Part shown: positions 1 through 64,000 of the stretch, piece by piece | How the letters are laid out: the number at the start of each line of letters is the position of its first letter | Numbering within the stretch: the first letter of the stretch is position 1 | Sequence record: PQ015378.1 | Strand: one strand, 5' to 3' | DNA length: 64,000 nucleotides | Program-made: the position numbers and the translations under genes | The notes under the pieces: model-generated | What the model was told of the DNA's origin: nothing | What the model saw: the letters and a program-made list of their open reading frames with translations, nothing else | The model's database searches: none

Positions 1-1
1 A

Positions 2-1747
2 TCTCAGCGCGACTTCCGCGTTGTTACCGTCGGCTACAACCTGGAAGCTTCCCGCCAGGACGAGTTCGCCGAGCGTCTGTACCCAACTACTGTCATCAAC
101 CCAGTTGAAGGTGGTGTTGTTCAGGTACTGCCATACATCGCCGTCATGAAAGACGTCTACCACGCTGTCAGCGGTCAGAAACTGGCCAACGAAGAAGTGA
201 ACATGGTAGAAGCCTACCGTGACCCGTCGATCCTGGACGACAACTGCACCGACCTGATCCCTGCAGTCGATCCAGATGGCACCAACCTGAAGTTCTTCGT
301 CGACCCGGCTGTCGTGCCTCACCACCAGGTGACCAACGAGCAAAACATGACCGTCACCACCGGTCCTCTGAAGCCAGGTGTCAAGATCGACCTGATGGGC
401 AACTCGAACGCCAACCTGCTGATCAACAAAGGCATGCTGGACATCTCTGACACCATCGACCCAAGCGGCCGCCTGAAAGCGCTGTACGTCAAGTTCGATG
501 GCAAGATCGTTCGCTTCGTCGTCGACCGTCTGCCTACCGCTGTGTTCCAGCCTGGTCTGATCGGCGACACCCGTATCGCCAAGCTCGACTTCATCTCCGA
601 AGACCTGGTCGTCGGCGCTGACACCAAAGCCATCGACGGCTCGGTATCGGCTCAGATGCAAGAACTGACCAACCGCAAGTGGACTGCTCGTCTGAGCGTC
701 AGCTTCAACGGTCACGTCAGCACCTCGCGTGGTGATGCTCGCTACGGCGTCAACGGTATCGAAATCGACCGTATCGTCGATGAAGATCGCAAGCTGATCT
801 CGATCGAAGAAGGTGACGGTAAAGACATCGTCGACGCAGTCGGTGCTCTGGAAGTCGTTGGTTACGACCTCGACCTGAAGTTCACCAACACCAACCGTCG
901 TCAGCGCGGCCACCTGCTGCAAACTCGTGCGATCCAGTTCCGTCACCCGATCCCGATGCACGCTCCGGTCACCCTGCCAATGTCCACCATGGACGGCGAA
1001 ACTGGCCCAGGCGACGTCGTGAAGGCCCTGACCGTCAACACCAACATCCGCAACTCGAACAACGCTGTCAAGCGTCTGCTGAACTACCTGGCTCAGCTGA
1101 AAGAAGTTGTTGGTAACGGTTACGACCGTCCGAAGTTCGGCGCTGTCGAAGGTGCTCTGAGCATCATGATGCGTCCGACCTACCGTGAAGGTACCCTGCA
1201 CCTGCCTGACCACATCGACACCCTGAAGTCTCAGGATCGCTGGCAGGACGTCTGCAGCACCATCCTCAACTTCGCCAAAGGTATCCTGTTCCCAGCATAC
1301 CGTGAGTCGAACATCGAGGCAGCCTTCCGTGTGATCTCGGGCAACCAAGACGAGAAGCCAATGTTCATCTTCGCTACCGACAAAGAAATCGGTAACTACC
1401 TGATGACTCAAGGCGACGACCGCACCCTGGGCGCAATCCTGGAGTACGACCTGGTCACTACCAACAACGAACTGTTCGACGGCAAGCTGGTCATCGTACC
1501 AACTCGCAAGAACCCAACCGAAAACGACATCCTGTCCTTCGGTCAGTTCTTCTACGTGTCGACTGTCATCGCCGACCTGCCGATCACCCGTGGTGGTCAG
1601 CAAGTGACCCGTGAAATCGCGGCCGTTCCGTTCAACCTGCACGTGAACAACATTCCGTTCGCTATCAACCTGACCATCACTGGTCTGGAAGAAGTGATGG
1701 GTCAATCGCAGTGGAACAAGAAACTGTTCGAAGCGATCAAGGCCTGA
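2..1747 (+). CDS. Major capsid protein, C-terminal part (phiKZ gp120-like); 5' end lies outside the window
   Basis: Frame is open from position 2 (SQRDFRVVTVGYNLEASRQDEFAERLYPT...), so ATG146 is internal; very strong high-expression codon bias; sequence and synteny match phiKZ MCP from recall. Confidence 0.9.
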   Translation, partial: SQRDFRVVTVGYNLEASRQDEFAERLYPTTVINPVEGGVVQVLPYIAVMKDVYHAVSGQKLANEEVNMVEAYRDPSILDDNCTDLIPAVDPDGTNLKFFVDPAVVPHHQVTNEQNMTVTTGPLKPGVKIDLMGNSNANLLINKGMLDISDTIDPSGRLKALYVKFDGKIVRFVVDRLPTAVFQPGLIGDTRIAKLDFISEDLVVGADTKAIDGSVSAQMQELTNRKWTARLSVSFNGHVSTSRGDARYGVNGIEIDRIVDEDRKLISIEEGDGKDIVDAVGALEVVGYDLDLKFTNTNRRQRGHLLQTRAIQFRHPIPMHAPVTLPMSTMDGETGPGDVVKALTVNTNIRNSNNAVKRLLNYLAQLKEVVGNGYDRPKFGAVEGALSIMMRPTYREGTLHLPDHIDTLKSQDRWQDVCSTILNFAKGILFPAYRESNIEAAFRVISGNQDEKPMFIFATDKEIGNYLMTQGDDRTLGAILEYDLVTTNNELFDGKLVIVPTRKNPTENDILSFGQFFYVSTVIADLPITRGGQQVTREIAAVPFNLHVNNIPFAINLTITGLEEVMGQSQWNKKLFEAIKA

Positions 1748-1840
1748 AAGGGTCCGGGCAACGGCCGTCGTCAAGAAGACGGAACCTACCGGAAACTTGA
1801 GGACGGTACCACCCAGCGGTACCTAGAAGGTTAACATGAC

Positions 1841-1860
1841 GCGGGAGCTTCGGCTCCCGC
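1841..1860 (+). terminator. GC hairpin with TTCG loop downstream of the capsid gene
   Basis: GCGGGAGC-TTCG-GCTCCCGC followed by TTTATG. Confidence 0.8.
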
Positions 1861-1886
1861 TTTATGTCGTCTTGGACTCCATGAAA

Positions 1887-1906
1887 TCTCAGATCTATAT
1901 TACAGT
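1887..1906 (+). promoter_or_regulatory. Putative early (virion RNAP) promoter
   Basis: TCTCAGATCTATATTACAGT, identical at 58238; contains the TATTAC core known for phiKZ early promoters. Confidence 0.75.
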
Positions 1907-1942
1907 AAGGATAGATACACCCCTTTTAGATTTGAGGTCCAC

Positions 1943-2536
1943 ATGTGCTACTTCACCGATTTTAAATCGAAGCTCCATGACAAACATAAAGGAGACTTCT
2001 CGTCTCTCATGGGTTCTGGTTTCGATTATGACGTTTTGAAAGGTCGACGTGTCCGGGGCTTCCGTGAACTCGACTCCCGCAAACAAAAGGAGACTGGTTA
2101 TGTAAAGGTCTATGTTGAGCCCGTTGTAGTGGTAGAAGATCCGCCACCCGTGGAGGAAGTTGATGAAGTCAAGTTTGAAGTCATCGACCTAGATGCAGAG
2201 ATGGAACGTCGTAGAAAAAGTACAGAGGCTAACAATCCTGTACAACCTGACGCCACCACTGAATCGAAACCGTTCTCTATGACCACTCGTAGCGCGAGTA
2301 AATCGCCTAGGGGGTTGGTTAGTCCGTCGCAAGCGGATAAAGGGATTAAGGTCGTTGAACAAATCACCGGCGGTAACCGTCACCAGCGTCGAGCCGCCAA
2401 AGCCATCGTGCGAAAAAAGGCAAACAAGGTCGACAAAGGTAAATGGAAAACCGTTCGTGGAAACAGTGGTGGTTCACCGGAAACGCCGAAAGTGGTGAAG
2501 CTGAGTGACCTAGATATGGGTATCAGGTGGGAATAG
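1943..2536 (+). CDS. Hypothetical protein, Lys/Arg-rich C-terminal half
   Basis: 197 aa ORF with GAGG RBS, directly downstream of the promoter motif. Confidence 0.75.
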   Translation: MCYFTDFKSKLHDKHKGDFSSLMGSGFDYDVLKGRRVRGFRELDSRKQKETGYVKVYVEPVVVVEDPPPVEEVDEVKFEVIDLDAEMERRRKSTEANNPVQPDATTESKPFSMTTRSASKSPRGLVSPSQADKGIKVVEQITGGNRHQRRAAKAIVRKKANKVDKGKWKTVRGNSGGSPETPKVVKLSDLDMGIRWE

Positions 2537-2540
2537 TTTT

Positions 2541-3650
2541 ATGTCGCAAAGCGGTATCGATCCATTCAACCGGATAGATGGTTATACCTCCGCTCCTAGA
2601 ACCACACCTAGGATGGAACGTGGGAGCGTCCTAAAACCGTACGTGCAGGAAACTGTTGTTGTTGAAAACCTGACCACAACGGCTATTGCCACGTACAGTG
2701 GAATGGGTATTAGAACAATCCTTCCGAGCTTTAACCAACGGCCAGAGAACGTAGTTCGGATTGAACTGAAGTTGGTAGTGCCAAAAAGCACAACAATCGA
2801 TTTCCTTGCATTGGATACATTGATGCATCGGTTATCTAAAGATCAGCGGGATCAGATCCTTGACTTCTATGGAGCCTTGGATAAAGACGATTACTTCATA
2901 CAGAACTCTGTGACGTTACATCTTCATTGGGATATCCCAATGGAACTGTTGCGTCGATCACCATACGGTGTTCTTGTCGAAGGTATCAACCAAGTCGTTC
3001 AGATCTACGATCGGGATGCAGATCCAACAGATCTGTATCCAGCGACATACCAACCACCACCCCTGGCAATCGAACCCACTGAGGGTTTGCTTGGAACCTT
3101 TAATAAGCACGATCGTGCGGTTAAAGGAATCTGGGTCAACATCAAAGGTACCACGCCAATCAAAATCTGCAACAACTTGAATGACGTCACAAAGCCCGAA
3201 GGGTTCTCCGTGCTCATGAACGAAGAGTGGCAACATTTAAGCATAGATGAGTTAGCTTTCCATGGTTTCTACCTGACACCAATGCAGGCGACAGCAGCTC
3301 ACACCAATACAACCGCGGAACAAACCACCGCACACAAACAGTTCATTGCCGATCAGGACAAACAATTCGATCGGGATGAGAAGAGGGCCGATAAAGAATA
3401 CGACCGTAACGAAAAGAAAGCCAACCAAGAGTACGAACGTTCCTTCAAAGAAGACGATCGTGCGGAGAAGAGATCTGACAAGGCTTATGACCGAGAGCAG
3501 ACTCTAATCGATAAGACCCCAGTGCGCAGGAACGCTGAGTGGCAGTCTAAGGCCGCTCCGGTCATTCTGGCATTCTCGGTGGTGAGCGTAGTGATCAAGG
3601 GTGTTATCGAGATCAAGAAGTTCATCGACACACTGGTGGAAGAAAAGTAA
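2541..3650 (+). CDS. Conserved jumbo-phage hypothetical protein (gp122-like) with charged repeats and a C-terminal TM segment
   Basis: 369 aa; hydrophobic APVILAFSVVSVVI near the C-terminus; TAATG coupling to the next gene. Confidence 0.75.
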   Translation: MSQSGIDPFNRIDGYTSAPRTTPRMERGSVLKPYVQETVVVENLTTTAIATYSGMGIRTILPSFNQRPENVVRIELKLVVPKSTTIDFLALDTLMHRLSKDQRDQILDFYGALDKDDYFIQNSVTLHLHWDIPMELLRRSPYGVLVEGINQVVQIYDRDADPTDLYPATYQPPPLAIEPTEGLLGTFNKHDRAVKGIWVNIKGTTPIKICNNLNDVTKPEGFSVLMNEEWQHLSIDELAFHGFYLTPMQATAAHTNTTAEQTTAHKQFIADQDKQFDRDEKRADKEYDRNEKKANQEYERSFKEDDRAEKRSDKAYDREQTLIDKTPVRRNAEWQSKAAPVILAFSVVSVVIKGVIEIKKFIDTLVEEK

Positions 3651-5278
3651 TGGACCCGAAAATCATCGCAGGCATTCAGCGCAGAATGCCACGCATGAAC
3701 CCGATCCTGGCAAACGGTATCGCTGTAGATCAGATGATGACCGTAGACCCAGTGACTGGGATGAACCAAACCCGACAAGAGATCGATCGGATCATGGCGA
3801 TCAACGCATCGTCCTGGCCTGAAGATTTCAAGTACGTGGGCAACACGCTACAAACAGCGTGGAAACATTTCGATGAGATCACTCGTGAGTACGGCTCGAA
3901 GCGGATTGCAAACATCGCACCGACGTCTACCTATATGGTCCATCTCAACTTCACCTACAAAGGCGAACCGCTGTTCCCTCGTCCGTTGCTGTTGCCATTC
4001 GTTGGCGATGGTGGAGTGATCACACTCAACGGTGCAAAGTACACAGTGTCGCCAGTTTCGAAAGACGTTGGCTTCTCGGTACTCAACGGCAGTATCTTCA
4101 TCCCGTTCAAGCGAACCAAACTCACCTTCAAACAGAAGTCGCAACATTACTTCTGTAACGGCGAGCGGAAGATCATGTACGTGATCTGGTCGCAGATTCA
4201 CAACGAGATGGGCAAGCGCACCAAGAAGGATTACGATAAGCGTGATCGCATTGAGTCTTCGCTGGCTCAATACTTCTTCGCCCAATTCGGGGTAACCCAG
4301 ACCTTCAAGCAATGGGCAGGCGCAGACGTGCAGCTAGGCTATCGGAAGGACTTCCCTGAAGACAAGTATCCGCGCGATCAGTGGAACGTCTATCAATCGG
4401 CATACCTGACGGGTAATCACCCAACAGGTGACCATGTGTTGGTAGTTCCAGCGAATCAGGAAACTGATCTGGTCAAACGTCTGGTTGCAGGGTACTGGTA
4501 CGTCGTGGATACTTTCCCGAATCGTTTCGTGGAACCCCACTACGCCGACAGCATCGATCTCTGGCGGATCATCTTGGGCCACATGGTATTCGGTGACTTC
4601 GAGCACCAGGGTAAGGTTGCTGAAAACATCAAGTCCCACATGTTCTCGTTGGAAACCACTCTCGATGAAATGACTATGGAGGAACTCCATTCGGTCGGCA
4701 TCAAGGCCAACAACATCTGGGAGCTCTTCCATTCGATCATGACAGACATGGCTCACCACCTGTACGACTCGGATATCGATGAGACGTCGATGTATAACAA
4801 ACGACTCACGGTACTCCCGTATGTGATGGAAGACTTCAACTACGCGGTATCGATGTTCTCGTATATGTTCCAAGGTCGCCGGGATAAAACCGAGTGGTCT
4901 CTCCAGGAACTGAACGATGGACTGAAGCGTTCGTTCAAGTTGAACACAGCGATCCGTAAGCTCACGTCTGAGCACGGTGAGCTGGATACCCTGTCGATGC
5001 CAGGGTCGAACAAAGTCATTCGTTGTACGTCCATTCTGGTACCTCAGGATCGGGCTAAGTCAGCGCTGGCGCACAACAAGTCGCTGCTCGCGGATAACAC
5101 CCGGCTGATTAACGCATCCATTGCGGAAGTCTGTCAATATCGCAACCAGCCAAAGAACAACCCTGATGGTCGGGGTCGTTTGAATCTCTTTACCAAGTTC
5201 CGACCAGATGGATTGATCGAACGTCGTGAAGAGGTTCGAGAATTGATCGATGCTACACAGGCTCGGTTCAGTCGATAA
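3650..5278 (+). CDS. Non-virion RNA polymerase beta subunit, N-terminal fragment (phiKZ gp123-like)
   Basis: 542 aa; size, position after MCP and motifs (LFPRPLLLPF, SMYNKRL, GRGRLN) match gp123 from recall. Confidence 0.85.
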   Translation: MDPKIIAGIQRRMPRMNPILANGIAVDQMMTVDPVTGMNQTRQEIDRIMAINASSWPEDFKYVGNTLQTAWKHFDEITREYGSKRIANIAPTSTYMVHLNFTYKGEPLFPRPLLLPFVGDGGVITLNGAKYTVSPVSKDVGFSVLNGSIFIPFKRTKLTFKQKSQHYFCNGERKIMYVIWSQIHNEMGKRTKKDYDKRDRIESSLAQYFFAQFGVTQTFKQWAGADVQLGYRKDFPEDKYPRDQWNVYQSAYLTGNHPTGDHVLVVPANQETDLVKRLVAGYWYVVDTFPNRFVEPHYADSIDLWRIILGHMVFGDFEHQGKVAENIKSHMFSLETTLDEMTMEELHSVGIKANNIWELFHSIMTDMAHHLYDSDIDETSMYNKRLTVLPYVMEDFNYAVSMFSYMFQGRRDKTEWSLQELNDGLKRSFKLNTAIRKLTSEHGELDTLSMPGSNKVIRCTSILVPQDRAKSALAHNKSLLADNTRLINASIAEVCQYRNQPKNNPDGRGRLNLFTKFRPDGLIERREEVRELIDATQARFSR

Positions 5279-5280
5279 AT

Positions 5281-5300
5281 TCTCAGATCTACATTACTGA
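5281..5300 (+). promoter_or_regulatory. Putative early promoter (variant)
   Basis: TCTCAGATCTACATTACTGA, a variant of the motif at 1887 and 58238. Confidence 0.65.
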
Positions 5301-5353
5301 GGTGAATCCAGAACCGAGGTTTACCTCATGCAATCTACACAACAGGAAATGTC

Positions 5354-7540
5354 ATGCAATACGCTCAGCCGCAGATGATGCAACAACCTCAGCAAATGCT
5401 GGCCGGTATCGTTTACAACGTTATCGATCAGTCTTCCTTCAACCCGAACCTGCCACAGGGCAATGATCTCCAGATCCAAGTGCAACCATCTCAATGGCTG
5501 CAGAACCCCCAGTCGCAGCAGATGCTGGGCTTGGCGGTGGGGATGTTCCGTCAGCGTATGCAGGAGCGCGCAAACCGTTCCTTCCTGCACACCTGGGCAT
5601 ACAACCGTCTGTCGCAGAACCGCTTCCAGAACCAACACTGGCAGACCTGGGTTAACCACCTGTACAACTTCCTGGAGTTCATCTCCGTTGTGCAAGGTCA
5701 GTCCAACCCGCCGAACGCCGCTCCAGGTAAAGCAGCAGACACCATGTACAAGTGCTATGTCGCGCAGTGCGTGGCGGAACACCCACAGCTGATGAACTTC
5801 CTGGTCGTGCAAGGACCTCAGGGTCCAGTACCGGATCAGAACTCCATTGGTGAAATCCAGAAGTACTCGCAGCTGCTCGGTGCAATCATGCAGGACACCA
5901 ATGCTTACCGCAACGGTTCCATGATGGCTCCACAGCAAGTCCAACAGTACCAGCAGCCATACCCACAGTACATGCAAGCCGGTCAGGTGAACGTGTCGAT
6001 GGGTGGTAGCAGTCCTGGTCAACTCCCACCGGTGAACATGATGCAGTACAACCAGCAACCACAGTACCAAGCACAGCGTCCAGCAATGGGTCTGTCGTCG
6101 ATGACCGTCGGTCAGCACATCCAGACCAACCAGCCTCTGCCGGTTCAGTCTGTGTCGAACTCCGGTGGCGGTAGCACTGGTATGGATTACGGTGTTCCAG
6201 CAGCACCTGAGCCAATGCCGGTTGCAAGCCCGAACCCACCAGCAGTAATGCAACCAACAGAATCCTACGGCGTGACCCTGGCACCGATCTCTCCGGTACC
6301 GGTAAACCCGCAGACCCAGATGGTCGCAACCATGCCGGTGGAAGAACTGGATCGTCCGATCCCAATGTCCGCTGCCGAAGTCATCCTGGATCCACACTAC
6401 TACGTCCCAGACGGCGTGGAAGTAGATCTGGAACGTCCATTCGATACCATCTATTCTCCAGGTGGTGTCATCACCCGTCCGGCCTACCAAGTAGACTGGA
6501 CCGTAACTCGCAACGACACCCACGTCTACACCCAGATGGTCGATCCGACGCGGTTCATCCGCTTCTACACCCAATGGCCAGACGGCGTGGTGCAAGAGCG
6601 AATCGAAGAGATCACCGAAATGATGGATTACATGCGTCACGAGATCAACCCCGATCTCAAGGCAGCAGCTCATCGTCCGAACGGCGAGGTCGTGCTGACT
6701 CAGCTCCAGGTCCACAAGACCATCACCGACATGCTGCCACTGGCGGAAGTCAAAGAGCTGCAACTGGCCGACGAAGCACAACCAGTTCGTCTGGTCGTGG
6801 ACTTCCAGGGTACTACCGACATGGAGAACGAAGTGGAAGCACGTCGTGTCCTGCGGAAAGAACTGGGTCTGGACACCGATGTCAAACTGCCATCCCACGA
6901 ATACGGCTCTACCCGTACTCACCTCATCGAGATCGACGAAGCCACCTTCGAAGAACTCCTGGGTCACCTGGACACCAACGATCTGCAACAGATCGCTAAG
7001 GACCTGGCCCTGATGCAGCGTGAAGGCAAGCTGGGTAACCGGGTGTTCAAGTTCATCGACGCGCGCCTGACCAACGAAGTCAACTCGTACCTGAAAGACG
7101 TGCTGTCGCAAGACGTCTCCATCGACCACTTCACCGCTGACATCAATGACCTGTTCGACTACGTCGCTCAGAACCTCGGCGAGAAGTACGTGAAGCTGTT
7201 GAAGGAAGGTGCACAGACCATCCTGGCTCGCTCGCTGCAGCTGGCGAAGACCGAAGATGAAGGCGACGTTATCTACTCGATCAACGACAACTTCATCAAC
7301 CTGCAAACCGGTTGGATGATGGCAGAGCTCACCGATGCCAAAGTCGACGATGAAGCACAGCTGGTTTCGAAGTACACCCACGCTGCCCTGATCGAAGCAA
7401 TCAAGACCATGCTGGGTCGTGCAACTCCAGCAGAACGCATCCTGCGTCGTTTCCGCGTAGTCACCCTCGACGGTGCTTACCTGGAGATCTTCCGTGGGAA
7501 GCTGGTCGAGAACGCCTTCATGTTCAAGCGCACCGCGTAA
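5354..7540 (+). CDS. Conserved hypothetical protein (gp124-like) with Gln/Pro/Met-rich low-complexity N-terminal half
   Basis: 728 aa, strong codon bias, AGGA RBS, followed by a hairpin. Confidence 0.8.
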   Translation: MQYAQPQMMQQPQQMLAGIVYNVIDQSSFNPNLPQGNDLQIQVQPSQWLQNPQSQQMLGLAVGMFRQRMQERANRSFLHTWAYNRLSQNRFQNQHWQTWVNHLYNFLEFISVVQGQSNPPNAAPGKAADTMYKCYVAQCVAEHPQLMNFLVVQGPQGPVPDQNSIGEIQKYSQLLGAIMQDTNAYRNGSMMAPQQVQQYQQPYPQYMQAGQVNVSMGGSSPGQLPPVNMMQYNQQPQYQAQRPAMGLSSMTVGQHIQTNQPLPVQSVSNSGGGSTGMDYGVPAAPEPMPVASPNPPAVMQPTESYGVTLAPISPVPVNPQTQMVATMPVEELDRPIPMSAAEVILDPHYYVPDGVEVDLERPFDTIYSPGGVITRPAYQVDWTVTRNDTHVYTQMVDPTRFIRFYTQWPDGVVQERIEEITEMMDYMRHEINPDLKAAAHRPNGEVVLTQLQVHKTITDMLPLAEVKELQLADEAQPVRLVVDFQGTTDMENEVEARRVLRKELGLDTDVKLPSHEYGSTRTHLIEIDEATFEELLGHLDTNDLQQIAKDLALMQREGKLGNRVFKFIDARLTNEVNSYLKDVLSQDVSIDHFTADINDLFDYVAQNLGEKYVKLLKEGAQTILARSLQLAKTEDEGDVIYSINDNFINLQTGWMMAELTDAKVDDEAQLVSKYTHAALIEAIKTMLGRATPAERILRRFRVVTLDGAYLEIFRGKLVENAFMFKRTA

Positions 7541-7546
7541 CAATAC

Positions 7547-7566
7547 AGCCTCCCTTCGGGGAGGCT
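7547..7566 (+). terminator. GC hairpin with TTCG loop
   Basis: AGCCTCCC-TTCG-GGGAGGCT flanked by AATA and TATT. Confidence 0.75.
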
Positions 7567-7590
7567 TTATTCCGCCTTAAGGAGATACCA

Positions 7591-7926
7591 ATGATTCACG
7601 AATGTTCCCGTGTTGCCAGCCGTGACAAGTTCCCTCTGGAAACCTGGCGCGCCTTCTTCGCCAAGAACCCTACCCCGTTCGTCTACATGGACGCTGAAGA
7701 TGACTCCGAGTTGTTCTCTGACAAGAACATCGTGGGTTTCATCAAGAACGTCAAGTTCAATGACCATGGCTTCACCTACGAATTCATCGTGATCAACGAT
7801 GAGGCCATGGGTCCAAGCCCGCTGCATGATCCGTTCCGTACGATCGAACCAGTGTATGGTTCCATCACCCGCAAACATCAACGCGCCGTCAACATCATCT
7901 TCGGGTTCGAAGTTGTCAAGGGGTGA
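7591..7926 (+). CDS. Hypothetical protein
   Basis: 111 aa, AAGGAG RBS. Confidence 0.75.
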   Translation: MIHECSRVASRDKFPLETWRAFFAKNPTPFVYMDAEDDSELFSDKNIVGFIKNVKFNDHGFTYEFIVINDEAMGPSPLHDPFRTIEPVYGSITRKHQRAVNIIFGFEVVKG

Positions 7927-7929
7927 AAC

Positions 7930-8415
7930 GTGAAGTCACATCGTCCTGATCCAGATAAACCGTTCTACCAGATCACCCTGGCATTCGCGGATTACCCCAT
8001 TGGGTTCCGCGATCTGCTGGTAAAAGAAGCCGACTGGTCGAAGTGGGTATGCAGTGGTCCGTCAATGTGTAACTACACCGACTACGCTGCAATCGACGGC
8101 AACGATATCATCGGCCTGATCTCTGATCTGGAAATCAGTGAAGAGTCCTTTACCTTCATGTATCAAGACCTGCGTGGTTTCGGCATCGAGACTGTAAAGT
8201 TCTGGCCACGTGGTTACCACTACATGAAAGAGGACAAGGATCACATCTCGCAGTTCTTCTGCTTTGATGCTGAACCGACCCCAACACCCCAGCCATTTGA
8301 AATGGTTGGTGGTGGTAAATTCGAACCTATCATCGAATGCTTCGGTCCAGAACCGGAGAAGTTCGATGCGCAAGCACACTACGCACAGCTGCTGACTAAC
8401 AGCCGCCGCACCTAG
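7930..8415 (+). CDS. Hypothetical protein
   Basis: 161 aa, GTG start, operonic spacing. Confidence 0.7.
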   Translation: MKSHRPDPDKPFYQITLAFADYPIGFRDLLVKEADWSKWVCSGPSMCNYTDYAAIDGNDIIGLISDLEISEESFTFMYQDLRGFGIETVKFWPRGYHYMKEDKDHISQFFCFDAEPTPTPQPFEMVGGGKFEPIIECFGPEPEKFDAQAHYAQLLTNSRRT

Positions 8416-8429
8416 AAAGGAAACCAGCC

Positions 8430-9284
8430 ATGAAGATCCGTCCAGCAATCACTAAGGTACACCTGCGCAACTCCATTCCATTCAGCGACCAGCGCTTGGA
8501 AGAAATCATCCGTGCGGAAGAACGTTTAGCTCAACCCGTGGATGTCCGTGTACCCGAAGACCAGATTGCCAATCACATCGCCATGGCTGGTCTATCTAAT
8601 ATAAAGCCCTGGGAACGTCCTTGGCTTCGCCTTCAGGAGAATATGATGCAACAGCGTATCGATGAAGAAACGGGTGTTCACGCAGAACTGAATGCCGACG
8701 GAACTTACCACTACCTGTCGATGGATGACCTCCCGATGGTTGGTCGAGGGGACTATCCGTACAAGATCACCTCCACTGGCGACATGTACAAGTTCCGTGC
8801 CGACCAGTACTACTCCTACAACCCGTACGGTGTGGTACCGGAAGACCTGCGTGCCCCAGCGTTCGTGTCGAACAACAAGTGCCCCGAGATCATCATCGAT
8901 GAATCGGCATCCATGCCTTCTGACGGTAAGGGTGCCCTGGCGGTGATCTGGAACATTTATGCCCTGCGTAGTGACCTGTGGGCAAAGGGTGTTCGCAACT
9001 GGTCGTACATCGACATGTTGCCGAAGGAAGAGCGCTGGAGAATCCAACCGCACACTTCCCTGGAAGAACAACGCTCGCTGTATCTTCGTTACTCTCACAA
9101 AGCCCTGGCCAACCAGCTGCGTGAGATCATCCGCATGAAGGACGTGGTTCAGCATCCTGGTGAAGAACTCAAGACCACTCGTCGTGAGTACCTCACTGCA
9201 CTGGAGCGCCTGGGTGTATCGCTCTGGTCGGAGAAGGGTATGATCGGTTTCAAAGATCATGAGTTCGTTGTGGTGTTTGAATGA
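8430..9284 (+). CDS. Hypothetical protein
   Basis: 284 aa, AAGGA RBS, ATGA overlap with the next gene. Confidence 0.75.
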   Translation: MKIRPAITKVHLRNSIPFSDQRLEEIIRAEERLAQPVDVRVPEDQIANHIAMAGLSNIKPWERPWLRLQENMMQQRIDEETGVHAELNADGTYHYLSMDDLPMVGRGDYPYKITSTGDMYKFRADQYYSYNPYGVVPEDLRAPAFVSNNKCPEIIIDESASMPSDGKGALAVIWNIYALRSDLWAKGVRNWSYIDMLPKEERWRIQPHTSLEEQRSLYLRYSHKALANQLREIIRMKDVVQHPGEELKTTRREYLTALERLGVSLWSEKGMIGFKDHEFVVVFE

Positions 9285-9679
9285 AGAGGCTCCCTGCGAG
9301 ATTCTTCGAGAAAGCTGGACGTAACAAACGCATCACCAAGAAGATCCGGGATCGGCATCAGAGGACTCGCGAGATCCTCTGGCTGACCGCCTCGGTGCAT
9401 TTCGGTCGTGTTCGTAGCGAAGCCCACATGCGCGCTATGAAGGGGAAAGCCAGACGTATTGGTGCACGCCCCAGGCATTATCGAAACTTCTGTCGGCGTA
9501 TGCTCCCACATGTACGCGCTGGATACCAAGCCACGACAATCATGACTCGTCGGGGGGACGTCATACAGGCCATGGTTATTCGTCGGGAACATCTCGACTG
9601 GTATCGTGGGTTGTATGATGTCCGTGATGCATTGCACGCGGATGGAACAAAAGAGACCTACGGGTCTCTCCACTGTTAA
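9281..9679 (+). CDS. Hypothetical basic (Arg-rich) protein
   Basis: 132 aa, coupled to the upstream gene, followed by a hairpin. Confidence 0.65.
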   Translation: MKRLPARFFEKAGRNKRITKKIRDRHQRTREILWLTASVHFGRVRSEAHMRAMKGKARRIGARPRHYRNFCRRMLPHVRAGYQATTIMTRRGDVIQAMVIRREHLDWYRGLYDVRDALHADGTKETYGSLHC

Positions 9680-9688
9680 CGGCATATT

Positions 9689-9708
9689 GGCTACCCTTCG
9701 GGGTAGCC
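9689..9708. terminator. Hairpin between convergent genes
   Basis: GGCTACCC-TTCG-GGGTAGCC; GGCATA on the left and a T-run further right. Confidence 0.75.
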
Positions 9709-9725
9709 ATTGCTCTTATTTTTTT

Positions 9726-10157
9726 TTACTTCGGATCGAAGATCAATGTAACTGGGTCGGGTGGTAGCCAGACCAAAGCATCGATTCGCGGAGTTAAGAC
9801 AACAGACGTGGCCGTAGGTGAGATCTCTACATGGTAGAAGTCTTCATCGTAAGCCGACACGTTGTTCACTTCACGCAGGTAACGTAACACGTCGGTGGTG
9901 TTAGCGTAATCACCAGGGTTACCATCTAGTCGGATATCGACAAGTGCATCGGCAACCTTGTACCGGTTGTACAGGATCTCACACATTCCGGTCGCGTATT
10001 CCGAGGTGGCCTTAGCTGCAATGGTTACTTTGGCATTACAGCCGTCTTGTAACCACACACCAGGCGATTGGAAGTTGACATCTGCTACGGTGAGATTCAG
10101 ACCAGTCTTTTTATTGAACGCGTTCAGGAGCGTCTCTTTGACGTCTTTGATGTACAT
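9726..10157 (-). CDS. Putative virion structural protein (gp126-like)
   Basis: ATG at 10157 has a GAGG RBS; resembles the neighbouring 10165 ORF and the 28426 ORF. Confidence 0.7.
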   Translation of the reverse strand: MYIKDVKETLLNAFNKKTGLNLTVADVNFQSPGVWLQDGCNAKVTIAAKATSEYATGMCEILYNRYKVADALVDIRLDGNPGDYANTTDVLRYLREVNNVSAYDEDFYHVEISPTATSVVLTPRIDALVWLPPDPVTLIFDPK

Positions 10158-10164
10158 GCACACC

Positions 10165-11043
10165 TCAGTCGTAGTGCAACCGTAGGAACCCAGACATGCC
10201 CTGACAATAAGTCGGAGATAGTTCGAGTACTAGGATGTGGTTGAATTGTTCTCGGGAAGTCCACTGGGGTGTGGGAGCACCATTATAAAGAACCTTGACC
10301 ATCGGAACCCCTTCAACAACCTCGTTGGTGAGGTTAATGAATGATGGTGTAACAGAATGGTCGAAGTGCGTCAGTGTTGCTTTCTGAATGATATCGGAAA
10401 GCAGATCCCCGTGGTGCCACAAACCAACCGGTACGTCTTTGAGTATTTGGCGCCACTCAGTAAAGTCGTAACGGTTAGTGTAGTAATCGCCATCGATTAT
10501 CCCGGCAGTGGGAGCGACAGTGATTTCCGGAAACGCAAACACGCGTCCTTGGTATTGGTTAAGATCGACCTTAGTGGTATTCTTGAGCCGAACTCGTAGA
10601 TGACCGACGAAACGTAAGGAACGTTCGTCGGCTTCAATGATAAAGTCGTTCTCAGTTGTCCCACTGTAGTGATCGAATGTCTGATGGATGAAGTCATCGA
10701 CCTCGAACACGATTTCATTTCTGTCCCCGATCTGTTTCAGGATATCAAATGTTGATATCGGTAAAGTCAAGCCGCTGACATCAACGGCGATTGTGTTGCG
10801 GAAGAACTCAGTGCAGTTCAAACGGTCGTAGGTGAACACCGTCTCGGTGATCTCAGGCATCAAGTTAATCGGATTTGTAGACCGATTAGGGATGATCTCG
10901 ATGCGGGTCCTTTTGGGACCCAGCTTCGTCATCTCCTTCAACTTGACAACTCCGGGGTGGAGCTGGAAGTTGAAGGTATCATTGATCATGTCAATGATGG
11001 CCTGCCACGAACCTACTTTCAGGTAGTCACGCGTGATGTACAT
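10165..11043 (-). CDS. Putative virion structural protein (gp127-like)
   Basis: 292 aa, operonic with baseplate-type genes; AGGTG RBS. Confidence 0.7.
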   Translation of the reverse strand: MYITRDYLKVGSWQAIIDMINDTFNFQLHPGVVKLKEMTKLGPKRTRIEIIPNRSTNPINLMPEITETVFTYDRLNCTEFFRNTIAVDVSGLTLPISTFDILKQIGDRNEIVFEVDDFIHQTFDHYSGTTENDFIIEADERSLRFVGHLRVRLKNTTKVDLNQYQGRVFAFPEITVAPTAGIIDGDYYTNRYDFTEWRQILKDVPVGLWHHGDLLSDIIQKATLTHFDHSVTPSFINLTNEVVEGVPMVKVLYNGAPTPQWTSREQFNHILVLELSPTYCQGMSGFLRLHYD

Positions 11044-11050
11044 TTAACAC

Positions 11051-13216
11051 CTACATGTCAGGATAGTTCGGGTCATCGGAGTTACGATATTCGCCGAGGA
11101 AGTTTTCTGCTGGTGGATCGATTGGTGGTGAGATGAACTGAACCTTCTGCAGACCGACATTAGGAACCTTCGTCTTGACTTTCACGGTTGCCAGTGAGAG
11201 ATCTCGAACGTAGATCGTTGGATCGATCTTACGGAACAATGTACCGTCGGCCGAGTAGTCAATATCCGGCAATACAATCTTGTCCGTGATCTTGATCTTG
11301 TGGCTAGCACTGGAGCGATAGTTCCGCACTTTGATCTCATCGACCGGTACACGGAAGTACGAGCCCATTTCAGCTCGATAGTCACCCAATCGCACCTGCA
11401 CCATTCCGAGGACGTGGAAGTTGGTGTACGACACGTTACGGAGGTACTGGAGTGGGTAAGAGCTCAGTCGTTTCATCAACCGCAGCAGTTCGCGTTGGAT
11501 CTCGCCCAAAGTGATTCGCTTGTAAAGGTTTGCACCCGTAGCGATGTTGATGCAGTCACCCACGAGCTGTTCGTATTCGGACTTACGCAGGTCACGCAGA
11601 TCGATACCCTGAGGGATCAGGTAATCATCGAACGATGTTGGTTCTTTCACCAGACGACACTTGCGATTCATGTAGTGAGCCTTTACGGCGTTCTCGCACA
11701 TAGCCCGCGCATCTTTGTGTTCCTGATAGGAATAGAGCTCCCACAGCTTCAGGTACGACTTGTGTACACGGGTAGCGTCCAGATAGAACTGCTCGGTCGA
11801 GATGTAAGATGTCATCGGGTAAACCCGGTCTTGGATCGCAGTCAGGATGTTGTCACCCACCAGACGAGGACTCACGTAAGTACGGAGCTCATCCAGGTTA
11901 GGGAGAGGATCACGCATCACTTCGATAGCGTTGACCGATGGGATCATTGGAATGTCCCACTCCCACACTTTGAAGTAAGCGTACAGCATCACGATGAAGG
12001 CGTCTTTAACAGACAGCGTCATTAGTTCACCCGAACGTGGGTTGGGGATCTGAACGTAAGCGCGGTATTTACCACGAGCAGCCAGATCCAACCAGTGGTT
12101 CATCAGCACGTTCATGTGTGTCCGTACAGATGACGTCGAACGGTCGATTACTTCCGAGTCCAGGATCTTGGTCGGCAAGATAGAGAACTGATCAGATTCG
12201 ATCTTCTCGGTGATCTCACGCTCTGCATCGAACTTCACCAGTGGGTTGTCACGAGCAAGGCCATCCTCACGCTCTAGGATCTCACCTACGGTGGCTTTGT
12301 CATTATCTGGGGCGACGATAGGGAAGTTGACATCAAGCTTCACCAGCTCCGCTTTAGGGCGGATCTCGCCGGGCATGTCTTTGCCGTTCTGCTTGATGTT
12401 GTACCAGATCAGAGGGATACCACGTGGAGTCAGGATCTCTTTGACGAGCTGGTTCCACGTTGACTCTTTACCAACGTTCCGTTCGTACCACGTGATGTCA
12501 CGGTACAGATGGAGCTGTTGCCCTTTCGTGAGGTAAGGCATGAACTCATCCAGACGGGAGTGAGACGCCAACCATTCGCGGATGAAGAAGCTGTGAGCAC
12601 GACGAGTCCGAGCGTTACGCAAACGGATCATCATGATCGCCAGAGGAAGCTGTGTGTAAAGCTGACCCAGGAACGCCGAGAAGTAGAGGTCATCGGAGAT
12701 CAGGTATTGGGAGTTGTACCAGCGGTTGTAGAACGCGGTTACCCAGTCTTGGATCTCGAAGTCAAAGTTGTCTTCGTTCTCTTCAACGTACTGTGGATCA
12801 TAATACAGGATTTCACCATCCTGTGATTCGATTGCCTTATTGATGTCAATCGGATAGAGGATACCATTGATCAGAGCGATCTGATCGGGGAACTGACGCA
12901 CGAGGGTGTTGTAATAAATGCTACCCGGCACATACTCACGTGCAGTTGCACGGTGCAAAAGTAGATTATCCTTTGTGAAGTCAATTACCTCTAGGGTATC
13001 CATGGAACGTACGCGCATCATGGTGTCGGTTGAGTGATACTCCCCCGCCATGTTCATGTAATACTTCCAGGTAGTTGGATCTAATTCATCCGAGGCGATA
13101 CCTTCCTCAGCCAAGCGTTCATTCAGAATAGTGGCGCAGGCATCAAACTTGATCACCACTGAACGGGCTAAGCGCATTGTATCGTTTCGATAAACTTCGA
13201 AATAGACGTTGCTCAT
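11051..13216 (-). CDS. Putative baseplate/virion structural protein (gp128-like)
   Basis: 721 aa; N-terminal WKYYMNMAGEYH motif recalled from the gp128 family; divergent from the portal gene. Confidence 0.75.
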   Translation of the reverse strand: MSNVYFEVYRNDTMRLARSVVIKFDACATILNERLAEEGIASDELDPTTWKYYMNMAGEYHSTDTMMRVRSMDTLEVIDFTKDNLLLHRATAREYVPGSIYYNTLVRQFPDQIALINGILYPIDINKAIESQDGEILYYDPQYVEENEDNFDFEIQDWVTAFYNRWYNSQYLISDDLYFSAFLGQLYTQLPLAIMMIRLRNARTRRAHSFFIREWLASHSRLDEFMPYLTKGQQLHLYRDITWYERNVGKESTWNQLVKEILTPRGIPLIWYNIKQNGKDMPGEIRPKAELVKLDVNFPIVAPDNDKATVGEILEREDGLARDNPLVKFDAEREITEKIESDQFSILPTKILDSEVIDRSTSSVRTHMNVLMNHWLDLAARGKYRAYVQIPNPRSGELMTLSVKDAFIVMLYAYFKVWEWDIPMIPSVNAIEVMRDPLPNLDELRTYVSPRLVGDNILTAIQDRVYPMTSYISTEQFYLDATRVHKSYLKLWELYSYQEHKDARAMCENAVKAHYMNRKCRLVKEPTSFDDYLIPQGIDLRDLRKSEYEQLVGDCINIATGANLYKRITLGEIQRELLRLMKRLSSYPLQYLRNVSYTNFHVLGMVQVRLGDYRAEMGSYFRVPVDEIKVRNYRSSASHKIKITDKIVLPDIDYSADGTLFRKIDPTIYVRDLSLATVKVKTKVPNVGLQKVQFISPPIDPPAENFLGEYRNSDDPNYPDM

Positions 13217-13249
13217 TGCTTTTTACTCACTTGAAAATGGGAGCTACCT

Positions 13250-15985
13250 ATGGCTCGTAACACGGGTGGGAACGCTAAGACGTATCCCATGTTCGAACAA
13301 ACCAAAGAAGGATTGAATCCACTAACTCCCCTTGGTGGTTTGATTAACATTCTTCGAAAGTCGAACAACGAAAAAGGGCAGAGTGTTAACCAACCTCGGG
13401 TTGGCATCAACAAACAGACAATGGACCGCATCTCCCGTCAGACGTCTCAGGACATTACTGACAACGATGCAATCATGCAGCTCAACTCCGACCTGGAACT
13501 CGTAGAGACAGTAATGGTCGGTAACATCCTCTCCCCGAAAGACCTGGGCGAAACAGAGCTGGCATGGTCAGTCGATCCAATCGTGTTCGACAGTGAAATT
13601 GCTCGCCACCTGATCGAGCCGGTGGAAGAGCATTTTAAAAGAGACTATAAAATTAACGATCGGCTGGACCTGGTGCTGCGGGAAATCATGTTCCGCAAAG
13701 GTGCATCTATCCATATCGTTCTACCAGAGAACACCCTGGATCACTTGGTGAACGGTTCTCGCAAGATCACCATGGAAGCATTCTCGGAGTACCGTCGTCG
13801 TCATGCTGGCGTTGCCAGTCGTAAGTCGATGGGCTTCCTCGGTCACCCAACCAACGAAAACATCTCGTTGGAAAACTGGGACCACACCACCGACAACTCG
13901 AATCGCATCAAGAACGATAAGAACCTGCTGGTGACAGACAACTTCGAAATCCTCAAGTCCCCGATGCTAGGTCGTCGTGTACGGGAAGTCCGTATTGCTG
14001 ACAAACTCAATCGTCACCGGATCTCGATGGAAGAAGAGATGGCCAAAGAAGTGGAGCAGTATCGCTTCACCAATGCGGACATCGAAAAGCTTTATCAACG
14101 GAACCGTAACAACCAGACCGAACACGCACAGGTAATCACCTCGCCTCAGTTCCTGGATCGTAAGTCCGTAGGTCACCCACTCGCATTACTGCCGCCGATG
14201 GAATCCATCATCCCGGTATTCATGCAGGGTCGTCCTCATGAACACGTCGGTTATTTCCTGCTGGTCGACCAGAACGGTTACCCGGTATCGAAAGACTCGA
14301 CTCGTGACTTCTATGGTGAACTCCAATCATCATGGAAGAATGGTTCCGGTAACGACAACAACTCAGAGATCCTGCGTCTTACTAAGGAAGCTCTTGGAGC
14401 TAACGCGAACAAGCAAGACTACGAACAAGACGAGATCAACAAAACGTTCAACTCGATTATCGTCAACGAACTGCACAACCGTCTCCGTAACGGTGAGTAC
14501 GATCAGGAACTGGAAATCGGTATCTCCGAAGAAATCCAGCGGATCATGCTCTTCCGTAGTTGGGAACAGAAATGCACACAGCTCGTGTTCGTACCTGCAG
14601 AACTCTGCACCTACATGGCTTTCAACTACAATGCAAACGGTGTGGGTGAATCCCTACTGGCCCGCTCGAAGATGATCGCTACCATGCGGTCGACCCTGCT
14701 GATGGCCGATACCGTTGGCGGCATGCGTAACGCCGTAGGTCGTAAGAAAGTCAACATCACCCTTGATCCGGATGATCCGGATCCAGAACAGACGATCTCG
14801 AACATTCAGTCGAACATCATGGAACAAGCACACCGGGCATTCCCGTTGGCTGCTCCTGACCCAACCCAAGCAATGGATCACCTGATCCGCTCGGGCTTCG
14901 ACTTCGCGATCAACGTTAACGGTGCTGACTACGCTGAAACGAAAGTTGAGTACGACGACTACAATACCAACCAACAGGCTGGTAACCCAGATCTGCAAGA
15001 CCGTCTGCGTCGCATGCATATCTCGGGCATGGGTGTTCACCCTGAGAAAGTAGACCCGATGTCTTCTCCAGACTTCGCTACTACCGCTACTCAGAACGAC
15101 CTCGTGTTCTCGCGTCGCGTTCGTGCATATCAGAAAGCGTTCACCGAGTTCCTGCAGAAGTTCATTCGGACTTACACACACCACAGCTCGATCCTGCGAC
15201 AGAAGATGGCCAAAGCTATCATCAAGAACCGCAAGATGCTTACCCCAGAACAAGTCAAGCAACCTATCGACGAGATAATCGACGATTTCATTGCTGCTCT
15301 GGAAGTATCTCTCCCTGCACCAGACAACACCCAACACGAACGTCAGTCGGAATCCTTCCGTGCTTACGACGATCTGTTGACCAGTGCTCTGGAAGCATAC
15401 ATCACGCCGGATCTGTTCCCCGATGAGGTACTGGGGATGTCGGGTGTGGCTGACAAGATCCTCAACCACGTTAAAGCTTACTTCAAGCGTCAGTGGCTCA
15501 CCAACAACAACGTCATGCCTGAACTGGCTATCCTGTTGGAGATGGACGGTGAGAAGCCTGCGTTCTCCCTGCTGGACTACATGGCCACTGCACAGCAGAC
15601 CATGGGCCAAGCATTCATGGAGTTCCTGGAAGCTGAGCAAGAGAACAAGAAGAAGTTCTCTGAGAAGTACAAGAAGCTCATCGACGAAGCCGGAGGCGGC
15701 GGCGGTGACTTTGGCGGCGGAGACGACGGCGGCTTCGGTGACGAAACCGGTGGCGAGGATGATGACATGGGTGGAGATGACATGGGCATGGGCGGTGATG
15801 ACACCGGTGGTGACATGTCCTTCGACGAAGGTGGTGGTGACACAGGTGGGGATGACGTTAGTTCAGACCTGGCTGGTGACGATGAAGACGCAGCAGCTGA
15901 CCAATCTGGATTGGATGATCCGGCAGGAGCAGCAGCAGCGGATGAAGAAGGTGAGGAAGAGGAAGAAGAGCCTAAACCTCAGTGA
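13250..15985 (+). CDS. Portal protein (phiKZ gp129-like) with acidic Gly/Asp-rich C-terminal tail
   Basis: 911 aa; size, synteny and low-complexity acidic tail. Confidence 0.75.
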   Translation: MARNTGGNAKTYPMFEQTKEGLNPLTPLGGLINILRKSNNEKGQSVNQPRVGINKQTMDRISRQTSQDITDNDAIMQLNSDLELVETVMVGNILSPKDLGETELAWSVDPIVFDSEIARHLIEPVEEHFKRDYKINDRLDLVLREIMFRKGASIHIVLPENTLDHLVNGSRKITMEAFSEYRRRHAGVASRKSMGFLGHPTNENISLENWDHTTDNSNRIKNDKNLLVTDNFEILKSPMLGRRVREVRIADKLNRHRISMEEEMAKEVEQYRFTNADIEKLYQRNRNNQTEHAQVITSPQFLDRKSVGHPLALLPPMESIIPVFMQGRPHEHVGYFLLVDQNGYPVSKDSTRDFYGELQSSWKNGSGNDNNSEILRLTKEALGANANKQDYEQDEINKTFNSIIVNELHNRLRNGEYDQELEIGISEEIQRIMLFRSWEQKCTQLVFVPAELCTYMAFNYNANGVGESLLARSKMIATMRSTLLMADTVGGMRNAVGRKKVNITLDPDDPDPEQTISNIQSNIMEQAHRAFPLAAPDPTQAMDHLIRSGFDFAINVNGADYAETKVEYDDYNTNQQAGNPDLQDRLRRMHISGMGVHPEKVDPMSSPDFATTATQNDLVFSRRVRAYQKAFTEFLQKFIRTYTHHSSILRQKMAKAIIKNRKMLTPEQVKQPIDEIIDDFIAALEVSLPAPDNTQHERQSESFRAYDDLLTSALEAYITPDLFPDEVLGMSGVADKILNHVKAYFKRQWLTNNNVMPELAILLEMDGEKPAFSLLDYMATAQQTMGQAFMEFLEAEQENKKKFSEKYKKLIDEAGGGGGDFGGGDDGGFGDETGGEDDDMGGDDMGMGGDDTGGDMSFDEGGGDTGGDDVSSDLAGDDEDAAADQSGLDDPAGAAAADEEGEEEEEEPKPQ

Positions 15986-15994
15986 CAACATATT

Positions 15995-16014
15995 GGCTTC
16001 CCCTAGGGGAAGCC
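15995..16014. terminator. Hairpin between convergent genes, flanked by CATA and TATG
   Basis: GGCTTCCCC-TA-GGGGAAGCC. Confidence 0.75.
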
Positions 16015-16022
16015 TTATGTCG

Positions 16023-17273
16023 TTAGACAGTCCCGAGGATGCGGTAGTATGCGTCATCGTGTTCCCAAGGATGAGCTGGATATCGCCCACCATCCACCAG
16101 GGCTTTCTGCTTCCAGTCACGTCGATGGTTCGCATCGTAATCATGACGGACGTTATCGACACCCGCGTAAACGAATGTGTCAACCTCATGGATCAGGTGA
16201 TAATCCAACATCTTCCCGTAAGCACCCACTAGTGGGAAGTTCTCACCAGAAGCATCGATCCACCGGCCCGGTAAGCGCAGCCATTCGACAGGCTCAAAGT
16301 CTTGGAACATCATTGGTGTATCTACGATCACCCAGAATGACTGCGACAGAGTCAGATACTTGATGATCGTTTCGTCAGCCTGCATCATTGCAGTGGACAT
16401 CAGGGTTGGGTTCTTCGGATCAATCATCAGACCCAGGTGATCCAGATCGAGCTGCCGTTGCGATTGGATATATCGATCAAGGAACATGTTGCCCCCGAGT
16501 TCGACACGCCACGTCCGATCACTGACCGGTTTGTATACCTTGCCCAACACCTGGAGATAACCACCGATCACCAACAGTACAGTCTTGTTCTCAATGTCTA
16601 CGTTTGCAGGCATGGTGAGGTAAGCTGCATCATTGAGCGGAGCTCCAGGTTTCTGTGGGGAGATCATGTCAGCTGTGATTGGAAGCTTCTTGATCTTACC
16701 GACCTGTTCGAACGAGTACACACCGATCTGGTTATCGTTAGAGCGTCGGATAGACTTGTTGCCATCGTAAACAGTAATTCCATTCGGCGTGTAATCCGTG
16801 ATATGAAAATAACCGTTGACTGAAGTTAGGCAGTAGTCGTCGTAGTCCTTATAAGAATGCTTGGGGTGTGTGAGGATCAGGTCTTCTTTGGTATGTGCTG
16901 ATGTTTCTGCGTTGATGTGTTGGTCACGACCTTTTGGTTTAGCAACGTAACCAGCATGCCATGCCTGTGCATAACGAACCAGTCGTTCTTTCTCGCTGGG
17001 GAGCTTGTCTTCGAACGGTAGGGTTTGGTTACCCAGAGATGTGAGCCATTGTTGCACAGTGAAGGTCGGATCAACGTTATTCATCCAGGTAGTGACTTTC
17101 TCGAAGCGCAGTGCTTTCAGTTGAGTGCCACCCGAACCTGGGTATTCGATGTAGAGGATCACATCACCGAAGTTTACCGACAGAGTTGTGACAATCTCGT
17201 TACTGAGGTCTTCTTCCAGCCAACGGCCTTTCCGACGATCAGCTCGGTAGCGGGAGCGTACTAAAGTGTACAT
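16023..17273 (-). CDS. Putative virion structural protein (gp130-like)
   Basis: 416 aa, GGAGG RBS, synteny. Confidence 0.7.
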   Translation of the reverse strand: MYTLVRSRYRADRRKGRWLEEDLSNEIVTTLSVNFGDVILYIEYPGSGGTQLKALRFEKVTTWMNNVDPTFTVQQWLTSLGNQTLPFEDKLPSEKERLVRYAQAWHAGYVAKPKGRDQHINAETSAHTKEDLILTHPKHSYKDYDDYCLTSVNGYFHITDYTPNGITVYDGNKSIRRSNDNQIGVYSFEQVGKIKKLPITADMISPQKPGAPLNDAAYLTMPANVDIENKTVLLVIGGYLQVLGKVYKPVSDRTWRVELGGNMFLDRYIQSQRQLDLDHLGLMIDPKNPTLMSTAMMQADETIIKYLTLSQSFWVIVDTPMMFQDFEPVEWLRLPGRWIDASGENFPLVGAYGKMLDYHLIHEVDTFVYAGVDNVRHDYDANHRRDWKQKALVDGGRYPAHPWEHDDAYYRILGTV

Positions 17274-17382
17274 TGGGAAACCTCCGAGGGGATTGGATAA
17301 TCCTATGTGAATTTAAAAAATACTGGTGTGCCATACACATCATTACGCTAACAACGCGCACCAGCGCTATATAGGAGGCTAC

Positions 17383-19677
17383 ATGGCCACCGTTAGTACA
17401 ACTGGTCTCTATCCCGAGGACCTGCACGGGAACAACCCGTTGAACCTCATCCCAGACGAGATTCAAACTCTTCAGGTTCCGGGTAAAGATGATTACTACT
17501 TCATCATCCCCCACGCTGCTCCGTTCTTCGTGGATTCGTTGGAAGTATACAACGCTCAAACTGGTGAACGATACATCGAGAACGACGATTACCTGGTAGG
17601 TCACTGGTTCATTGAAGCCATGGACTCCATCGGTCGTCCTATCGCTGGTTCGATCCGTTTCATGAAGCGCACCATTGCCGGTCAGGTCAGACTGAAATAC
17701 CGTACCATCGGTGGCGTGTGGGGCTTCTCAGAAACTCAGGTTCTTGCAGAACTCAACCGCAAGCTGCTCAACCCGCTTACTCGTAGCTGGGGTATGATCG
17801 GTGAGCTGCCGTATTCGTTCCCACCATTGGAACACGACCAGTCGATCGACTCGCTGGTTGGTTCGGTAGAGATCGAAGCAGCTTTGCGTCACCTGGCTGA
17901 TGTTGTAGAAGCTTCCGCTGCTGGTGCATCCGAGCAGCACTTGAAAGACTACAACAACCCTCACCGGGTAACCAAGACACAAGTCCTGTTGGGTCTGGTA
18001 CAGAACTTCGGTATGGCTACGGCCCCTGAAGCGATCGCTGGCGTTCGTGCAGACGCTTATGTGTCTCCGGCTACCATGAAGGCTGCAATCGACGCTCAAG
18101 CATTGACACCATTGAATGCACACATCCGGGCAACTGGCAACGTACACGGTATGGTTGCCGCTGATATCAACCTGGGCAACGTTCCTAACTACCCAGCGGC
18201 TAACGCCTCTCAAGCAATCGATGTAACCAACTCGACCACGCTGATGACCCCGTACACAACGGCTCTGATGTTCCAGAAGCTGATGAACACGGCACGTGTG
18301 GATGAGCTGGAAAACAAGCTGAACCAACACATCAACGACACCACGTCGAACCCACACAAAATCACCCCTGAGATGATCGGGACCTACACCAAAGAACGTA
18401 TCGATCAATTGATCGCTGCAGCTGGTGGCGGTGGTGGGGGCGATGCTGCAACGTTCGGTGGTAAAACTCCAGCCGAATGGGCATCCGAGTTCATCTCGGT
18501 ACCAGAGTTCGATAAGTTCATTTCCGATGAACAGTTCGGTGGTTCTGTTGCCGCCGCTAAGAACGCCATCGCCGACCCTGACAACGCGCCACCTCCACAG
18601 ACTCCGGAAGAAGAGCAGCTCTATGAACTGTCCCTCATCACTGGTGCCAGTGCGGGTTACGAGGTGTACGTGGTTAACACCAGTCGTTGGGCTGGTCGTA
18701 TGGTCGCTTCGTCGGATGTTCCAATGGATCCGTCTGCAGGTCAACCAGCCTATTCCGAATACATGGCCGAATCGCAGTATGCATGGGTTTCTCTCAAGGA
18801 CGCTCGCTACTCGATCTCCGCACGTAACGGTATCCTGGCATCTGGTTCCGCTGCACTAACTATCCCAGCCGCGTACAGCGAGAAGTCTGCTTCGGTAACG
18901 AAACCAGTTGACTGGGTATGGGCATCCAAGACCGAAGTGTTTGCACACATGAAGGACACCAAAGAACTCCGTCGCTTCAAAGCAGGTGGTGTTGATGAGG
19001 TCATCGTGCAATACACGCCGTGGTCCGTCGGAGTTGCTGGTCGTGAACCTACAGCTGTTTACGCTGCCACCCAGCTGAATGACCCACAGTCGCTGGTGAT
19101 CGTCGAAGTCGAGGTATCCACAGGTACCGACCCCGACAACCTGACCAGGACGTTTGACTTCCTGGTATTCGGTGACGCCACCTGGCAGAGTACCACGAAC
19201 GCAGTGATCAACACAATCAAAGCAACTGACGACATCCAGTCAATCGCCATCGGTGATAAACAAGTTCTATTCATGACGGCATCTAAAGGTTGCTTCCTGG
19301 CGAACATTGACCGTACCAACCCGAACGCTGTAAAACTGGTCCTGGATAACAGCGCAACTGTTTTCTACGGTGATCAGACCTTATCGTTGCGCGCAGCTAA
19401 CCTGACAGACAACACTCCGAACGGTGAAGGCGTGTCGGTTATCTCCGGTAACTACAGCCACTTCGCACTGGCAACGAACAAAGGTAACGTCTGGTTCATC
19501 GGCGATAACTCCGAGGGTCAATGTGAGGTGAAGGTCAACCAGCGCGCAGTCATTGGTATTGCTGCAGGGTATAAATTCACCGTTACCGTCAATAGTCTAC
19601 ACCAGCCTCAGTTCTTCGGTGATAGCCCTGACAACTCGCTGCTCTACGCACATCGTGGCATCGTCGTTAAGCCCTAA
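17383..19677 (+). CDS. Tail fibre/tail-tip protein (gp131-like)
   Basis: ATG17383 with AGGAGG RBS; repeated H..NPH motifs of fibre shafts; C-terminal RCC1/beta-propeller-like segment. Confidence 0.8.
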   Translation: MATVSTTGLYPEDLHGNNPLNLIPDEIQTLQVPGKDDYYFIIPHAAPFFVDSLEVYNAQTGERYIENDDYLVGHWFIEAMDSIGRPIAGSIRFMKRTIAGQVRLKYRTIGGVWGFSETQVLAELNRKLLNPLTRSWGMIGELPYSFPPLEHDQSIDSLVGSVEIEAALRHLADVVEASAAGASEQHLKDYNNPHRVTKTQVLLGLVQNFGMATAPEAIAGVRADAYVSPATMKAAIDAQALTPLNAHIRATGNVHGMVAADINLGNVPNYPAANASQAIDVTNSTTLMTPYTTALMFQKLMNTARVDELENKLNQHINDTTSNPHKITPEMIGTYTKERIDQLIAAAGGGGGGDAATFGGKTPAEWASEFISVPEFDKFISDEQFGGSVAAAKNAIADPDNAPPPQTPEEEQLYELSLITGASAGYEVYVVNTSRWAGRMVASSDVPMDPSAGQPAYSEYMAESQYAWVSLKDARYSISARNGILASGSAALTIPAAYSEKSASVTKPVDWVWASKTEVFAHMKDTKELRRFKAGGVDEVIVQYTPWSVGVAGREPTAVYAATQLNDPQSLVIVEVEVSTGTDPDNLTRTFDFLVFGDATWQSTTNAVINTIKATDDIQSIAIGDKQVLFMTASKGCFLANIDRTNPNAVKLVLDNSATVFYGDQTLSLRAANLTDNTPNGEGVSVISGNYSHFALATNKGNVWFIGDNSEGQCEVKVNQRAVIGIAAGYKFTVTVNSLHQPQFFGDSPDNSLLYAHRGIVVKP

Positions 19678-19686
19678 GGAGGCATC

Positions 19687-20004
19687 ATGATTAACCAGAT
19701 CTTCTTGCAGCAGTTGATGTCCGACATGCTGCAAGTTGGTACGGCTACACAGACAGCGATCAAGCTGCTCTCTAAACGTATCAACGATCACATCCTGGCG
19801 AAGGGTAACCCACACCAAATGGGCCCAGCCGACATCGGTTTGGATCGCGTAGCCAACTACGCCCCGGCCACCGTAAGTGAGGCAGTCAAGGGAATCAACA
19901 ACACCACGTTGATGACACCCAAGCGAACTACCAACTGGGCCGAAGAAAACGTCTACGGTCCAATCGGTCAAGCGTTCAAGGACGCAGCTGCACGACTTCC
20001 ATAA
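19687..20004 (+). CDS. Small tail-fibre-associated protein (gp132-like)
   Basis: 105 aa with a single NPH repeat (GNPHQMGPADIGLDRVANY); AAGGAGG RBS. Confidence 0.75.
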   Translation: MINQIFLQQLMSDMLQVGTATQTAIKLLSKRINDHILAKGNPHQMGPADIGLDRVANYAPATVSEAVKGINNTTLMTPKRTTNWAEENVYGPIGQAFKDAAARLP

Positions 20005-20061
20005 CCCAGGATCGAGGCACGGTTTCCGTGTCTCTTTCTGCTGTTTACAATCGGAGCAAAC

Positions 20062-21417
20062 ATGGCGAACTCAATCGTCCAACTCCCACTCGACTTGACG
20101 GGGACCAGCCCCAACAACTTGATTGGCTCAGAGGAACACCTACTGACCTCGATCTCGGGTTTCCCTTACCGAATCATCACCATGGAACACGGGGGCTTTT
20201 ATTCCAAGAGCCTGAAAGTGTTCGATGAGCAGTTCAATCGTCTTCGTCCTAATGTGGACTTCATCTGGACGTATCGGCATAAAGACCTATCCGCACGGAC
20301 AGGTCGTGACATCGCTTCAGCTATTGTGTTCCTGAACCACACGCTCCAAGGAAAAGTGTTCGTTCAAGCACAGATGGTCGGTGGTGATCTGGCATTCAGC
20401 TTCACGGTGGTGGAAGACTACATTGCCTTCTACAATACCAACCCACACGTTCCTGAGATCAACGACTACGATGGTGCAGAACCAATCTGGGGCCCTGGTG
20501 AACTTGCGAACAAACGTTGGGGTCTGGATAAGTACCAACCATTCAACAACGAACTGGAAAAGATCGGTCGTGCAATCACCCGTGGCGCTACAAACGCAGA
20601 GAACAATTACCGGGTTCATGTCCGGGATCGGTTCGATGCATTCATGGCCCGCTTCAATGATCGGTTACAGCGACACATCGACGACAAGAACGATCCTCAC
20701 GAGGTAACTCCTGAGCAGGTCGACCTGGGGTTGATCGGTAACTTCCCTGTGGCCACGCAGGCAGGCTCTGACACGGGTACTGCGAACGATCACCTGATGA
20801 CGCCTATGTTGGCCTGGACCACGATCAATCGTGCACCTATGACTTCCCTGGACAACCACATCGCACGTCGGGACAACCCACACGTGCTGAAGCCAGAGAA
20901 CGTCATCCCTGCGGTCGATCCAAAGCAAACCCAGACTAACAAACTGAATGGCCTCCACAATAAGACCGACACAGTTGATAACACACTCACTGTTTTCTGG
21001 GCAGGTAAGTGGATGGACTCGACCGAGTTCCTGATGGACCATCTCCGTAAGAATCTCGATACCTCGACATTCTCTCAGGGTGTGTTGGAACCGGACCAGA
21101 TCACATATGGTCAATTCGGTCCAACCCGTCTCCTGCGTGGCGATGGTAGCTGGGCTGATATCATGCAGCTCCAACCAGAATACGGGACGACTGGTGATTC
21201 CAAGGTACTGCAGATGGGTCCAATGGGATCTACCGCGAACGCAATCGCTGTGCTCAACGCTTCCTTCTCTAACCTGTCAGCATACCCGATCGGCACAGTT
21301 GCTTTCTTCACGGTCTACACCGGGTTGTGGCAGGGTCAGGGTAACGGTGCTGGCGTGTACTACTTCAACATTCAATACGCGGCTGGCCGCACAACTGGTG
21401 GCTGGAGACAGCTCTAA
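20062..21417 (+). CDS. Tail fibre paralogue (gp133-like)
   Basis: 451 aa; N-terminal LPLDLTG..PNN motif and NPH repeats. Confidence 0.8.
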   Translation: MANSIVQLPLDLTGTSPNNLIGSEEHLLTSISGFPYRIITMEHGGFYSKSLKVFDEQFNRLRPNVDFIWTYRHKDLSARTGRDIASAIVFLNHTLQGKVFVQAQMVGGDLAFSFTVVEDYIAFYNTNPHVPEINDYDGAEPIWGPGELANKRWGLDKYQPFNNELEKIGRAITRGATNAENNYRVHVRDRFDAFMARFNDRLQRHIDDKNDPHEVTPEQVDLGLIGNFPVATQAGSDTGTANDHLMTPMLAWTTINRAPMTSLDNHIARRDNPHVLKPENVIPAVDPKQTQTNKLNGLHNKTDTVDNTLTVFWAGKWMDSTEFLMDHLRKNLDTSTFSQGVLEPDQITYGQFGPTRLLRGDGSWADIMQLQPEYGTTGDSKVLQMGPMGSTANAIAVLNASFSNLSAYPIGTVAFFTVYTGLWQGQGNGAGVYYFNIQYAAGRTTGGWRQL

Positions 21418-21425
21418 GGTGAAAC

Positions 21426-22817
21426 ATGAATCCAGTCTTACACACGTTGCCACTTGACTGGTCGGGTGAGTCGCTAGACAACCGAATTCCAAGTGAGTGG
21501 CATGATCTTTCGGATCAATACGATCTCCCTTTCCGAGTGATCGTCTTACGACACGGCTATTTCTTTGCCGAGTCGCTTCGGATCATGGATGGTAATGGTT
21601 ACGAGCTCAAGAAAGATCTCGACTACCAAACCGTCGCATTCAACGGTGAGGCAGCTGAGAAGATCGCTGAGCCAGTTTGTGGTGTTATCGCAATCACTAA
21701 CCCGCATGTACACTACATCGTTCGTGTAACCGCGCAGATGCTGGGTGGCCCTTACTGTTCTGTGGTACCATCGATTGCAGAAGCAGCTAAAGGTCTTTTG
21801 AACACAACACGGAAGATTCACTGGAACAACATCACCGGCAAGCCAGACGACTTCCGTCCGAACGGACACCTACATGCACTCTGGGAACTCTATGGGTTTA
21901 CCCCACAGGTACTCCAGCTGAAGCGCATGACTGCTGGCTTCGAAGCTATTGTCCAGAAAGACTTCGATGGTTTACAGCAACAGTTCGACCAAGAGATGCT
22001 TGGTATGGAATTGCTGTTGGATGAGGTTGAGGCACAACTGACGGCACACATCGCCGACACAGTGTCCAACCCACACCGTGACCACAAGTCGAAGTTGATC
22101 CCATCCTTGGGCAATGTTCAGAACCAACCGCTGGCAATTGATTCTGAGGCACGCCTTGCTGATAGCTCCGTAATGAATCGCTACGCCACGCCGTATTCGA
22201 TGGGTGTGTCTATCAAGGCTAACTTCTGGGATAAGTTCAACGAACACGTAGCTAACGTGGTAAACCCGCACAACGTTACGGCTGCGCAGCTGAATGCGTA
22301 CACCATCGGCGAGTGGAACAACTTAGCGCAGCTGTATGTTCCTTTGCATGCCACCACACGGTACTCCAATCGGATCTATGGTTTTACTCCGAACGAATAT
22401 TTTGTGAGAACCCGTTCGAATAACCATACGAACCAGATCTACACTGCATTCGGTCGAGTACCACCAGTTCGCTTCTCCAACCTGAGCTACTGGCCGGGTC
22501 GTGACTACTACCTGGCACCAGACCAGAACTGGTACCAGATCTCGCCTAAGTTCAAAGCATTTGAAGTTCTGCCAACCAAACTTATTCCGATGTACGGATC
22601 GGTTGTTGGTAGTTATGCTGCAGCCATTGCGGTGTGTAACGCGTCGCTTGCGGATTGGACTCTGTATCCACCAGGCACTATCGCTCTATTCAACATGCCA
22701 ATTTCGCGTTGGATCGGTACTGGTAACGGTGGGGACATCAAGACAACAACCCAGAACGTTGCGATCATTGTTCGAAATGCCGCGTACCAATGGGTAACCA
22801 CTACAGGACCTGTCTAA
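21426..22817 (+). CDS. Tail fibre paralogue (gp134-like)
   Basis: 463 aa; same architecture as the 20062 ORF. Confidence 0.8.
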   Translation: MNPVLHTLPLDWSGESLDNRIPSEWHDLSDQYDLPFRVIVLRHGYFFAESLRIMDGNGYELKKDLDYQTVAFNGEAAEKIAEPVCGVIAITNPHVHYIVRVTAQMLGGPYCSVVPSIAEAAKGLLNTTRKIHWNNITGKPDDFRPNGHLHALWELYGFTPQVLQLKRMTAGFEAIVQKDFDGLQQQFDQEMLGMELLLDEVEAQLTAHIADTVSNPHRDHKSKLIPSLGNVQNQPLAIDSEARLADSSVMNRYATPYSMGVSIKANFWDKFNEHVANVVNPHNVTAAQLNAYTIGEWNNLAQLYVPLHATTRYSNRIYGFTPNEYFVRTRSNNHTNQIYTAFGRVPPVRFSNLSYWPGRDYYLAPDQNWYQISPKFKAFEVLPTKLIPMYGSVVGSYAAAIAVCNASLADWTLYPPGTIALFNMPISRWIGTGNGGDIKTTTQNVAIIVRNAAYQWVTTTGPV

Positions 22818-24148
22818 ATGGGTATCACATTCATTCCGACGGACTTCACGGGAAAGCTCCGGCTAACCTTCGTACAGATGAAGTTCATCAGCTCATCACT
22901 GTGCAGAATCGTAAGAACCGTGCGTTTGTTTGTAAGCATGGTGCTTTCTATTCTGCGTCGATGAAAGTACGTGACGCCTCCGGCCGGTTGCTGGATCCAG
23001 GCGTCGATTACACCACAGTTTACCATTATGCAGACGTGTCCAAGTTGACAGGTAAGGAAGTGATGGGATTCGTGGTGGTAAAGAACAACGCGGTGCAGTC
23101 ACCTGTGCGGGTTACTTACCAAGCACTGGGTGGTCCATTCTCGATCAACGCGGATGAACTGCGTGAGTTGCTTGACGCTATCGATGAAACCAAGTTCCCA
23201 TTTAAGTGGGGTGATATCATCGGTAAGCCAACTGCATTCAAGCCTTCGCCACACACCCATGAATACTGGCAGCTCTACGGACTCGATACCACGGTGATCG
23301 AGATCTATCGGTTGGCCAAAGCCTGGGAATACGGTAACAAGGCGGTGATGAACGAGAACCACAGTTACGCTGACTCGTACATCCAACTCGCTCGCGATGA
23401 GATTAACAAGTATCAAGCGGCAGTGAACGCACACTTGCGGGATTTCCAGAACCCACACCGACTTACCACTCTGCAAGTTCAGCGTGAGAAGTTGAATAAC
23501 TGGGGTTTCTCTGGAGTATTCCACATCGCAGACAAAACAAACAACAACACCTATCTCCCGATCGGTGGTGTGTTCCAGATCATGAACACCGAGTTGTTGC
23601 CGAAGATGGATGCCCACATCAAGAACTTCAACAACCCACACCAAAACACGGCTGACCAAGTAGGTGTGTGGACGAAGGGTTACGTTGATAACGAGCGCGC
23701 GAAGAAACTCCTGTGGACGGAACCGTCTTACAACTCCACCAACTTCGGTGGTATTAGTGAGTCGATCTACTCCAATGCGGCTCGTACCGCGATTCCTGCT
23801 TCAGAAATCATTTCTGGGCGCTTCCCCCAGTATCAGGTCGGCACGGGTTGGGACGGTAGTGATCCAACAAGTTGGTTGCTGGCTGGCGACAAGACCTGGA
23901 AGCACTGGTCGACATTCTTGAAACCAATCAATGATGCTCGCGGGAAGGTAGCTAGTATTGGTGTAGTCGGTTCTGCTGCCCAAGGTCTCGGTATCCTCAA
24001 TAGTGCATTCGCTGATTTGACCCGCTGGCCTAGTGGTTCCCAGGCAATCGCGCAATGGCACCATGCCCCATATGGCACCCACCAGTATGACGTGCTAGTT
24101 TATGCACGCGAGAACGGTAACTGGGTGTATAAAGCCACAACTCAATAA
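22818..24148 (+). CDS. Tail fibre paralogue (gp135-like); natural start ATG22818 requires a -1 shift at 22850-22856
   Basis: Body in the 22790 frame is paralogous to the two upstream fibres; the family N-terminal motif is restored only by MGITFIPTDFTGK plus APANL... Confidence 0.7.
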
Positions 24149-24158
24149 CAGGTGACAC

Positions 24159-24725
24159 ATGTACAGTCAAGAAATCATGAAAGCGATCGGGGAAGTTCCG
24201 GTTGAAACGAATGCAGTTCTAGCATTCAACCGCATTGGCGGAGCATTCTTCTTCAGCGTCGCCAACGTAAAGATCGAAGATCTGTCGGGTGAAGAACATC
24301 TGGTTTATGTGGAAGCGAATTTCAACGCAACCACCCAGGAGGTTATCGGGAATTATCCCGATCACCAGATCGTCAACAAGTCCGACCTTCCCGAAAAGAT
24401 CTATGAGTCCGAGCTTGATAAGCAGATGGCACAGAAGATCACCAAGGTATACCCTCTGGCCGAACAGGTGAACATCCTTGGCCGTGCAATCCAAGTCCTC
24501 GCAAAAGAACACAACATCGTTCTTGAGGAACTGGAAGAGATGTTGGATTACATCCAACTTGCCCGTGAAACCAACCGTGAACAGAAGGTCTCGTATGCAG
24601 CCGATCCTGGATACCAGTACATCAGCAATGATGAACTTGAAAGAAAGAACGAAGAACTTTACGCCGGTGGCCTACACGAGGTCCTCGGTCCGCGAGAGAT
24701 CACAGGTGGTCGCGTTTTCCACTGA
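24159..24725 (+). CDS. Putative tail fibre assembly/chaperone-like protein
   Basis: 188 aa directly after the fibre genes; I..vYP..eQ.NI motif resembles fibre-assembly proteins (recall). Confidence 0.55.
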   Translation: MYSQEIMKAIGEVPVETNAVLAFNRIGGAFFFSVANVKIEDLSGEEHLVYVEANFNATTQEVIGNYPDHQIVNKSDLPEKIYESELDKQMAQKITKVYPLAEQVNILGRAIQVLAKEHNIVLEELEEMLDYIQLARETNREQKVSYAADPGYQYISNDELERKNEELYAGGLHEVLGPREITGGRVFH

Positions 24726-25158
24726 CATCGCAAAAGTAATTCGTGACGTCCTGGAAGAAATCCCCGATGGGTATTGGGTCAACCGTAAGAAGATAAACAG
24801 TATACCAACTGAAGGGATTACGGATGCCGATTACTGGTTCTTGGGTGACCGACAAATGCCCAAGGAACTACGTGAACTGTTGTGGGGGTTGGCCCCCACG
24901 ATCGAGCGCGTTCCTTTAGGGGAAGTTTGTGTTAATCGTTATGAGCCAGGTAACGGAATGCCAGAGCATATCGATCGCGCTTACTATCGTCACAACATGG
25001 TTATTGCTTTGAATGACGATGGAGACGGAATCGAGATCAATGGTGTCTTCTATCCTGACTCGCCTGGTAAAGGAGTGATCTTCCCGATCAAATCTGAACC
25101 ACATAAAGTTCCCCCGGTGGCTACACGACGTTACGTCATCATCTTCCTTTACAGCTAG
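24706..25158 (+). CDS. 2OG-Fe(II) dioxygenase-fold protein
   Basis: GTG24706 with GAGAG RBS; VNRYEPGNGMPEHID...HKV...R gives the HxD...H triad and 2OG-binding Arg. Confidence 0.7.
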   Translation: MVAFSTDIAKVIRDVLEEIPDGYWVNRKKINSIPTEGITDADYWFLGDRQMPKELRELLWGLAPTIERVPLGEVCVNRYEPGNGMPEHIDRAYYRHNMVIALNDDGDGIEINGVFYPDSPGKGVIFPIKSEPHKVPPVATRRYVIIFLYS

Positions 25159-25166
25159 GTAAAGCC

Positions 25167-25670
25167 ATGTATACCAAACTCCCTGCACTGACAGAAGCAC
25201 AAGTGGAAGATCTTCTGAAGCTCCAAACGGAACTCAAGATGACAGACGCTGTGGGTCACCGTGTTCGTATTGGTGCCAACGCACCAAACAAAATGAGTAA
25301 GTACTCTTACTCACGTTGGTTCTCCTGGACTCGACATCAGCGTGCGCTGTACAAGTCAATCATCCCAGAACACATCGTTTCCCGATCCCTACAATGCTGG
25401 TTCCTCAAGTTTGACCCAGTAGTTGGTTTCCTGGACGAGATGACAGTATGGGTTGGTAAAGCATCCAGTGGTACCGTTATCGCTTACGCTCTCCAAGACG
25501 GAATGTCTATCACGTTGGACAATGGTCATCGTGTACACGTCCCTAAAGGCGAGGGTATCTCATTCCACCTTTCCACCGTCCATGAAGTTCCCCCAACCAA
25601 ACAGGGCGGGCTGTGGGCATGTGTAATGATTCGCGGTTGTCATTCAACTTGCCAACATGAACCCAAATAA
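25167..25670 (+). CDS. Degenerate cupin/2OG-oxygenase-fold protein
   Basis: 167 aa; FLKF.P..GFLDEM...GEGISF..STVHEV...W pattern keeps the distal His but lacks HxD. Confidence 0.5.
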   Translation: MYTKLPALTEAQVEDLLKLQTELKMTDAVGHRVRIGANAPNKMSKYSYSRWFSWTRHQRALYKSIIPEHIVSRSLQCWFLKFDPVVGFLDEMTVWVGKASSGTVIAYALQDGMSITLDNGHRVHVPKGEGISFHLSTVHEVPPTKQGGLWACVMIRGCHSTCQHEPK

Positions 25671-25679
25671 GGATCTCCC

Positions 25680-26579
25680 ATGTCAATCCTTGACCAACAG
25701 GTAGTCAACGTAACTCGTACCGCTGTAGGTGCGTTGCTGCAAACTGTCAAATTCTTCGGCCTGCCAAACAAGCTGGCCCTGAAACCGAACTCCACCCTCA
25801 ACCAGAAATTCAACGTTCAGAACAACGTCATGCCCGCCGACACGCAGACGCTGAACTTCAAGTATCTGGTTATCGGTAACCAAGGTCACTATACCGTCCG
25901 TGCCGATGACGGCTCGGATGAAACCGATGTAGTGCCACACCGCACCAACCACAACGGTCTGTACAACCACATTCCGTTCGTACTCCGTGAAGTCGGTGAC
26001 GACCTCACCGCACTGGAACGCGAGAAGTATTGCCTGCGCACTACCGTGGAAATCAAAGGCAAGCAGTACATCGCCTACTACGGTCGTCGTCTGAACACTT
26101 CCGGTGTAAACCCACAGGTCCTCGAAGTGACCGTAATCAACGGTATCGAGACCACCAAGGTTTACAACTTCGAACTCGAAGACCTTAACCCGAAACGTCC
26201 TCTGGTACCGAACACCGGTACAGTCGTCGGTTCCAACCAGTTCATCGCTGCTTCGGCAATCCTGGAAGTGAAGTTCACCAAAGAAGACATCGCTGAGATC
26301 GTCAACGCGCACCGCATCCGAACTGGTTCTACCCGTTCCCCAGTGATCTCCGAAATCGGTCTGGTGACAGGCGTGGACAAACTGGTTCAGGGTTCTGCTG
26401 GTGGCGCTGGTTCGATCGAGTACAACGAAGTCATCGGTGCACAGATCGCTGTCCACGTTTCGACCAACCACCCGATCGCTTACAACTCGAACGGCTTGAC
26501 CATGGTTTACGACGTCGGTGCTTCCGAACCTGTCCTGGGCGACAAGGCTCTCAACGTAGCTGAGTTCGCAAGGACCTAA
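25680..26579 (+). CDS. Virion structural/baseplate protein (gp139-like)
   Basis: 299 aa, strong codon bias, AAGGA RBS; YLVIGNQGH, HIPFVLR and ISEIGLVTG motifs recalled from the family. Confidence 0.8.
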   Translation: MSILDQQVVNVTRTAVGALLQTVKFFGLPNKLALKPNSTLNQKFNVQNNVMPADTQTLNFKYLVIGNQGHYTVRADDGSDETDVVPHRTNHNGLYNHIPFVLREVGDDLTALEREKYCLRTTVEIKGKQYIAYYGRRLNTSGVNPQVLEVTVINGIETTKVYNFELEDLNPKRPLVPNTGTVVGSNQFIAASAILEVKFTKEDIAEIVNAHRIRTGSTRSPVISEIGLVTGVDKLVQGSAGGAGSIEYNEVIGAQIAVHVSTNHPIAYNSNGLTMVYDVGASEPVLGDKALNVAEFART

Positions 26580-26582
26580 TCA

Positions 26583-27230
26583 ATGCTTAGAATGCCGGAG
26601 AATTCAGAGCCATTTAAAATCTTGGCTCTCGACCCAGGCTCTTCGCATTGCGGTGTTAGCATCATCCTGGATAACCTGGATGGTTCAGATCTGGTGATCA
26701 GTGAATCCTTTACTGTTCACCTCAAGGACACCAACCCGTTATATGCGGAGTTTGGAGATCTTCATGGTAATCGCGTAGTGCGCTTGATGCAGCTTGGGGA
26801 TGCGGTCTTAGACCTCCTGAGAACGCACAGGCCGCACGCTGTCATCGTGGAGGCTAACTACCTAGGACGTTTCGCTACCGCCTTCGCAGCGCTCGTAGAG
26901 TGCGTTGCGATGGTGCGTAGTTCTGTGTACACGTACGACCCATTCATGCCTCTGTATTCTGTCGATCCTTCCACCGTGAAGATTAACATCGGTATTGAGC
27001 GTGTGAAGGGAACTGACAAAGAAGATGTTCGTCGAGCTATTCGCTTGCGGAAGAATCTTCAGTGGCTCGTGAACCTAGATGAACTAGACGAGCATGCTGT
27101 CGACGCCTGTGCTATTGGCGTTTATTGTGCTGAACACATAACCCCTAGGGTAACTCCTAAAGCACCTCCGAAGAAAGTGAAGGTGAAGAAGGAACGGAAG
27201 AAGCGAAAGCGCAGAGGTAAGAGACGATGA
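26583..27230 (+). CDS. ruvC: RuvC-like Holliday junction resolvase
   Basis: ILALDPG..G, IVE, P..VK, KEDV and DA.AI catalytic motifs; basic C-terminal tail. Confidence 0.85.
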   Translation: MLRMPENSEPFKILALDPGSSHCGVSIILDNLDGSDLVISESFTVHLKDTNPLYAEFGDLHGNRVVRLMQLGDAVLDLLRTHRPHAVIVEANYLGRFATAFAALVECVAMVRSSVYTYDPFMPLYSVDPSTVKINIGIERVKGTDKEDVRRAIRLRKNLQWLVNLDELDEHAVDACAIGVYCAEHITPRVTPKAPPKKVKVKKERKKRKRRGKRR

Positions 27231-27742
27231 GTTTCTTCAAAGGTATTCAATGGTTCGAATGGCTCCTGATCGGCGTAGTTATCGCGATGCTTGGAGCAGG
27301 TTACATCCTCTGGGACAAATACGAGAAGAAGGTTGAGCAAGTGGGTTCTGCCCAAGTGACCAACTCAGTACTCTCGGAAACGGTGAAATATAAAGACGCG
27401 TCGGCTACCATCACTGACGAAGTTGTCACCTCCTTTGTCCAATCCCAAACTGATGAGAAGGCTGAGCTGGAACAGTCACGGAAAGGAGTGATTGATGAGT
27501 ACATTGACTTGGCAACCAGAGATGCAGAGCCGACCACGCCTGCCGTCCCTGTTGCGGAAACCCCTAAGGTGGGTAGCACCCCGCCTAAAGCTAACACCAC
27601 CAACCGGTCCACTGGGCCTGTTGATGATACTTCTCGTATTGGTGTTATTGCTGAACGGATGCACCAGCACTACTGCAAAGCCACTGACGGTAGTGGAGAC
27701 AATTGCTCCACCGTCGGTACTGACACAGCAGTGCTACGTTAG
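27227..27742 (+). CDS. i-spanin (Rz-like)
   Basis: N-terminal TM, coiled-coil, C-terminal Cys pair; upstream of the endolysin. Confidence 0.7.
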   Translation: MSFFKGIQWFEWLLIGVVIAMLGAGYILWDKYEKKVEQVGSAQVTNSVLSETVKYKDASATITDEVVTSFVQSQTDEKAELEQSRKGVIDEYIDLATRDAEPTTPAVPVAETPKVGSTPPKANTTNRSTGPVDDTSRIGVIAERMHQHYCKATDGSGDNCSTVGTDTAVLR

Positions 27743-27965
27743 TAAACCACCGACCGAAGCTGAGATCAAACATGCCCGCGAACGTTATCGCGTGGTAGGT
27801 GTGATGTCTGACTGGGAAGCACGGTTTCTGTTGATGTCTGATCATTGGCTCCTGCAAACAGATGCCATCGGCGCTTGCAACAAGCAGCTGAAGGCTACCC
27901 GTGAATGGGTAAACAAACATCGTGGTTTGGAGAAGCCTCATGAAACTCTCGGAAATTCTAAATGA
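27624..27965 (+). CDS. o-spanin (Rz1-like lipoprotein), overlapping the i-spanin in the +1 frame
   Basis: MILLVLVLLLNG-C lipobox (Cys codon at 27660); classic overlapped architecture; exact start uncertain. Confidence 0.7.
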   Translation: MILLVLVLLLNGCTSTTAKPLTVVETIAPPSVLTQQCYVSKPPTEAEIKHARERYRVVGVMSDWEARFLLMSDHWLLQTDAIGACNKQLKATREWVNKHRGLEKPHETLGNSK

Positions 27966-28338
27966 GATCGATCAATCACCGATCTCGACGCACCAGATGG
28001 CTGCCCACATTGTGGGTTACCTGAACAGCGCGTTGCAGTTAATCGGTGATGCCGTCATCGGTCCAGAAACCACGGGGGCTGCAGCCATCGCTGCGATCTA
28101 TAAGGCACCTCGTGAAACTCAGGATGAGGTCTTCGCTAAAGACTTCACTCCCTTGCGTAAGAAAGATAGTTACAAAGTGACTGTATTAGGACTGTCAGGC
28201 CTGGCTGTATTCGCAGGACTGGGCTTTGCCGGTACAGTTGCCAAGTTGGAAGGTCAAGCCGCCGACGGATTCTTTGACGTGTTCAAGGTCCTGATCAGTG
28301 GTCTGTTTGAGATCGCTAAGCTGGTTCTTTCAACTTGA
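27940..28338 (+). CDS. Putative holin/membrane protein
   Basis: GGAG RBS; two hydrophobic or amphipathic segments at the C-terminus; lies in the lysis cluster. Confidence 0.5.
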   Translation: MKLSEILNEIDQSPISTHQMAAHIVGYLNSALQLIGDAVIGPETTGAAAIAAIYKAPRETQDEVFAKDFTPLRKKDSYKVTVLGLSGLAVFAGLGFAGTVAKLEGQAADGFFDVFKVLISGLFEIAKLVLST

Positions 28339-28348
28339 AAATAATACT

Positions 28349-28373
28349 GTCCGTCCCTTTATGGGGCGGACTT
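28349..28373 (+). terminator. GC hairpin (approximate coordinates)
   Basis: GTCCG-CCCC...GGGGCGGAC inverted repeat flanked by AATA and TATT. Confidence 0.6.
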
Positions 28374-28425
28374 TATTATGCTATGTGGGTTAATCAACAA
28401 TGTGACCACAGGACTGAGGTTTAAC

Positions 28426-28968
28426 ATGATCGCAATTTCAGATCGTTTCCCGTATGACATGCCGTCCCGTGATGCACTCGTGACGCAGATCAACATCGAC
28501 TTGAAACGGAATTACAAGCCCGATCAAGTAACATTCGAAGACATGTTCTTCGCGCCACTACCTGCCATCCCTGGTCGTACGTTCATCGAGATGATCGACA
28601 AGCTTACCGGCTTGAAGACTTACTTCGTATATCGTCGTCTGGATCTGGCACACCCAAAGGCACTGGGCACCAACACCAAGATCAAGGTTCTGGGTCTTCC
28701 GACTCCGGCCAGTATCGCACAAGAAATCAACCGTTCCCGGAAGATGTCTTTCGGACCGGATGACATCTCGTTCTCGACTACCGTGATCCAACACGATCAA
28801 GACACCTTCGTCTATCGCCTCAAAGCGATGACCGGCAGTTACGCTTACTACGGTGAGACTGACATTCTGGTTGAAGTCGTGGAAGCCAATCCATGGGCTC
28901 GTTACCTGGAAGATGGTGATAACCGTCTGATGGAAACCGGCGAGATCCGAGAACTCGAACACAGCTAA
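28426..28968 (+). CDS. Virion structural protein (gp143-like)
   Basis: GAGG RBS before ATG28426; TATG just upstream; ends with R-x-L-E-D-G-like repeats. Confidence 0.7.
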   Translation: MIAISDRFPYDMPSRDALVTQINIDLKRNYKPDQVTFEDMFFAPLPAIPGRTFIEMIDKLTGLKTYFVYRRLDLAHPKALGTNTKIKVLGLPTPASIAQEINRSRKMSFGPDDISFSTTVIQHDQDTFVYRLKAMTGSYAYYGETDILVEVVEANPWARYLEDGDNRLMETGEIRELEHS

Positions 28969-28979
28969 GGAGCACTAAC

Positions 28980-29762
28980 GTGGCTGTACTACGCAAAGGG
29001 GATAGCGGACCTTCCGTTCTCACCCTGCAAAAAGCACTCGTAGCCAAAGGCTACAAACTGGTACCGGACGGGAAGTTCGGTCAAGCTACTCACAACAACC
29101 TGGCTGCCTTCCAAGGAGCTAACGGACTGGCTGCTGATGGCTTAGCTGGCCCTCGTACTCTCGCTGCCCTGGGTATCGAATCGAAGTCTATTCTTGACGA
29201 GATCCCAATGCCACGAGCTAACCGTGACCGTGCTGCAGCCATGGTAACTCTGGAAGCTATCTCGAAGATCACTGGTGTCGATGCTAAACTGCTCGCTACC
29301 TTTGCATCGATCGAATCGGGCTTCGACTACACTGCCAAGGCGTCTACGTCCAGCGCTACTGGCTGGTTCCAATTCCTGGATGCTACCTGGGATGACATGC
29401 TGGCACAGACCTCCGGTAAATACGGTCTCGGTGCTTTCGATGATTCGAAACGTACTCTCCGTAAAGACCCCCGTGCGAATGGCCTGATGGGAGCAGAGTT
29501 CCTGAAAGGGAATGACCGTGTCCTTACCAAAGCTCTGGGTCGTCCAGCTACTGATACTGAGCTCTACGCAGCTCACTTCTTCGGTGCTGGTACCGCGGCC
29601 AAGTTCCTAACCATGGATCGCAATGCAATTGGCGCGGAGCATTTCCCTCGCCAGGCTGCTGCGAATGTAGGTATCTTCTACCAGCGTGACAAGAAGACCC
29701 CGCTCACGATCGGTGAGATCTTCAAACTGCTTGACTCTAAGGTTGCTGCTCACCGCAAGTAA
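28980..29762 (+). CDS. Modular endolysin: peptidoglycan-binding domain plus lytic transglycosylase (phiKZ gp144-like)
   Basis: 260 aa; LR.GD.G..V..LQ..L...DG.FG..T...FQ...GL..DG..GP.T domain followed by ASIESGF...A.G.FQF catalytic motif. Confidence 0.92.
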   Translation: MAVLRKGDSGPSVLTLQKALVAKGYKLVPDGKFGQATHNNLAAFQGANGLAADGLAGPRTLAALGIESKSILDEIPMPRANRDRAAAMVTLEAISKITGVDAKLLATFASIESGFDYTAKASTSSATGWFQFLDATWDDMLAQTSGKYGLGAFDDSKRTLRKDPRANGLMGAEFLKGNDRVLTKALGRPATDTELYAAHFFGAGTAAKFLTMDRNAIGAEHFPRQAAANVGIFYQRDKKTPLTIGEIFKLLDSKVAAHRK

Positions 29763-29788
29763 CCTCTTCGTAACAAAGGGAAATAGCC

Positions 29789-30808
29789 ATGGCTGACACT
29801 CAAGGTGCAGTACCCAGCAAAAATATGATTTCCGGAATGGACACTCTGCTCTCCCTGAGTGGTGATGAGTTCGTGGAAGTTGTGCGTTTGATGCCAGACG
29901 GTTCCTACAAGAACTATCGTACCCTGGCATCGAAACTACGTGTAGGTAAATCCGCTTTCGACATCGCTGTCGAGAATGGGTTCGTTGGAACGGAAGCCGA
30001 GTGGCTGAAAACACTGGTTGGCGAATCCGCTTACCAAACCGCTGTTCGCCTGGGCGAGTTCACCGGCACTGAATCCGAATGGGTACAATGCCTGGCTGAT
30101 CTCTACGCTCGTGATCCAGAAACTGCTGGCAAGATCCTCAAAGCGAATGCCGAAGGTATCGCACTGTGGACTACCCTGACCCCAGCAGACGTCGGTATGG
30201 ATAATCTCGACAACACAGCGGACAAAGAGAAACCGGTATCGGATCCGCAGAAGACCGAGTTCGCTCGGTATGTACTGCGCAGCCGCATGACCCAGGAAGT
30301 CATGAAAGTGCTTCTGGCTCTACCGGGGGTAGACTACACGGAAGACATGTCTGCTCTGATGATCGATGAAGGTAATGGCACTACCAAAGGTACCATCCTC
30401 CGTATCAAACGTGGCACCACTGCGCAAGCAGCTGACCACACCGGTATGGAAGGGTCTCTGTACATCGATCTGGATCTGAAACAACTGTACGGACATGACG
30501 GCACTACCAAAGGTGGCTTCCTGTTAGGCGGTGTTTCGGAAGCCCGTGTACAGCAACTGATCGATACTGCACTGGATGCTATCGATGTTGCTAAAGTACA
30601 AGGACTGCAGGATGCATTGGATGCAACCGTGAAGACTGATGACGTCGGTACCACTGTCGCCTCGTTGGTAGATGGTAAGGTTCCTGCTTCGCAATTGCCT
30701 GAAGTCGCTCTGACTGAAGCTCAAATCGAGAGCGTTGCACTTGCTCTGGGTTTCGAGAAGAATGACGAAGGTAAGTGGGTTCTCCCAGAAGCTCCGGTTG
30801 TACCTTAA
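29789..30808 (+). CDS. Tail fibre protein (gp145-like)
   Basis: N-terminus shared with the 30934 ORF; two GKSAY-type repeats; IKRGT hyaluronidase-type motif. Confidence 0.75.
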   Translation: MADTQGAVPSKNMISGMDTLLSLSGDEFVEVVRLMPDGSYKNYRTLASKLRVGKSAFDIAVENGFVGTEAEWLKTLVGESAYQTAVRLGEFTGTESEWVQCLADLYARDPETAGKILKANAEGIALWTTLTPADVGMDNLDNTADKEKPVSDPQKTEFARYVLRSRMTQEVMKVLLALPGVDYTEDMSALMIDEGNGTTKGTILRIKRGTTAQAADHTGMEGSLYIDLDLKQLYGHDGTTKGGFLLGGVSEARVQQLIDTALDAIDVAKVQGLQDALDATVKTDDVGTTVASLVDGKVPASQLPEVALTEAQIESVALALGFEKNDEGKWVLPEAPVVP

Positions 30809-30815
30809 ACATACT

Positions 30816-30833
30816 GGCTACCTTAGGGTAGCC
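30816..30833 (+). terminator. Hairpin flanked by CATA and TATG
   Basis: GGCTACC-TTAG-GGTAGCC. Confidence 0.75.
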
Positions 30834-30933
30834 TTTATGTCATCGCAGTAATTCTTTACTTACTGTATGAGTCTTATTCATTTTAAGACGACCGGTTGAT
30901 TTTACTTGGACTCTCTTTAAAGGAAACATCGCG

Positions 30934-33900
30934 ATGGCAGAGTCGAATAAGAAAGGTATGATTTCGGGTATGGATTCGCTGATCTCGATCAGCGGTGAAG
31001 AATTCCTGGAAGTCATCCGCTTGGAGAGTGACGGTTCGTACAAGAACTACAAGTTGCTCGTATCCAAGATCCGCAACAACCAAGGTCTGTCTGCTTACGA
31101 GATCGCCGTCCAGAACGGCTTTGTTGGCACGGTAGACGAGTGGCTGGCTTCCCTCGAAGGTAAGTCGGCGTATCAGATCGCTGTTGACGCTGGCTTTGTT
31201 GGCGACGAAGCGGCCTTCATCGCTTCGCTGAAAGGTGAGAAGGGTGAAGACGGTAACGAAGGTAAGTCTATCTATGACATCGCTCTGGAGAACGGCTTCA
31301 TCGGTACCGAAGCAGACTTCCTGAAAACCCTGGTCGGTAAGTCGGCATACCAAACTGCGCTGGACAACGGTTTCGTTGGTACTGAAGCGGAATGGCTGCT
31401 GTCGATCAAAGGTGACAAAGGGGATGACGGTGACGTAGGTCCAATCGGTCCTGACGGTAAATCCGCATTCGAAGTCTGGCAAGCTCTGCCAGGCAACGCT
31501 GGGAAAACCGAAGACGAGTTCTTCGAAGACCAGAAAGGTGTAACTGGTGATTCTGCCTATGAGGCAGCTGTTGCCGGTGGCTTCGTAGGAACCGAAGCCG
31601 AATGGCTGAAATCGTTGGAAGGGAAATCTGCCTACGAAATCGCCAAGGAACTCGATCCAACTCTGACCGATGAGTCCGAGTTCATCAAGTCCCTGGAAGG
31701 TAAGACTGCATTCGAAGTCGCTAAAGAAGCTGGCTTCCAGGGTACTGAAGCCGAATGGCTCGAATCCCTGGAGGGCAAGTCTGCCTACCAGATTGCCAAA
31801 GACGGTGGTTTTGTCGGCACTGAAAGTCAGTGGCTCGCTTCCCTGGAGGGTTCGGATGGTAACGACGGCAAGTCCGCGTTCGACATCTACAAAGAACTGC
31901 CGGGTAACGAGAACAAGACCGAGGCCGAATTCATCGAGTCCCTCAAGGGCGAAGATGGTACCAACGGCACGAACGGCACCAATGGTGAAGACGGTGCTGA
32001 TGGCGAATCGGCTTTCGATGCCTACAAGAAAATCCCAGGCAACGAAAACAAGACCGAGGCTGACTTCATCGCTTCGCTGAAAGGTGAGAAGGGTGAAGAC
32101 GGTACCAATGGTACCGACGGTAAGTCCGCTTATGAAGTTGCCAAGGATGATGGCTTCGTAGGTACTGTCGAGCAGTGGCTGGAAAGCCTGGTCGGTGAGA
32201 AGGGTGACATTGGCCAAGGCGTCAACGTGATCGCTACCATCGAACAAGATGAGTACGATCAAATCGTGGCCGATGGCACTTCCCAACCTGGTGACGCTTA
32301 CATCGTCGGTGTGTACCTCTACATCTTCAACGGTGTGGATTGGGTTAAGTCGAACTCGATCATGGGCCCTGCTGGTCAAGGCCTGAACTACCTTGGCCAA
32401 TGGCCGGACAACGTTCCTCTGCCTCTGGGTCCTACCTACAAGGCTGGCGACACCTACGTCTGGAAGAACCAGGGCATCACTTCGCTGTACACCCTGGTTA
32501 TCACCAAAGACGAATCCGGTGTAGAAACCAAACGTGAGTGGGTAGACATCGGTGTTCCTGGTCCTCAAGGTGCTTCGGTTTACGAGACCTGGTTGAAACA
32601 ACCTGGTAACGCAGGTAAGCCTGAATCCGAATTCCTCGAAGCCATGAAGATCAAAGGCGACAAGGGTGAGCGCGGTAACGATGGTACGAACGGCACCAAT
32701 GGTGTTGATGGTAAGTCGGCTTACGAAGTGGCTGTTGAAAACGGCTTCGTGGGTACCGTTGAACAGTGGGAAGCATCCCTGGTTGGCCCAGAAGGTCAGA
32801 AAGGTGATCCCGCTGTTGCGTTCGAGATCAAAGGTCGTCTGACTGATGAATCCGAACTCCCAACTCCAGGTGTTCCATCGGAAGCTTACTACGTCGGTAA
32901 GAACCTGTTCGTCTGGCTGGCTGACGAAACCAAGTGGGAGAACTTCGGTTCCCTGAACGGTGACTCTGCTTACCAAACCTGGCTGGAACAACCGGGCAAC
33001 GCCGGGAAGACTGAAGAAGAATTCCTGGAAAGCCTGAAAGGACAGTCGGCGTACAAACTGTGGGCTGATCAACCAGAGAACGCGGGTAAGACCGAGCAGG
33101 AATTCCTGACCTCGCTGAAAGGCAAGGACGGGATCAATGGTACCAACGGTATCGATGGTACTGACGGTAAGAACCTGCAGGTCGAAGGCACCAAAGCTGA
33201 TCTCGCGGAGATCCAAGCTATCGTTGATCCACAAGATCAAGAGGCCTGGGTTGCCCTGGACACCGGTCACCTGCACATCTTTGCGAAGGGTACATGGGTA
33301 GATGCTGGTCCATTCCGTGGTGAAGACGGTAAGGATGGTACCAACGGCACCAATGGTACCGACGGTAAGTCTGCGTACGAAACCTTCAAAGAGATCCCAG
33401 GCAACGAAGATAAGACTGAACAGGAGTTCATCGATTCGTTGAAAGGTAAAGACGGTACCAACGGAACTAATGGTACTGACGGCGAAGATGGTCGTAACGT
33501 TCAGATCACTGGTTCTGTAGCTAACGAAGCTGCATTGCCAACTGGTGCTGCTCAGCAAGATGCCTACACCGTGCGTGACACAGGTCACCTGTTCATGTGG
33601 ATCGCTACAACCTGGGTTGACCTTGGTCAGTTCAAAGGTGACAAGGGCGATACTGGTGACCAAGGTGAAATCGGTCTGACTGGTCTCGGTCTGAACATCG
33701 TTGCCGAAGTGGAAACACTGGCAGATCGTCCAGATCCTGCAACCCTGCAATCGGGTGATGCGGTATTCGTTCGTGAGAACAAGTCTCTGTATCAGCTGAA
33801 CGCACAAGGTGGCTGGAACGTCGGTATCAACATCGAAGGTCCAGTAGGTCCAGACGGTCCTCAGGGTGAGAAAGGTGATCCTGGTGGTGGCCTGAAGATC

Positions 33901-35025
33901 CTCGGCAAATATGCCACTCTTGGAGAGTTGCAGGCAGAACATGCCCAAGGCACTGCCGGTGATGCCTACCTGGTTGGTCAGAACCTTTACGCTTGGGTAA
34001 CCGATGCGTGGACTGACCTTGGCCCTGTTGTTGGCCCTCGTGGCGAACAAGGTCCAATCGGTAAGACCGGTCTGAAAGGTGAGAAGGGCGTCAAGGGTGA
34101 CCGTGGTGCTCTGTGGCTGAAACTGGAAGACGGTGTTCTCGTTCCGACTCCAGTTCACGGTACCCCTGGTGACTGGGCCGTAAACGCTCAGTTCGATACC
34201 TACTACAAAGTGGATGACACCAACTGGGTCCACTTCGGTAAACTCACCGCTGGTGACGTATGGAAACCATCGGAACTCAACATCAAGATGGTCTGGCTCA
34301 ATACCAGTGCCACTACTGGTGGTTGGGTTGTCCTGCCGGTCGACGAAGTCTCTAACCCTGAAGAGGGCGTGTACTACGTTCGTACTCGGAATGCCACCGA
34401 TCCAACCAAGACCGAGTGGACTCAGTTGCCCCACATCGCAGACATCACTGCTAAGTCGGATACCGACCAGTGGGTACGTGTGTTCAAGGCTGCCGCTGAC
34501 GCTCCGGAATGGGCGAAGCTGACTGTTCCAGATGCCGGTATCCCAGAAGCTCCGACTACTGCTGGTAAAGGGTACTTGCGTTCGGGTGCATCTGGCGGTA
34601 GCTGGATCGAAGGTCTGACTGCTCCAGCTACGGCTGGTAAGTTCCTTCGTACCCAGACCTCGTGGGAGCAGTTCAACTCCTACGACCTGGCATACAGCCA
34701 GTCTGCTGCCGCAACTTCGGCTATTGCATTCGATCTCTCGAAGCAGCAAATGGTGGAAGTTGACAACAGTGGTAACAACGCGAAGACAGTTACCCTGTCG
34801 GGCATTCCTGGAAATGGTCGTTGCACCACCGCTGTTGTCGTCGTCAAAGGCAATGGCGGTACCGTAGCCTTCACCGCACCAAACATGCTTGGTGGCGAGG
34901 TGAAGTGGAACAGTGGTACGCAACCGGTTTACACCGCAGGTTACAGTGTTGTTACGTTGCTTGTCTACGCGACTTCTGCGAACACCATTGTCATCGGTGC
35001 TACTGGTGCACAAACGTTGTCGTAA
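30934..35025 (+). CDS. Long collagen-like tail/whisker fibre (gp146-like)
   Basis: 1363 aa; Gly-X-Y runs, about 17 GKSAY repeats, about 8 small knob modules. Confidence 0.85.
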   Translation: MAESNKKGMISGMDSLISISGEEFLEVIRLESDGSYKNYKLLVSKIRNNQGLSAYEIAVQNGFVGTVDEWLASLEGKSAYQIAVDAGFVGDEAAFIASLKGEKGEDGNEGKSIYDIALENGFIGTEADFLKTLVGKSAYQTALDNGFVGTEAEWLLSIKGDKGDDGDVGPIGPDGKSAFEVWQALPGNAGKTEDEFFEDQKGVTGDSAYEAAVAGGFVGTEAEWLKSLEGKSAYEIAKELDPTLTDESEFIKSLEGKTAFEVAKEAGFQGTEAEWLESLEGKSAYQIAKDGGFVGTESQWLASLEGSDGNDGKSAFDIYKELPGNENKTEAEFIESLKGEDGTNGTNGTNGEDGADGESAFDAYKKIPGNENKTEADFIASLKGEKGEDGTNGTDGKSAYEVAKDDGFVGTVEQWLESLVGEKGDIGQGVNVIATIEQDEYDQIVADGTSQPGDAYIVGVYLYIFNGVDWVKSNSIMGPAGQGLNYLGQWPDNVPLPLGPTYKAGDTYVWKNQGITSLYTLVITKDESGVETKREWVDIGVPGPQGASVYETWLKQPGNAGKPESEFLEAMKIKGDKGERGNDGTNGTNGVDGKSAYEVAVENGFVGTVEQWEASLVGPEGQKGDPAVAFEIKGRLTDESELPTPGVPSEAYYVGKNLFVWLADETKWENFGSLNGDSAYQTWLEQPGNAGKTEEEFLESLKGQSAYKLWADQPENAGKTEQEFLTSLKGKDGINGTNGIDGTDGKNLQVEGTKADLAEIQAIVDPQDQEAWVALDTGHLHIFAKGTWVDAGPFRGEDGKDGTNGTNGTDGKSAYETFKEIPGNEDKTEQEFIDSLKGKDGTNGTNGTDGEDGRNVQITGSVANEAALPTGAAQQDAYTVRDTGHLFMWIATTWVDLGQFKGDKGDTGDQGEIGLTGLGLNIVAEVETLADRPDPATLQSGDAVFVRENKSLYQLNAQGGWNVGINIEGPVGPDGPQGEKGDPGGGLKILGKYATLGELQAEHAQGTAGDAYLVGQNLYAWVTDAWTDLGPVVGPRGEQGPIGKTGLKGEKGVKGDRGALWLKLEDGVLVPTPVHGTPGDWAVNAQFDTYYKVDDTNWVHFGKLTAGDVWKPSELNIKMVWLNTSATTGGWVVLPVDEVSNPEEGVYYVRTRNATDPTKTEWTQLPHIADITAKSDTDQWVRVFKAAADAPEWAKLTVPDAGIPEAPTTAGKGYLRSGASGGSWIEGLTAPATAGKFLRTQTSWEQFNSYDLAYSQSAAATSAIAFDLSKQQMVEVDNSGNNAKTVTLSGIPGNGRCTTAVVVVKGNGGTVAFTAPNMLGGEVKWNSGTQPVYTAGYSVVTLLVYATSANTIVIGATGAQTLS
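31030..33460 (+). repeat. Intragenic GKSAY(E/Q)xAxxxGFxGTExEWLxSL repeat array
   Basis: About 17 copies counted in the translation, with DNA-level duplications such as GCTTCGCTGAAAGGTGAGAAGGGTGAAGACGGTA near 31203 and 32071; bounds approximate. Confidence 0.85.
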
Positions 35026-35035
35026 CAAACATAAG

Positions 35036-35055
35036 GCCCGCCCCTAAAGGCGGGC
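35036..35055 (+). terminator. Hairpin flanked by CATA and TATG
   Basis: GCCCGCC-CCTAAA-GGCGGGC. Confidence 0.75.
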
Positions 35056-35100
35056 TCTATGCCGCAATGTTATGTTTACTAAATAACCCACGGAGTTATT

Positions 35101-35943
35101 ATGATCGAGCTAATGCTGATCGTTGGCAAGTCTCGAGGCGTAATTCAATTTCCTGATTCGGGTCCTGGCTCAAAGACACTTATGTTGGGTACCAAGGATT
35201 TAGGATATTTTGGAGAAGTGCCCGAGAACCAATTCTTAGGGCGTGGTGAGTTCTTAAGTATGCATCCCGTTAAGGGGGATGTAACCACACCACCTGCAGG
35301 TCATGTATTCACATGGCACAAATTCATGTACAAAGAGAAGGTAATCTATCTACCTTCATGGCACATGCAATCGAATAATAAATGGAATGACCTGTACAAC
35401 GCCGGACTCGTGTATGGTGTTGACGGTCCTGGTACTTTTCCACTCAATCCAGCGGTTAATCAGCGGACTGCTTTCTTAAGGCCAGACTTATCTGACGGTC
35501 GATACTACGAGTTCATTACCCGTTTACCTCAAGGCCACGAAGCCGATCCATATACGGATGCAACTAATCTTCGAAACAATGAATGGACCGACATTGTCAA
35601 TTTTAATATCGGTCAGGCCATTCCGTCGCTAGGCACAGCGGTATTAACGTATAATACGTTCTCTACACTGGTTGAACGCTACGGTTATCGCTCCAAGACA
35701 GCAATAACGGCGTGGGACAAGAATACGCCATCGACTGGACTCGCATGGGTACCGTTCATTGAACTAGTGCCACTAGGGTCAAAAGCAATTGGACCAACGA
35801 ACATCTACTCGATATTTGATGGCGACAATCCGCCGTATGGCGTAAATGCAGATTTCGTTGATCTGGCTCTTTCTCCATCCAACGTGTACGCTACCCAACA
35901 CAATCAACGTCAACCACAATTGCTCTCGTTTGAGCTGACGTGA
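35101..35943 (+). CDS. Putative virion structural protein (GPG...GYFG...WHKF family)
   Basis: 280 aa, GGAG RBS; paralogous to the next two ORFs. Confidence 0.75.
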   Translation: MIELMLIVGKSRGVIQFPDSGPGSKTLMLGTKDLGYFGEVPENQFLGRGEFLSMHPVKGDVTTPPAGHVFTWHKFMYKEKVIYLPSWHMQSNNKWNDLYNAGLVYGVDGPGTFPLNPAVNQRTAFLRPDLSDGRYYEFITRLPQGHEADPYTDATNLRNNEWTDIVNFNIGQAIPSLGTAVLTYNTFSTLVERYGYRSKTAITAWDKNTPSTGLAWVPFIELVPLGSKAIGPTNIYSIFDGDNPPYGVNADFVDLALSPSNVYATQHNQRQPQLLSFELT

Positions 35944-35950
35944 GGTAACA

Positions 35951-36895
35951 ATGAATTTAGAACTAATCTGGGAAAACAAAAACAGTATTCCCGTCACTAC
36001 CGAAATTTATCGTGGTGATGCCCCACTGGATCGTGAGAACCTCGGTACCCCGTTGGTTACGTTGACTGAACAAGAGACGCGTTGGGTTGACCAGTCCGTA
36101 GATCGCTCCAAGCTTTACTACTACGTGTTTGTGACGATCACAGAGAACGATCGTAACGTTTCTCAAAACTACCCAATGCGTGCTGTCCCACGGCGTGGTC
36201 CTGGTCCAACTGATGTCGTCATGGGCGACATGAACCTTGGTTATTTTGGTACCATTCAACAAAGCATGTTTATTGGGGCGGAACGTTTGGCGGGGCATTG
36301 TGGGTTCCCTGCCGTTGGACCAACCTACAACTTTGCAGGTGTCACGCATTGGCACAAGTTCATTAGAAATGGCAAGGTGTTGTTCGTTCCTAACCAAGTT
36401 ATCTCGATCTCGGCTATCACGGCAAAGATGATCTATGAGGCTGGCTGTACTTATGGAACTGATGATAATGGCCCACAGGTCCCACCGAATTGCACGCCAA
36501 CCCCACAAACGAAACGAATCACTATTGGGCCGGATACATTCCGAATTCGTGTAGCCCGTGGTTGGGGTGATGACCCTTCCATTCCAATGCCTGGTGGTAT
36601 TGTTGCCACACCAGAAGGAAAGTCCGAGTGGAGTGACCTAGTCTACCCGCAGTTCATTGTTGTTCCACCAGATCAGACACTGCCAAATATCAATACCATA
36701 GACACTGTAACTGGACTGGGTATAAACGCGACTTCTGGTGCAGTGTGTCAAGAGGTTCTGACAGCTACAACGATCATGGTACGTGGTTCAGCATACGTGT
36801 TAACGCAAAGACAATCGCCGATGTATTGTGCACCAAAAACACCGACCGATAACGCCGTTGCATGGTACCCAGTACTGGAATTGGTGGAGGATTAA
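35951..36895 (+). CDS. Putative virion structural protein with FN3-like N-terminus (same family)
   Basis: 314 aa; L.W.N...EIYR...YYYV N-domain followed by the GPGP...GYFG...WHKF domain. Confidence 0.75.
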   Translation: MNLELIWENKNSIPVTTEIYRGDAPLDRENLGTPLVTLTEQETRWVDQSVDRSKLYYYVFVTITENDRNVSQNYPMRAVPRRGPGPTDVVMGDMNLGYFGTIQQSMFIGAERLAGHCGFPAVGPTYNFAGVTHWHKFIRNGKVLFVPNQVISISAITAKMIYEAGCTYGTDDNGPQVPPNCTPTPQTKRITIGPDTFRIRVARGWGDDPSIPMPGGIVATPEGKSEWSDLVYPQFIVVPPDQTLPNINTIDTVTGLGINATSGAVCQEVLTATTIMVRGSAYVLTQRQSPMYCAPKTPTDNAVAWYPVLELVED

Positions 36896-36896
36896 A

Positions 36897-37820
36897 ATGC
36901 CGGTAAAACTCAATTGGTATAACAATACCCAAGACCTAGAACAACAAAACATCTATCGGAATGATTCACCGATAGACGAGGTCAATCCAGGTGTACCACT
37001 GGCAACAGTTGGTAGTGGTGTATTCACTTACACCGACAACACGGCCGTCCAGGGTAAGTTCTACTACTACGCAGTGGGTGGTGTCAAAGATGGTGATGTA
37101 TCGTTGTCTAAACAAATGCCAGTACTGTACGTGTCTGACACAGGGCCAGGACCAACCAAAATCATTCGAGGGGATTGGGAATACGGTTACTTTGGAACTC
37201 TGCCCCTGGCGGACCTAGCCGACTCTGCAACCATCCGTAACGAACTTGGTCTGAGTGGTCTCGGTAACCCGGCGGGCGCGGCAATGGCTACCCTGTGGCA
37301 CAAGTTCGCGTACAAAGGAAAGGTAATCTTCTTCCCGGACCGTTATCTGTTTTCTAACTCTGGATGGAAGATGATGTACGATGCGGGTTGCATGTATGGT
37401 AGTATGCCCGTCCCTGACCATGTTATTACTCGCTACGGCAATGTCCCTCAGAACAAAGTGATTACCTTGAATAATCGGAACTACGTTTTCCGGCAGGCAA
37501 CGTCACGGGCACCAGGTGCTGCAGATTCAGTGAAGACTGGTGGTGAAGTAGATGAGTTGTTCGCGGCTGTTCGTCTACATAAGAACTATTTTGCACCTGG
37601 CAAGTTTGGAGTTGATGACCTCACCCCAATGCAGGCTTCGACTTACTTCTTGACTACCGACATGGATGCGCCAACGAATCCAAACTCGAACGTCATTACA
37701 CGCGGTGCAACGGGCACAGCTCCCGATAACACGAAACAGGACATGGTCATGACTCCAGTCAACCCTGCAACCATAACCACGGCATATAACCTCAAGCCAA
37801 TCCTTGAACTCGTGCTGTAA
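36897..37820 (+). CDS. Putative virion structural protein with FN3-like N-terminus (same family)
   Basis: GGAGG RBS before ATG36897; same two-domain layout. Confidence 0.75.
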   Translation: MPVKLNWYNNTQDLEQQNIYRNDSPIDEVNPGVPLATVGSGVFTYTDNTAVQGKFYYYAVGGVKDGDVSLSKQMPVLYVSDTGPGPTKIIRGDWEYGYFGTLPLADLADSATIRNELGLSGLGNPAGAAMATLWHKFAYKGKVIFFPDRYLFSNSGWKMMYDAGCMYGSMPVPDHVITRYGNVPQNKVITLNNRNYVFRQATSRAPGAADSVKTGGEVDELFAAVRLHKNYFAPGKFGVDDLTPMQASTYFLTTDMDAPTNPNSNVITRGATGTAPDNTKQDMVMTPVNPATITTAYNLKPILELVL

Positions 37821-37829
37821 CGGCATAAA

Positions 37830-37848
37830 GCCACCCTCATGGGGTGGC
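37830..37848. terminator. Hairpin between convergent genes, flanked by CATA and TATG
   Basis: GCCACCC-TCATG-GGGTGGC; the minus-strand gene's stop lies in the loop. Confidence 0.75.
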
Positions 37849-38646
37849 TTTTATGTCGCCTAAGCGGATGTAGTCGTATGCAGCTTCTTCTTCTTTTACA
37901 TCACGAACGAGAGGCTCAGGGTTACTGGAGAACCGTGGGTTGACTAGACTGAAGTAACCAGCATCGATGTAGTTGATATCCATGTTGTGCTGTGTAGCCA
38001 ACCGGAACATCAAGAACTCATGCTTCTGTTGTTCCAAGCTGAGTTCAGAAGGATCACGGTCAAACAACTTTGGATGGACTACCACGAAGTCAGACATCAG
38101 GGTTGCAACAATTGCAACGTGGTGGATCTTGAACCACTCTGCGAAGTCGTAGAGGACCAACATGCCGTAACCACTCGATAGCAGTTCCGGCGACATCTCT
38201 TCCAGGGAATGGCTTACCACCATAACCGGAAGCTCAGTGCCATATTTGAGCTGCATGATGTTGATCAGCTCTTGCTTCTCTTGGAACGAGAGATCGTAAG
38301 GGTAGATGTTGATGGCTAACCCGATCTCTTCTTCGATCGGTGTCATACCAGACATCATGTTGATATCTGCTTCGGCAAGACACTGATAGATGAAAGGAGA
38401 CAACCCGGATTCGAAACATGCGTCGAGCGTACGACGTGTATTCTCTCCACCACGTTCCGCCCAGGCTTTCTGAAAGACTTCATTCGGCACTCGCCCCCCG
38501 GTCAACTTGTACCAGTCATCGTAGTTCCGTTCCCAGTAAGTCAGCGAACTGACGAGATGTTTCGCTGCATCACTGTCGATGTTGGAGATAACGCCCAGCC
38601 GGGTATCCAGCAAGGCGTCTAGCGAGATCATGATTCGTCTGATCAT
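37837..38646 (-). CDS. Conserved hypothetical protein (gp147-like)
   Basis: Start MIRRIMISLDALLDTRLG coupled by ATGA overlap to the upstream gene. Confidence 0.7.
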   Translation of the reverse strand: MIRRIMISLDALLDTRLGVISNIDSDAAKHLVSSLTYWERNYDDWYKLTGGRVPNEVFQKAWAERGGENTRRTLDACFESGLSPFIYQCLAEADINMMSGMTPIEEEIGLAINIYPYDLSFQEKQELINIMQLKYGTELPVMVVSHSLEEMSPELLSSGYGMLVLYDFAEWFKIHHVAIVATLMSDFVVVHPKLFDRDPSELSLEQQKHEFLMFRLATQHNMDINYIDAGYFSLVNPRFSSNPEPLVRDVKEEEAAYDYIRLGDIKATP

Positions 38647-39119
38647 TGGGCTTTCCGTCCCATTGCCAGCATAACCTCGATAGTAACCGATTCTAGTGTC
38701 GATGCCAGCAAAGGCATGAAAAGCCATTGGTTCTGCTGTAGAATCGTTTTAAGGGCGGTGTCAGGAGCTCTACGGGACAGTGTCATCTGGTCAACGACGT
38801 TAGACTTGTCCGAATACTGAATTACCCGCGCACAGAAGTAATCCAACGAGCCTTCGATGTCACCCAGTGCGAGATTGAAGGTTGTGGCTGCTGACATGAA
38901 CAGCAGGTAGAAATCTGGTACGTTGCGAATGTCGTCGTACACACGACGGACAAACGATTCGTTCTTACCCTCACGGAGTAAGTTGTGATAACGAACGTTT
39001 CGGATAACTTGCAAGAGGTTGGTGAGTTGGGATTTCTCGCCCACTTCGTCCATGGACAAAAACTCAACCAGCCCGGCTCTCCAGGCTTCCCGGAGAACAT
39101 CGATTGGTTCTTGGTTCAT
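38643..39119 (-). CDS. Conserved hypothetical/virion protein (gp148-like)
   Basis: 158 aa, coupled to the vRNAP gene. Confidence 0.7.
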   Translation of the reverse strand: MNQEPIDVLREAWRAGLVEFLSMDEVGEKSQLTNLLQVIRNVRYHNLLREGKNESFVRRVYDDIRNVPDFYLLFMSAATTFNLALGDIEGSLDYFCARVIQYSDKSNVVDQMTLSRRAPDTALKTILQQNQWLFMPLLASTLESVTIEVMLAMGRKAQ

Positions 39120-39787
39120 ACGAGGTTGTTCCTCAACATCATCGAGCTAAGATAGATCGATAGCGTTTTGTTGGATTTGACGATGCTCGGCGATTCAGCC
39201 ATGATCGAGGACAGTGAAGCCTCACCGGTTTCCATGATCTGTCGGTTCATCTGGTTGTAAGCCTCAGCGTCACCACCACGGAACTTAACCAGTTCCAGTA
39301 CTGCTGTCTTGAGACCCTTCGAGATGTTAACCTGGATCTCTGGACCAGACATCCGAGAACCTTTCGAATCACCAGAAGCCTGACCAGAGCGTTCATCCAC
39401 TACGTGGTTGGAACCAGGGATCGATCGCTTCTTAGCGAGCATCTGTACTTGCCGACGGAGTGGTAGCATGCCGATCAAGTGCTTGTTGGGAGTCAGGTAT
39501 TCTTGACCCGTTGATTGGTCGGTTAGGCGAAGCTGTTGGAACAGCTCGAAACCGAGTTCGTCAGCGATCTTGTAGTTGCGTCGGATATCCAACGTAACGT
39601 CAGCCAGGTTAGGGGCGTAGAGGGTTACATACTCTGCACCGCTTTCCAGGTTGGCAATCCACTGTTCGAATTCTGCGTCGCTCATACGCTTCAACGCTGC
39701 GGCCAAAAGGTCCCGATTGGGACTTCCTGGCAAGAACATGTCGATGAAGTGTAGAGCTTCCTTTTCTGCTAGCTTGCGTTTGGACAT
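39116..39787 (-). CDS. Virion RNA polymerase beta subunit C-terminal fragment (phiKZ gp149-like)
   Basis: GGAG RBS, 223 aa; LPLRRQVQ...K, D..SGQ..G.SKG.R.S.PE and RGGD correspond to the beta C-terminal region. Confidence 0.85.
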   Translation of the reverse strand: MSKRKLAEKEALHFIDMFLPGSPNRDLLAAALKRMSDAEFEQWIANLESGAEYVTLYAPNLADVTLDIRRNYKIADELGFELFQQLRLTDQSTGQEYLTPNKHLIGMLPLRRQVQMLAKKRSIPGSNHVVDERSGQASGDSKGSRMSGPEIQVNISKGLKTAVLELVKFRGGDAEAYNQMNRQIMETGEASLSSIMAESPSIVKSNKTLSIYLSSMMLRNNLV

Positions 39788-39816
39788 CGTAAACTCCGGA
39801 ATCGTGTTGTATACGA

Positions 39817-40113
39817 TTAAAGAGGATAGATGGGTTTGGCACCTGCACTGACTGCAGGCAATCGATGCATGCAGAAGTACGGTAACACTGAACTTCGATA
39901 AACCTGGCACCATTGGTCGAAGGTTTGTTCGATACCACCCACGAACATTGGCTTGCACCAATTCGCTGGATACTGCTGTAGCAGGTCATTCATAAATGCC
40001 GCTAATTCGAATACGGTACCGATGCACGCAGGCATTCTGCGCAGCATGTCTTCAGCCAGTTCAGGATCGATGGAACGTGTCATCTGAAAGACGACTTGAT
40101 TGTAGGAATTCAT
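39817..40113 (-). CDS. Conserved hypothetical protein
   Basis: 98 aa, operonic, synteny. Confidence 0.6.
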   Translation of the reverse strand: MNSYNQVVFQMTRSIDPELAEDMLRRMPACIGTVFELAAFMNDLLQQYPANWCKPMFVGGIEQTFDQWCQVYRSSVLPYFCMHRLPAVSAGAKPIYPL

Positions 40114-40131
40114 AGACTACATCCTGGCCAA

Positions 40132-40482
40132 CTAAAGCTCACCGCAGTAATTGACCGTTGTTATGTGGGAAAGGAATTTGGTGATAAGGTGTCTGTGGCA
40201 GAACTTCCCTGCAGGACAGTAACACCCGAAAGCGATGGACTCATGGCTTATCAACCAATCAAAAAATTCTGGGAAGGTGTAGTAACGCCATTCCAGCATG
40301 GCCCAGTACTGGTGAGTATACTCGTCTTCAGTAATGAGCTTCTTCTTAACGGCCATCACGATCTCCCAAGAGGGGGCGAGTGGCCACATGGACTGCCCCG
40401 ACTTTACTGTGGTGTCGTAATAAGGGATGTTTGAGAAAAGCAAGTTCTCTAGCTTGCCAAGCTGGAAGGTGTATACATTCAT
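40132..40482 (-). CDS. DUF488/YeaO-like protein
   Basis: LAPSWE...Y...L and CYC....CHRH motifs. Confidence 0.65.
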   Translation of the reverse strand: MNVYTFQLGKLENLLFSNIPYYDTTVKSGQSMWPLAPSWEIVMAVKKKLITEDEYTHQYWAMLEWRYYTFPEFFDWLISHESIAFGCYCPAGKFCHRHLITKFLSHITTVNYCGEL

Positions 40483-41042
40483 GGTATTCTGAGCCTGTTA
40501 CTAACATGGTTAGGGTCACTCGTGTGCTTGCAGTTCGAACTGAAGCACGTGCAACTAACCATAGGTTCAGGTGGGGTGGGTAATTCAGGGGGTGGTGGAA
40601 CGAAAGCCCAGCTATGCGACGGAGCAATGTAATAGCCATCGTCTTCATTTTGCCGAGCTACTGCAACTCTCCGATGGTATTCTTTTATTTGAGCATCACT
40701 AACCGTTTCTTTTCGCACAGTACGCCGGTAGGCTTCTGCCATGAGGTTATTAATTTCTTCTGTGGTAAGCCGTGAGACTATGTCTCTGGTCAAACGACCT
40801 CTAGGAAAGGTTGGTGGGGGAGGTGCCTTTGGTAGTGTGGTAGGACGTTTTGACATACGTGACCATTCGCCGCCCCGGTTCATATTGGTCCAACCCTCAA
40901 CCCCTTCTTTACCAACAGGACAGAACAAACCACGGCAGTGATCTGTTCCTGGTTCAAACGAGCACCGGTGTTTAAACAGCCACACAAGTGGGACTGTTAT
41001 GGGTTTGAACAACCATCGCATTGCAGTCCCGAAATGTGACAT
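40479..41042 (-). CDS. Hypothetical Pro-rich protein
   Basis: 187 aa; ATGA overlap with the next gene; atypical codon usage. Confidence 0.55.
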   Translation of the reverse strand: MSHFGTAMRWLFKPITVPLVWLFKHRCSFEPGTDHCRGLFCPVGKEGVEGWTNMNRGGEWSRMSKRPTTLPKAPPPPTFPRGRLTRDIVSRLTTEEINNLMAEAYRRTVRKETVSDAQIKEYHRRVAVARQNEDDGYYIAPSHSWAFVPPPPELPTPPEPMVSCTCFSSNCKHTSDPNHVSNRLRIP

Positions 41043-41044
41043 GT

Positions 41045-42475
41045 TTACTCCGCGGCTTTTACTTCCAGTGGTTTGATGGCAGCTTTCTGCTCTTTGGTCA
41101 TCCAGTATGGGATGTACTCATAACGCAGCATACGTACCAAGTCTTTGGTGGAAAGGAACTTCTTGTCGCTCAGGTGTTCTTCTTCACGGCACATCCAATA
41201 TCCACGTGTATGGTTCAGGATGAAGTCCCAGTCGTAGCCCATTGCTTTCAGACCTTCATACAAGGTCTTCGGATCTGGAGTATCGAACTCACGTTTGAAG
41301 TGAATGAACTGCAAAAGTTCCGATTGAATTTCAACTGCGCGGCGTAGGGCTGGGTTTTCGTTCAGCTTACTACGAACCTTAGTACGACTCAGGCTGACGT
41401 CTGGCATTAGCTCGACGTAGTAGTTCTGTAGGTTGCCACCGATACCCCAGTTATTGTCTTTGCAATAGTGGAACTCGGTCAGAGCCACTAGCACACCTTC
41501 AGACTGTGCCACGATGATCTGGATAGGCAAACCTTCCATGCCACCTTTCGGTCGCAGGTTCTTGACTTCCAGGATACGGAGGTCGGTGTCGCCTTGGATC
41601 TGTTCGGCCGCGGTACCGATCGGATAGACTGGCATCTTGTCGCTGTTCAGCAACGGCTTGTTCGACATTACGTCCCAGACGTTGTTCGGCAGAGAGTAGA
41701 AGCCACCCGACACACCTTTCAGCACGGTGTCTTTCTTCATACCGGCCAGGTTACGTTTATCGGTCGGATACATCTCCATCTGGATGATGTCACCAACGTG
41801 CGCAGTCAGCAGGAAATGAGTACCGGTCTGAGCAGCAACTTGTGGTAGCTGGTTGAACAGCTGGTTCTTTGCCTTACCGTTGGTCATGGCGTCGGTGTTG
41901 TTCTTCGAGTCGCCGATCTTGTTCTTCAGGTACATGTCTTCTACAGCAGACACGTTGAACTTCGAGAAGCTGTCGATGAACGCAGTAGTCGGATGCAGGA
42001 ACGGTTTCAGTTTACCGTTCTCGTCTTTGAAAGGAGAAGTCCGTTGATAGGTCTTCGGATCCTTCGACTTAGCGTCCAGGACTTTACGCAGTGCGAAGAA
42101 GAACTCGTCACCGGAGTACTGGGACAAGTCAGTGAACATGAACTGAGGATCGTTCTCGAAATCGATCGCGGCGATTTCAGGGTAGTGCTTGCCGATGGTG
42201 TTGAAACGAGTGACAGGGTTCAGCGTACCCTCAGTATCGTAGATGATCTGGTGAGAGCCAGGGAATGCCCTGCGAGCCATGGCCATCATGTACAGACCGA
42301 GAGCAGACTTGAAGTTGTTCGGACGGGATACGATGCCGTTCAGAGCACCGAGTCCACCGTCGAGAATCATCTCGCCGTGCTCACCTTCGAAATATTGGCC
42401 AGTTGAAACGTCCATCAAGCAACCAACGTTTACCGCTGGTCGGAATGATGGCTTCTTGAAAGCGCCTTGAAACAT
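41045..42475 (-). CDS. uvsX: UvsX/RecA-like recombinase (phiKZ gp152-like)
   Basis: GIVSRPNNFKS P-loop variant, YDTEG and FIDSFS Walker B, TAHVG; GAGG RBS. Confidence 0.88.
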   Translation of the reverse strand: MFQGAFKKPSFRPAVNVGCLMDVSTGQYFEGEHGEMILDGGLGALNGIVSRPNNFKSALGLYMMAMARRAFPGSHQIIYDTEGTLNPVTRFNTIGKHYPEIAAIDFENDPQFMFTDLSQYSGDEFFFALRKVLDAKSKDPKTYQRTSPFKDENGKLKPFLHPTTAFIDSFSKFNVSAVEDMYLKNKIGDSKNNTDAMTNGKAKNQLFNQLPQVAAQTGTHFLLTAHVGDIIQMEMYPTDKRNLAGMKKDTVLKGVSGGFYSLPNNVWDVMSNKPLLNSDKMPVYPIGTAAEQIQGDTDLRILEVKNLRPKGGMEGLPIQIIVAQSEGVLVALTEFHYCKDNNWGIGGNLQNYYVELMPDVSLSRTKVRSKLNENPALRRAVEIQSELLQFIHFKREFDTPDPKTLYEGLKAMGYDWDFILNHTRGYWMCREEEHLSDKKFLSTKDLVRMLRYEYIPYWMTKEQKAAIKPLEVKAAE

Positions 42476-42569
42476 GGTGTGTCCTCTTTATATGGCATGA
42501 ACAATCAATTCATTGAGTTTAAGCGTAATTTTATGTCTAGACTCCAATATTCATTACAAGGTAGCTACC

Positions 42570-43439
42570 ATGTCAATCTACACTCGCTACGGCACTAACG
42601 AAGTCGTGTCCGTGGAATCGGTTGCCGACAAACCTGTGGATCCGATCCGTCAGTTCTATCGTGCTTGTGAAACCATTTCCATGGAAGCTGCTGAAGTCGG
42701 CTCCATTGCCGGTTTCTTCGTACGCGCAGGCAACAACCTCTCGATGGCCATCAAGCGTGGCTTCGAGTTCATGACCACTTACGACTGGGCTCCACTGCCT
42801 ACGTTGTATCCAGGTAACATGCGTTCGATCGCTCGTACCCGTGACTTTATGCAATGGCAGGACAAATACGTTGCTCAGCCTCGTGGCTTCATCGGTAACC
42901 TGCATGACTACGTGCTGTCGATGGAACCTCGTATCCTGTTGGCCGCACAGATCGTCAACAACGTTCTGGCTCCAGCTATCCACCGTCTGGGTTACTACGT
43001 GACCAACCCATCGCAACGCGGTGACCGTCGTGACTTCCCAGGTGGTTCTGCAGATGTGGCTCAAACAGCCAAGCTGCTGGCAGACGAATCCAAGTGGTTC
43101 GGTAAAGGCGACAACAACGCCACTGCTGCTTTCGGTCAGCTGTTCAACAGCATGAACGAGTTCGTGGTAACCGACTACAAGTTGGTTGAATACGCACAAC
43201 TGCTGGACAAAGCAAAACCTGCTGACGTTCGCAAACAAGTCGAGACTCTCTCGACCATGGCTCAAGGTCTGTTCAAGTCCCTTGGTTCAGAGTCTGATCC
43301 TGCTTCCAAGCAACTGATCCAGACTATCGGCAACGAACTGGCTAATGCAGCTAAGTGGGTCGAGTGGTACGCGGTGCAATACACCAAGCTACTCGAATGT
43401 ACCCAGGTAGTGGCTCAACTTGAGAAAGAACTCCGCTGA
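42570..43439 (+). CDS. Virion head protein (gp153-like)
   Basis: AAGG RBS; N-terminal SVE/SME protease-type sites; strong codon bias. Confidence 0.75.
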   Translation: MSIYTRYGTNEVVSVESVADKPVDPIRQFYRACETISMEAAEVGSIAGFFVRAGNNLSMAIKRGFEFMTTYDWAPLPTLYPGNMRSIARTRDFMQWQDKYVAQPRGFIGNLHDYVLSMEPRILLAAQIVNNVLAPAIHRLGYYVTNPSQRGDRRDFPGGSADVAQTAKLLADESKWFGKGDNNATAAFGQLFNSMNEFVVTDYKLVEYAQLLDKAKPADVRKQVETLSTMAQGLFKSLGSESDPASKQLIQTIGNELANAAKWVEWYAVQYTKLLECTQVVAQLEKELR

Positions 43440-43448
43440 TGGCATAAA

Positions 43449-43468
43449 GGCTTCCCCGAAGGGAAGCC
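43449..43468. terminator. Hairpin between convergent genes, flanked by CATA and TATG
   Basis: GGCTTCCC-CGAA-GGGAAGCC. Confidence 0.75.
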
Positions 43469-43479
43469 AATATGTCGTC

Positions 43480-43890
43480 TCATGCCACCACAGGTGTGGC
43501 GCACAGCGAAAGCAATCTTTGCATGTCATTGCGGAACGCTTCTTCATCAGCGTAGCGCAACCAGCATGGGATTGCCCGCCATGCCCGTCGCCATCCAAAG
43601 TCCGGAGAGCACTTGGCTTCCGTGAGGCTTGGAATGTCGAGTAAGCATTTGTCAGCGATGCAGGTCGGGAACTTCAGCGCATTCGTGTCTTTGACCAAGC
43701 ACATCTGCTCATTCATTGACGCGATCTTTGCATAACGTTCTCGCACTATGTCACCACCCACCCACTTGGAATGGATGATGGCTAACACTAGCATCCGCTT
43801 GAAGTCGTTATCGAACTTCGAACAGAGGCGTAGCACGATCTTTGTAAAAAACCGTTCGACGCCTTGGCGGAGAGAGGTTAGTAGTTTCAT
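43480..43890 (-). CDS. Conserved hypothetical protein
   Basis: 136 aa, operonic with RNase H. Confidence 0.65.
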   Translation of the reverse strand: MKLLTSLRQGVERFFTKIVLRLCSKFDNDFKRMLVLAIIHSKWVGGDIVRERYAKIASMNEQMCLVKDTNALKFPTCIADKCLLDIPSLTEAKCSPDFGWRRAWRAIPCWLRYADEEAFRNDMQRLLSLCATPVVA

Positions 43891-43901
43891 TGGCGTACCC
43901 G

Positions 43902-45350
43902 CTATTTAGGTAGAATGAACTGCGTATACGGACTCTGGTAAATTGCTGACCCTTCGTCCGTCATGAACACAGTCGCGTATGTATAGGCCATCGGCCCAAC
44001 AGCAATCACCAACACCTCTGCTTTCGTATAGCCTGCCCCGATCCGGTTAAGCTGGTTACGTGTCGGAATGTCTAGACCCAGACAAAGTCTGAGCTCGATC
44101 TCCTGACCACGGAACTTGATCTTCGGATTGACCGATTCGGTTTGTTGCGTAATCGACTTGAGAAGCTGTCGGATCTCTTTCTTTCCAGACGAAACCTGCT
44201 CAAAGAAGTCAGCTGTGATATCAAACGTTTCAATCCCGTCACCCAACTTGCCTGTCAGGTAATCGTCCAATTGTCGCTGGAGCTGATGGAAAACCATGAC
44301 TGCGTCGTTCGCTCGTCGTGGTGGATTGAGAGTACGGCTGATGAGTTTGTAGTCGCCGGTTGCCATCACCAGAATGTCATCATGTTTCGTCAGCAAGTCC
44401 GAACCTGCTGTCTCGATGTTATTCCGAATGTTGGCGTTGTAAGCATTCGCCAAGTTGATGATACCCAGTTCAGGGTTGTCACTCGGGAACGCCTTCGCAT
44501 GAAGACCAATGAGTTCTTCCAGGTAACTATCTGGTTCGTATGCCTTGTAGACACCGAAGGTTGCTTCACTGATCGGACGACCCACCAGAAGATCGGCCTT
44601 CGCCAGTTTGTCTTTAGGTGTGTCCTGTGGCTTGTGGCCGTAGTTGTGCATCCGACCCAGGTTATACATGTAGTAATAACCATCAGGCTCTTCGCCAGTG
44701 TTGAACCCGAACAGCAAACGTGATTCCATAACCAGTGGATTCACTGGTTGCTTCTTCAGCTTGTTGATCTTCTCGCCAGCTTGTTTCACTTCAACCGGTG
44801 GTGCTTTAGCTTCATGCCCACCACCCAACAAAGCATTCGCATCTGCTTTGTCGTTACCCATGTCGTTGGAATGACCTTTGATCCACAAGAGTTCAAGCTT
44901 GCGTTTCGGTTCTTCCCACGACGTCTTCAGTTCAACCAGTTGCTTCCAGTAGTCAACGTTAGCAACCGGATTGCCGTCAGACTTGATCCAGTTATTCTTC
45001 TGCCACTTTGGCACGAAGTTCAGCAACCCTTTCCGAACGTACTCACTGTCCATCAACATGGTCAGAGATTTCGATTCAGTTTTGATGGCGTAGTCAAACG
45101 CGTTGATTGCCGCACTCAGTTCCGCGGTGTTATTCGTAGGGTTATTCTCGACTCGCCCGTACGCATCGATGTAATCGATAACCGTAACAGTTTCCGACGC
45201 CGGTACATCTTTATACCCTTTAGCTGTCGGTTGCTGTTTCGTGTTCGCCTTCGAAGACATGGCGACGTTGTTGTAGGTGTAGCCGTGAATACCCCATCCC
45301 GCTTTATTCTGACGGAAGGAACCGTCAGTATAAAGAACAATCCCATCCAT
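43902..45350 (-). CDS. rnhA: Ribonuclease HI with long C-terminal extension (gp155-like)
   Basis: LYTDGS, TNN.AEL, DSEYV, WIKGH and GN..AD motifs; GAGG RBS. Confidence 0.9.
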   Translation of the reverse strand: MDGIVLYTDGSFRQNKAGWGIHGYTYNNVAMSSKANTKQQPTAKGYKDVPASETVTVIDYIDAYGRVENNPTNNTAELSAAINAFDYAIKTESKSLTMLMDSEYVRKGLLNFVPKWQKNNWIKSDGNPVANVDYWKQLVELKTSWEEPKRKLELLWIKGHSNDMGNDKADANALLGGGHEAKAPPVEVKQAGEKINKLKKQPVNPLVMESRLLFGFNTGEEPDGYYYMYNLGRMHNYGHKPQDTPKDKLAKADLLVGRPISEATFGVYKAYEPDSYLEELIGLHAKAFPSDNPELGIINLANAYNANIRNNIETAGSDLLTKHDDILVMATGDYKLISRTLNPPRRANDAVMVFHQLQRQLDDYLTGKLGDGIETFDITADFFEQVSSGKKEIRQLLKSITQQTESVNPKIKFRGQEIELRLCLGLDIPTRNQLNRIGAGYTKAEVLVIAVGPMAYTYATVFMTDEGSAIYQSPYTQFILPK

Positions 45351-45405
45351 TACGGTAACCCCTCAGATGACAAAACCACATGTAGATTATTAATCAGTCA
45401 AGTGT

Positions 45406-45807
45406 TTATCTGCAGGAGTCTTTCCACTCGCGATACGCCGTAACAACACGTGCCCGTTCTCGGTCAGCGTATTTGTTCAGCGCCTTGATGTGCGCAGCAA
45501 GGATCGCGTCTATGTCCACTTTCACCTTGAGTTCAGGGTCACTGAAAACGGGGGTGGGAGGTACGGGACCTTTAGGCGGTAGGACGAACTCGGCGCATGT
45601 TGTAGTTGTGGTTTGCACTGGGTCACGGATCACTACCGTTTTAGGTTTAGGGGCAGGTGTCTCTTTTGTTGTAGTGGTTGACGTTCTGGAGACGTTGGAG
45701 ACATTGCTGTTATGAACCTCTGTGTAGTAGAAGTTCTGCGGTTGGTTAAGAACACAACCACTGCTCAACATGAACAGTAAGAATAGAACGTAACGCATGG
45801 GGTACAA
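45406..45807 (-). CDS. Lipoprotein, Pro/Thr-rich
   Basis: MRYVLFLLFMLSSG-C lipobox; AAGGAG RBS. Confidence 0.75.
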   Translation of the reverse strand: MYPMRYVLFLLFMLSSGCVLNQPQNFYYTEVHNSNVSNVSRTSTTTTKETPAPKPKTVVIRDPVQTTTTTCAEFVLPPKGPVPPTPVFSDPELKVKVDIDAILAAHIKALNKYADRERARVVTAYREWKDSCR

Positions 45808-45821
45808 CTCCTTTCGGTGAT

Positions 45822-46106
45822 TTACTTGAGAAGATCATCCAATCGCCGACGACGAGCGTCGAGATCAGGGGTACCTTGAGTCGCCTTGAGGTCCTCTAGT
45901 TCCTGAACGATAGCACGATTCTCAGCTTTAACAGCATCCAACTCGTTACCCACCCATACGACAGTCGACAGCAACATTAAGATGCAGAACAACATGAAGG
46001 TGATGTACTTGTTTTCCCGCAGAACCTCTTTGACTGCACGATCACCAAAGATCATGCGCTTGAGGAACGGCCACAAAGAGAGCAAGGCTTGTGTAGTTAC
46101 GACCAT
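45822..46106 (-). CDS. Single-pass membrane protein with coiled coil
   Basis: YITFMLFCILMLLSTVVWV TM; GAGG RBS. Confidence 0.7.
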   Translation of the reverse strand: MVVTTQALLSLWPFLKRMIFGDRAVKEVLRENKYITFMLFCILMLLSTVVWVGNELDAVKAENRAIVQELEDLKATQGTPDLDARRRRLDDLLK

Positions 46107-46298
46107 GATAACCTCAGTCAGTTTGAACTACGCCTACCCGTTAACTCACTATGGAGTTTTCCATCGAAAAGCTATATAAACGGTAGACAAATATCCCATG
46201 GGTTTTTAACCCATTCTACCATGACGCTTTCATTAGCACAAGCAGAGCAGTCAATTTTATAGATGGCTCAACCATCCCCTGCTTATGAGGACCGCAAC

Positions 46299-47612
46299 AT
46301 GTATAACTTGAAAGGTTTCGTAGGATTCCCTTCGATGGTCAGCAACGTGCCTGACCAGACTGCAAAAATCGGCGAGATCTCCAAAGACTCACTGACGTAT
46401 GCAAAAGATGTCACGTTCCATACCGGTGCGTCTGTACCGAATACTGCATTTCTTTCCTTTCATAGCGTAAAGGACGCAACTGTAGTTGATGTGGATCCGT
46501 CGACCAAAGATCTCGTGCTCAAGCTTTCCAAATACCTGCTCGATCAAGCCGTAACTGGTGCGATCGGTAACGATCCTCAAGTTGTACGTCAACTGGTTCT
46601 GGCAGAGTTTGGTTCGCTCCTGAAAACGTTTAGCACCGGCAAGATGGTCACCAACAATGAGATCTGGATGCCCGAGTACGTGGTGTTCGAGATGTCGCAG
46701 TACGGTGAAACCAACCGTGTGCAACTGTGGTACGTGGACGAATCGTTCCGTGGTCAGTACGACGAATATTTCATCGAGGTCGTTCACCCGATCGTTCCTT
46801 ACGATGACTTCTTCAAAGATCCACTGGAAGTAATCGAGATGCTCAAGGCCTACAACCTTGATGAGAAACTCGAAGAGGCTCAGGCCAAGCGCGACCAGTA
46901 TCCGTACACCAACCTCCGGTCGCTGTCGTATGACTACGTCAACCCACGTAATCCCTCCATCCGGTATCCGGCTCGTTGGCTTGCTCTGCTTTACGGTGTG
47001 GCAGCTGATAACCAGGACTTCATCAACGACAAGATTGTAGAAGAGCTCCTGACCAACTCCACTCACTCTCGGGAAGAGTGGGAGCAGATCCTCCCCGACC
47101 TGTTCAAGAAAACCGAATTCATCATCACTCCGTTCTGGCACAACTACTCGGTTCCTGCTGGTATCCTCGGCTCTGGTTTCTACAGCCCAACCATTGATCC
47201 TCGCAAAGAACTCCCGTTGCTGCAACGTACGGCCCGTGGTCCAGGTTACACCAATGCTTGGGTAACGAACCAGTACGAGACTTCGGTCAACGCGTACAAG
47301 TCGTTGGCTTTCGGCGTCGTGGGGAATCCCCAGAACCGTGAAGGCGTGGTGCGTTTCTCCAAGAAGTTCCCGGACTACATGGTCGTCATGAACAACACAA
47401 ACGACTTCAACCGTGTCGACCCGCTGACTACCGGCGAGTGGATGGTTCTGTTCTCGCGCCTTCTGAAAGTGGCAGAGACCATGGACCGCTACACTTCGGT
47501 GCCACTGGGTATTTCGCGGATGGTACGTGATGGTGTGGTCTACGCATCGGCGATGTTCCAACGTGTGAACTACCTGGTCGTAACCAAGTCCTCAGTAGAG
47601 GAATTCGCATAA
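46299..47612 (+). CDS. Virion structural protein (gp157-like)
   Basis: GAGG RBS; TATG just upstream; 437 aa. Confidence 0.75.
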   Translation: MYNLKGFVGFPSMVSNVPDQTAKIGEISKDSLTYAKDVTFHTGASVPNTAFLSFHSVKDATVVDVDPSTKDLVLKLSKYLLDQAVTGAIGNDPQVVRQLVLAEFGSLLKTFSTGKMVTNNEIWMPEYVVFEMSQYGETNRVQLWYVDESFRGQYDEYFIEVVHPIVPYDDFFKDPLEVIEMLKAYNLDEKLEEAQAKRDQYPYTNLRSLSYDYVNPRNPSIRYPARWLALLYGVAADNQDFINDKIVEELLTNSTHSREEWEQILPDLFKKTEFIITPFWHNYSVPAGILGSGFYSPTIDPRKELPLLQRTARGPGYTNAWVTNQYETSVNAYKSLAFGVVGNPQNREGVVRFSKKFPDYMVVMNNTNDFNRVDPLTTGEWMVLFSRLLKVAETMDRYTSVPLGISRMVRDGVVYASAMFQRVNYLVVTKSSVEEFA

Positions 47613-47629
47613 GGGTGCTGCGGCACCCT
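47612..47629 (+). terminator. Hairpin flanked by CATA and TATG
   Basis: AGGGTGC-TGCG-GCACCCT. Confidence 0.7.
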
Positions 47630-47673
47630 TTATGCCCAATTAGATGATTCGTCAATACTCAAAGGCTCTTGCC

Positions 47674-48294
47674 ATGGCTAATGTAATTCCGCAACCAGGT
47701 ATCAAAGGTCGCTGGGAAGTCAAAGCTCCCTGGACCGTCAAACCCGGCATGTTGTATGAGCTGGGTGCCGTTCGATACTTTGTAGATATCGAGAACAACG
47801 GCGTAAACGTCTTCGAGACTTACTACGGTCCTTCCGGTCTGTCCCGTGACGTCTACAACGCTGACAAGCGTGCTGGTGCTGTAATGTTGACCCTGTTGTC
47901 AGATTCCGAAGCACCCATCTACATCCCGTCTTCTTATGTTACACGGTTTCCATCACTGGATTCCGTAGCTTACCACCACGTTGTGCTTTCCGCTTCGTGT
48001 GGTGCTCTACCAGTAACTCTGTCCCTCGACTACTTAGTAACCCAGGTAGCGAACGTGATCTCTGACACCATCGGTGTTACCCCCGAGATCAACATCGGTG
48101 TTGTCCCACTGCTGAGCGTCGTGACGCCTGAGCAACACGAGACCAACGAAGCCAAGCGAGAAGCTGCGATCAAGAATCGTACTTCGGACTACGCGCGGCT
48201 GTTGGAAGAACAGCAGAAGAATACTCAGCTCACCCAGAAACTTGCTGTTGCTGAATCCATCATCAAGAACCTTAAAGATCAAGGTATCATCTAG
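47674..48294 (+). CDS. Putative virion structural protein
   Basis: AAGG RBS before ATG47674; C-terminal coiled coil. Confidence 0.7.
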   Translation: MANVIPQPGIKGRWEVKAPWTVKPGMLYELGAVRYFVDIENNGVNVFETYYGPSGLSRDVYNADKRAGAVMLTLLSDSEAPIYIPSSYVTRFPSLDSVAYHHVVLSASCGALPVTLSLDYLVTQVANVISDTIGVTPEINIGVVPLLSVVTPEQHETNEAKREAAIKNRTSDYARLLEEQQKNTQLTQKLAVAESIIKNLKDQGII

Positions 48295-48305
48295 AGGTCA
48301 CCTCC

Positions 48306-49682
48306 ATGAACTTTTCCAAACTCATCGCTTCGCTGGAAGAATCCGACGGCGTAGCACGCGAAGTAGACGTAACCAATGCTGCTGCTTCTGCAACCAAAGA
48401 TCACCCGGAAGCTCCGACTGCCGAAGCTGACTCGAAAGGCGAAGCCGCCACTGCCGCAGACACCGTAACTGCCGGTGACGGCGATGGTGTGACTCCTACC
48501 CTCCAGGACGCCATCGACAAGGGTGTACAGGTCGGTGAAGACGTTACCAAGATGGTAGCTGCCCAAGAAGCTCTTTCGACCCACATCGCAGCCGTAGAAG
48601 CTTTCATCGAACAGAACGTTGCCGTACCTACAGCTCTGGCACTGGCGATCCAAACTTCTCTGAAGCGCCACGACCCGATGTTCTTCAAGAAGACCGTCCC
48701 TGGCCTGGAAGCTTTCGAAGCCCCTACCGGTCGTATGACTGTTTCTCTGGAACTCCTGGACAAGCTGAAAGAAGGCGCCAAGAACGTTGGTGCTGGTATC
48801 ATGGCTGCCCTGAAGAAACTGATCGAAGCCATTCAGATGGCAATGAACAAAATGTTCACTGACTTCGGCGATCTGAAGAAGCGCCTCGAAGCTGCCGAGA
48901 AGAAAATCAAGTCCGGCGAAATCAAATCTGGTGAACCACTCAACTACGGTGGCCTGCGAAGCCTGTCTGCCAACGGTGACATCGTTGGTTCGAGTGCGGA
49001 TTCCGTCAAGCTCCTGACCACCGCCTCCAAGGGCGTGCTGATCGACTGGCCAGAACGTGTTCTGTCCATGGTCAAGCAGATGAGCCAGACTGGTAAAGAG
49101 ATCGATGTGAAGGACACTGCACAACTGGAGCAGTTCTGGAAAGCTTCGGTCAACACCATGGCTACCTCTTTCCAAGGTGTGTTTAACGGCCTGGACGTCG
49201 TCAAAGAAAGCTCCGCTGAGAAGAACGTGGTTGAGACCACTGAACTTCCAGGTGGTCGTAAGATCGTCCTGACTTACAACCTGGAGAAACTGGCCGACGG
49301 TAAAGTCGTAGCACAAAATTTCTCTCAAGGTCTCTCGGTCAAACTGGAACGTGCAGAAGGTGAGAAAGCTTCTGGTGACATCAAAGTCCCATCAAAAGAA
49401 GATGCTCTGTCCGGCATTACTGCCGCCAAAGAACTCCTGGCTATCGGTGACCAACGTCGTGACGTTGCATCCTCGCTCCGTGAGTTCAACTTCGATACGG
49501 TAGCCGGTGGTCATCAACTCGGTGGTCTGTTGCTAAGCTTCGCTATGGCCGCTCTGAACATGAACACTGCATACACCGGTTACATGAACACAACCTGTAA
49601 AGCTCTGGTAGGTTACTACGAGAAGATCGCAGGTACTGACACCAGCAATGGCAGCGGCAAAGAAGTCGCCCTCGTTAAATAA
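48306..49682 (+). CDS. Internal head (inner body) protein paralogue 1 (gp162/163 family)
   Basis: ASLE-rich acidic propeptide; conserved ...SLE...KL...A...I..L...I..A.. junction; strong codon bias. Confidence 0.8.
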   Translation: MNFSKLIASLEESDGVAREVDVTNAAASATKDHPEAPTAEADSKGEAATAADTVTAGDGDGVTPTLQDAIDKGVQVGEDVTKMVAAQEALSTHIAAVEAFIEQNVAVPTALALAIQTSLKRHDPMFFKKTVPGLEAFEAPTGRMTVSLELLDKLKEGAKNVGAGIMAALKKLIEAIQMAMNKMFTDFGDLKKRLEAAEKKIKSGEIKSGEPLNYGGLRSLSANGDIVGSSADSVKLLTTASKGVLIDWPERVLSMVKQMSQTGKEIDVKDTAQLEQFWKASVNTMATSFQGVFNGLDVVKESSAEKNVVETTELPGGRKIVLTYNLEKLADGKVVAQNFSQGLSVKLERAEGEKASGDIKVPSKEDALSGITAAKELLAIGDQRRDVASSLREFNFDTVAGGHQLGGLLLSFAMAALNMNTAYTGYMNTTCKALVGYYEKIAGTDTSNGSGKEVALVK

Positions 49683-49693
49683 GGAGCCGAACA

Positions 49694-51085
49694 ATGGCTA
49701 AGAAATCGCTCTCCAAGATGATCGCAAGCTTGGAAGATCAGGATGGTACTGCTCAGGTAGTAGATGCATCCAACCCATCGGCTGACCTGAAAGACGAAGT
49801 CGAAACTCCGAAGCGAGATGCGGTTCAGTCTGGTGACAACCAACCGACTGATGATCAGGTCCAAGCCGACATGAAAGACTTCACTGCGATGGACAAAGCA
49901 TCCATCGCTCAGGGTGAAGCCCTACACAAGAAGTTCGAACGCCTGGCCGACGCGGAAGCTTCCACCGAAGCCTACGTTGGTATCCTCCGTGGCGCTGTGA
50001 AGAAGCGTCAAGGTATCGACGGCGCCACCGCTGTCGTTATCGCACAAGACCTGAAGTCGCAGTACCCTCAGTTCTTCAAAACCATGACTGCCTCCCTGGA
50101 AGCAATCTCCATGGAAGAAGGCGAAGGGGTTGGTTACAGTTCTTCGAGTAAAGAAGTCGCTCTGACCGAGAACGCGGCCAAAGAAGGCGAAGGCAAACTT
50201 GCCAAGCTGGGTAACGCAGTGAAGGAAGGCTGGAAGAAGTTCATGGCGTGGCTGAAAGAACGCTGGCTGAAACTGAAAGGCTTCTTCGAGAAAGTCTTCG
50301 GTCGTGCCAAGACAGTGAAGGAAGCCAACCAGAAGCTGCTGGCTAATCCGAAACCAGAAGCAGCTGCTGAAGTTGCCAAGATGCTTGGTGCTCCACGCAC
50401 AGGCACTGTCGAGAAGGAACCTGCCAAAGAAGCTCCGGCTGCACAGGTAGATCCGCAAGACCGTGATCGCGTTAGTGCTCCGAACATAGGCGTGCTGTCT
50501 GGCAAAGATCCGATGGACGTGAAGAAGATCAACCTGAAAGTCCTCAAGGACATGAACGACAACTGGATGAAGCCTACCGCTGCTTCCGTTGCCGCAGTGT
50601 TGAAACTCCTGATGGGCGACGAAACCAAGACCATCCAGGCGATCGACATGCAAGCAATTGCACAAGAGATCATCAAGGTCGACTACACCCCTGTTGAAGG
50701 TCTGCTTCCAAGCAACTACGTTCTGGAAGGCACCGACAACAAGTGGGGCTTCAAGATGGTTCAACACGAACAGCCTGAGCAAATCGACTCGGTTGAGTTC
50801 TACGGTCCTGAAGCGGTCAAGCGTCTGCTGGCTACCAACGATGAACTGTTGGACATCGCTCTGGAAATGGGCGAGACCTGGGTGAAGGTTCAACAAGACA
50901 TCGAGAAAATCACCGCTGAGAAAGAGTACCTGATGGATCTCGGTAAGGCTGGTGAGATGAAGAAATGGATGACAGAGTACCTGACCACACTGTCGAACTC
51001 CGATGTTGTTCCTCTGACCAAGCTGATAATCCAGGCATGTACAGCTCGTCTGCTGGCATGTGGTAACATGACCGCCCCAAAGTAA
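49694..51085 (+). CDS. Internal head protein paralogue 2
   Basis: MIASLED N-terminus, ASLEAISME, GWKKFMAWLKE segment; AAGGAG RBS. Confidence 0.8.
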   Translation: MAKKSLSKMIASLEDQDGTAQVVDASNPSADLKDEVETPKRDAVQSGDNQPTDDQVQADMKDFTAMDKASIAQGEALHKKFERLADAEASTEAYVGILRGAVKKRQGIDGATAVVIAQDLKSQYPQFFKTMTASLEAISMEEGEGVGYSSSSKEVALTENAAKEGEGKLAKLGNAVKEGWKKFMAWLKERWLKLKGFFEKVFGRAKTVKEANQKLLANPKPEAAAEVAKMLGAPRTGTVEKEPAKEAPAAQVDPQDRDRVSAPNIGVLSGKDPMDVKKINLKVLKDMNDNWMKPTAASVAAVLKLLMGDETKTIQAIDMQAIAQEIIKVDYTPVEGLLPSNYVLEGTDNKWGFKMVQHEQPEQIDSVEFYGPEAVKRLLATNDELLDIALEMGETWVKVQQDIEKITAEKEYLMDLGKAGEMKKWMTEYLTTLSNSDVVPLTKLIIQACTARLLACGNMTAPK

Positions 51086-51426
51086 CCCCGTCTGTAGAAG
51101 CTTACAGTGAAGGTCCCGACAGCACATTTACGCACATGGGTACCACCTATGGTGTTGACGATTTACTGGTCCTGACTAGAAATACACCGGTTGTAGAACT
51201 CCAACTGTCTCTACTTACGTGGATGATTGACGATGACTACAACCTACTGCGGGCAAAGAACGCAGACACAAGTGTTCCAATCATAGTCACACAGCTTCAG
51301 TCTGGCGAATGGGTTACGCTAGATGGTTACCATCGAGTCATTAAAGCGGCTTGGATGGAAAAGCGTAAAACCATCAAGGCAAAGATTGTCACCCCTCAGA
51401 TGTTGCAACAGCTCAGAACCCTTTAA
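51082..51426 (+). CDS. ParB/Srx-like domain, probably expressed as a -1 frameshift extension of the 49694 gene (or from ATG51136)
   Basis: PII.......W..LDGYHRV..A motif; frame open from 51067; no SD before ATG51136. Confidence 0.65.
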   Translation, partial: VTPSVEAYSEGPDSTFTHMGTTYGVDDLLVLTRNTPVVELQLSLLTWMIDDDYNLLRAKNADTSVPIIVTQLQSGEWVTLDGYHRVIKAAWMEKRKTIKAKIVTPQMLQQLRTL

Positions 51427-51489
51427 GCATTTGGTTGGTACCGGTTGGTACCAACCTTATGTAACTTTAATCCGCGGAGTAACACCAAC

Positions 51490-53268
51490 ATGGCTAAGCC
51501 TGTAACCAAGACTGCTGCTAAGAAGCCAGCCGTCAAGAAACGTTTCAAAGATGCAATGAGCCTCCTGGCTTCCCTCGAATCCGTCGCCGTTGCTGAAGAC
51601 AAGAATGTATCGGTGGACGCACCGATCCAGAAAGACAACAAGGACGACCTGACCGGTACTGTGACCCCACAAGAAGAAGTGAGCGCAGATCCGAAAGCCA
51701 CTCCTACCAAAGAAGTCCCAGCTGCTCTGTCGAATCAAACCGGCGCCGCTCAGACTCAAGACGTAACCAACGTCAAAGCGAACACCACTACCGACCAAGC
51801 CAACGCTGACGAAGTTGACTCGGTCTCGAACAAAACTGCCGACGCTGTCAAAGCCGGTGAGAAAGACCTGACCACTGGTCTGGTATCCACTGAAGACGCA
51901 ATCGAAGCCAACGAAGCTGAACACATCGAACCGAAAGAAGCTGACGATGCTGTGATGAACGTTGAGCAGGCAGTCGAAGACCTGGAAGCTACCGGCATCA
52001 CCGCTGGTTCCGACAACGCTCTGAACAAAGCCGAGCAAGTCGGTAACGACATGGAAAACTTCAACAAAGTGGGCGCTGCCCTGGAAGAATTCCAATCGAT
52101 CCTGCGTGACCATCGCAAGCGCGGTGTGAAGCCTTCGCCTCAACTGGCTCGTGCTATCCAGGTCTGCCTGAAGTCGCACAACCAAACCTACTTCCGTCCG
52201 GTCATCGCATCGCTGGAAGACTTCGCCCGTCCTGACGCCTCTGTTGCTGTTTCGATTTCTCTCGAAGCACAGATCGGTGGCAAGATCAAAGAACTGGCTG
52301 CTGCTGGTAAGAACGCTCTGAAGCGTCTGCTGGAAATGATCATCGATGCCTGGAACCACATGCGTCGTGATACCGTCAAGCTGATCGAAGACCTGGACAA
52401 AACCATCAAGGCTGTCAAAGCCGCTGACCTGGACGCCGGTGCCGACAAGCCTGTCAAAGGTGGTGGTCGTCTGATGATCAACGGTGAGTTCGTTGGTGAC
52501 TCGGTTGAAGTCGTCAAGAACGTCGAAGCTGTTTCCCGTGAACTGCTGGTTGAATGGCCTGCCGCACTGTTGAACCTGCTGGGTACCGTGAAGGAATCCA
52601 AGCAGCAAGTGGTTCCTGAGGGTGGTGCTTCTTCAGCTGGCGATACTTCTGGTGGCAAGATCAAAGAAGCTGCTCAGTCTGCTATCGAAAACACCTTCCA
52701 CAAGTTCACCCAAGTGGACTCCGGTGAAGCTCCAAGCTCGATGTCGAATTTCCCTACCGTTACCCGCTCGCCAGTCCTGCCAGGTAACAAGGCTCTGTTC
52801 ATCGGCATCAAAGACGGTGACGATTCTGCCGAGTACGCTTCCGACAAATCGATGATGAAGTTTGACTTCGCTTCGACCGGTAATGCCGAAGGTGGTGAAG
52901 GTTCGGTGAAGATCCCATCGAAAGAACGCGCTCTGGCTTCCCTGAACGCTGTCAAAGGTATCGTGGCCAACCTCATCGCCAAAGATACTTCGATGAACAC
53001 CCTGAAGCAACTGCGTGCGAAGACTGAGAAGGATTCCTACGCTGCTGACGTCATCCAAGTCTCACTGGTTCAACACCGTCAGTTCATGGGTTACCTGACC
53101 ACCCTGATTAAACACTACATCTCGTTCTACAACGGTGTGGTTGAGAAGGGCGACAAAGGTACCACCGCCGTAGCCGTACGTGAAAACAACAGCATGGGCA
53201 AAACCGACGGTAAGACCACTGACCGTACCAAAGAAGCCGACGACGATTCCGTAGTCTCAACTCAGTAA
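51490..53268 (+). CDS. Internal head protein paralogue 3 with long acidic propeptide
   Basis: GGAG RBS; ASLE, AALE, ASLE and ISLE sites; TATG upstream. Confidence 0.8.
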   Translation: MAKPVTKTAAKKPAVKKRFKDAMSLLASLESVAVAEDKNVSVDAPIQKDNKDDLTGTVTPQEEVSADPKATPTKEVPAALSNQTGAAQTQDVTNVKANTTTDQANADEVDSVSNKTADAVKAGEKDLTTGLVSTEDAIEANEAEHIEPKEADDAVMNVEQAVEDLEATGITAGSDNALNKAEQVGNDMENFNKVGAALEEFQSILRDHRKRGVKPSPQLARAIQVCLKSHNQTYFRPVIASLEDFARPDASVAVSISLEAQIGGKIKELAAAGKNALKRLLEMIIDAWNHMRRDTVKLIEDLDKTIKAVKAADLDAGADKPVKGGGRLMINGEFVGDSVEVVKNVEAVSRELLVEWPAALLNLLGTVKESKQQVVPEGGASSAGDTSGGKIKEAAQSAIENTFHKFTQVDSGEAPSSMSNFPTVTRSPVLPGNKALFIGIKDGDDSAEYASDKSMMKFDFASTGNAEGGEGSVKIPSKERALASLNAVKGIVANLIAKDTSMNTLKQLRAKTEKDSYAADVIQVSLVQHRQFMGYLTTLIKHYISFYNGVVEKGDKGTTAVAVRENNSMGKTDGKTTDRTKEADDDSVVSTQ

Positions 53269-53277
53269 GGTGTCATC

Positions 53278-54426
53278 ATGACCGATATCACATTCAAGCA
53301 AGTGGACCATGACCTGGGTACCCTGCACCAGCAGACCGTGGCTCTGGAAGGTTTCCATCGCTGGGTGGTCGGTCATGGTGCCGTTACCGGTGACGTTGCA
53401 CGGGTCATCCGTGTAGCCCTGGAGGATTCCGATCCGGATGATATCTCCAAGGGCGTCACTGGTAAAGACCTCGTGACTGGCATCAAGAAAGTTTCTGTAA
53501 CCATTCGGAACATTGTTCAATGGCTGCTCCGTCAGATCGGTAAACTGATCGAGAAGATCGGTTTGGGTATCCAGAAGCTGGGTAACCTGGGTCGTGACAA
53601 CGAGAAGAAACTGAAAGCGCTCGGTAATGACCAAGCTGCCAAGTTGGACAGCGGCGACGTAGAAGTAGATCCAGATGCATTCAATCCTGCAATGCTCTGT
53701 ATCACTGGCAAGTTCGTGGGTCATGAGCTGGAACACGCCAAGACCTTCACTACTGTGACTCGTTGGTTCGCCAAAGACTTCATGGATCAGATGAACACTG
53801 TTCTGGATAACCTGGAAGGAGCAATCGCTCAACACCTCCAAGATGAATCTCCCGACGAGTTCATTAAGAAGGCTGCCCAGATCATCTCCAGCACTGTGCA
53901 CCTGCCGAAAGTTCAAATGGGTGGCGCTGCAGGTCCAGCTGAACAAGCCGGTAGTCACACTATCCATACCGTTCCTCTGTTCGGTGACATCGGTATGGTG
54001 ATGTTCGATCCGTCCAAGGCAAGCGAAGGCCTGGCAACTGTGGAATCCGCTCGTGAGTATCTCGTGTTCGACTTCGTTGAATACAACTCCAAGCAGGAAA
54101 CAGAGTTCGAGAAACTTCCAGCACCTAAGTCGGATGTTCTGCTCAAGCTGAACCAAGAGATGCTGGATGCACTGGAGTTCTGGGAATCCAACATCAAGAC
54201 TTCGGCCGCGCGTCTCCGCAAGACACTGGAAGGCGTTGAATCGTCTACCAGCAAGATCGGTACTGGCGACTCCGCCGCAACCGCTCAAGCTACCATGGGT
54301 AACATCATGGCCACCACCATCCAACGTTTGGGTGCTGGTATGGATAGCGGATCGAAATACCTGGCTCGTACGTTCAACCAAGAGTTGCACTACATCAGCA
54401 CCACGATCGCTGCCACATCGAAATGA
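53278..54426 (+). CDS. Internal head protein paralogue 4 (gp163-like)
   Basis: VALE sites; IRNIVQWLLRQI segment; AAGG RBS. Confidence 0.78.
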   Translation: MTDITFKQVDHDLGTLHQQTVALEGFHRWVVGHGAVTGDVARVIRVALEDSDPDDISKGVTGKDLVTGIKKVSVTIRNIVQWLLRQIGKLIEKIGLGIQKLGNLGRDNEKKLKALGNDQAAKLDSGDVEVDPDAFNPAMLCITGKFVGHELEHAKTFTTVTRWFAKDFMDQMNTVLDNLEGAIAQHLQDESPDEFIKKAAQIISSTVHLPKVQMGGAAGPAEQAGSHTIHTVPLFGDIGMVMFDPSKASEGLATVESAREYLVFDFVEYNSKQETEFEKLPAPKSDVLLKLNQEMLDALEFWESNIKTSAARLRKTLEGVESSTSKIGTGDSAATAQATMGNIMATTIQRLGAGMDSGSKYLARTFNQELHYISTTIAATSK

Positions 54427-54431
54427 CATAA

Positions 54432-54451
54432 GGCTTCCCCGAAGGGAAGCC
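54432..54451. terminator. Hairpin between convergent genes, flanked by CATA and TATG
   Basis: GGCTTCCC-CGAA-GGGAAGCC, identical to the stem at 43449. Confidence 0.75.
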
Positions 54452-54460
54452 ATTATGCCG

Positions 54461-54727
54461 TTATGCAAAGCAAGTGTGTTTCGCACTACCCGTAGCTGCG
54501 TGATCACACGAAGCCTTCTTTCCAGCCAATACCACAGGAATACCCATCACTGTTAGGATGCCGCTCCCTTCAACCATCACAGGAGCCGCGTGGGGGCCGT
54601 TACCGTGCGGTTCGACAGCATCTCCCACCAACGACACTGGTGCGCCGTTAATCGTCAGTATAGGGCTTCCTGGGCCCTTTATCTGCCCACCTGCAGAATC
54701 GATCTGTACACAACTAATTCCAGGCAT
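54461..54727 (-). CDS. PAAR-like spike tip protein
   Basis: 88 aa; GD...PHG..PHAA....GS...V.G.PV...G...SC.H motif. Confidence 0.85.
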   Translation of the reverse strand: MPGISCVQIDSAGGQIKGPGSPILTINGAPVSLVGDAVEPHGNGPHAAPVMVEGSGILTVMGIPVVLAGKKASCDHAATGSAKHTCFA

Positions 54728-54729
54728 GA

Positions 54730-55623
54730 TTACCCCACAATAGCAAAGCCACCCGGAGCACGCGCAGTGATACGTCCGCCACCAATGGTGAGCTTCGGAG
54801 AACTGATCGTGTAGTCGGGGGAAGTTTCGGTTGCTTTAGAAGAAGCAGTCAACGAGAAGGTAGAAGTCTTCTCTTCGATAGAGTCTGGAGTCATCGTGTA
54901 AGTCGTGCCACCACAGATCAATGTGATCTTGGCATTGGCAGACATGGTGATCTCTTGACCCTCGATTTTGATGAACGTCCCATCTGCGTTCTTCAGCTGT
55001 AATAGCTTCTGGGCAGAGATGATCTCGAACTCTTGGTTGTTCTGGTCAGTCAGAGTGAACTCAGAACGTTCAGTGTTGAACTGCATGCGCCAGGCGTTAG
55101 GCTCACCGTTGGCTTTGGAAGTACCAATGGTGAAGTTCTTGTCATGTGCAGACACCGCCATGAAATAGCAGGTATTGAAGTCAATACCGCCACCACCTGG
55201 ATTAGGGGAAGCGTTCCAGGTATAGACCACAGACTCTAGTGCCCTGAGACCGTTTTTGAGAGCCATAGAGCGCCAGTAGTACTGATCGGTGTCGCCCAGG
55301 CGCCAGACCTCAATAAGCTCGTTACGCATCACGTCAGGAGGCGTAGCGCGGTTGTCTTCGCCCGGTAACCATTCACATGGCATCGAGCGTTCTTGTGTGG
55401 TCTTTACTTGGTGGGTTTGACCAGCTTGGTCTTGCCATTCGCGGACTACTTCTTTCGGATCGAACTTGATCTCCCCGTTAGTAGCCATTGCCTTCTCGTT
55501 CATAAGAACGTTAAGGGTAAAAGAGTTCCGTGGTTTGTTTTCTTTTGCTGTGCCGATTGAGACCAATCTGAATATCGATGCGGCTTGGCCGCTCATTGGT
55601 TTATCAGAAGCTTGTTGTTCCAT
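54730..55623 (-). CDS. Baseplate central spike protein (gp164-like)
   Basis: OB-fold-like N-terminus (W.P....R..PPDV...E.V) and beta-helix-like C-terminus; directly upstream of the PAAR gene; AAGG RBS. Confidence 0.72.
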   Translation of the reverse strand: MEQQASDKPMSGQAASIFRLVSIGTAKENKPRNSFTLNVLMNEKAMATNGEIKFDPKEVVREWQDQAGQTHQVKTTQERSMPCEWLPGEDNRATPPDVMRNELIEVWRLGDTDQYYWRSMALKNGLRALESVVYTWNASPNPGGGGIDFNTCYFMAVSAHDKNFTIGTSKANGEPNAWRMQFNTERSEFTLTDQNNQEFEIISAQKLLQLKNADGTFIKIEGQEITMSANAKITLICGGTTYTMTPDSIEEKTSTFSLTASSKATETSPDYTISSPKLTIGGGRITARAPGGFAIVG

Positions 55624-55705
55624 TTTGGTTACCTTGAAGAAATACTTGAGAGCCAGATCTAATGTAGACACTGACGCTAAAGAATAAGGATGGGGGCTTT
55701 TTACT

Positions 55706-58201
55706 GTGTATCTTAGACTCGTTAAACTCGAGAAGTATAAACGACTTATGTTGGCAAACATCCAAAGCTTGGAATGGACACCAACAAAGAACCTGATGAT
55801 GATCATCGGGAAGAATGGTTGTGGTAAGTCGTCTCTACTCGCAGAGTTGAGTCCTCTTCCTTCTCACCATACCCAATTCGAGAAAGGTGGTAGCAAGACT
55901 GTACATTGTACTTATAAAGGGTGTACATATGAATTGGTCTCCACTTATGACAAAGGAACCGGTCATCACTCGTTCAAACGCGACGGTGAAGAATTGAACG
56001 AAGGCCGGACTTATCAAGTTCAGCTGGATTTGGTATCCCAGGAATTTAACGGACTCAATGATGACGTCCAAGACATCCTGACTGGGCGGACTAAGTTTTC
56101 TCAGTTGCCAGTAAACAAACGTCGAGATTGGTTGACCAAGATGTCGCCAGTAGATCTCGGTTATGCTTTCCATCTGTTAGCAAAAGTCAACGAAGCGGGT
56201 AAGGCGCAGAAGAACGTAGTTGACCACCTGACCAAACGTCTGTCTAACGAGAACATCGACATGATCGATGCTTCTGAGATGACTCGATTGAAACAGGAAC
56301 GGGAACGGTTGACCGCACGAGTGAATGATCTGTTCCGTCATCGTAACCCAGCTACCAAACAAGGTTGGGCACACGTTCACGCGGCAAAGGACGAACTCAA
56401 TGCAATCATGCATGATGCAAAGATCCTTTTGCGTCAGTATCCACGACTTACCGACTCGGTTCGTGTAAAAGACAAAGGCGAGTTCGCTGATCTCTCTAAC
56501 GAGCGCCTGTCCAAAGTCAAAGCTTCGCAAGCTGTAATTGACCGCCTGATCGAAGAACTGGAAATGGTGAAAGCCACAGCTCCAGAACAAGTCGAGAAGG
56601 TTTCTCCTGAGGACATTCAAGAACTGCGAGATCGTCTCCGTGAACATCAAGACAGTGTTGCACAATCTAAAGCTCGCTGCGAAAGTTACTGCGGCCCTTA
56701 CCCCCTTAGCCCTGTGGGTCTGTTCGGGGACCCCCGTGCAAAACTCGAGGACGCGTTCAACCGGGGATACGAGATCATCCTTACGATCCCGGATAACGCA
56801 ACTGGAGAATATTCAACGGCGAGAGCTCGCGAAGTCCGCGAGAAGCTAGCTGCGGATAAAACGAAACTGCGTAGCATCGAAGAGTTCATTGCAGCGACAA
56901 TGAAACGGATCGCTACTTTGAAAGGTTGTGATCATGTTCAATGCCCTAACTGCTCGCATACGTTCGTACCCGGAGTCGACCCTCTGGACATCCCTCGATT
57001 CGAAGAAAAGCTCAGAGCAGCCTCTGCTGCAGAGAGCTCCGTTCAAACTGAAATCCAGCAAGCTGAGGAATACCTGGAACGATTCACTCATTACGCAGGC
57101 TTCGTCAATACCTTCCAGCAGATTGCACGTGACCACCGGGACTATGATGCAGTATGGTCTCGACTGGTCGGAGATGGTGGCCTTTACCGTAATCCACGAA
57201 ATGCTGGAACTGACTTCATCGCGTGGCACTCTGCCCAAGCAGCACTCGTGGAAGCGGAAATTCACATCGAGCATGCAAAACGGATTGAAGCGCGGCTTGC
57301 CGTAATCGATGCGATCGACTTCGATGCAGCTGGGTTCATGCAACAACGTGCAGCTAAGCTGGAAGAAGAGATCACTGAGATCATCATGCGTCAAACCGTG
57401 ATGCAAGACGAAGCTCTTCGTTACACTCGTTCCGGTGCGGAAGTTGAGAAATACATCCAAGAAGTAACTCGTCTGGTCGAGAGCTACGAACAATGGCGTA
57501 CTCGTTCTATCGCACATGCTGAGTGGTTGATGGACCAAGCGTTCTCCAGTGAGATCGATGAAACCCACCAACGTCTGGCCGTGGTTGGTAACCAACTGCG
57601 AGAAGCTGAACGTCGTGACACTGAAATCAAACTACTGGAGGAAACTGTAGACGATGCAGCAGATGCACATAAAGACTTCCAATTGTTGGCGAAAGCTCTG
57701 TCGCCAAAAGGCGGTCTCATTGGGCAATACCTGCTGGGGTTCTTGCAAGGCGTTACGCAGATCGTCAATGCTGTCGTTGATGAACTGTGGACTTACCCAA
57801 TGGAAGTTCTGCCTTCCAAGATGGATCGTGATGATCTTGATTACAAGTTCCCACTGCGTGTAGCTAACGGTGCGGTTGAAGCAGCTGATATCGATCTGGG
57901 TTCTGACTCCCAGCGTGAAGTTGTTAACCATGCATTCCAAATGGCAATCATGCGGTTCATGGGCTTTGAAGACTTCCCACTACACCTGGATGAATTCGGT
58001 CGTACGTTCGATGAACAACACCGAGCTAACCTGGTTCCATACGTGAGTCGTCTAATCGAGCTGGGTACTTGCCAACAGATCTTCTACATCTCACACTTCG
58101 AATCTACCCATGGTGCTTTCAACCAAGCCGAGTTCGCTGTGCTAGACCCAACCAACATCACAGTCCCCGAGCACTACAACAAAAACGTCGTGATCAAATA
58201 A
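55706..58201 (+). CDS. sbcC: SbcC/Rad50-like SMC ATPase (gp165-like)
   Basis: GKNGCGKSS Walker A, coiled coils, CPNC zinc hook, GSDSQ signature variant, LHLDEFG Walker B. Confidence 0.9.
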   Translation: MYLRLVKLEKYKRLMLANIQSLEWTPTKNLMMIIGKNGCGKSSLLAELSPLPSHHTQFEKGGSKTVHCTYKGCTYELVSTYDKGTGHHSFKRDGEELNEGRTYQVQLDLVSQEFNGLNDDVQDILTGRTKFSQLPVNKRRDWLTKMSPVDLGYAFHLLAKVNEAGKAQKNVVDHLTKRLSNENIDMIDASEMTRLKQERERLTARVNDLFRHRNPATKQGWAHVHAAKDELNAIMHDAKILLRQYPRLTDSVRVKDKGEFADLSNERLSKVKASQAVIDRLIEELEMVKATAPEQVEKVSPEDIQELRDRLREHQDSVAQSKARCESYCGPYPLSPVGLFGDPRAKLEDAFNRGYEIILTIPDNATGEYSTARAREVREKLAADKTKLRSIEEFIAATMKRIATLKGCDHVQCPNCSHTFVPGVDPLDIPRFEEKLRAASAAESSVQTEIQQAEEYLERFTHYAGFVNTFQQIARDHRDYDAVWSRLVGDGGLYRNPRNAGTDFIAWHSAQAALVEAEIHIEHAKRIEARLAVIDAIDFDAAGFMQQRAAKLEEEITEIIMRQTVMQDEALRYTRSGAEVEKYIQEVTRLVESYEQWRTRSIAHAEWLMDQAFSSEIDETHQRLAVVGNQLREAERRDTEIKLLEETVDDAADAHKDFQLLAKALSPKGGLIGQYLLGFLQGVTQIVNAVVDELWTYPMEVLPSKMDRDDLDYKFPLRVANGAVEAADIDLGSDSQREVVNHAFQMAIMRFMGFEDFPLHLDEFGRTFDEQHRANLVPYVSRLIELGTCQQIFYISHFESTHGAFNQAEFAVLDPTNITVPEHYNKNVVIK

Positions 58202-58203
58202 GC

Positions 58204-58221
58204 GCGGGGCTTCGGCCCTGC
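58204..58221 (+). terminator. Intrinsic terminator
   Basis: GCGGGGC-TTCG-GCCCTGC followed by TTTGTTTT. Confidence 0.8.
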
Positions 58222-58237
58222 TTTGTTTTGCATCGAA

Positions 58238-58257
58238 TCTCAGATCTATATTACAGT
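58238..58257 (+). promoter_or_regulatory. Putative early promoter
   Basis: TCTCAGATCTATATTACAGT, identical to 1887. Confidence 0.75.
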
Positions 58258-58281
58258 AGTGAATATTCTGGAGACAAATCA

Positions 58282-58806
58282 ATGTCTGACATCTATACAC
58301 TTCCCGCTTTGGTTAAGTCGTATGGCTTAACTATCGAACAATGGTTCGACCCCAAATGGAACTTCATGAACCCGTGGAAGTTGAAGTACTTCTATCGTGG
58401 TCGTCGAGTTAATCTGATTCGTGGTGAAGGACCTTTGCCTGAACGCTTCGAAGTCAGTGCTGTAAAAGGCCAAGCCAATCGTCCACTCATGTGGGTACAC
58501 AAATGGGAACAACTCACGGTCAGTGAGGAAAACCTGTTGGACTGGATGAATGTCTATGGTAAGACTGACAAACGTTGGTCTGTACTCAATACCTTCGGTG
58601 TCAGTGGTTTTGATGCCTGGGTGGGTGAGAACACCAAGACCGGTCCATCGAAACTGATGTGGCACATCGCCAACACCAAAGCAAAAGACATCCACGATTC
58701 CATGCCTGAGGAACCTGAGTTGGATATACCGTTCCTCGGTAAAGAAGTATCGTGGACTGACCGCGCAATCGCAACTGTAACTGGCATCATCCGTCTTGTG
58801 AGGTAA
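58282..58806 (+). CDS. Hypothetical early protein
   Basis: GGAG RBS before ATG58282; downstream of the promoter. Confidence 0.7.
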   Translation: MSDIYTLPALVKSYGLTIEQWFDPKWNFMNPWKLKYFYRGRRVNLIRGEGPLPERFEVSAVKGQANRPLMWVHKWEQLTVSEENLLDWMNVYGKTDKRWSVLNTFGVSGFDAWVGENTKTGPSKLMWHIANTKAKDIHDSMPEEPELDIPFLGKEVSWTDRAIATVTGIIRLVR

Positions 58807-58808
58807 CA

Positions 58809-59198
58809 ATGGAACGCAACTACTTCGAACAACCCGCTTACCAATTCCGTACTCCCCGCTTCCGAGCAATGGTAGTGCCGGAAAAGGGTCTGTTGATCCA
58901 GACGTGGGTTTGCGCACCCGAAGATACCATGGACCAATCCAAGTGGTTCTACTGCCTTGAAGTCCATCATCCAGATGGCAAGGTAGAGCGTCATTATTAC
59001 CTGGAGCTGGCCCAAGCATTGCTCTATCGTGCACACTGTGCCGGTGAGAAGGTTGCTCTGATCACCATCGATCCACCACAGGATCTGATGGCCATGATGA
59101 ATGGACAGATGGAACGCGTTATCGCACGAGTTGCAGATGACGGTGTTCCCCTGTGGCCAGGCTATTCCCTGCAAGAAGTTCTCAGCATCCGTTCGTGA
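58809..59198 (+). CDS. Hypothetical early protein
   Basis: 129 aa, GAGG RBS. Confidence 0.7.
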   Translation: MERNYFEQPAYQFRTPRFRAMVVPEKGLLIQTWVCAPEDTMDQSKWFYCLEVHHPDGKVERHYYLELAQALLYRAHCAGEKVALITIDPPQDLMAMMNGQMERVIARVADDGVPLWPGYSLQEVLSIRS

Positions 59199-59205
59199 GG
59201 TCTAA

Positions 59206-59400
59206 ATGTCTACATTTGCCGATATGGCTCGCCGCAGTGGTTCCCGTTCTACCGACAAACTGATGGGTTTGATGGAACTCGCAGACCGTGCGCTTAACCG
59301 TGATCCGAATATCGCACAACGGATTACTTCGGTGGAACTCAGCTGGGTGGAGAAAGGTGGTGAACTGCTACCGGAAGTAAAGATGCAATTTAAAGAGTGA
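59206..59400 (+). CDS. Small hypothetical protein, paralogue of 59911..60084
   Basis: GAGG RBS; TDKL...RDP...V.L.W.E...LPEV...FK. Confidence 0.7.
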   Translation: MSTFADMARRSGSRSTDKLMGLMELADRALNRDPNIAQRITSVELSWVEKGGELLPEVKMQFKE

Positions 59401-59419
59401 ATTGAAACTTTTTAAAAGG

Positions 59420-59428
59420 CTATATTAC
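59420..59428 (+). promoter_or_regulatory. Putative early promoter core
   Basis: CTATATTAC in an AT-rich intergenic gap. Confidence 0.6.
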
Positions 59429-59460
59429 TTCTGTGCATAAACCACCAAAAGGATTCACCA

Positions 59461-59709
59461 ATGATTGAATTGATCCAAAACATGGACTGGGTTCTCAAAG
59501 TCACTCTCGGCTTGTGGCTCATCGTCTTCCTACTCCAGATCGGCCTGGGTGCTATCCTGTCGGTGATCGTCCTCGCGATCTCTGCATTGCATCCAGTCAC
59601 TGGCATCATCATGGGTGTGATCAGTGCGATCGCGTGCTGGCTGTTGCTCGTCGGTCGCTGGGTCTTCCTGATCTGGTCATGCTTTATCTTGCTCGGCTAC
59701 CTGTTCTAA
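59461..59709 (+). CDS. Small hydrophobic membrane protein (about 3 TM)
   Basis: 82 aa, almost entirely hydrophobic; AAGGA RBS. Confidence 0.7.
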   Translation: MIELIQNMDWVLKVTLGLWLIVFLLQIGLGAILSVIVLAISALHPVTGIIMGVISAIACWLLLVGRWVFLIWSCFILLGYLF

Positions 59710-59736
59710 ACGTAATCCAATCTAAGGAGTTCCACC

Positions 59737-59904
59737 ATGTCTCGATTCACTGTTAAGCTCGGCCCAGTTAGCTACAACGTCAACACTGGTAAAGTCAACT
59801 TCGACCGCCGGACTATCAAAGGTCAGGCATTGTGGAAACACCTGGCTTACGCAGCCGCAGGTACCATCTGCACAATCGCCCTCGCAAAAGCACTACAGGA
59901 CTAA
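59737..59904 (+). CDS. Small protein with C-terminal TM (55 aa, not in the ORF track)
   Basis: AAGGAG RBS; MSRFTVKLGPVSYNVNTGKV...AYAAAGTICTIALAKALQD. Confidence 0.7.
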   Translation: MSRFTVKLGPVSYNVNTGKVNFDRRTIKGQALWKHLAYAAAGTICTIALAKALQD

Positions 59905-59910
59905 AACGAA

Positions 59911-60084
59911 ATGGTCGCATCCAAAGGTACTGACAAACTCCGCCTCCTGACTGAAGCTGCACAGGAAGCAGTTCGTCGTGATCCAGCCTTGCTGGACAAG
60001 CTGGCAGAAGTCAAGCTCACCTGGCGTGAACCTCATAGCAGTGATGCCGGTCCTCTGCCGGAAGTCTGCATCCGCTTCAAGTAA
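59911..60084 (+). CDS. Small protein (57 aa, not in the ORF track), paralogue of 59206..59400
   Basis: AGGA RBS; MVASKGTDKLRLLTEAAQEAVRRDPALLDKLAEVKLTWREPHSSDAGPLPEVCIRFK. Confidence 0.7.
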   Translation: MVASKGTDKLRLLTEAAQEAVRRDPALLDKLAEVKLTWREPHSSDAGPLPEVCIRFK

Positions 60085-60120
60085 CACCTAACCTTCAAAA
60101 TCGTAAAACGGAGATACACC

Positions 60121-60282
60121 ATGAAACTGTCCACCATCCTGAAAGCAGCAGCAGTAATCGGCGTCGGCTACCTGGCCTACCAAGCACTCACCGGTGGCGA
60201 AGGCGAAGTCGAAATCCCAGAAGCACCGGCGGTACCTGAGCTTCCAGCTCCGGAAGACGTCATCGTCGAGCAGTCTGCCTAA
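60121..60282 (+). CDS. Small membrane protein with Glu/Pro-rich tail (53 aa, not in the ORF track)
   Basis: GGAG RBS; MKLSTILKAAAVIGVGYLAYQALTGGEGEVEIPEAPAVPELPAPEDVIVEQSA. Confidence 0.7.
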   Translation: MKLSTILKAAAVIGVGYLAYQALTGGEGEVEIPEAPAVPELPAPEDVIVEQSA

Positions 60283-60290
60283 CGGCATAT

Positions 60291-60316
60291 TGCCCCCTCC
60301 TTAACGGGAGGGGGCA
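60291..60316. terminator. Hairpin between convergent genes
   Basis: TGCCCCCTCC...GGAGGGGGCA; GGCATA on the left. Confidence 0.75.
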
Positions 60317-60332
60317 GTGGCATGATTTTCTT

Positions 60333-60860
<528 letters not shown>

Positions 60861-60867
60861 TCATAAG

Positions 60868-61419
60868 ATGTTCTCGTTTATCCGTAGTAAATACAGGGCC
60901 TGGACAGTTCGTAACAAGTTGGAGCGTTACGAGGCTCTCATCGAGGACATCGATGGGGGCAACTGTAAACCTGAAGAGTTCGCCCTCAAGCTCAAAGAGT
61001 TCTGGCGGTTGTTTGATATGGAGTTGCTGAACGATCTCTCCGTTCGCGACGTCATGGGTCACCAAGTGTTACTGCGCCACCGCACGTTCGGTCAGTTGTT
61101 CCATCTGTTTGTTGATGCGAACGACGCCATCGCCAAAGAAGAAGACTCTCGTATCGAGTACGTCACTCGTACGGGAATGGGTCAACAGGCAGATGTAGAT
61201 CTGGAGTCGTACTTCCAAGATCCGCAAGAAGGCTACCTGACGATCCGTGAGTGTTTCGACCGTATTCGTCTGTTGCTGATTGCCCATTGTGGGATCACCG
61301 AAAACATCGAAGGCACTTACGGCCAACGCAAAATGCTTCATGTGTATTACGACATCCTCCAACTCTCGGATGTCATCCTCGACGTCATCGAACAGAAGGA
61401 GTTCACTGACACTCAATAA
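60868..61419 (+). CDS. Conserved hypothetical protein
   Basis: GGAG RBS before ATG60868. Confidence 0.7.
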   Translation: MFSFIRSKYRAWTVRNKLERYEALIEDIDGGNCKPEEFALKLKEFWRLFDMELLNDLSVRDVMGHQVLLRHRTFGQLFHLFVDANDAIAKEEDSRIEYVTRTGMGQQADVDLESYFQDPQEGYLTIRECFDRIRLLLIAHCGITENIEGTYGQRKMLHVYYDILQLSDVILDVIEQKEFTDTQ

Positions 61420-61470
61420 CCCGCACTGCAACGCCAAACTTCAACAAACTCACCGTAGGTGTAACGCAAC

Positions 61471-62220
61471 ATGGAATCCGTAAAAGATCTGCTGTCAGAT
61501 CCACTCAAAGGCAAGAACCATGCACAAGGCGTACTGTGCTTCCTCTTTCGTGAAGTACTACTCTGGCGTCGTGTTAACACGATCGTCTGGAACAAACGTC
61601 TGAATGCGTTCTTCGAGAAACCGCACAACCAAGAGAAGCCGGACAAAGGTAACCTGAACAAGGCCCTGTTGAACGACGACTTGCCGTGGGCTGGTTTCAA
61701 GAAGGCTATCGATTTCCTGTCTCCCCTGGAGGCGAAATTGCACATGGCCTTCACTTGGAGTGACGGGCGAACTGTGGAATACGAAATCGTAGTTGATCCA
61801 GCTGCGAACGAGAAGACGCATTACGCGGACGTTCTCACGTACGACACGAGCAAAGTGTTCGCTTCTGCAAAGAAACCAATCGGTACACTGGCATACCTCT
61901 ACCGCCACATCGTGGACAAAGAAGTGCCAGACTCCGAACAGTGGGACAAACTGTTCCAGGAGTATGCCGACAATCCAATCAACAACTACGGGGTTAAGAA
62001 AGCGGAACTTAACTCCAACGTAAGTCAGCTCCGTCGGGGCTTGATGGAAAACAAACTGTCGTGGAACCAGTTCCGCCGCGGTATCCTGCTGTTGAAACCA
62101 CAGAAGGAAGTATATACCCTCAAGCTGAAATGGACTGACGATCCAGTAATGCTGAAGAGCATGCCGGATGATAAGTTCTCTGCTGAAATCGTGAACCAAT
62201 ACACAGGAGTAGAAGCATGA
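61471..62220 (+). CDS. Conserved hypothetical protein with an internal domain duplication
   Basis: 249 aa; two similar halves of about 100 aa. Confidence 0.7.
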   Translation: MESVKDLLSDPLKGKNHAQGVLCFLFREVLLWRRVNTIVWNKRLNAFFEKPHNQEKPDKGNLNKALLNDDLPWAGFKKAIDFLSPLEAKLHMAFTWSDGRTVEYEIVVDPAANEKTHYADVLTYDTSKVFASAKKPIGTLAYLYRHIVDKEVPDSEQWDKLFQEYADNPINNYGVKKAELNSNVSQLRRGLMENKLSWNQFRRGILLLKPQKEVYTLKLKWTDDPVMLKSMPDDKFSAEIVNQYTGVEA

Positions 62221-62600
62221 CCAAGGTACTGAACCTCGATGATATCAACCGGGACAATCCGTTCTCGTTTGATAACCTCACGCCGAAACAAACGGCTACA
62301 GGGCTCCGGTTCAACACGTATCGTGGGTTGAGGATGTATCTGATCACCGGGTCGAAAGACACCGCGTGGTTGCATGCGAAGTATCCCCATGACTTCACCC
62401 CCCTGTACCAAAAGGAAGCACCGTGGGTCTACATCAAAGACCTGCGGGAGATCCTGCTGGAATCCCTGAAGCGTGACATCGCCAGTCGTCGTCTGATTGG
62501 CCTGGTTGCAAACCGCAAAACGCAAGTCGTCACCAATGACACCAGTGAGCTGGGTCAGATGTGGCACTCTGTGGTTAGCGAGGTTGTGAAAGGTCTGTAA
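62217..62600 (+). CDS. Conserved hypothetical protein
   Basis: 127 aa, ATGA-coupled. Confidence 0.7.
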   Translation: MTKVLNLDDINRDNPFSFDNLTPKQTATGLRFNTYRGLRMYLITGSKDTAWLHAKYPHDFTPLYQKEAPWVYIKDLREILLESLKRDIASRRLIGLVANRKTQVVTNDTSELGQMWHSVVSEVVKGL

Positions 62601-62606
62601 GCAAAC

Positions 62607-62628
62607 GGCTCTCCCTTCGGGGAGAGCC
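62607..62628 (+). terminator. Hairpin with TTCG loop followed by CTATGCC
   Basis: GGCTCTCCC-TTCG-GGGAGAGCC. Confidence 0.75.
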
Positions 62629-62674
62629 CTATGCCAGATCTTATGATCCATATTTTTTTTTCAAGGAGCGCAAA

Positions 62675-63787
62675 ATGGCAGCCTTAGCTTTACCGTCATT
62701 CCTGGGTTCACCCGAGGATGCAACGAAAGTTGTAGACGCATACGGCGAAACAAGTTCAGAACAACGCAGTGCCCTGTCATCCAAGATTGATTCGTTCACA
62801 TCTGGCTTGGGAGACGTTTTCGACAAAGCGGTCGGCATCACCAAGGGTATCGGAGAAAAGCTCCGTACGAACGTTGTAGACCTCCCCTCGGCTATGAAAC
62901 GTATTGACCGTGCACTCAAGGGTTCACGTACAGATATCGTGAGTCTCGCTAAGTCAACTGAGAAGTTGATCATGGGTGAACTGACTGGTACTGATGCCAA
63001 CACCAACTACGTGAAGACAGCTACCGACGTAGCTCGTGGTTTGGAGTTGATGACTTCAGACGGCAAACAACTGATCGACTCGTTCAAGAACGGAGGCTAT
63101 GATCAAGTCTCGGCAATGGTTGGGTTCATTGGTGACCTAACTAACAACCCAGCAATCAAACTGTTTGATCTGGGGGCGGAAGCAGCAGTACTACGGGGCG
63201 TCCTCGATGAAGTCAGTTCGTGGGGTATCCCGCAGCTGGTAGATGACGTTCTCAAACAACAACCCGATCGCACGAAGTATGCGGTCATCAAGCGTTCGGC
63301 TTCTCGTATCTCCGCATCGAGTTCGTTGGATGTACTCCTTGCTTACGCTAAGGTGAACAACTCCACGCAGATCGGATGCAAAGCGGGCACCGGGGGAGAG
63401 AATAAAGATGATGAAGGCAATCTTATTCCATGTGAACCCATTTACGGAAACCTGGGAGCAGGCGCACTACAAGCTGCAGTACCAGACTTCGCAACTAAAG
63501 TCCTCTCTAACTTTGCATTTGTTGATGGCATTACCCCTGGTGATTATCCATCTCAACTGGCTAAGCTCGAAGAACTTCTGAACCTGTTGAAACCCGATTG
63601 GTTCTGGACTCGTCGTGGTACACAGGCCGTATGGAACCTGGGACCTATCGCGCAGGCCTCAGAAGACGCTGTGAAGCTGTTCCTGTCTTCGGACAAGTAT
63701 CGCAACGCCATGCTGACTGCGCCGTTCTATCAGCCTCTCCGTATCGATGAGCTGGTTAACACGATGTATCCACTTACCACGGACTAA
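62675..63787 (+). CDS. Putative virion structural protein (gp174-like)
   Basis: 370 aa, AAGGAG RBS; P.FL.......VVDAY N-terminus; synteny. Confidence 0.7.
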   Translation: MAALALPSFLGSPEDATKVVDAYGETSSEQRSALSSKIDSFTSGLGDVFDKAVGITKGIGEKLRTNVVDLPSAMKRIDRALKGSRTDIVSLAKSTEKLIMGELTGTDANTNYVKTATDVARGLELMTSDGKQLIDSFKNGGYDQVSAMVGFIGDLTNNPAIKLFDLGAEAAVLRGVLDEVSSWGIPQLVDDVLKQQPDRTKYAVIKRSASRISASSSLDVLLAYAKVNNSTQIGCKAGTGGENKDDEGNLIPCEPIYGNLGAGALQAAVPDFATKVLSNFAFVDGITPGDYPSQLAKLEELLNLLKPDWFWTRRGTQAVWNLGPIAQASEDAVKLFLSSDKYRNAMLTAPFYQPLRIDELVNTMYPLTTD

Positions 63788-63789
63788 AT

Positions 63790-64000
63790 ATGAAAGCGAT
63801 CTTGGTTATGGGTAATCCGACGTATATCGGTACTCCGGTTGCAAAGAAGTATTACGCCGACATCATTAAGTTCGTTCAGAAACTGGGAGTTGACATAACA
63901 ACGGACCCTGGTGCAGAGTATACGTGTCCACCGAGGGCAGACTTCTATATCGCTCACTCGAAAGGGTGCGATCGCCAGCGTTGTGCAATCTCTCGGGGAC
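63790..64000 (+). CDS. Hypothetical protein, truncated by the window end
   Basis: MKAILVMGNP...FYIAHSKG (weak resemblance to an alpha/beta-hydrolase nucleophile elbow). Confidence 0.55.
   Translation, partial: MKAILVMGNPTYIGTPVAKKYYADIIKFVQKLGVDITTDPGAEYTCPPRADFYIAHSKGCDRQRCAISRG

Follow-up and report, generated by a model that had tools for sequence, protein, structure and literature searches.

How is the ParB/Srx-like protein that is encoded directly behind an internal head protein (IHP) gene of Pseudomonas phage RVTF4 produced, and why does it lie there? RVTF4 is a giant, phiKZ-like phage of the Psa21/D6 clade. The window that we analyzed is a stretch of 64,000 nucleotides from its sequence record PQ015378.1, and all positions given below are those of the window. 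In that record, the protein is a separate product of 96 amino acid residues initiated at ATG 51136. Our analysis favors another reading, to which we assign a probability of roughly 0.78: a programmed -1 ribosomal frameshift that is conserved and takes place right where the IHP gene ends, operating as proposed below. Judged from sequence comparisons, the ParB/Srx-like protein seems to be made only through a one-base backward slip at the last codon of the IHP gene, and a small, fixed dose of the domain is probably loaded into the capsid behind a protease site. The features on which this reading rests are listed in Table 1.

Table 1. Features of the IHP gene and its -1 extension in RVTF4 (window positions).
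Feature	Position	Strand	Remarks
Carrier gene: IHP paralogue 2, 463 aa, zero frame	49694..51085	+	PF12699; PHROG internal head protein
S-L-E (residues 12-14), candidate propeptide cleavage site of the carrier	49727..49735	+	S/G-x-E common to carriers
Slippery heptamer C_CCA_AAG, X_XXY_YYZ phase	51076..51082	+	Last sense codon AAG = 51080-51082
Zero-frame UAA directly 3' of the slip site; sole conserved candidate stimulator ("shifty stop")	51083..51085	+	UAA in 12/12 junctions
Linker V-T-P-S-V-E, -1 frame; S-V-E (51091-51099) is a predicted prohead-protease site, cut after Glu	51082..51099	+	
Predicted mature ParB/Srx-fold domain, AYSEGPDSTFTH...LRTL, 108 aa plus stop, -1 frame	51100..51426	+	
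Annotated start codon (ATG) of the 96-aa ORF; in all likelihood an internal Met (extension residue 19)	51136..51138	+	
D-G-Y-H-R, nucleotide-pocket motif of the ParB/Srx superfamily	51322..51336	+	D81, G82, H84, R85 invariant

Results

The carrier gene and its open -1 frame

Four phiKZ_IP genes stand in tandem, and the carrier is the second; the IHP cluster has the same order in relatives. Its product matches the Pfam phiKZ_IP model with an E-value of 1.7e-10, which is above the Pfam cut-off, and is annotated in PQ015378.1 as an internal head protein. An S/G-x-E motif at approximately residues 11-16, corresponding to the S-L-E of RVTF4, is present in all twelve carriers that we compared. Between the carrier ORF and the 96-aa ORF, a search of the plus strand revealed no site resembling a promoter or a terminator. 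Throughout this work, the carrier and its -1 extension were analyzed as two separate pieces.

The carrier ORF ends with ATG ACC GCC CCA AAG TAA. The first-pass annotation of this DNA had reported an in-phase C_CCA_AAG heptamer immediately before the stop codon and an open -1 frame that leads into the downstream ORF, giving a fusion of about 577 residues. Upon re-reading the sequence we found the heptamer exactly as described, and the coordinates of the open frame were verified. The last stop codon in the -1 frame is at 51064-51066, and from 51067 the frame is open to the stop at 51424-51426, in phase with ATG 51136. The trans-frame product comprises 463 + 114 = 577 residues with the junction ...MTAPK-VTPSVEAYSEGPDSTFTHMG.... 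Between 51067 and 51136, the -1 frame of RVTF4 contains no ATG, GTG or TTG codon.

In its six frames, the window contains 167 open frames that are 100 codons or longer; of these, only the carrier ends with an X_XXY_YYZ heptamer, and two end with A_AAG. Because of these counts, one genome by itself constitutes weak evidence; the weight of the evidence for frameshifting comes from twelve related junctions rather than from RVTF4 alone. Transcriptional slippage was rejected on sequence grounds: the runs consist of only three A and four C, and they are not conserved.

Conservation of the junction among relatives

The twelve distinct junctions are those of RVTF4, D6, Psa21 and nine metagenomic relatives. 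In all of them the carrier ORF ends with AAG-TAA, and in eleven the AAG is preceded by A (A_AAG), the one exception being L017 (G_GGG_AAG). Aside from this ending, the C-termini of the carriers are variable or unalignable. The slip sites are C_CCA_AAG (twice), G_GGA_AAG (three times), G_GGG_AAG, T_GGA_AAG, A/G_GCA_AAG, C/A_GAA_AAG and T_TCA_AAG. Only the first two of these, accounting for five of the twelve junctions, are perfect heptamers, whereas a Z_ZZN site lies inside the permitted frame overlap in every junction. Thus, the conservation expected for the slip site holds for A_AAG, or more generally Z_ZZN, beside the UAA, but not for the heptamer as a whole. Since seven sites are imperfect and L017 lacks A_AAG, the efficiency of frameshifting may be very low or may vary from phage to phage.

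Stop codons close the -1 frame 2-21 codons before the slip site, which leaves a narrow window for the shift. In L015 and L020, for example, a TGA in the -1 frame stands two codons ahead of the slip Lys. The arrangement of frames is kept in 12/12 junctions at a pS of ~0.65, and the distance from the stop codon to the ATG is 50 nt in RVTF4, D6 and Psa21. A sequencing error splitting one ORF was rejected, the same arrangement being present in twelve independent assemblies with different sequences. None of the GenBank records that we examined carries an annotation of slippage.

A search for stimulators of frameshifting found neither a 3' structure nor a 5' Shine-Dalgarno (SD)-like element conserved at the junctions; only the adjacent UAA is. 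A small stem, CTGTA/TACAG, had been proposed to act downstream of the heptamer. It is present at 51092-51096 and 51103-51107 and belongs to the minimum-energy fold of RVTF4, but it is not conserved in the other eleven junctions. The energy of the 98-nt RVTF4 fold does not surpass that of shuffled sequence (z = -0.33), and across the junctions the 3' RNA has only a weak consensus fold (-4.6 kcal/mol, with little covariation). We therefore rejected this stem as a frameshift stimulator. No upstream SD-like stimulator common to the junctions was found, and an Rfam search of positions 49000-53000 yielded neither a frameshift element nor any other family. UAA is usually an efficient terminator, unlike what is expected of a "shifty stop", and this counts against the frameshift reading. 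The lambda G/GT shift also proceeds at a low level and is not known to have a strong stimulator. The shiftiness of A_AAG depends on a host that has only tRNA-Lys(UUU); no tRNA gene was found within the window.

The linker carries a conserved protease-type motif

In the -1 frame, the extension begins with a linker in which S-V-E had been pointed out as a protease-type site. We found S-x-E in 12/12 linkers. Its middle position is variable, while the Ser (P3) is invariant amid varying neighbors, and synonymous changes are present in the codons for both Ser and Glu. Residues 1-6 of the extension are disordered in the AF2 model (pLDDT <50). The phiKZ prohead protease gp175 (MEROPS S80) cleaves after S/A/G-x-E, and the processing site of phiKZ gp93 is SLE-13 (PMC5694885). 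A homologue of gp175, 58.5% identical over the full length (270 aa), is encoded by RVTF4 in a gene located 286 nt past the end of the window. The linker therefore presents what characterizes a gp175-type substrate, namely an accessible S/A/G-x-E motif in a genome that encodes the protease, and the proposed site was upheld as a candidate.

S-x-E is nevertheless a motif of low information, and S-G-E also occurs inside the folded domain of RVTF4. In other fusions of the same domain (see below) the linkers contain A-x-E, in the RP12 type, or I-S-E, in PA5oct. A protease linker as a rule for all C-terminal fusions was rejected: many have no S/A/G-x-E ahead of the conserved Tyr, and the claim of a protease linker is therefore limited to the RVTF4 clade and possibly RP12.

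These observations bear on the most serious alternative, which we consider unlikely: the frameshift is real, but it only ensures low expression or yields a stable, uncleaved fusion, so that there is no release by the protease or no ejection, and the conservation of S-x-E has a different cause, such as a role in capping the fold at its N-terminus. The family does commonly have an acidic residue one or two positions ahead of the conserved Tyr, free-standing proteins (M-E-Y...) included; S/A/G-x-E does not fit every linker of the other fusions; and S-x-E is often expected by chance. On the other hand, the Ser is invariant amid varying neighbors, the segment is predicted to be disordered, and the closest free-standing relatives have S-K-A/T in place of S-x-E. 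The same motif recurs at the N-terminus of the carrier, as in the processed IHPs of phiKZ; RP12 has A-L-E at the same position as the S-V-E of RVTF4; and a close homologue of gp175 is encoded.

The segment upstream of ATG 51136 is part of the domain

The 18 codons upstream of ATG 51136 are protein-coding. Across the twelve junctions, 4, 5 and 16 of 18 columns are variable at the first, second and third codon phase, respectively. The pN/pS ratio is 0.157 for codons 4-18 (0.094 for codons 6-18) versus 0.264 in the remainder of the domain, with pS (~0.65) alike in both parts; purifying selection is thus stronger on the upstream segment than on the domain that follows it. Pairwise codon differences in this segment, counted for the first nine junctions only, amount to 200 synonymous and 141 non-synonymous in the -1 frame, whereas the other two frames give 26/315 and 30/341. 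In all distant free-standing homologues the same segment is a part of the domain. Free-standing homologues begin just ahead of the conserved Y-x-E-G, many as M-E-Y-x-E-G and others as M-A-Y-x-E-G, and examples of their starts are GAGGAG, a 6-nt spacer and GTG in L019, and AAGAGG, a 7-nt spacer and ATG in L035/36.

At ATG 51136, the calculated SD pairing is +0.4 kcal/mol, the weakest of the 66 annotated starts in the window. The codon sits within a beta-hairpin (residues 15-18/21-24) of the AF2 model. Upstream of it, in the stretch from the -1-frame stop to the conserved Ser-x-Glu, no ATG, GTG or TTG is present in the twelve junctions, bar one ATG far upstream in L017. The poor SD pairing, which the first-pass annotation had pointed out, and the conservation of the upstream segment, which it had proposed to check, are consequently borne out. 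None of the results that it had named in advance as speaking against a frameshift was found, that is, homologues in the same context with a Met start and a ribosome binding site of their own, or a segment or site that is not conserved.

Another alternative is that a separate, full-length domain, rather than a fusion, is produced by non-canonical initiation or by termination-reinitiation at a non-AUG codon within one to three codons past the UAA. The stop codon does adjoin the beginning of the conserved segment in all twelve junctions, tight coupling at overlapping stop and start signals is common in phages, and near-cognate codons are scattered among the junctions (ATT in Psa21, CTG in L014, ATC in L011, as well as an ATG within S-M-E in L027). 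We nonetheless regard this explanation as very improbable. No position has a start-like codon in common, nor do the junctions share any near-cognate codon; RVTF4, L013 and L015 have none at all; and an SD sequence is absent. Moreover, reinitiation leaves unexplained why the A before AAG, or a Z_ZZN run, is conserved in the zero frame, and why conservation of S-x-E is limited to this gene context.

That the annotation is correct, so that the 96-aa ORF is translated on its own from ATG 51136 while the open -1 frame and the heptamer arose by coincidence, is scarcely credible: the ATG is the first canonical start in frame, is annotated in PQ015378.1 with an equivalent codon in D6 and Psa21, and is kept as Met in 9/12 relatives, but the remaining three have Gln, Gln or Leu, and a start at Met19 would, in addition to the poor SD pairing and the selection upstream described above, delete the first beta-strand of the model.

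A small ParB/Srx-fold domain

The Pfam library gave no match to the RVTF4 domain, ParBc included, and only two members of the family touch ParBc_2 (5.6e-4); fold and profile searches were therefore used. The domain matches phrog_17560 with an E-value of 8.5e-23, and a search of PDB with the domain profile identified SbnI (E-value 3e-4) with DGYHR aligned to DGVHR. The AF2 model of the extension has a pLDDT of 82. Its top Foldseek matches in PDB are sulfiredoxin, the ParB N-domain, Noc, KorB, SbnI and PadC (probability 1.0, E-values from 7e-4), and its matches in BFVD are named ParB/Sulfiredoxin. The invariance of the four residues of the pocket motif was established in family alignments A2 and A3. 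A tblastn search with the domain against phiKZ, phiPA3 and 201phi2-1 produced no match.

The domain shares its fold and the G-x-H/R-R pocket motif with sulfiredoxin, the N-terminal CTPase domain of ParB and the N-domain of SbnI, but it is distinct from each of them. The earlier description as a ParB-like module is correct with respect to the ParB/Srx fold and DGxHR and incorrect with respect to DNA binding: the protein lacks a helix-turn-helix (HTH) and any other module for binding DNA, and it represents a minimal form of this fold and not a ParB. A canonical ParB was rejected, as the domain has only ~108 residues, ends 25-30 residues past the motif and is without an HTH or a dimerisation domain; no ParA is annotated among the neighboring genes. 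Sulfiredoxin, whose motif consensus is G-C-H-R, was rejected because the catalytic Cys is absent, its place being occupied by Tyr in RVTF4 and by Tyr, Trp, Leu, Asn and others across the family. A DdrB-like ParB was rejected as well: hhalign of A3 versus P1 DdrB gave a probability of 0.2 and an E-value of 0.27, with a single-sequence target that limits sensitivity.

Discussion

Proposed mechanism

We propose that the majority of ribosomes would terminate at the UAA and release the 463-aa IHP, while a minority, with tRNA-Lys on the AAG, would slip back by one base and read A_AAG anew as AAA. A tandem slip of tRNA-Pro from CCA to CCC would also be possible in RVTF4. The slipped ribosomes would then translate 114 further codons in the -1 frame, giving a fusion of the IHP, the disordered V-T-P-S-V-E linker and the 108-aa domain, within which ATG 51136 would merely specify an internal methionine. 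The IHP part would bring the fusion into the prohead, where the gp175-type protease would cut after S-V-E, as it presumably does after the N-terminal S-L-E of the carrier. Cleavage would free a low-copy domain with the N-terminus AYSEG..., matching the M-E/A-Y-x-E-G beginning of the free-standing proteins. By likeness to phiKZ and SPN3US, the freed domain may be packaged and, more speculatively, ejected together with the DNA and other inner-body proteins. It could act early, as an enzyme that binds or hydrolyzes nucleotides, possibly a nuclease.

Taken further, the Psa21/D6/RVTF4 chimalliviruses might possess a loading device of three parts, in which the frameshift sets the dose, the inner-body protein serves as the carrier and the prohead protease provides for release. 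A few copies of a ParB/Srx-fold, NTP-dependent enzyme per capsid would be ejected with the genome and would act in the first minutes of infection, ahead of any phage gene expression, with host DNA, phage DNA or nucleotide pools as its targets. This broader proposal is tentative, and we would place it at somewhat less than even odds.

Comparison with known systems

The gpG/gpGT pair of lambda resembles what is proposed for the RVTF4 locus in having a low-level -1 slip close to the 3' end of a gene from the late structural module, which fixes the ratio of a short to an extended product, and the lambda heptamer G_GGA_AAG is identical to that of D6, L031 and L020 (PMC5009743). Both lambda products, however, are absent from the virion, and the role of the extension is to recruit the tail tube protein. 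In RVTF4 the carrier is an IHP, its gene has the slip site directly beside the stop codon, an enzyme-like ParB/Srx domain makes up the extension, and the linker contains a protease motif. Recoding at the end of a head gene also yields a minor, C-terminally extended component in T7 (gene 10A/10B) and in the Listeria phages PSA and A118 (PMC5009743). Those extensions decorate a shell protein and stay attached; the RVTF4 carrier instead belongs to the inner-body cargo, and its extension, which folds independently and exists as a free-standing protein in other phages, is probably removed by cleavage.

A single tRNA-Lys slip on A_AAG without a slippery P-site codon has precedents in B. subtilis cdd (A_CGA_AAG) and IS1222 (G_CGA_AAG) (PMC5009743). 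Six of the junctions, those with GCA, GAA, TCA or T_GGA before the AAG, match this type. In cdd there is presumably an upstream SD-like stimulator; in the RVTF4 clade none was found, and the conserved neighbor is the UAA stop. That A_AAG beside a stop codon, with no recognizable stimulator, can be maintained over a long evolutionary distance is in itself of interest.

With respect to the inner-body proteins of phiKZ, 201phi2-1 and SPN3US and their processing by gp175/gp245, the RVTF4 carrier belongs to the same phiKZ_IP family, has an N-terminal S-L-E like that of gp93 and is accompanied by the homologous protease. No frameshift-appended cargo domain has been described on the inner-body or ejection proteins of these three phages in the literature that we searched, nor did that search return anything relevant on RVTF4 itself, on frameshifting in IHP genes or on mass spectrometry of virions or infected cells of RVTF4, Psa21 or D6. 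To our knowledge, this would be the first programmed frameshift described in a head gene of a phiKZ-like jumbo phage, and we know of no other recoding event that doses an enzyme-like cargo into an inner body instead of extending a shell or chaperone protein.

The same idea, with enzymes brought into phage heads by a targeting portion, is known from T4 capsid-targeting sequences, P1 DarA/DdrB and the "polyvalent" proteins, which include ParB/Srx domains, are processed by peptidases and are injected with DNA (Iyer et al. 2017, PMC5512222). In contrast to these systems, recoding would determine the dose in RVTF4, where neither a separate gene nor a single polyprotein is used for this purpose, and the protease would be a prohead serine protease in place of a fused metallopeptidase.

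Implications and occurrence in other phages

If our reading is right, the annotation of this gene should be corrected in at least three GenBank phage genomes, since the product would begin 18 codons earlier and would have no start codon of its own. Events that precede formation of the phage nucleus are poorly understood, and the domain is a concrete candidate for an ejected, early-acting protein of nucleus-forming phages. The arrangement also suggests a natural route by which a defined, small number of copies of a foreign protein could be loaded into the capsids of jumbo phages.

As part of the same tentative proposal of a loading device, the domain may reach the virions of other jumbo phages by in-frame fusion. 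A search for such fusions, which the first-pass annotation had recommended, did reveal C-terminal fusions to virion proteins. In PA5oct, gp140, which is recorded as a virion protein by ESI-MS/MS, has the domain fused in frame at its C-terminus. In Ralstonia phage RP12, ORF042 comprises a full homologue of the phiKZ virion RNA polymerase subunit gp180 (E-value 3e-99) followed by the domain.

Members of the domain family are also found within large multidomain phage proteins. One of these, P0037, has an N-terminus that looks portal-like, by eye only.

Gene layout of the RVTF4 internal head protein locus

RVTF4 (record of 302.5 kb) is a phiKZ-like jumbo phage, closest among sequenced phages to D6 and Psa21 (Tepukevirus). 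Four internal head protein (IHP) genes lie here in a row and in the same direction, each matching PF12699 (phiKZ_IP), and a "hypothetical protein" is annotated between the second and third. The first-pass annotation had proposed a -1 frameshift from an IHP gene, the carrier, into this small ORF, and the carrier end, the heptamer, its phase and the open -1 frame were all found in the sequence as it had described them. The predicted fusion has 463 + 114 = 577 residues. Scanning of the RVTF4 sequence revealed no ATG, GTG or TTG in the -1 frame upstream of 51136. Of 167 open frames in the window with 100 codons or more, one ends in an X_XXY_YYZ heptamer and two in A_AAG. Judged from this genome by itself, the heptamer is no more than mildly unusual; the case is carried by comparison with relatives. 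The 60-nt gap between the small ORF and the IHP gene that follows contains, immediately 3' of the small ORF stop, an inverted repeat (CATTTGGTTGGTACC / GGTACCAACCTTATG; 15-nt arms, 87% complementary, 4-nt loop), which was not called by the terminator scan because it has no T-run.

Features of the RVTF4 locus and of related sequences (window positions unless a contig is named)
Feature	Position	Remark
Carrier IHP ORF	49694-51085	3' end ATG ACC GCC CCA AAG TAA
Slip heptamer C_CCA_AAG	51076-51082	X_XXY_YYZ phase, stop directly 3'; 51076 = PQ015378.1 position 237076
Zero-frame stop UAA	51083-51085	equivalents in L002, L003, L011-L034
Last stop in -1 frame	51064-51066	then open across ATG 51136 as far as 51426
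Small ORF, annotated	51136-51426	96 residues
Tandem IHP paralogues	48306-54426
Inverted repeat	51428-51461
Gene upstream of "polymerase"	2541-3650	ends A_GAA_AAG TAA; junction with the next gene at 3644-3652
"Polymerase" gene	3650-5278	start is the last A of the upstream stop (TAATG)
Psa21 carrier PSA21_218	L003 3466-4008
RP12 ORF042	L008 842-2836
Mis-called small ORF (P0002)	L027 2501	ATG in S-M-E
Mis-called small ORF (P0003)	L031	ATG in Y-M-E-G

A minimal slip site is conserved among relatives

We compiled twelve distinct junctions, all with the synteny IHP, small ORF, IHP: those of RVTF4, D6 and Psa21, four further ones from six IMG/VR contigs (one being Psa21 itself and two having a common junction) and five from metagenomic contigs. 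Apart from this end, the carriers vary in their C-terminal protein sequence and are partly unalignable there. Perfect heptamers, of two kinds rated highly shift-prone in E. coli (PMC5009743), are present in only five junctions, namely C_CCA_AAG (RVTF4, L027) and G_GGA_AAG (D6, L031 and, one codon earlier, L020). The other sites are G_GGG_AAG (L017), T_GGA_AAG (L034), A/G_GCA_AAG (Psa21, L013), C/A_GAA_AAG (L011, L014) and T_TCA_AAG (L015). Since the heptamers differ while the carrier ORF terminates in AAG-TAA in 12/12 junctions, the unit kept is not the heptamer but a minimal Z_ZZN site adjoining UAA, with A_AAG in 11/12. The zero-frame stop is UAA throughout; UGA (GTG-A in the -1 frame) would retain the same Val, yet it is never used. 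The codon after Val shares its first base with the stop and so always starts with A, coding for Thr, Ser or Ile. A stop shuts the -1 frame a few codons 5' of the slip site (in L015 and L020, TGA two codons 5' of the slip Lys), and any shift must therefore occur at the slip site. The Psa21 carrier has only 180 residues, against 451-473 in the other eleven, and retains the conserved N-terminus (MAKGKFTKLLARISNE, then SEDG) and the A_AAG-TAA end; the carrier role thus seems not to need most of the IHP body.

Among the window's open frames with 100 codons or more, the only other one that ends in A_AAG belongs to the gene upstream of "polymerase", where the TAATG arrangement means that a -1 slip would fuse the two products too. 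Since "polymerase" is equipped with an ATG of its own and an SD of moderate strength (-6.0 kcal/mol), ordinary translational coupling may account for this arrangement.

The segment upstream of the annotated start is coding

The stretch of 18 codons that separates the slip site from ATG 51136 is protein-coding. Its variable columns number 4, 5 and 16 of 18 by codon phase, and pairwise codon differences among the first nine junctions comprise 200 synonymous and 141 non-synonymous changes in the -1 frame; counted in the two other frames, they are 26/315 and 30/341. Pooled over all twelve junctions, the Nei-Gojobori pN/pS ratio is 0.157 across codons 4-18 and 0.094 across codons 6-18, versus 0.264 in the remainder of the domain, with pS about 0.65 in both parts. 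The segment is thus constrained as protein at least as strongly as the annotated ORF, in line with the proposed conservation of the -1 frame upstream of the ATG.

The extension is a predicted ParB/Srx-fold domain

The extension domain matches phrog_17560 (E 8.5e-23). In a library of 1.84 billion proteins, a cut-off of E <= 0.001 yields 4490 cluster representatives of its family, and distant homologues always include the Y-x-E-G..ST..H segment. A profile built from 18 family members matches the SbnI N-domain in PDB (E 3e-4), with DGYHR falling on DGVHR; R57, P66, D81, G82, H84 and R85 are invariant across the family alignment. Foldseek searches with an AlphaFold2 model of the extension (mean pLDDT 82, pTM 0.73; residues 1-6, VTPSVE, below 50) retrieved sulfiredoxin, the ParB N-terminal CTPase domain, Noc, KorB, SbnI and PadC (probability 1.0, E from 7e-4) and, in a viral library, matches named ParB/Sulfiredoxin domain-containing. 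The extension is a minimal ParB/Srx-fold domain, and the ParB-like assignment made earlier holds for fold and DGYHR motif but not for ParB itself, as both the HTH and the dimerisation domain are absent. Sulfiredoxin identity was rejected because Tyr occupies the catalytic Cys position, and no relation to DdrB-like ParB was detectable (hhalign probability 0.2). Nucleotide binding is the safest functional prediction. The domain may possibly have nuclease or NTPase activity; Iyer et al. (PMC5512222) discuss such activities for ParB/Srx domains associated with virions.

Free-standing homologues have genuine start signals just before the Y-x-E-G segment, with GAGGAG, a 6-nt spacer and GTG in L019 and AAGAGG, a 7-nt spacer and ATG in L035/36; others are Erwinia phage Huxley gp11, EL ORF075 and Xoo-sp14 gp29. 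In-frame fusions, one of the checks named by the first-pass annotation, also exist in other jumbo phages, on carriers other than IHP. The domain is the C-terminal module of PA5oct gp140 (249 residues; annotated "structural protein, ESI-MS/MS") and of Ralstonia phage RP12 ORF042 (residues 557-658), the first 484 residues of which align to the entire phiKZ gp180 (E 3e-99), which is an RNA polymerase subunit and is listed as a structural protein of the head; RP31 and the FLC phages have the same layout. The domain often occurs inside large multidomain phage proteins, at times in two copies (P0033, P0037, P0128 and others), and P0037, judged by eye, seems to have a portal-type N-terminus followed by the domain. 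Such multidomain proteins resemble the "polyvalent protein" theme.

A candidate protease site at the domain boundary

The linker consensus is V-[T/S/I]-x-S-x-E-[A/V/E/S]-Y, its Ser and Glu being invariant in 12/12 junctions with codons changing synonymously and the middle residue being V, N, Q, T, L or M. The closest free-standing relatives have S-K-A/T at this site, and so lack the Glu. Every carrier has S/G-x-E near residues 11-16 (A-S-L-E-14 in RVTF4), and at least three of the four tandem IHP paralogues, both carrier neighbours included, have A-S-L-E near the N-terminus (LIASLE/ESDG, MIASLE/DQDG, LLASLE/SVAV, with the slash at the candidate cut position). These motifs fit propeptide removal by a protease of the gp175 type, as in phiKZ gp93. 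The phiKZ prohead protease gp175 cuts gp93 at SLE-13 and gp86 at SQE-122, and the motif of the related protease in SPN3US is A-x-E (PMC5694885). A homologue of gp175, 58.5% identical along the entire 270 residues, is encoded by RVTF4 286 nt past the window end, and Psa21, D6 and RP12 have one as well. In RP12-type fusions the S-x-E position is taken by A-L-E or A-T-E, the A-L-E of ORF042 lying two residues before the conserved Tyr. The S/A/G-x-E linker rule fails across the wider domain family, and cleavage is therefore proposed for the RVTF4 clade. The predicted N-terminus after S-V-E, A-Y-S-E-G, almost exactly resembles those of many free-standing homologues (M-E-Y-x-E-G or M-A-Y-x-E). That the frameshift is real and its product neither cleaved nor packaged is a real possibility.

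Mechanism and precedents

Programmed -1 frameshifting is a familiar feature of phage structural genes. The best reading of this locus is a low-level -1 slip by tRNA-Lys on A_AAG, with UAA next in line, aided in some of these phages by a slippery P-site codon. The heptamer G_GGA_AAG is common to these phages and lambda G/GT, where the product ratio is 30:1, and B. subtilis cdd and IS1222 similarly show a single-tRNA shift on A_AAG (PMC5009743). No stimulator was found: the small stem that the first-pass annotation noted 3' of the heptamer is not conserved and folds no better than shuffled sequence; the consensus for RNA structure 3' of the slip site is only weak, no upstream SD-like stimulator is common to the junctions, and an Rfam search at the locus gave no match. 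Frameshift efficiency, cleavage, packaging and ejection are inferences. The frameshift arrangement overall is well supported computationally.

Enzymes, including ParB/Srx domains, that are loaded into phage heads and proteolysed have been proposed and partly shown (T4, P1, polyvalent proteins; PMC5512222). What is new is the combination: in a nucleus-forming jumbo phage, recoding at the final codon of a gene for an inner-body protein would set the dose, the appended domain is free-standing elsewhere, and a conserved prohead-protease motif coincides exactly with the domain boundary. All four GenBank records examined lack a frameshift annotation, and our literature search found no paper describing this arrangement and none with proteomics of this clade.

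Alternative starts for the small ORF

Non-canonical reinitiation after the zero-frame stop, yielding the domain separately, is improbable: apart from an ATG in L017 that lies far upstream, the pre-ATG segment has no canonical start in the 12 junctions, nor do these share a near-cognate start codon, and the conserved zero-frame slip site and the context-specific S-x-E would be left unaccounted for. Against independent initiation at ATG 51136 stand the coding constraint on the preceding segment, the missing SD and the non-conserved Met. Anti-SD pairing of its upstream 18 nt (+0.4 kcal/mol) is the weakest among 66 annotated starts in the window, bearing out the earlier remark that no Shine-Dalgarno is present, compared with -6 to -8.5 kcal/mol for the adjacent IHP genes. 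The Met is replaced by Gln, Gln and Leu in 3/12 relatives, for which gene callers chose other, non-homologous starts. In the AlphaFold model it lies within a beta-hairpin (strands 15-18 and 21-24), and starting there would remove the first strand; SD pairing, alignment and model together make this ATG not credible as a start. In some relatives the small ORF is called from chance in-frame ATGs within the conserved segment, so that public protein sets carry at least five different false N-termini for this protein.
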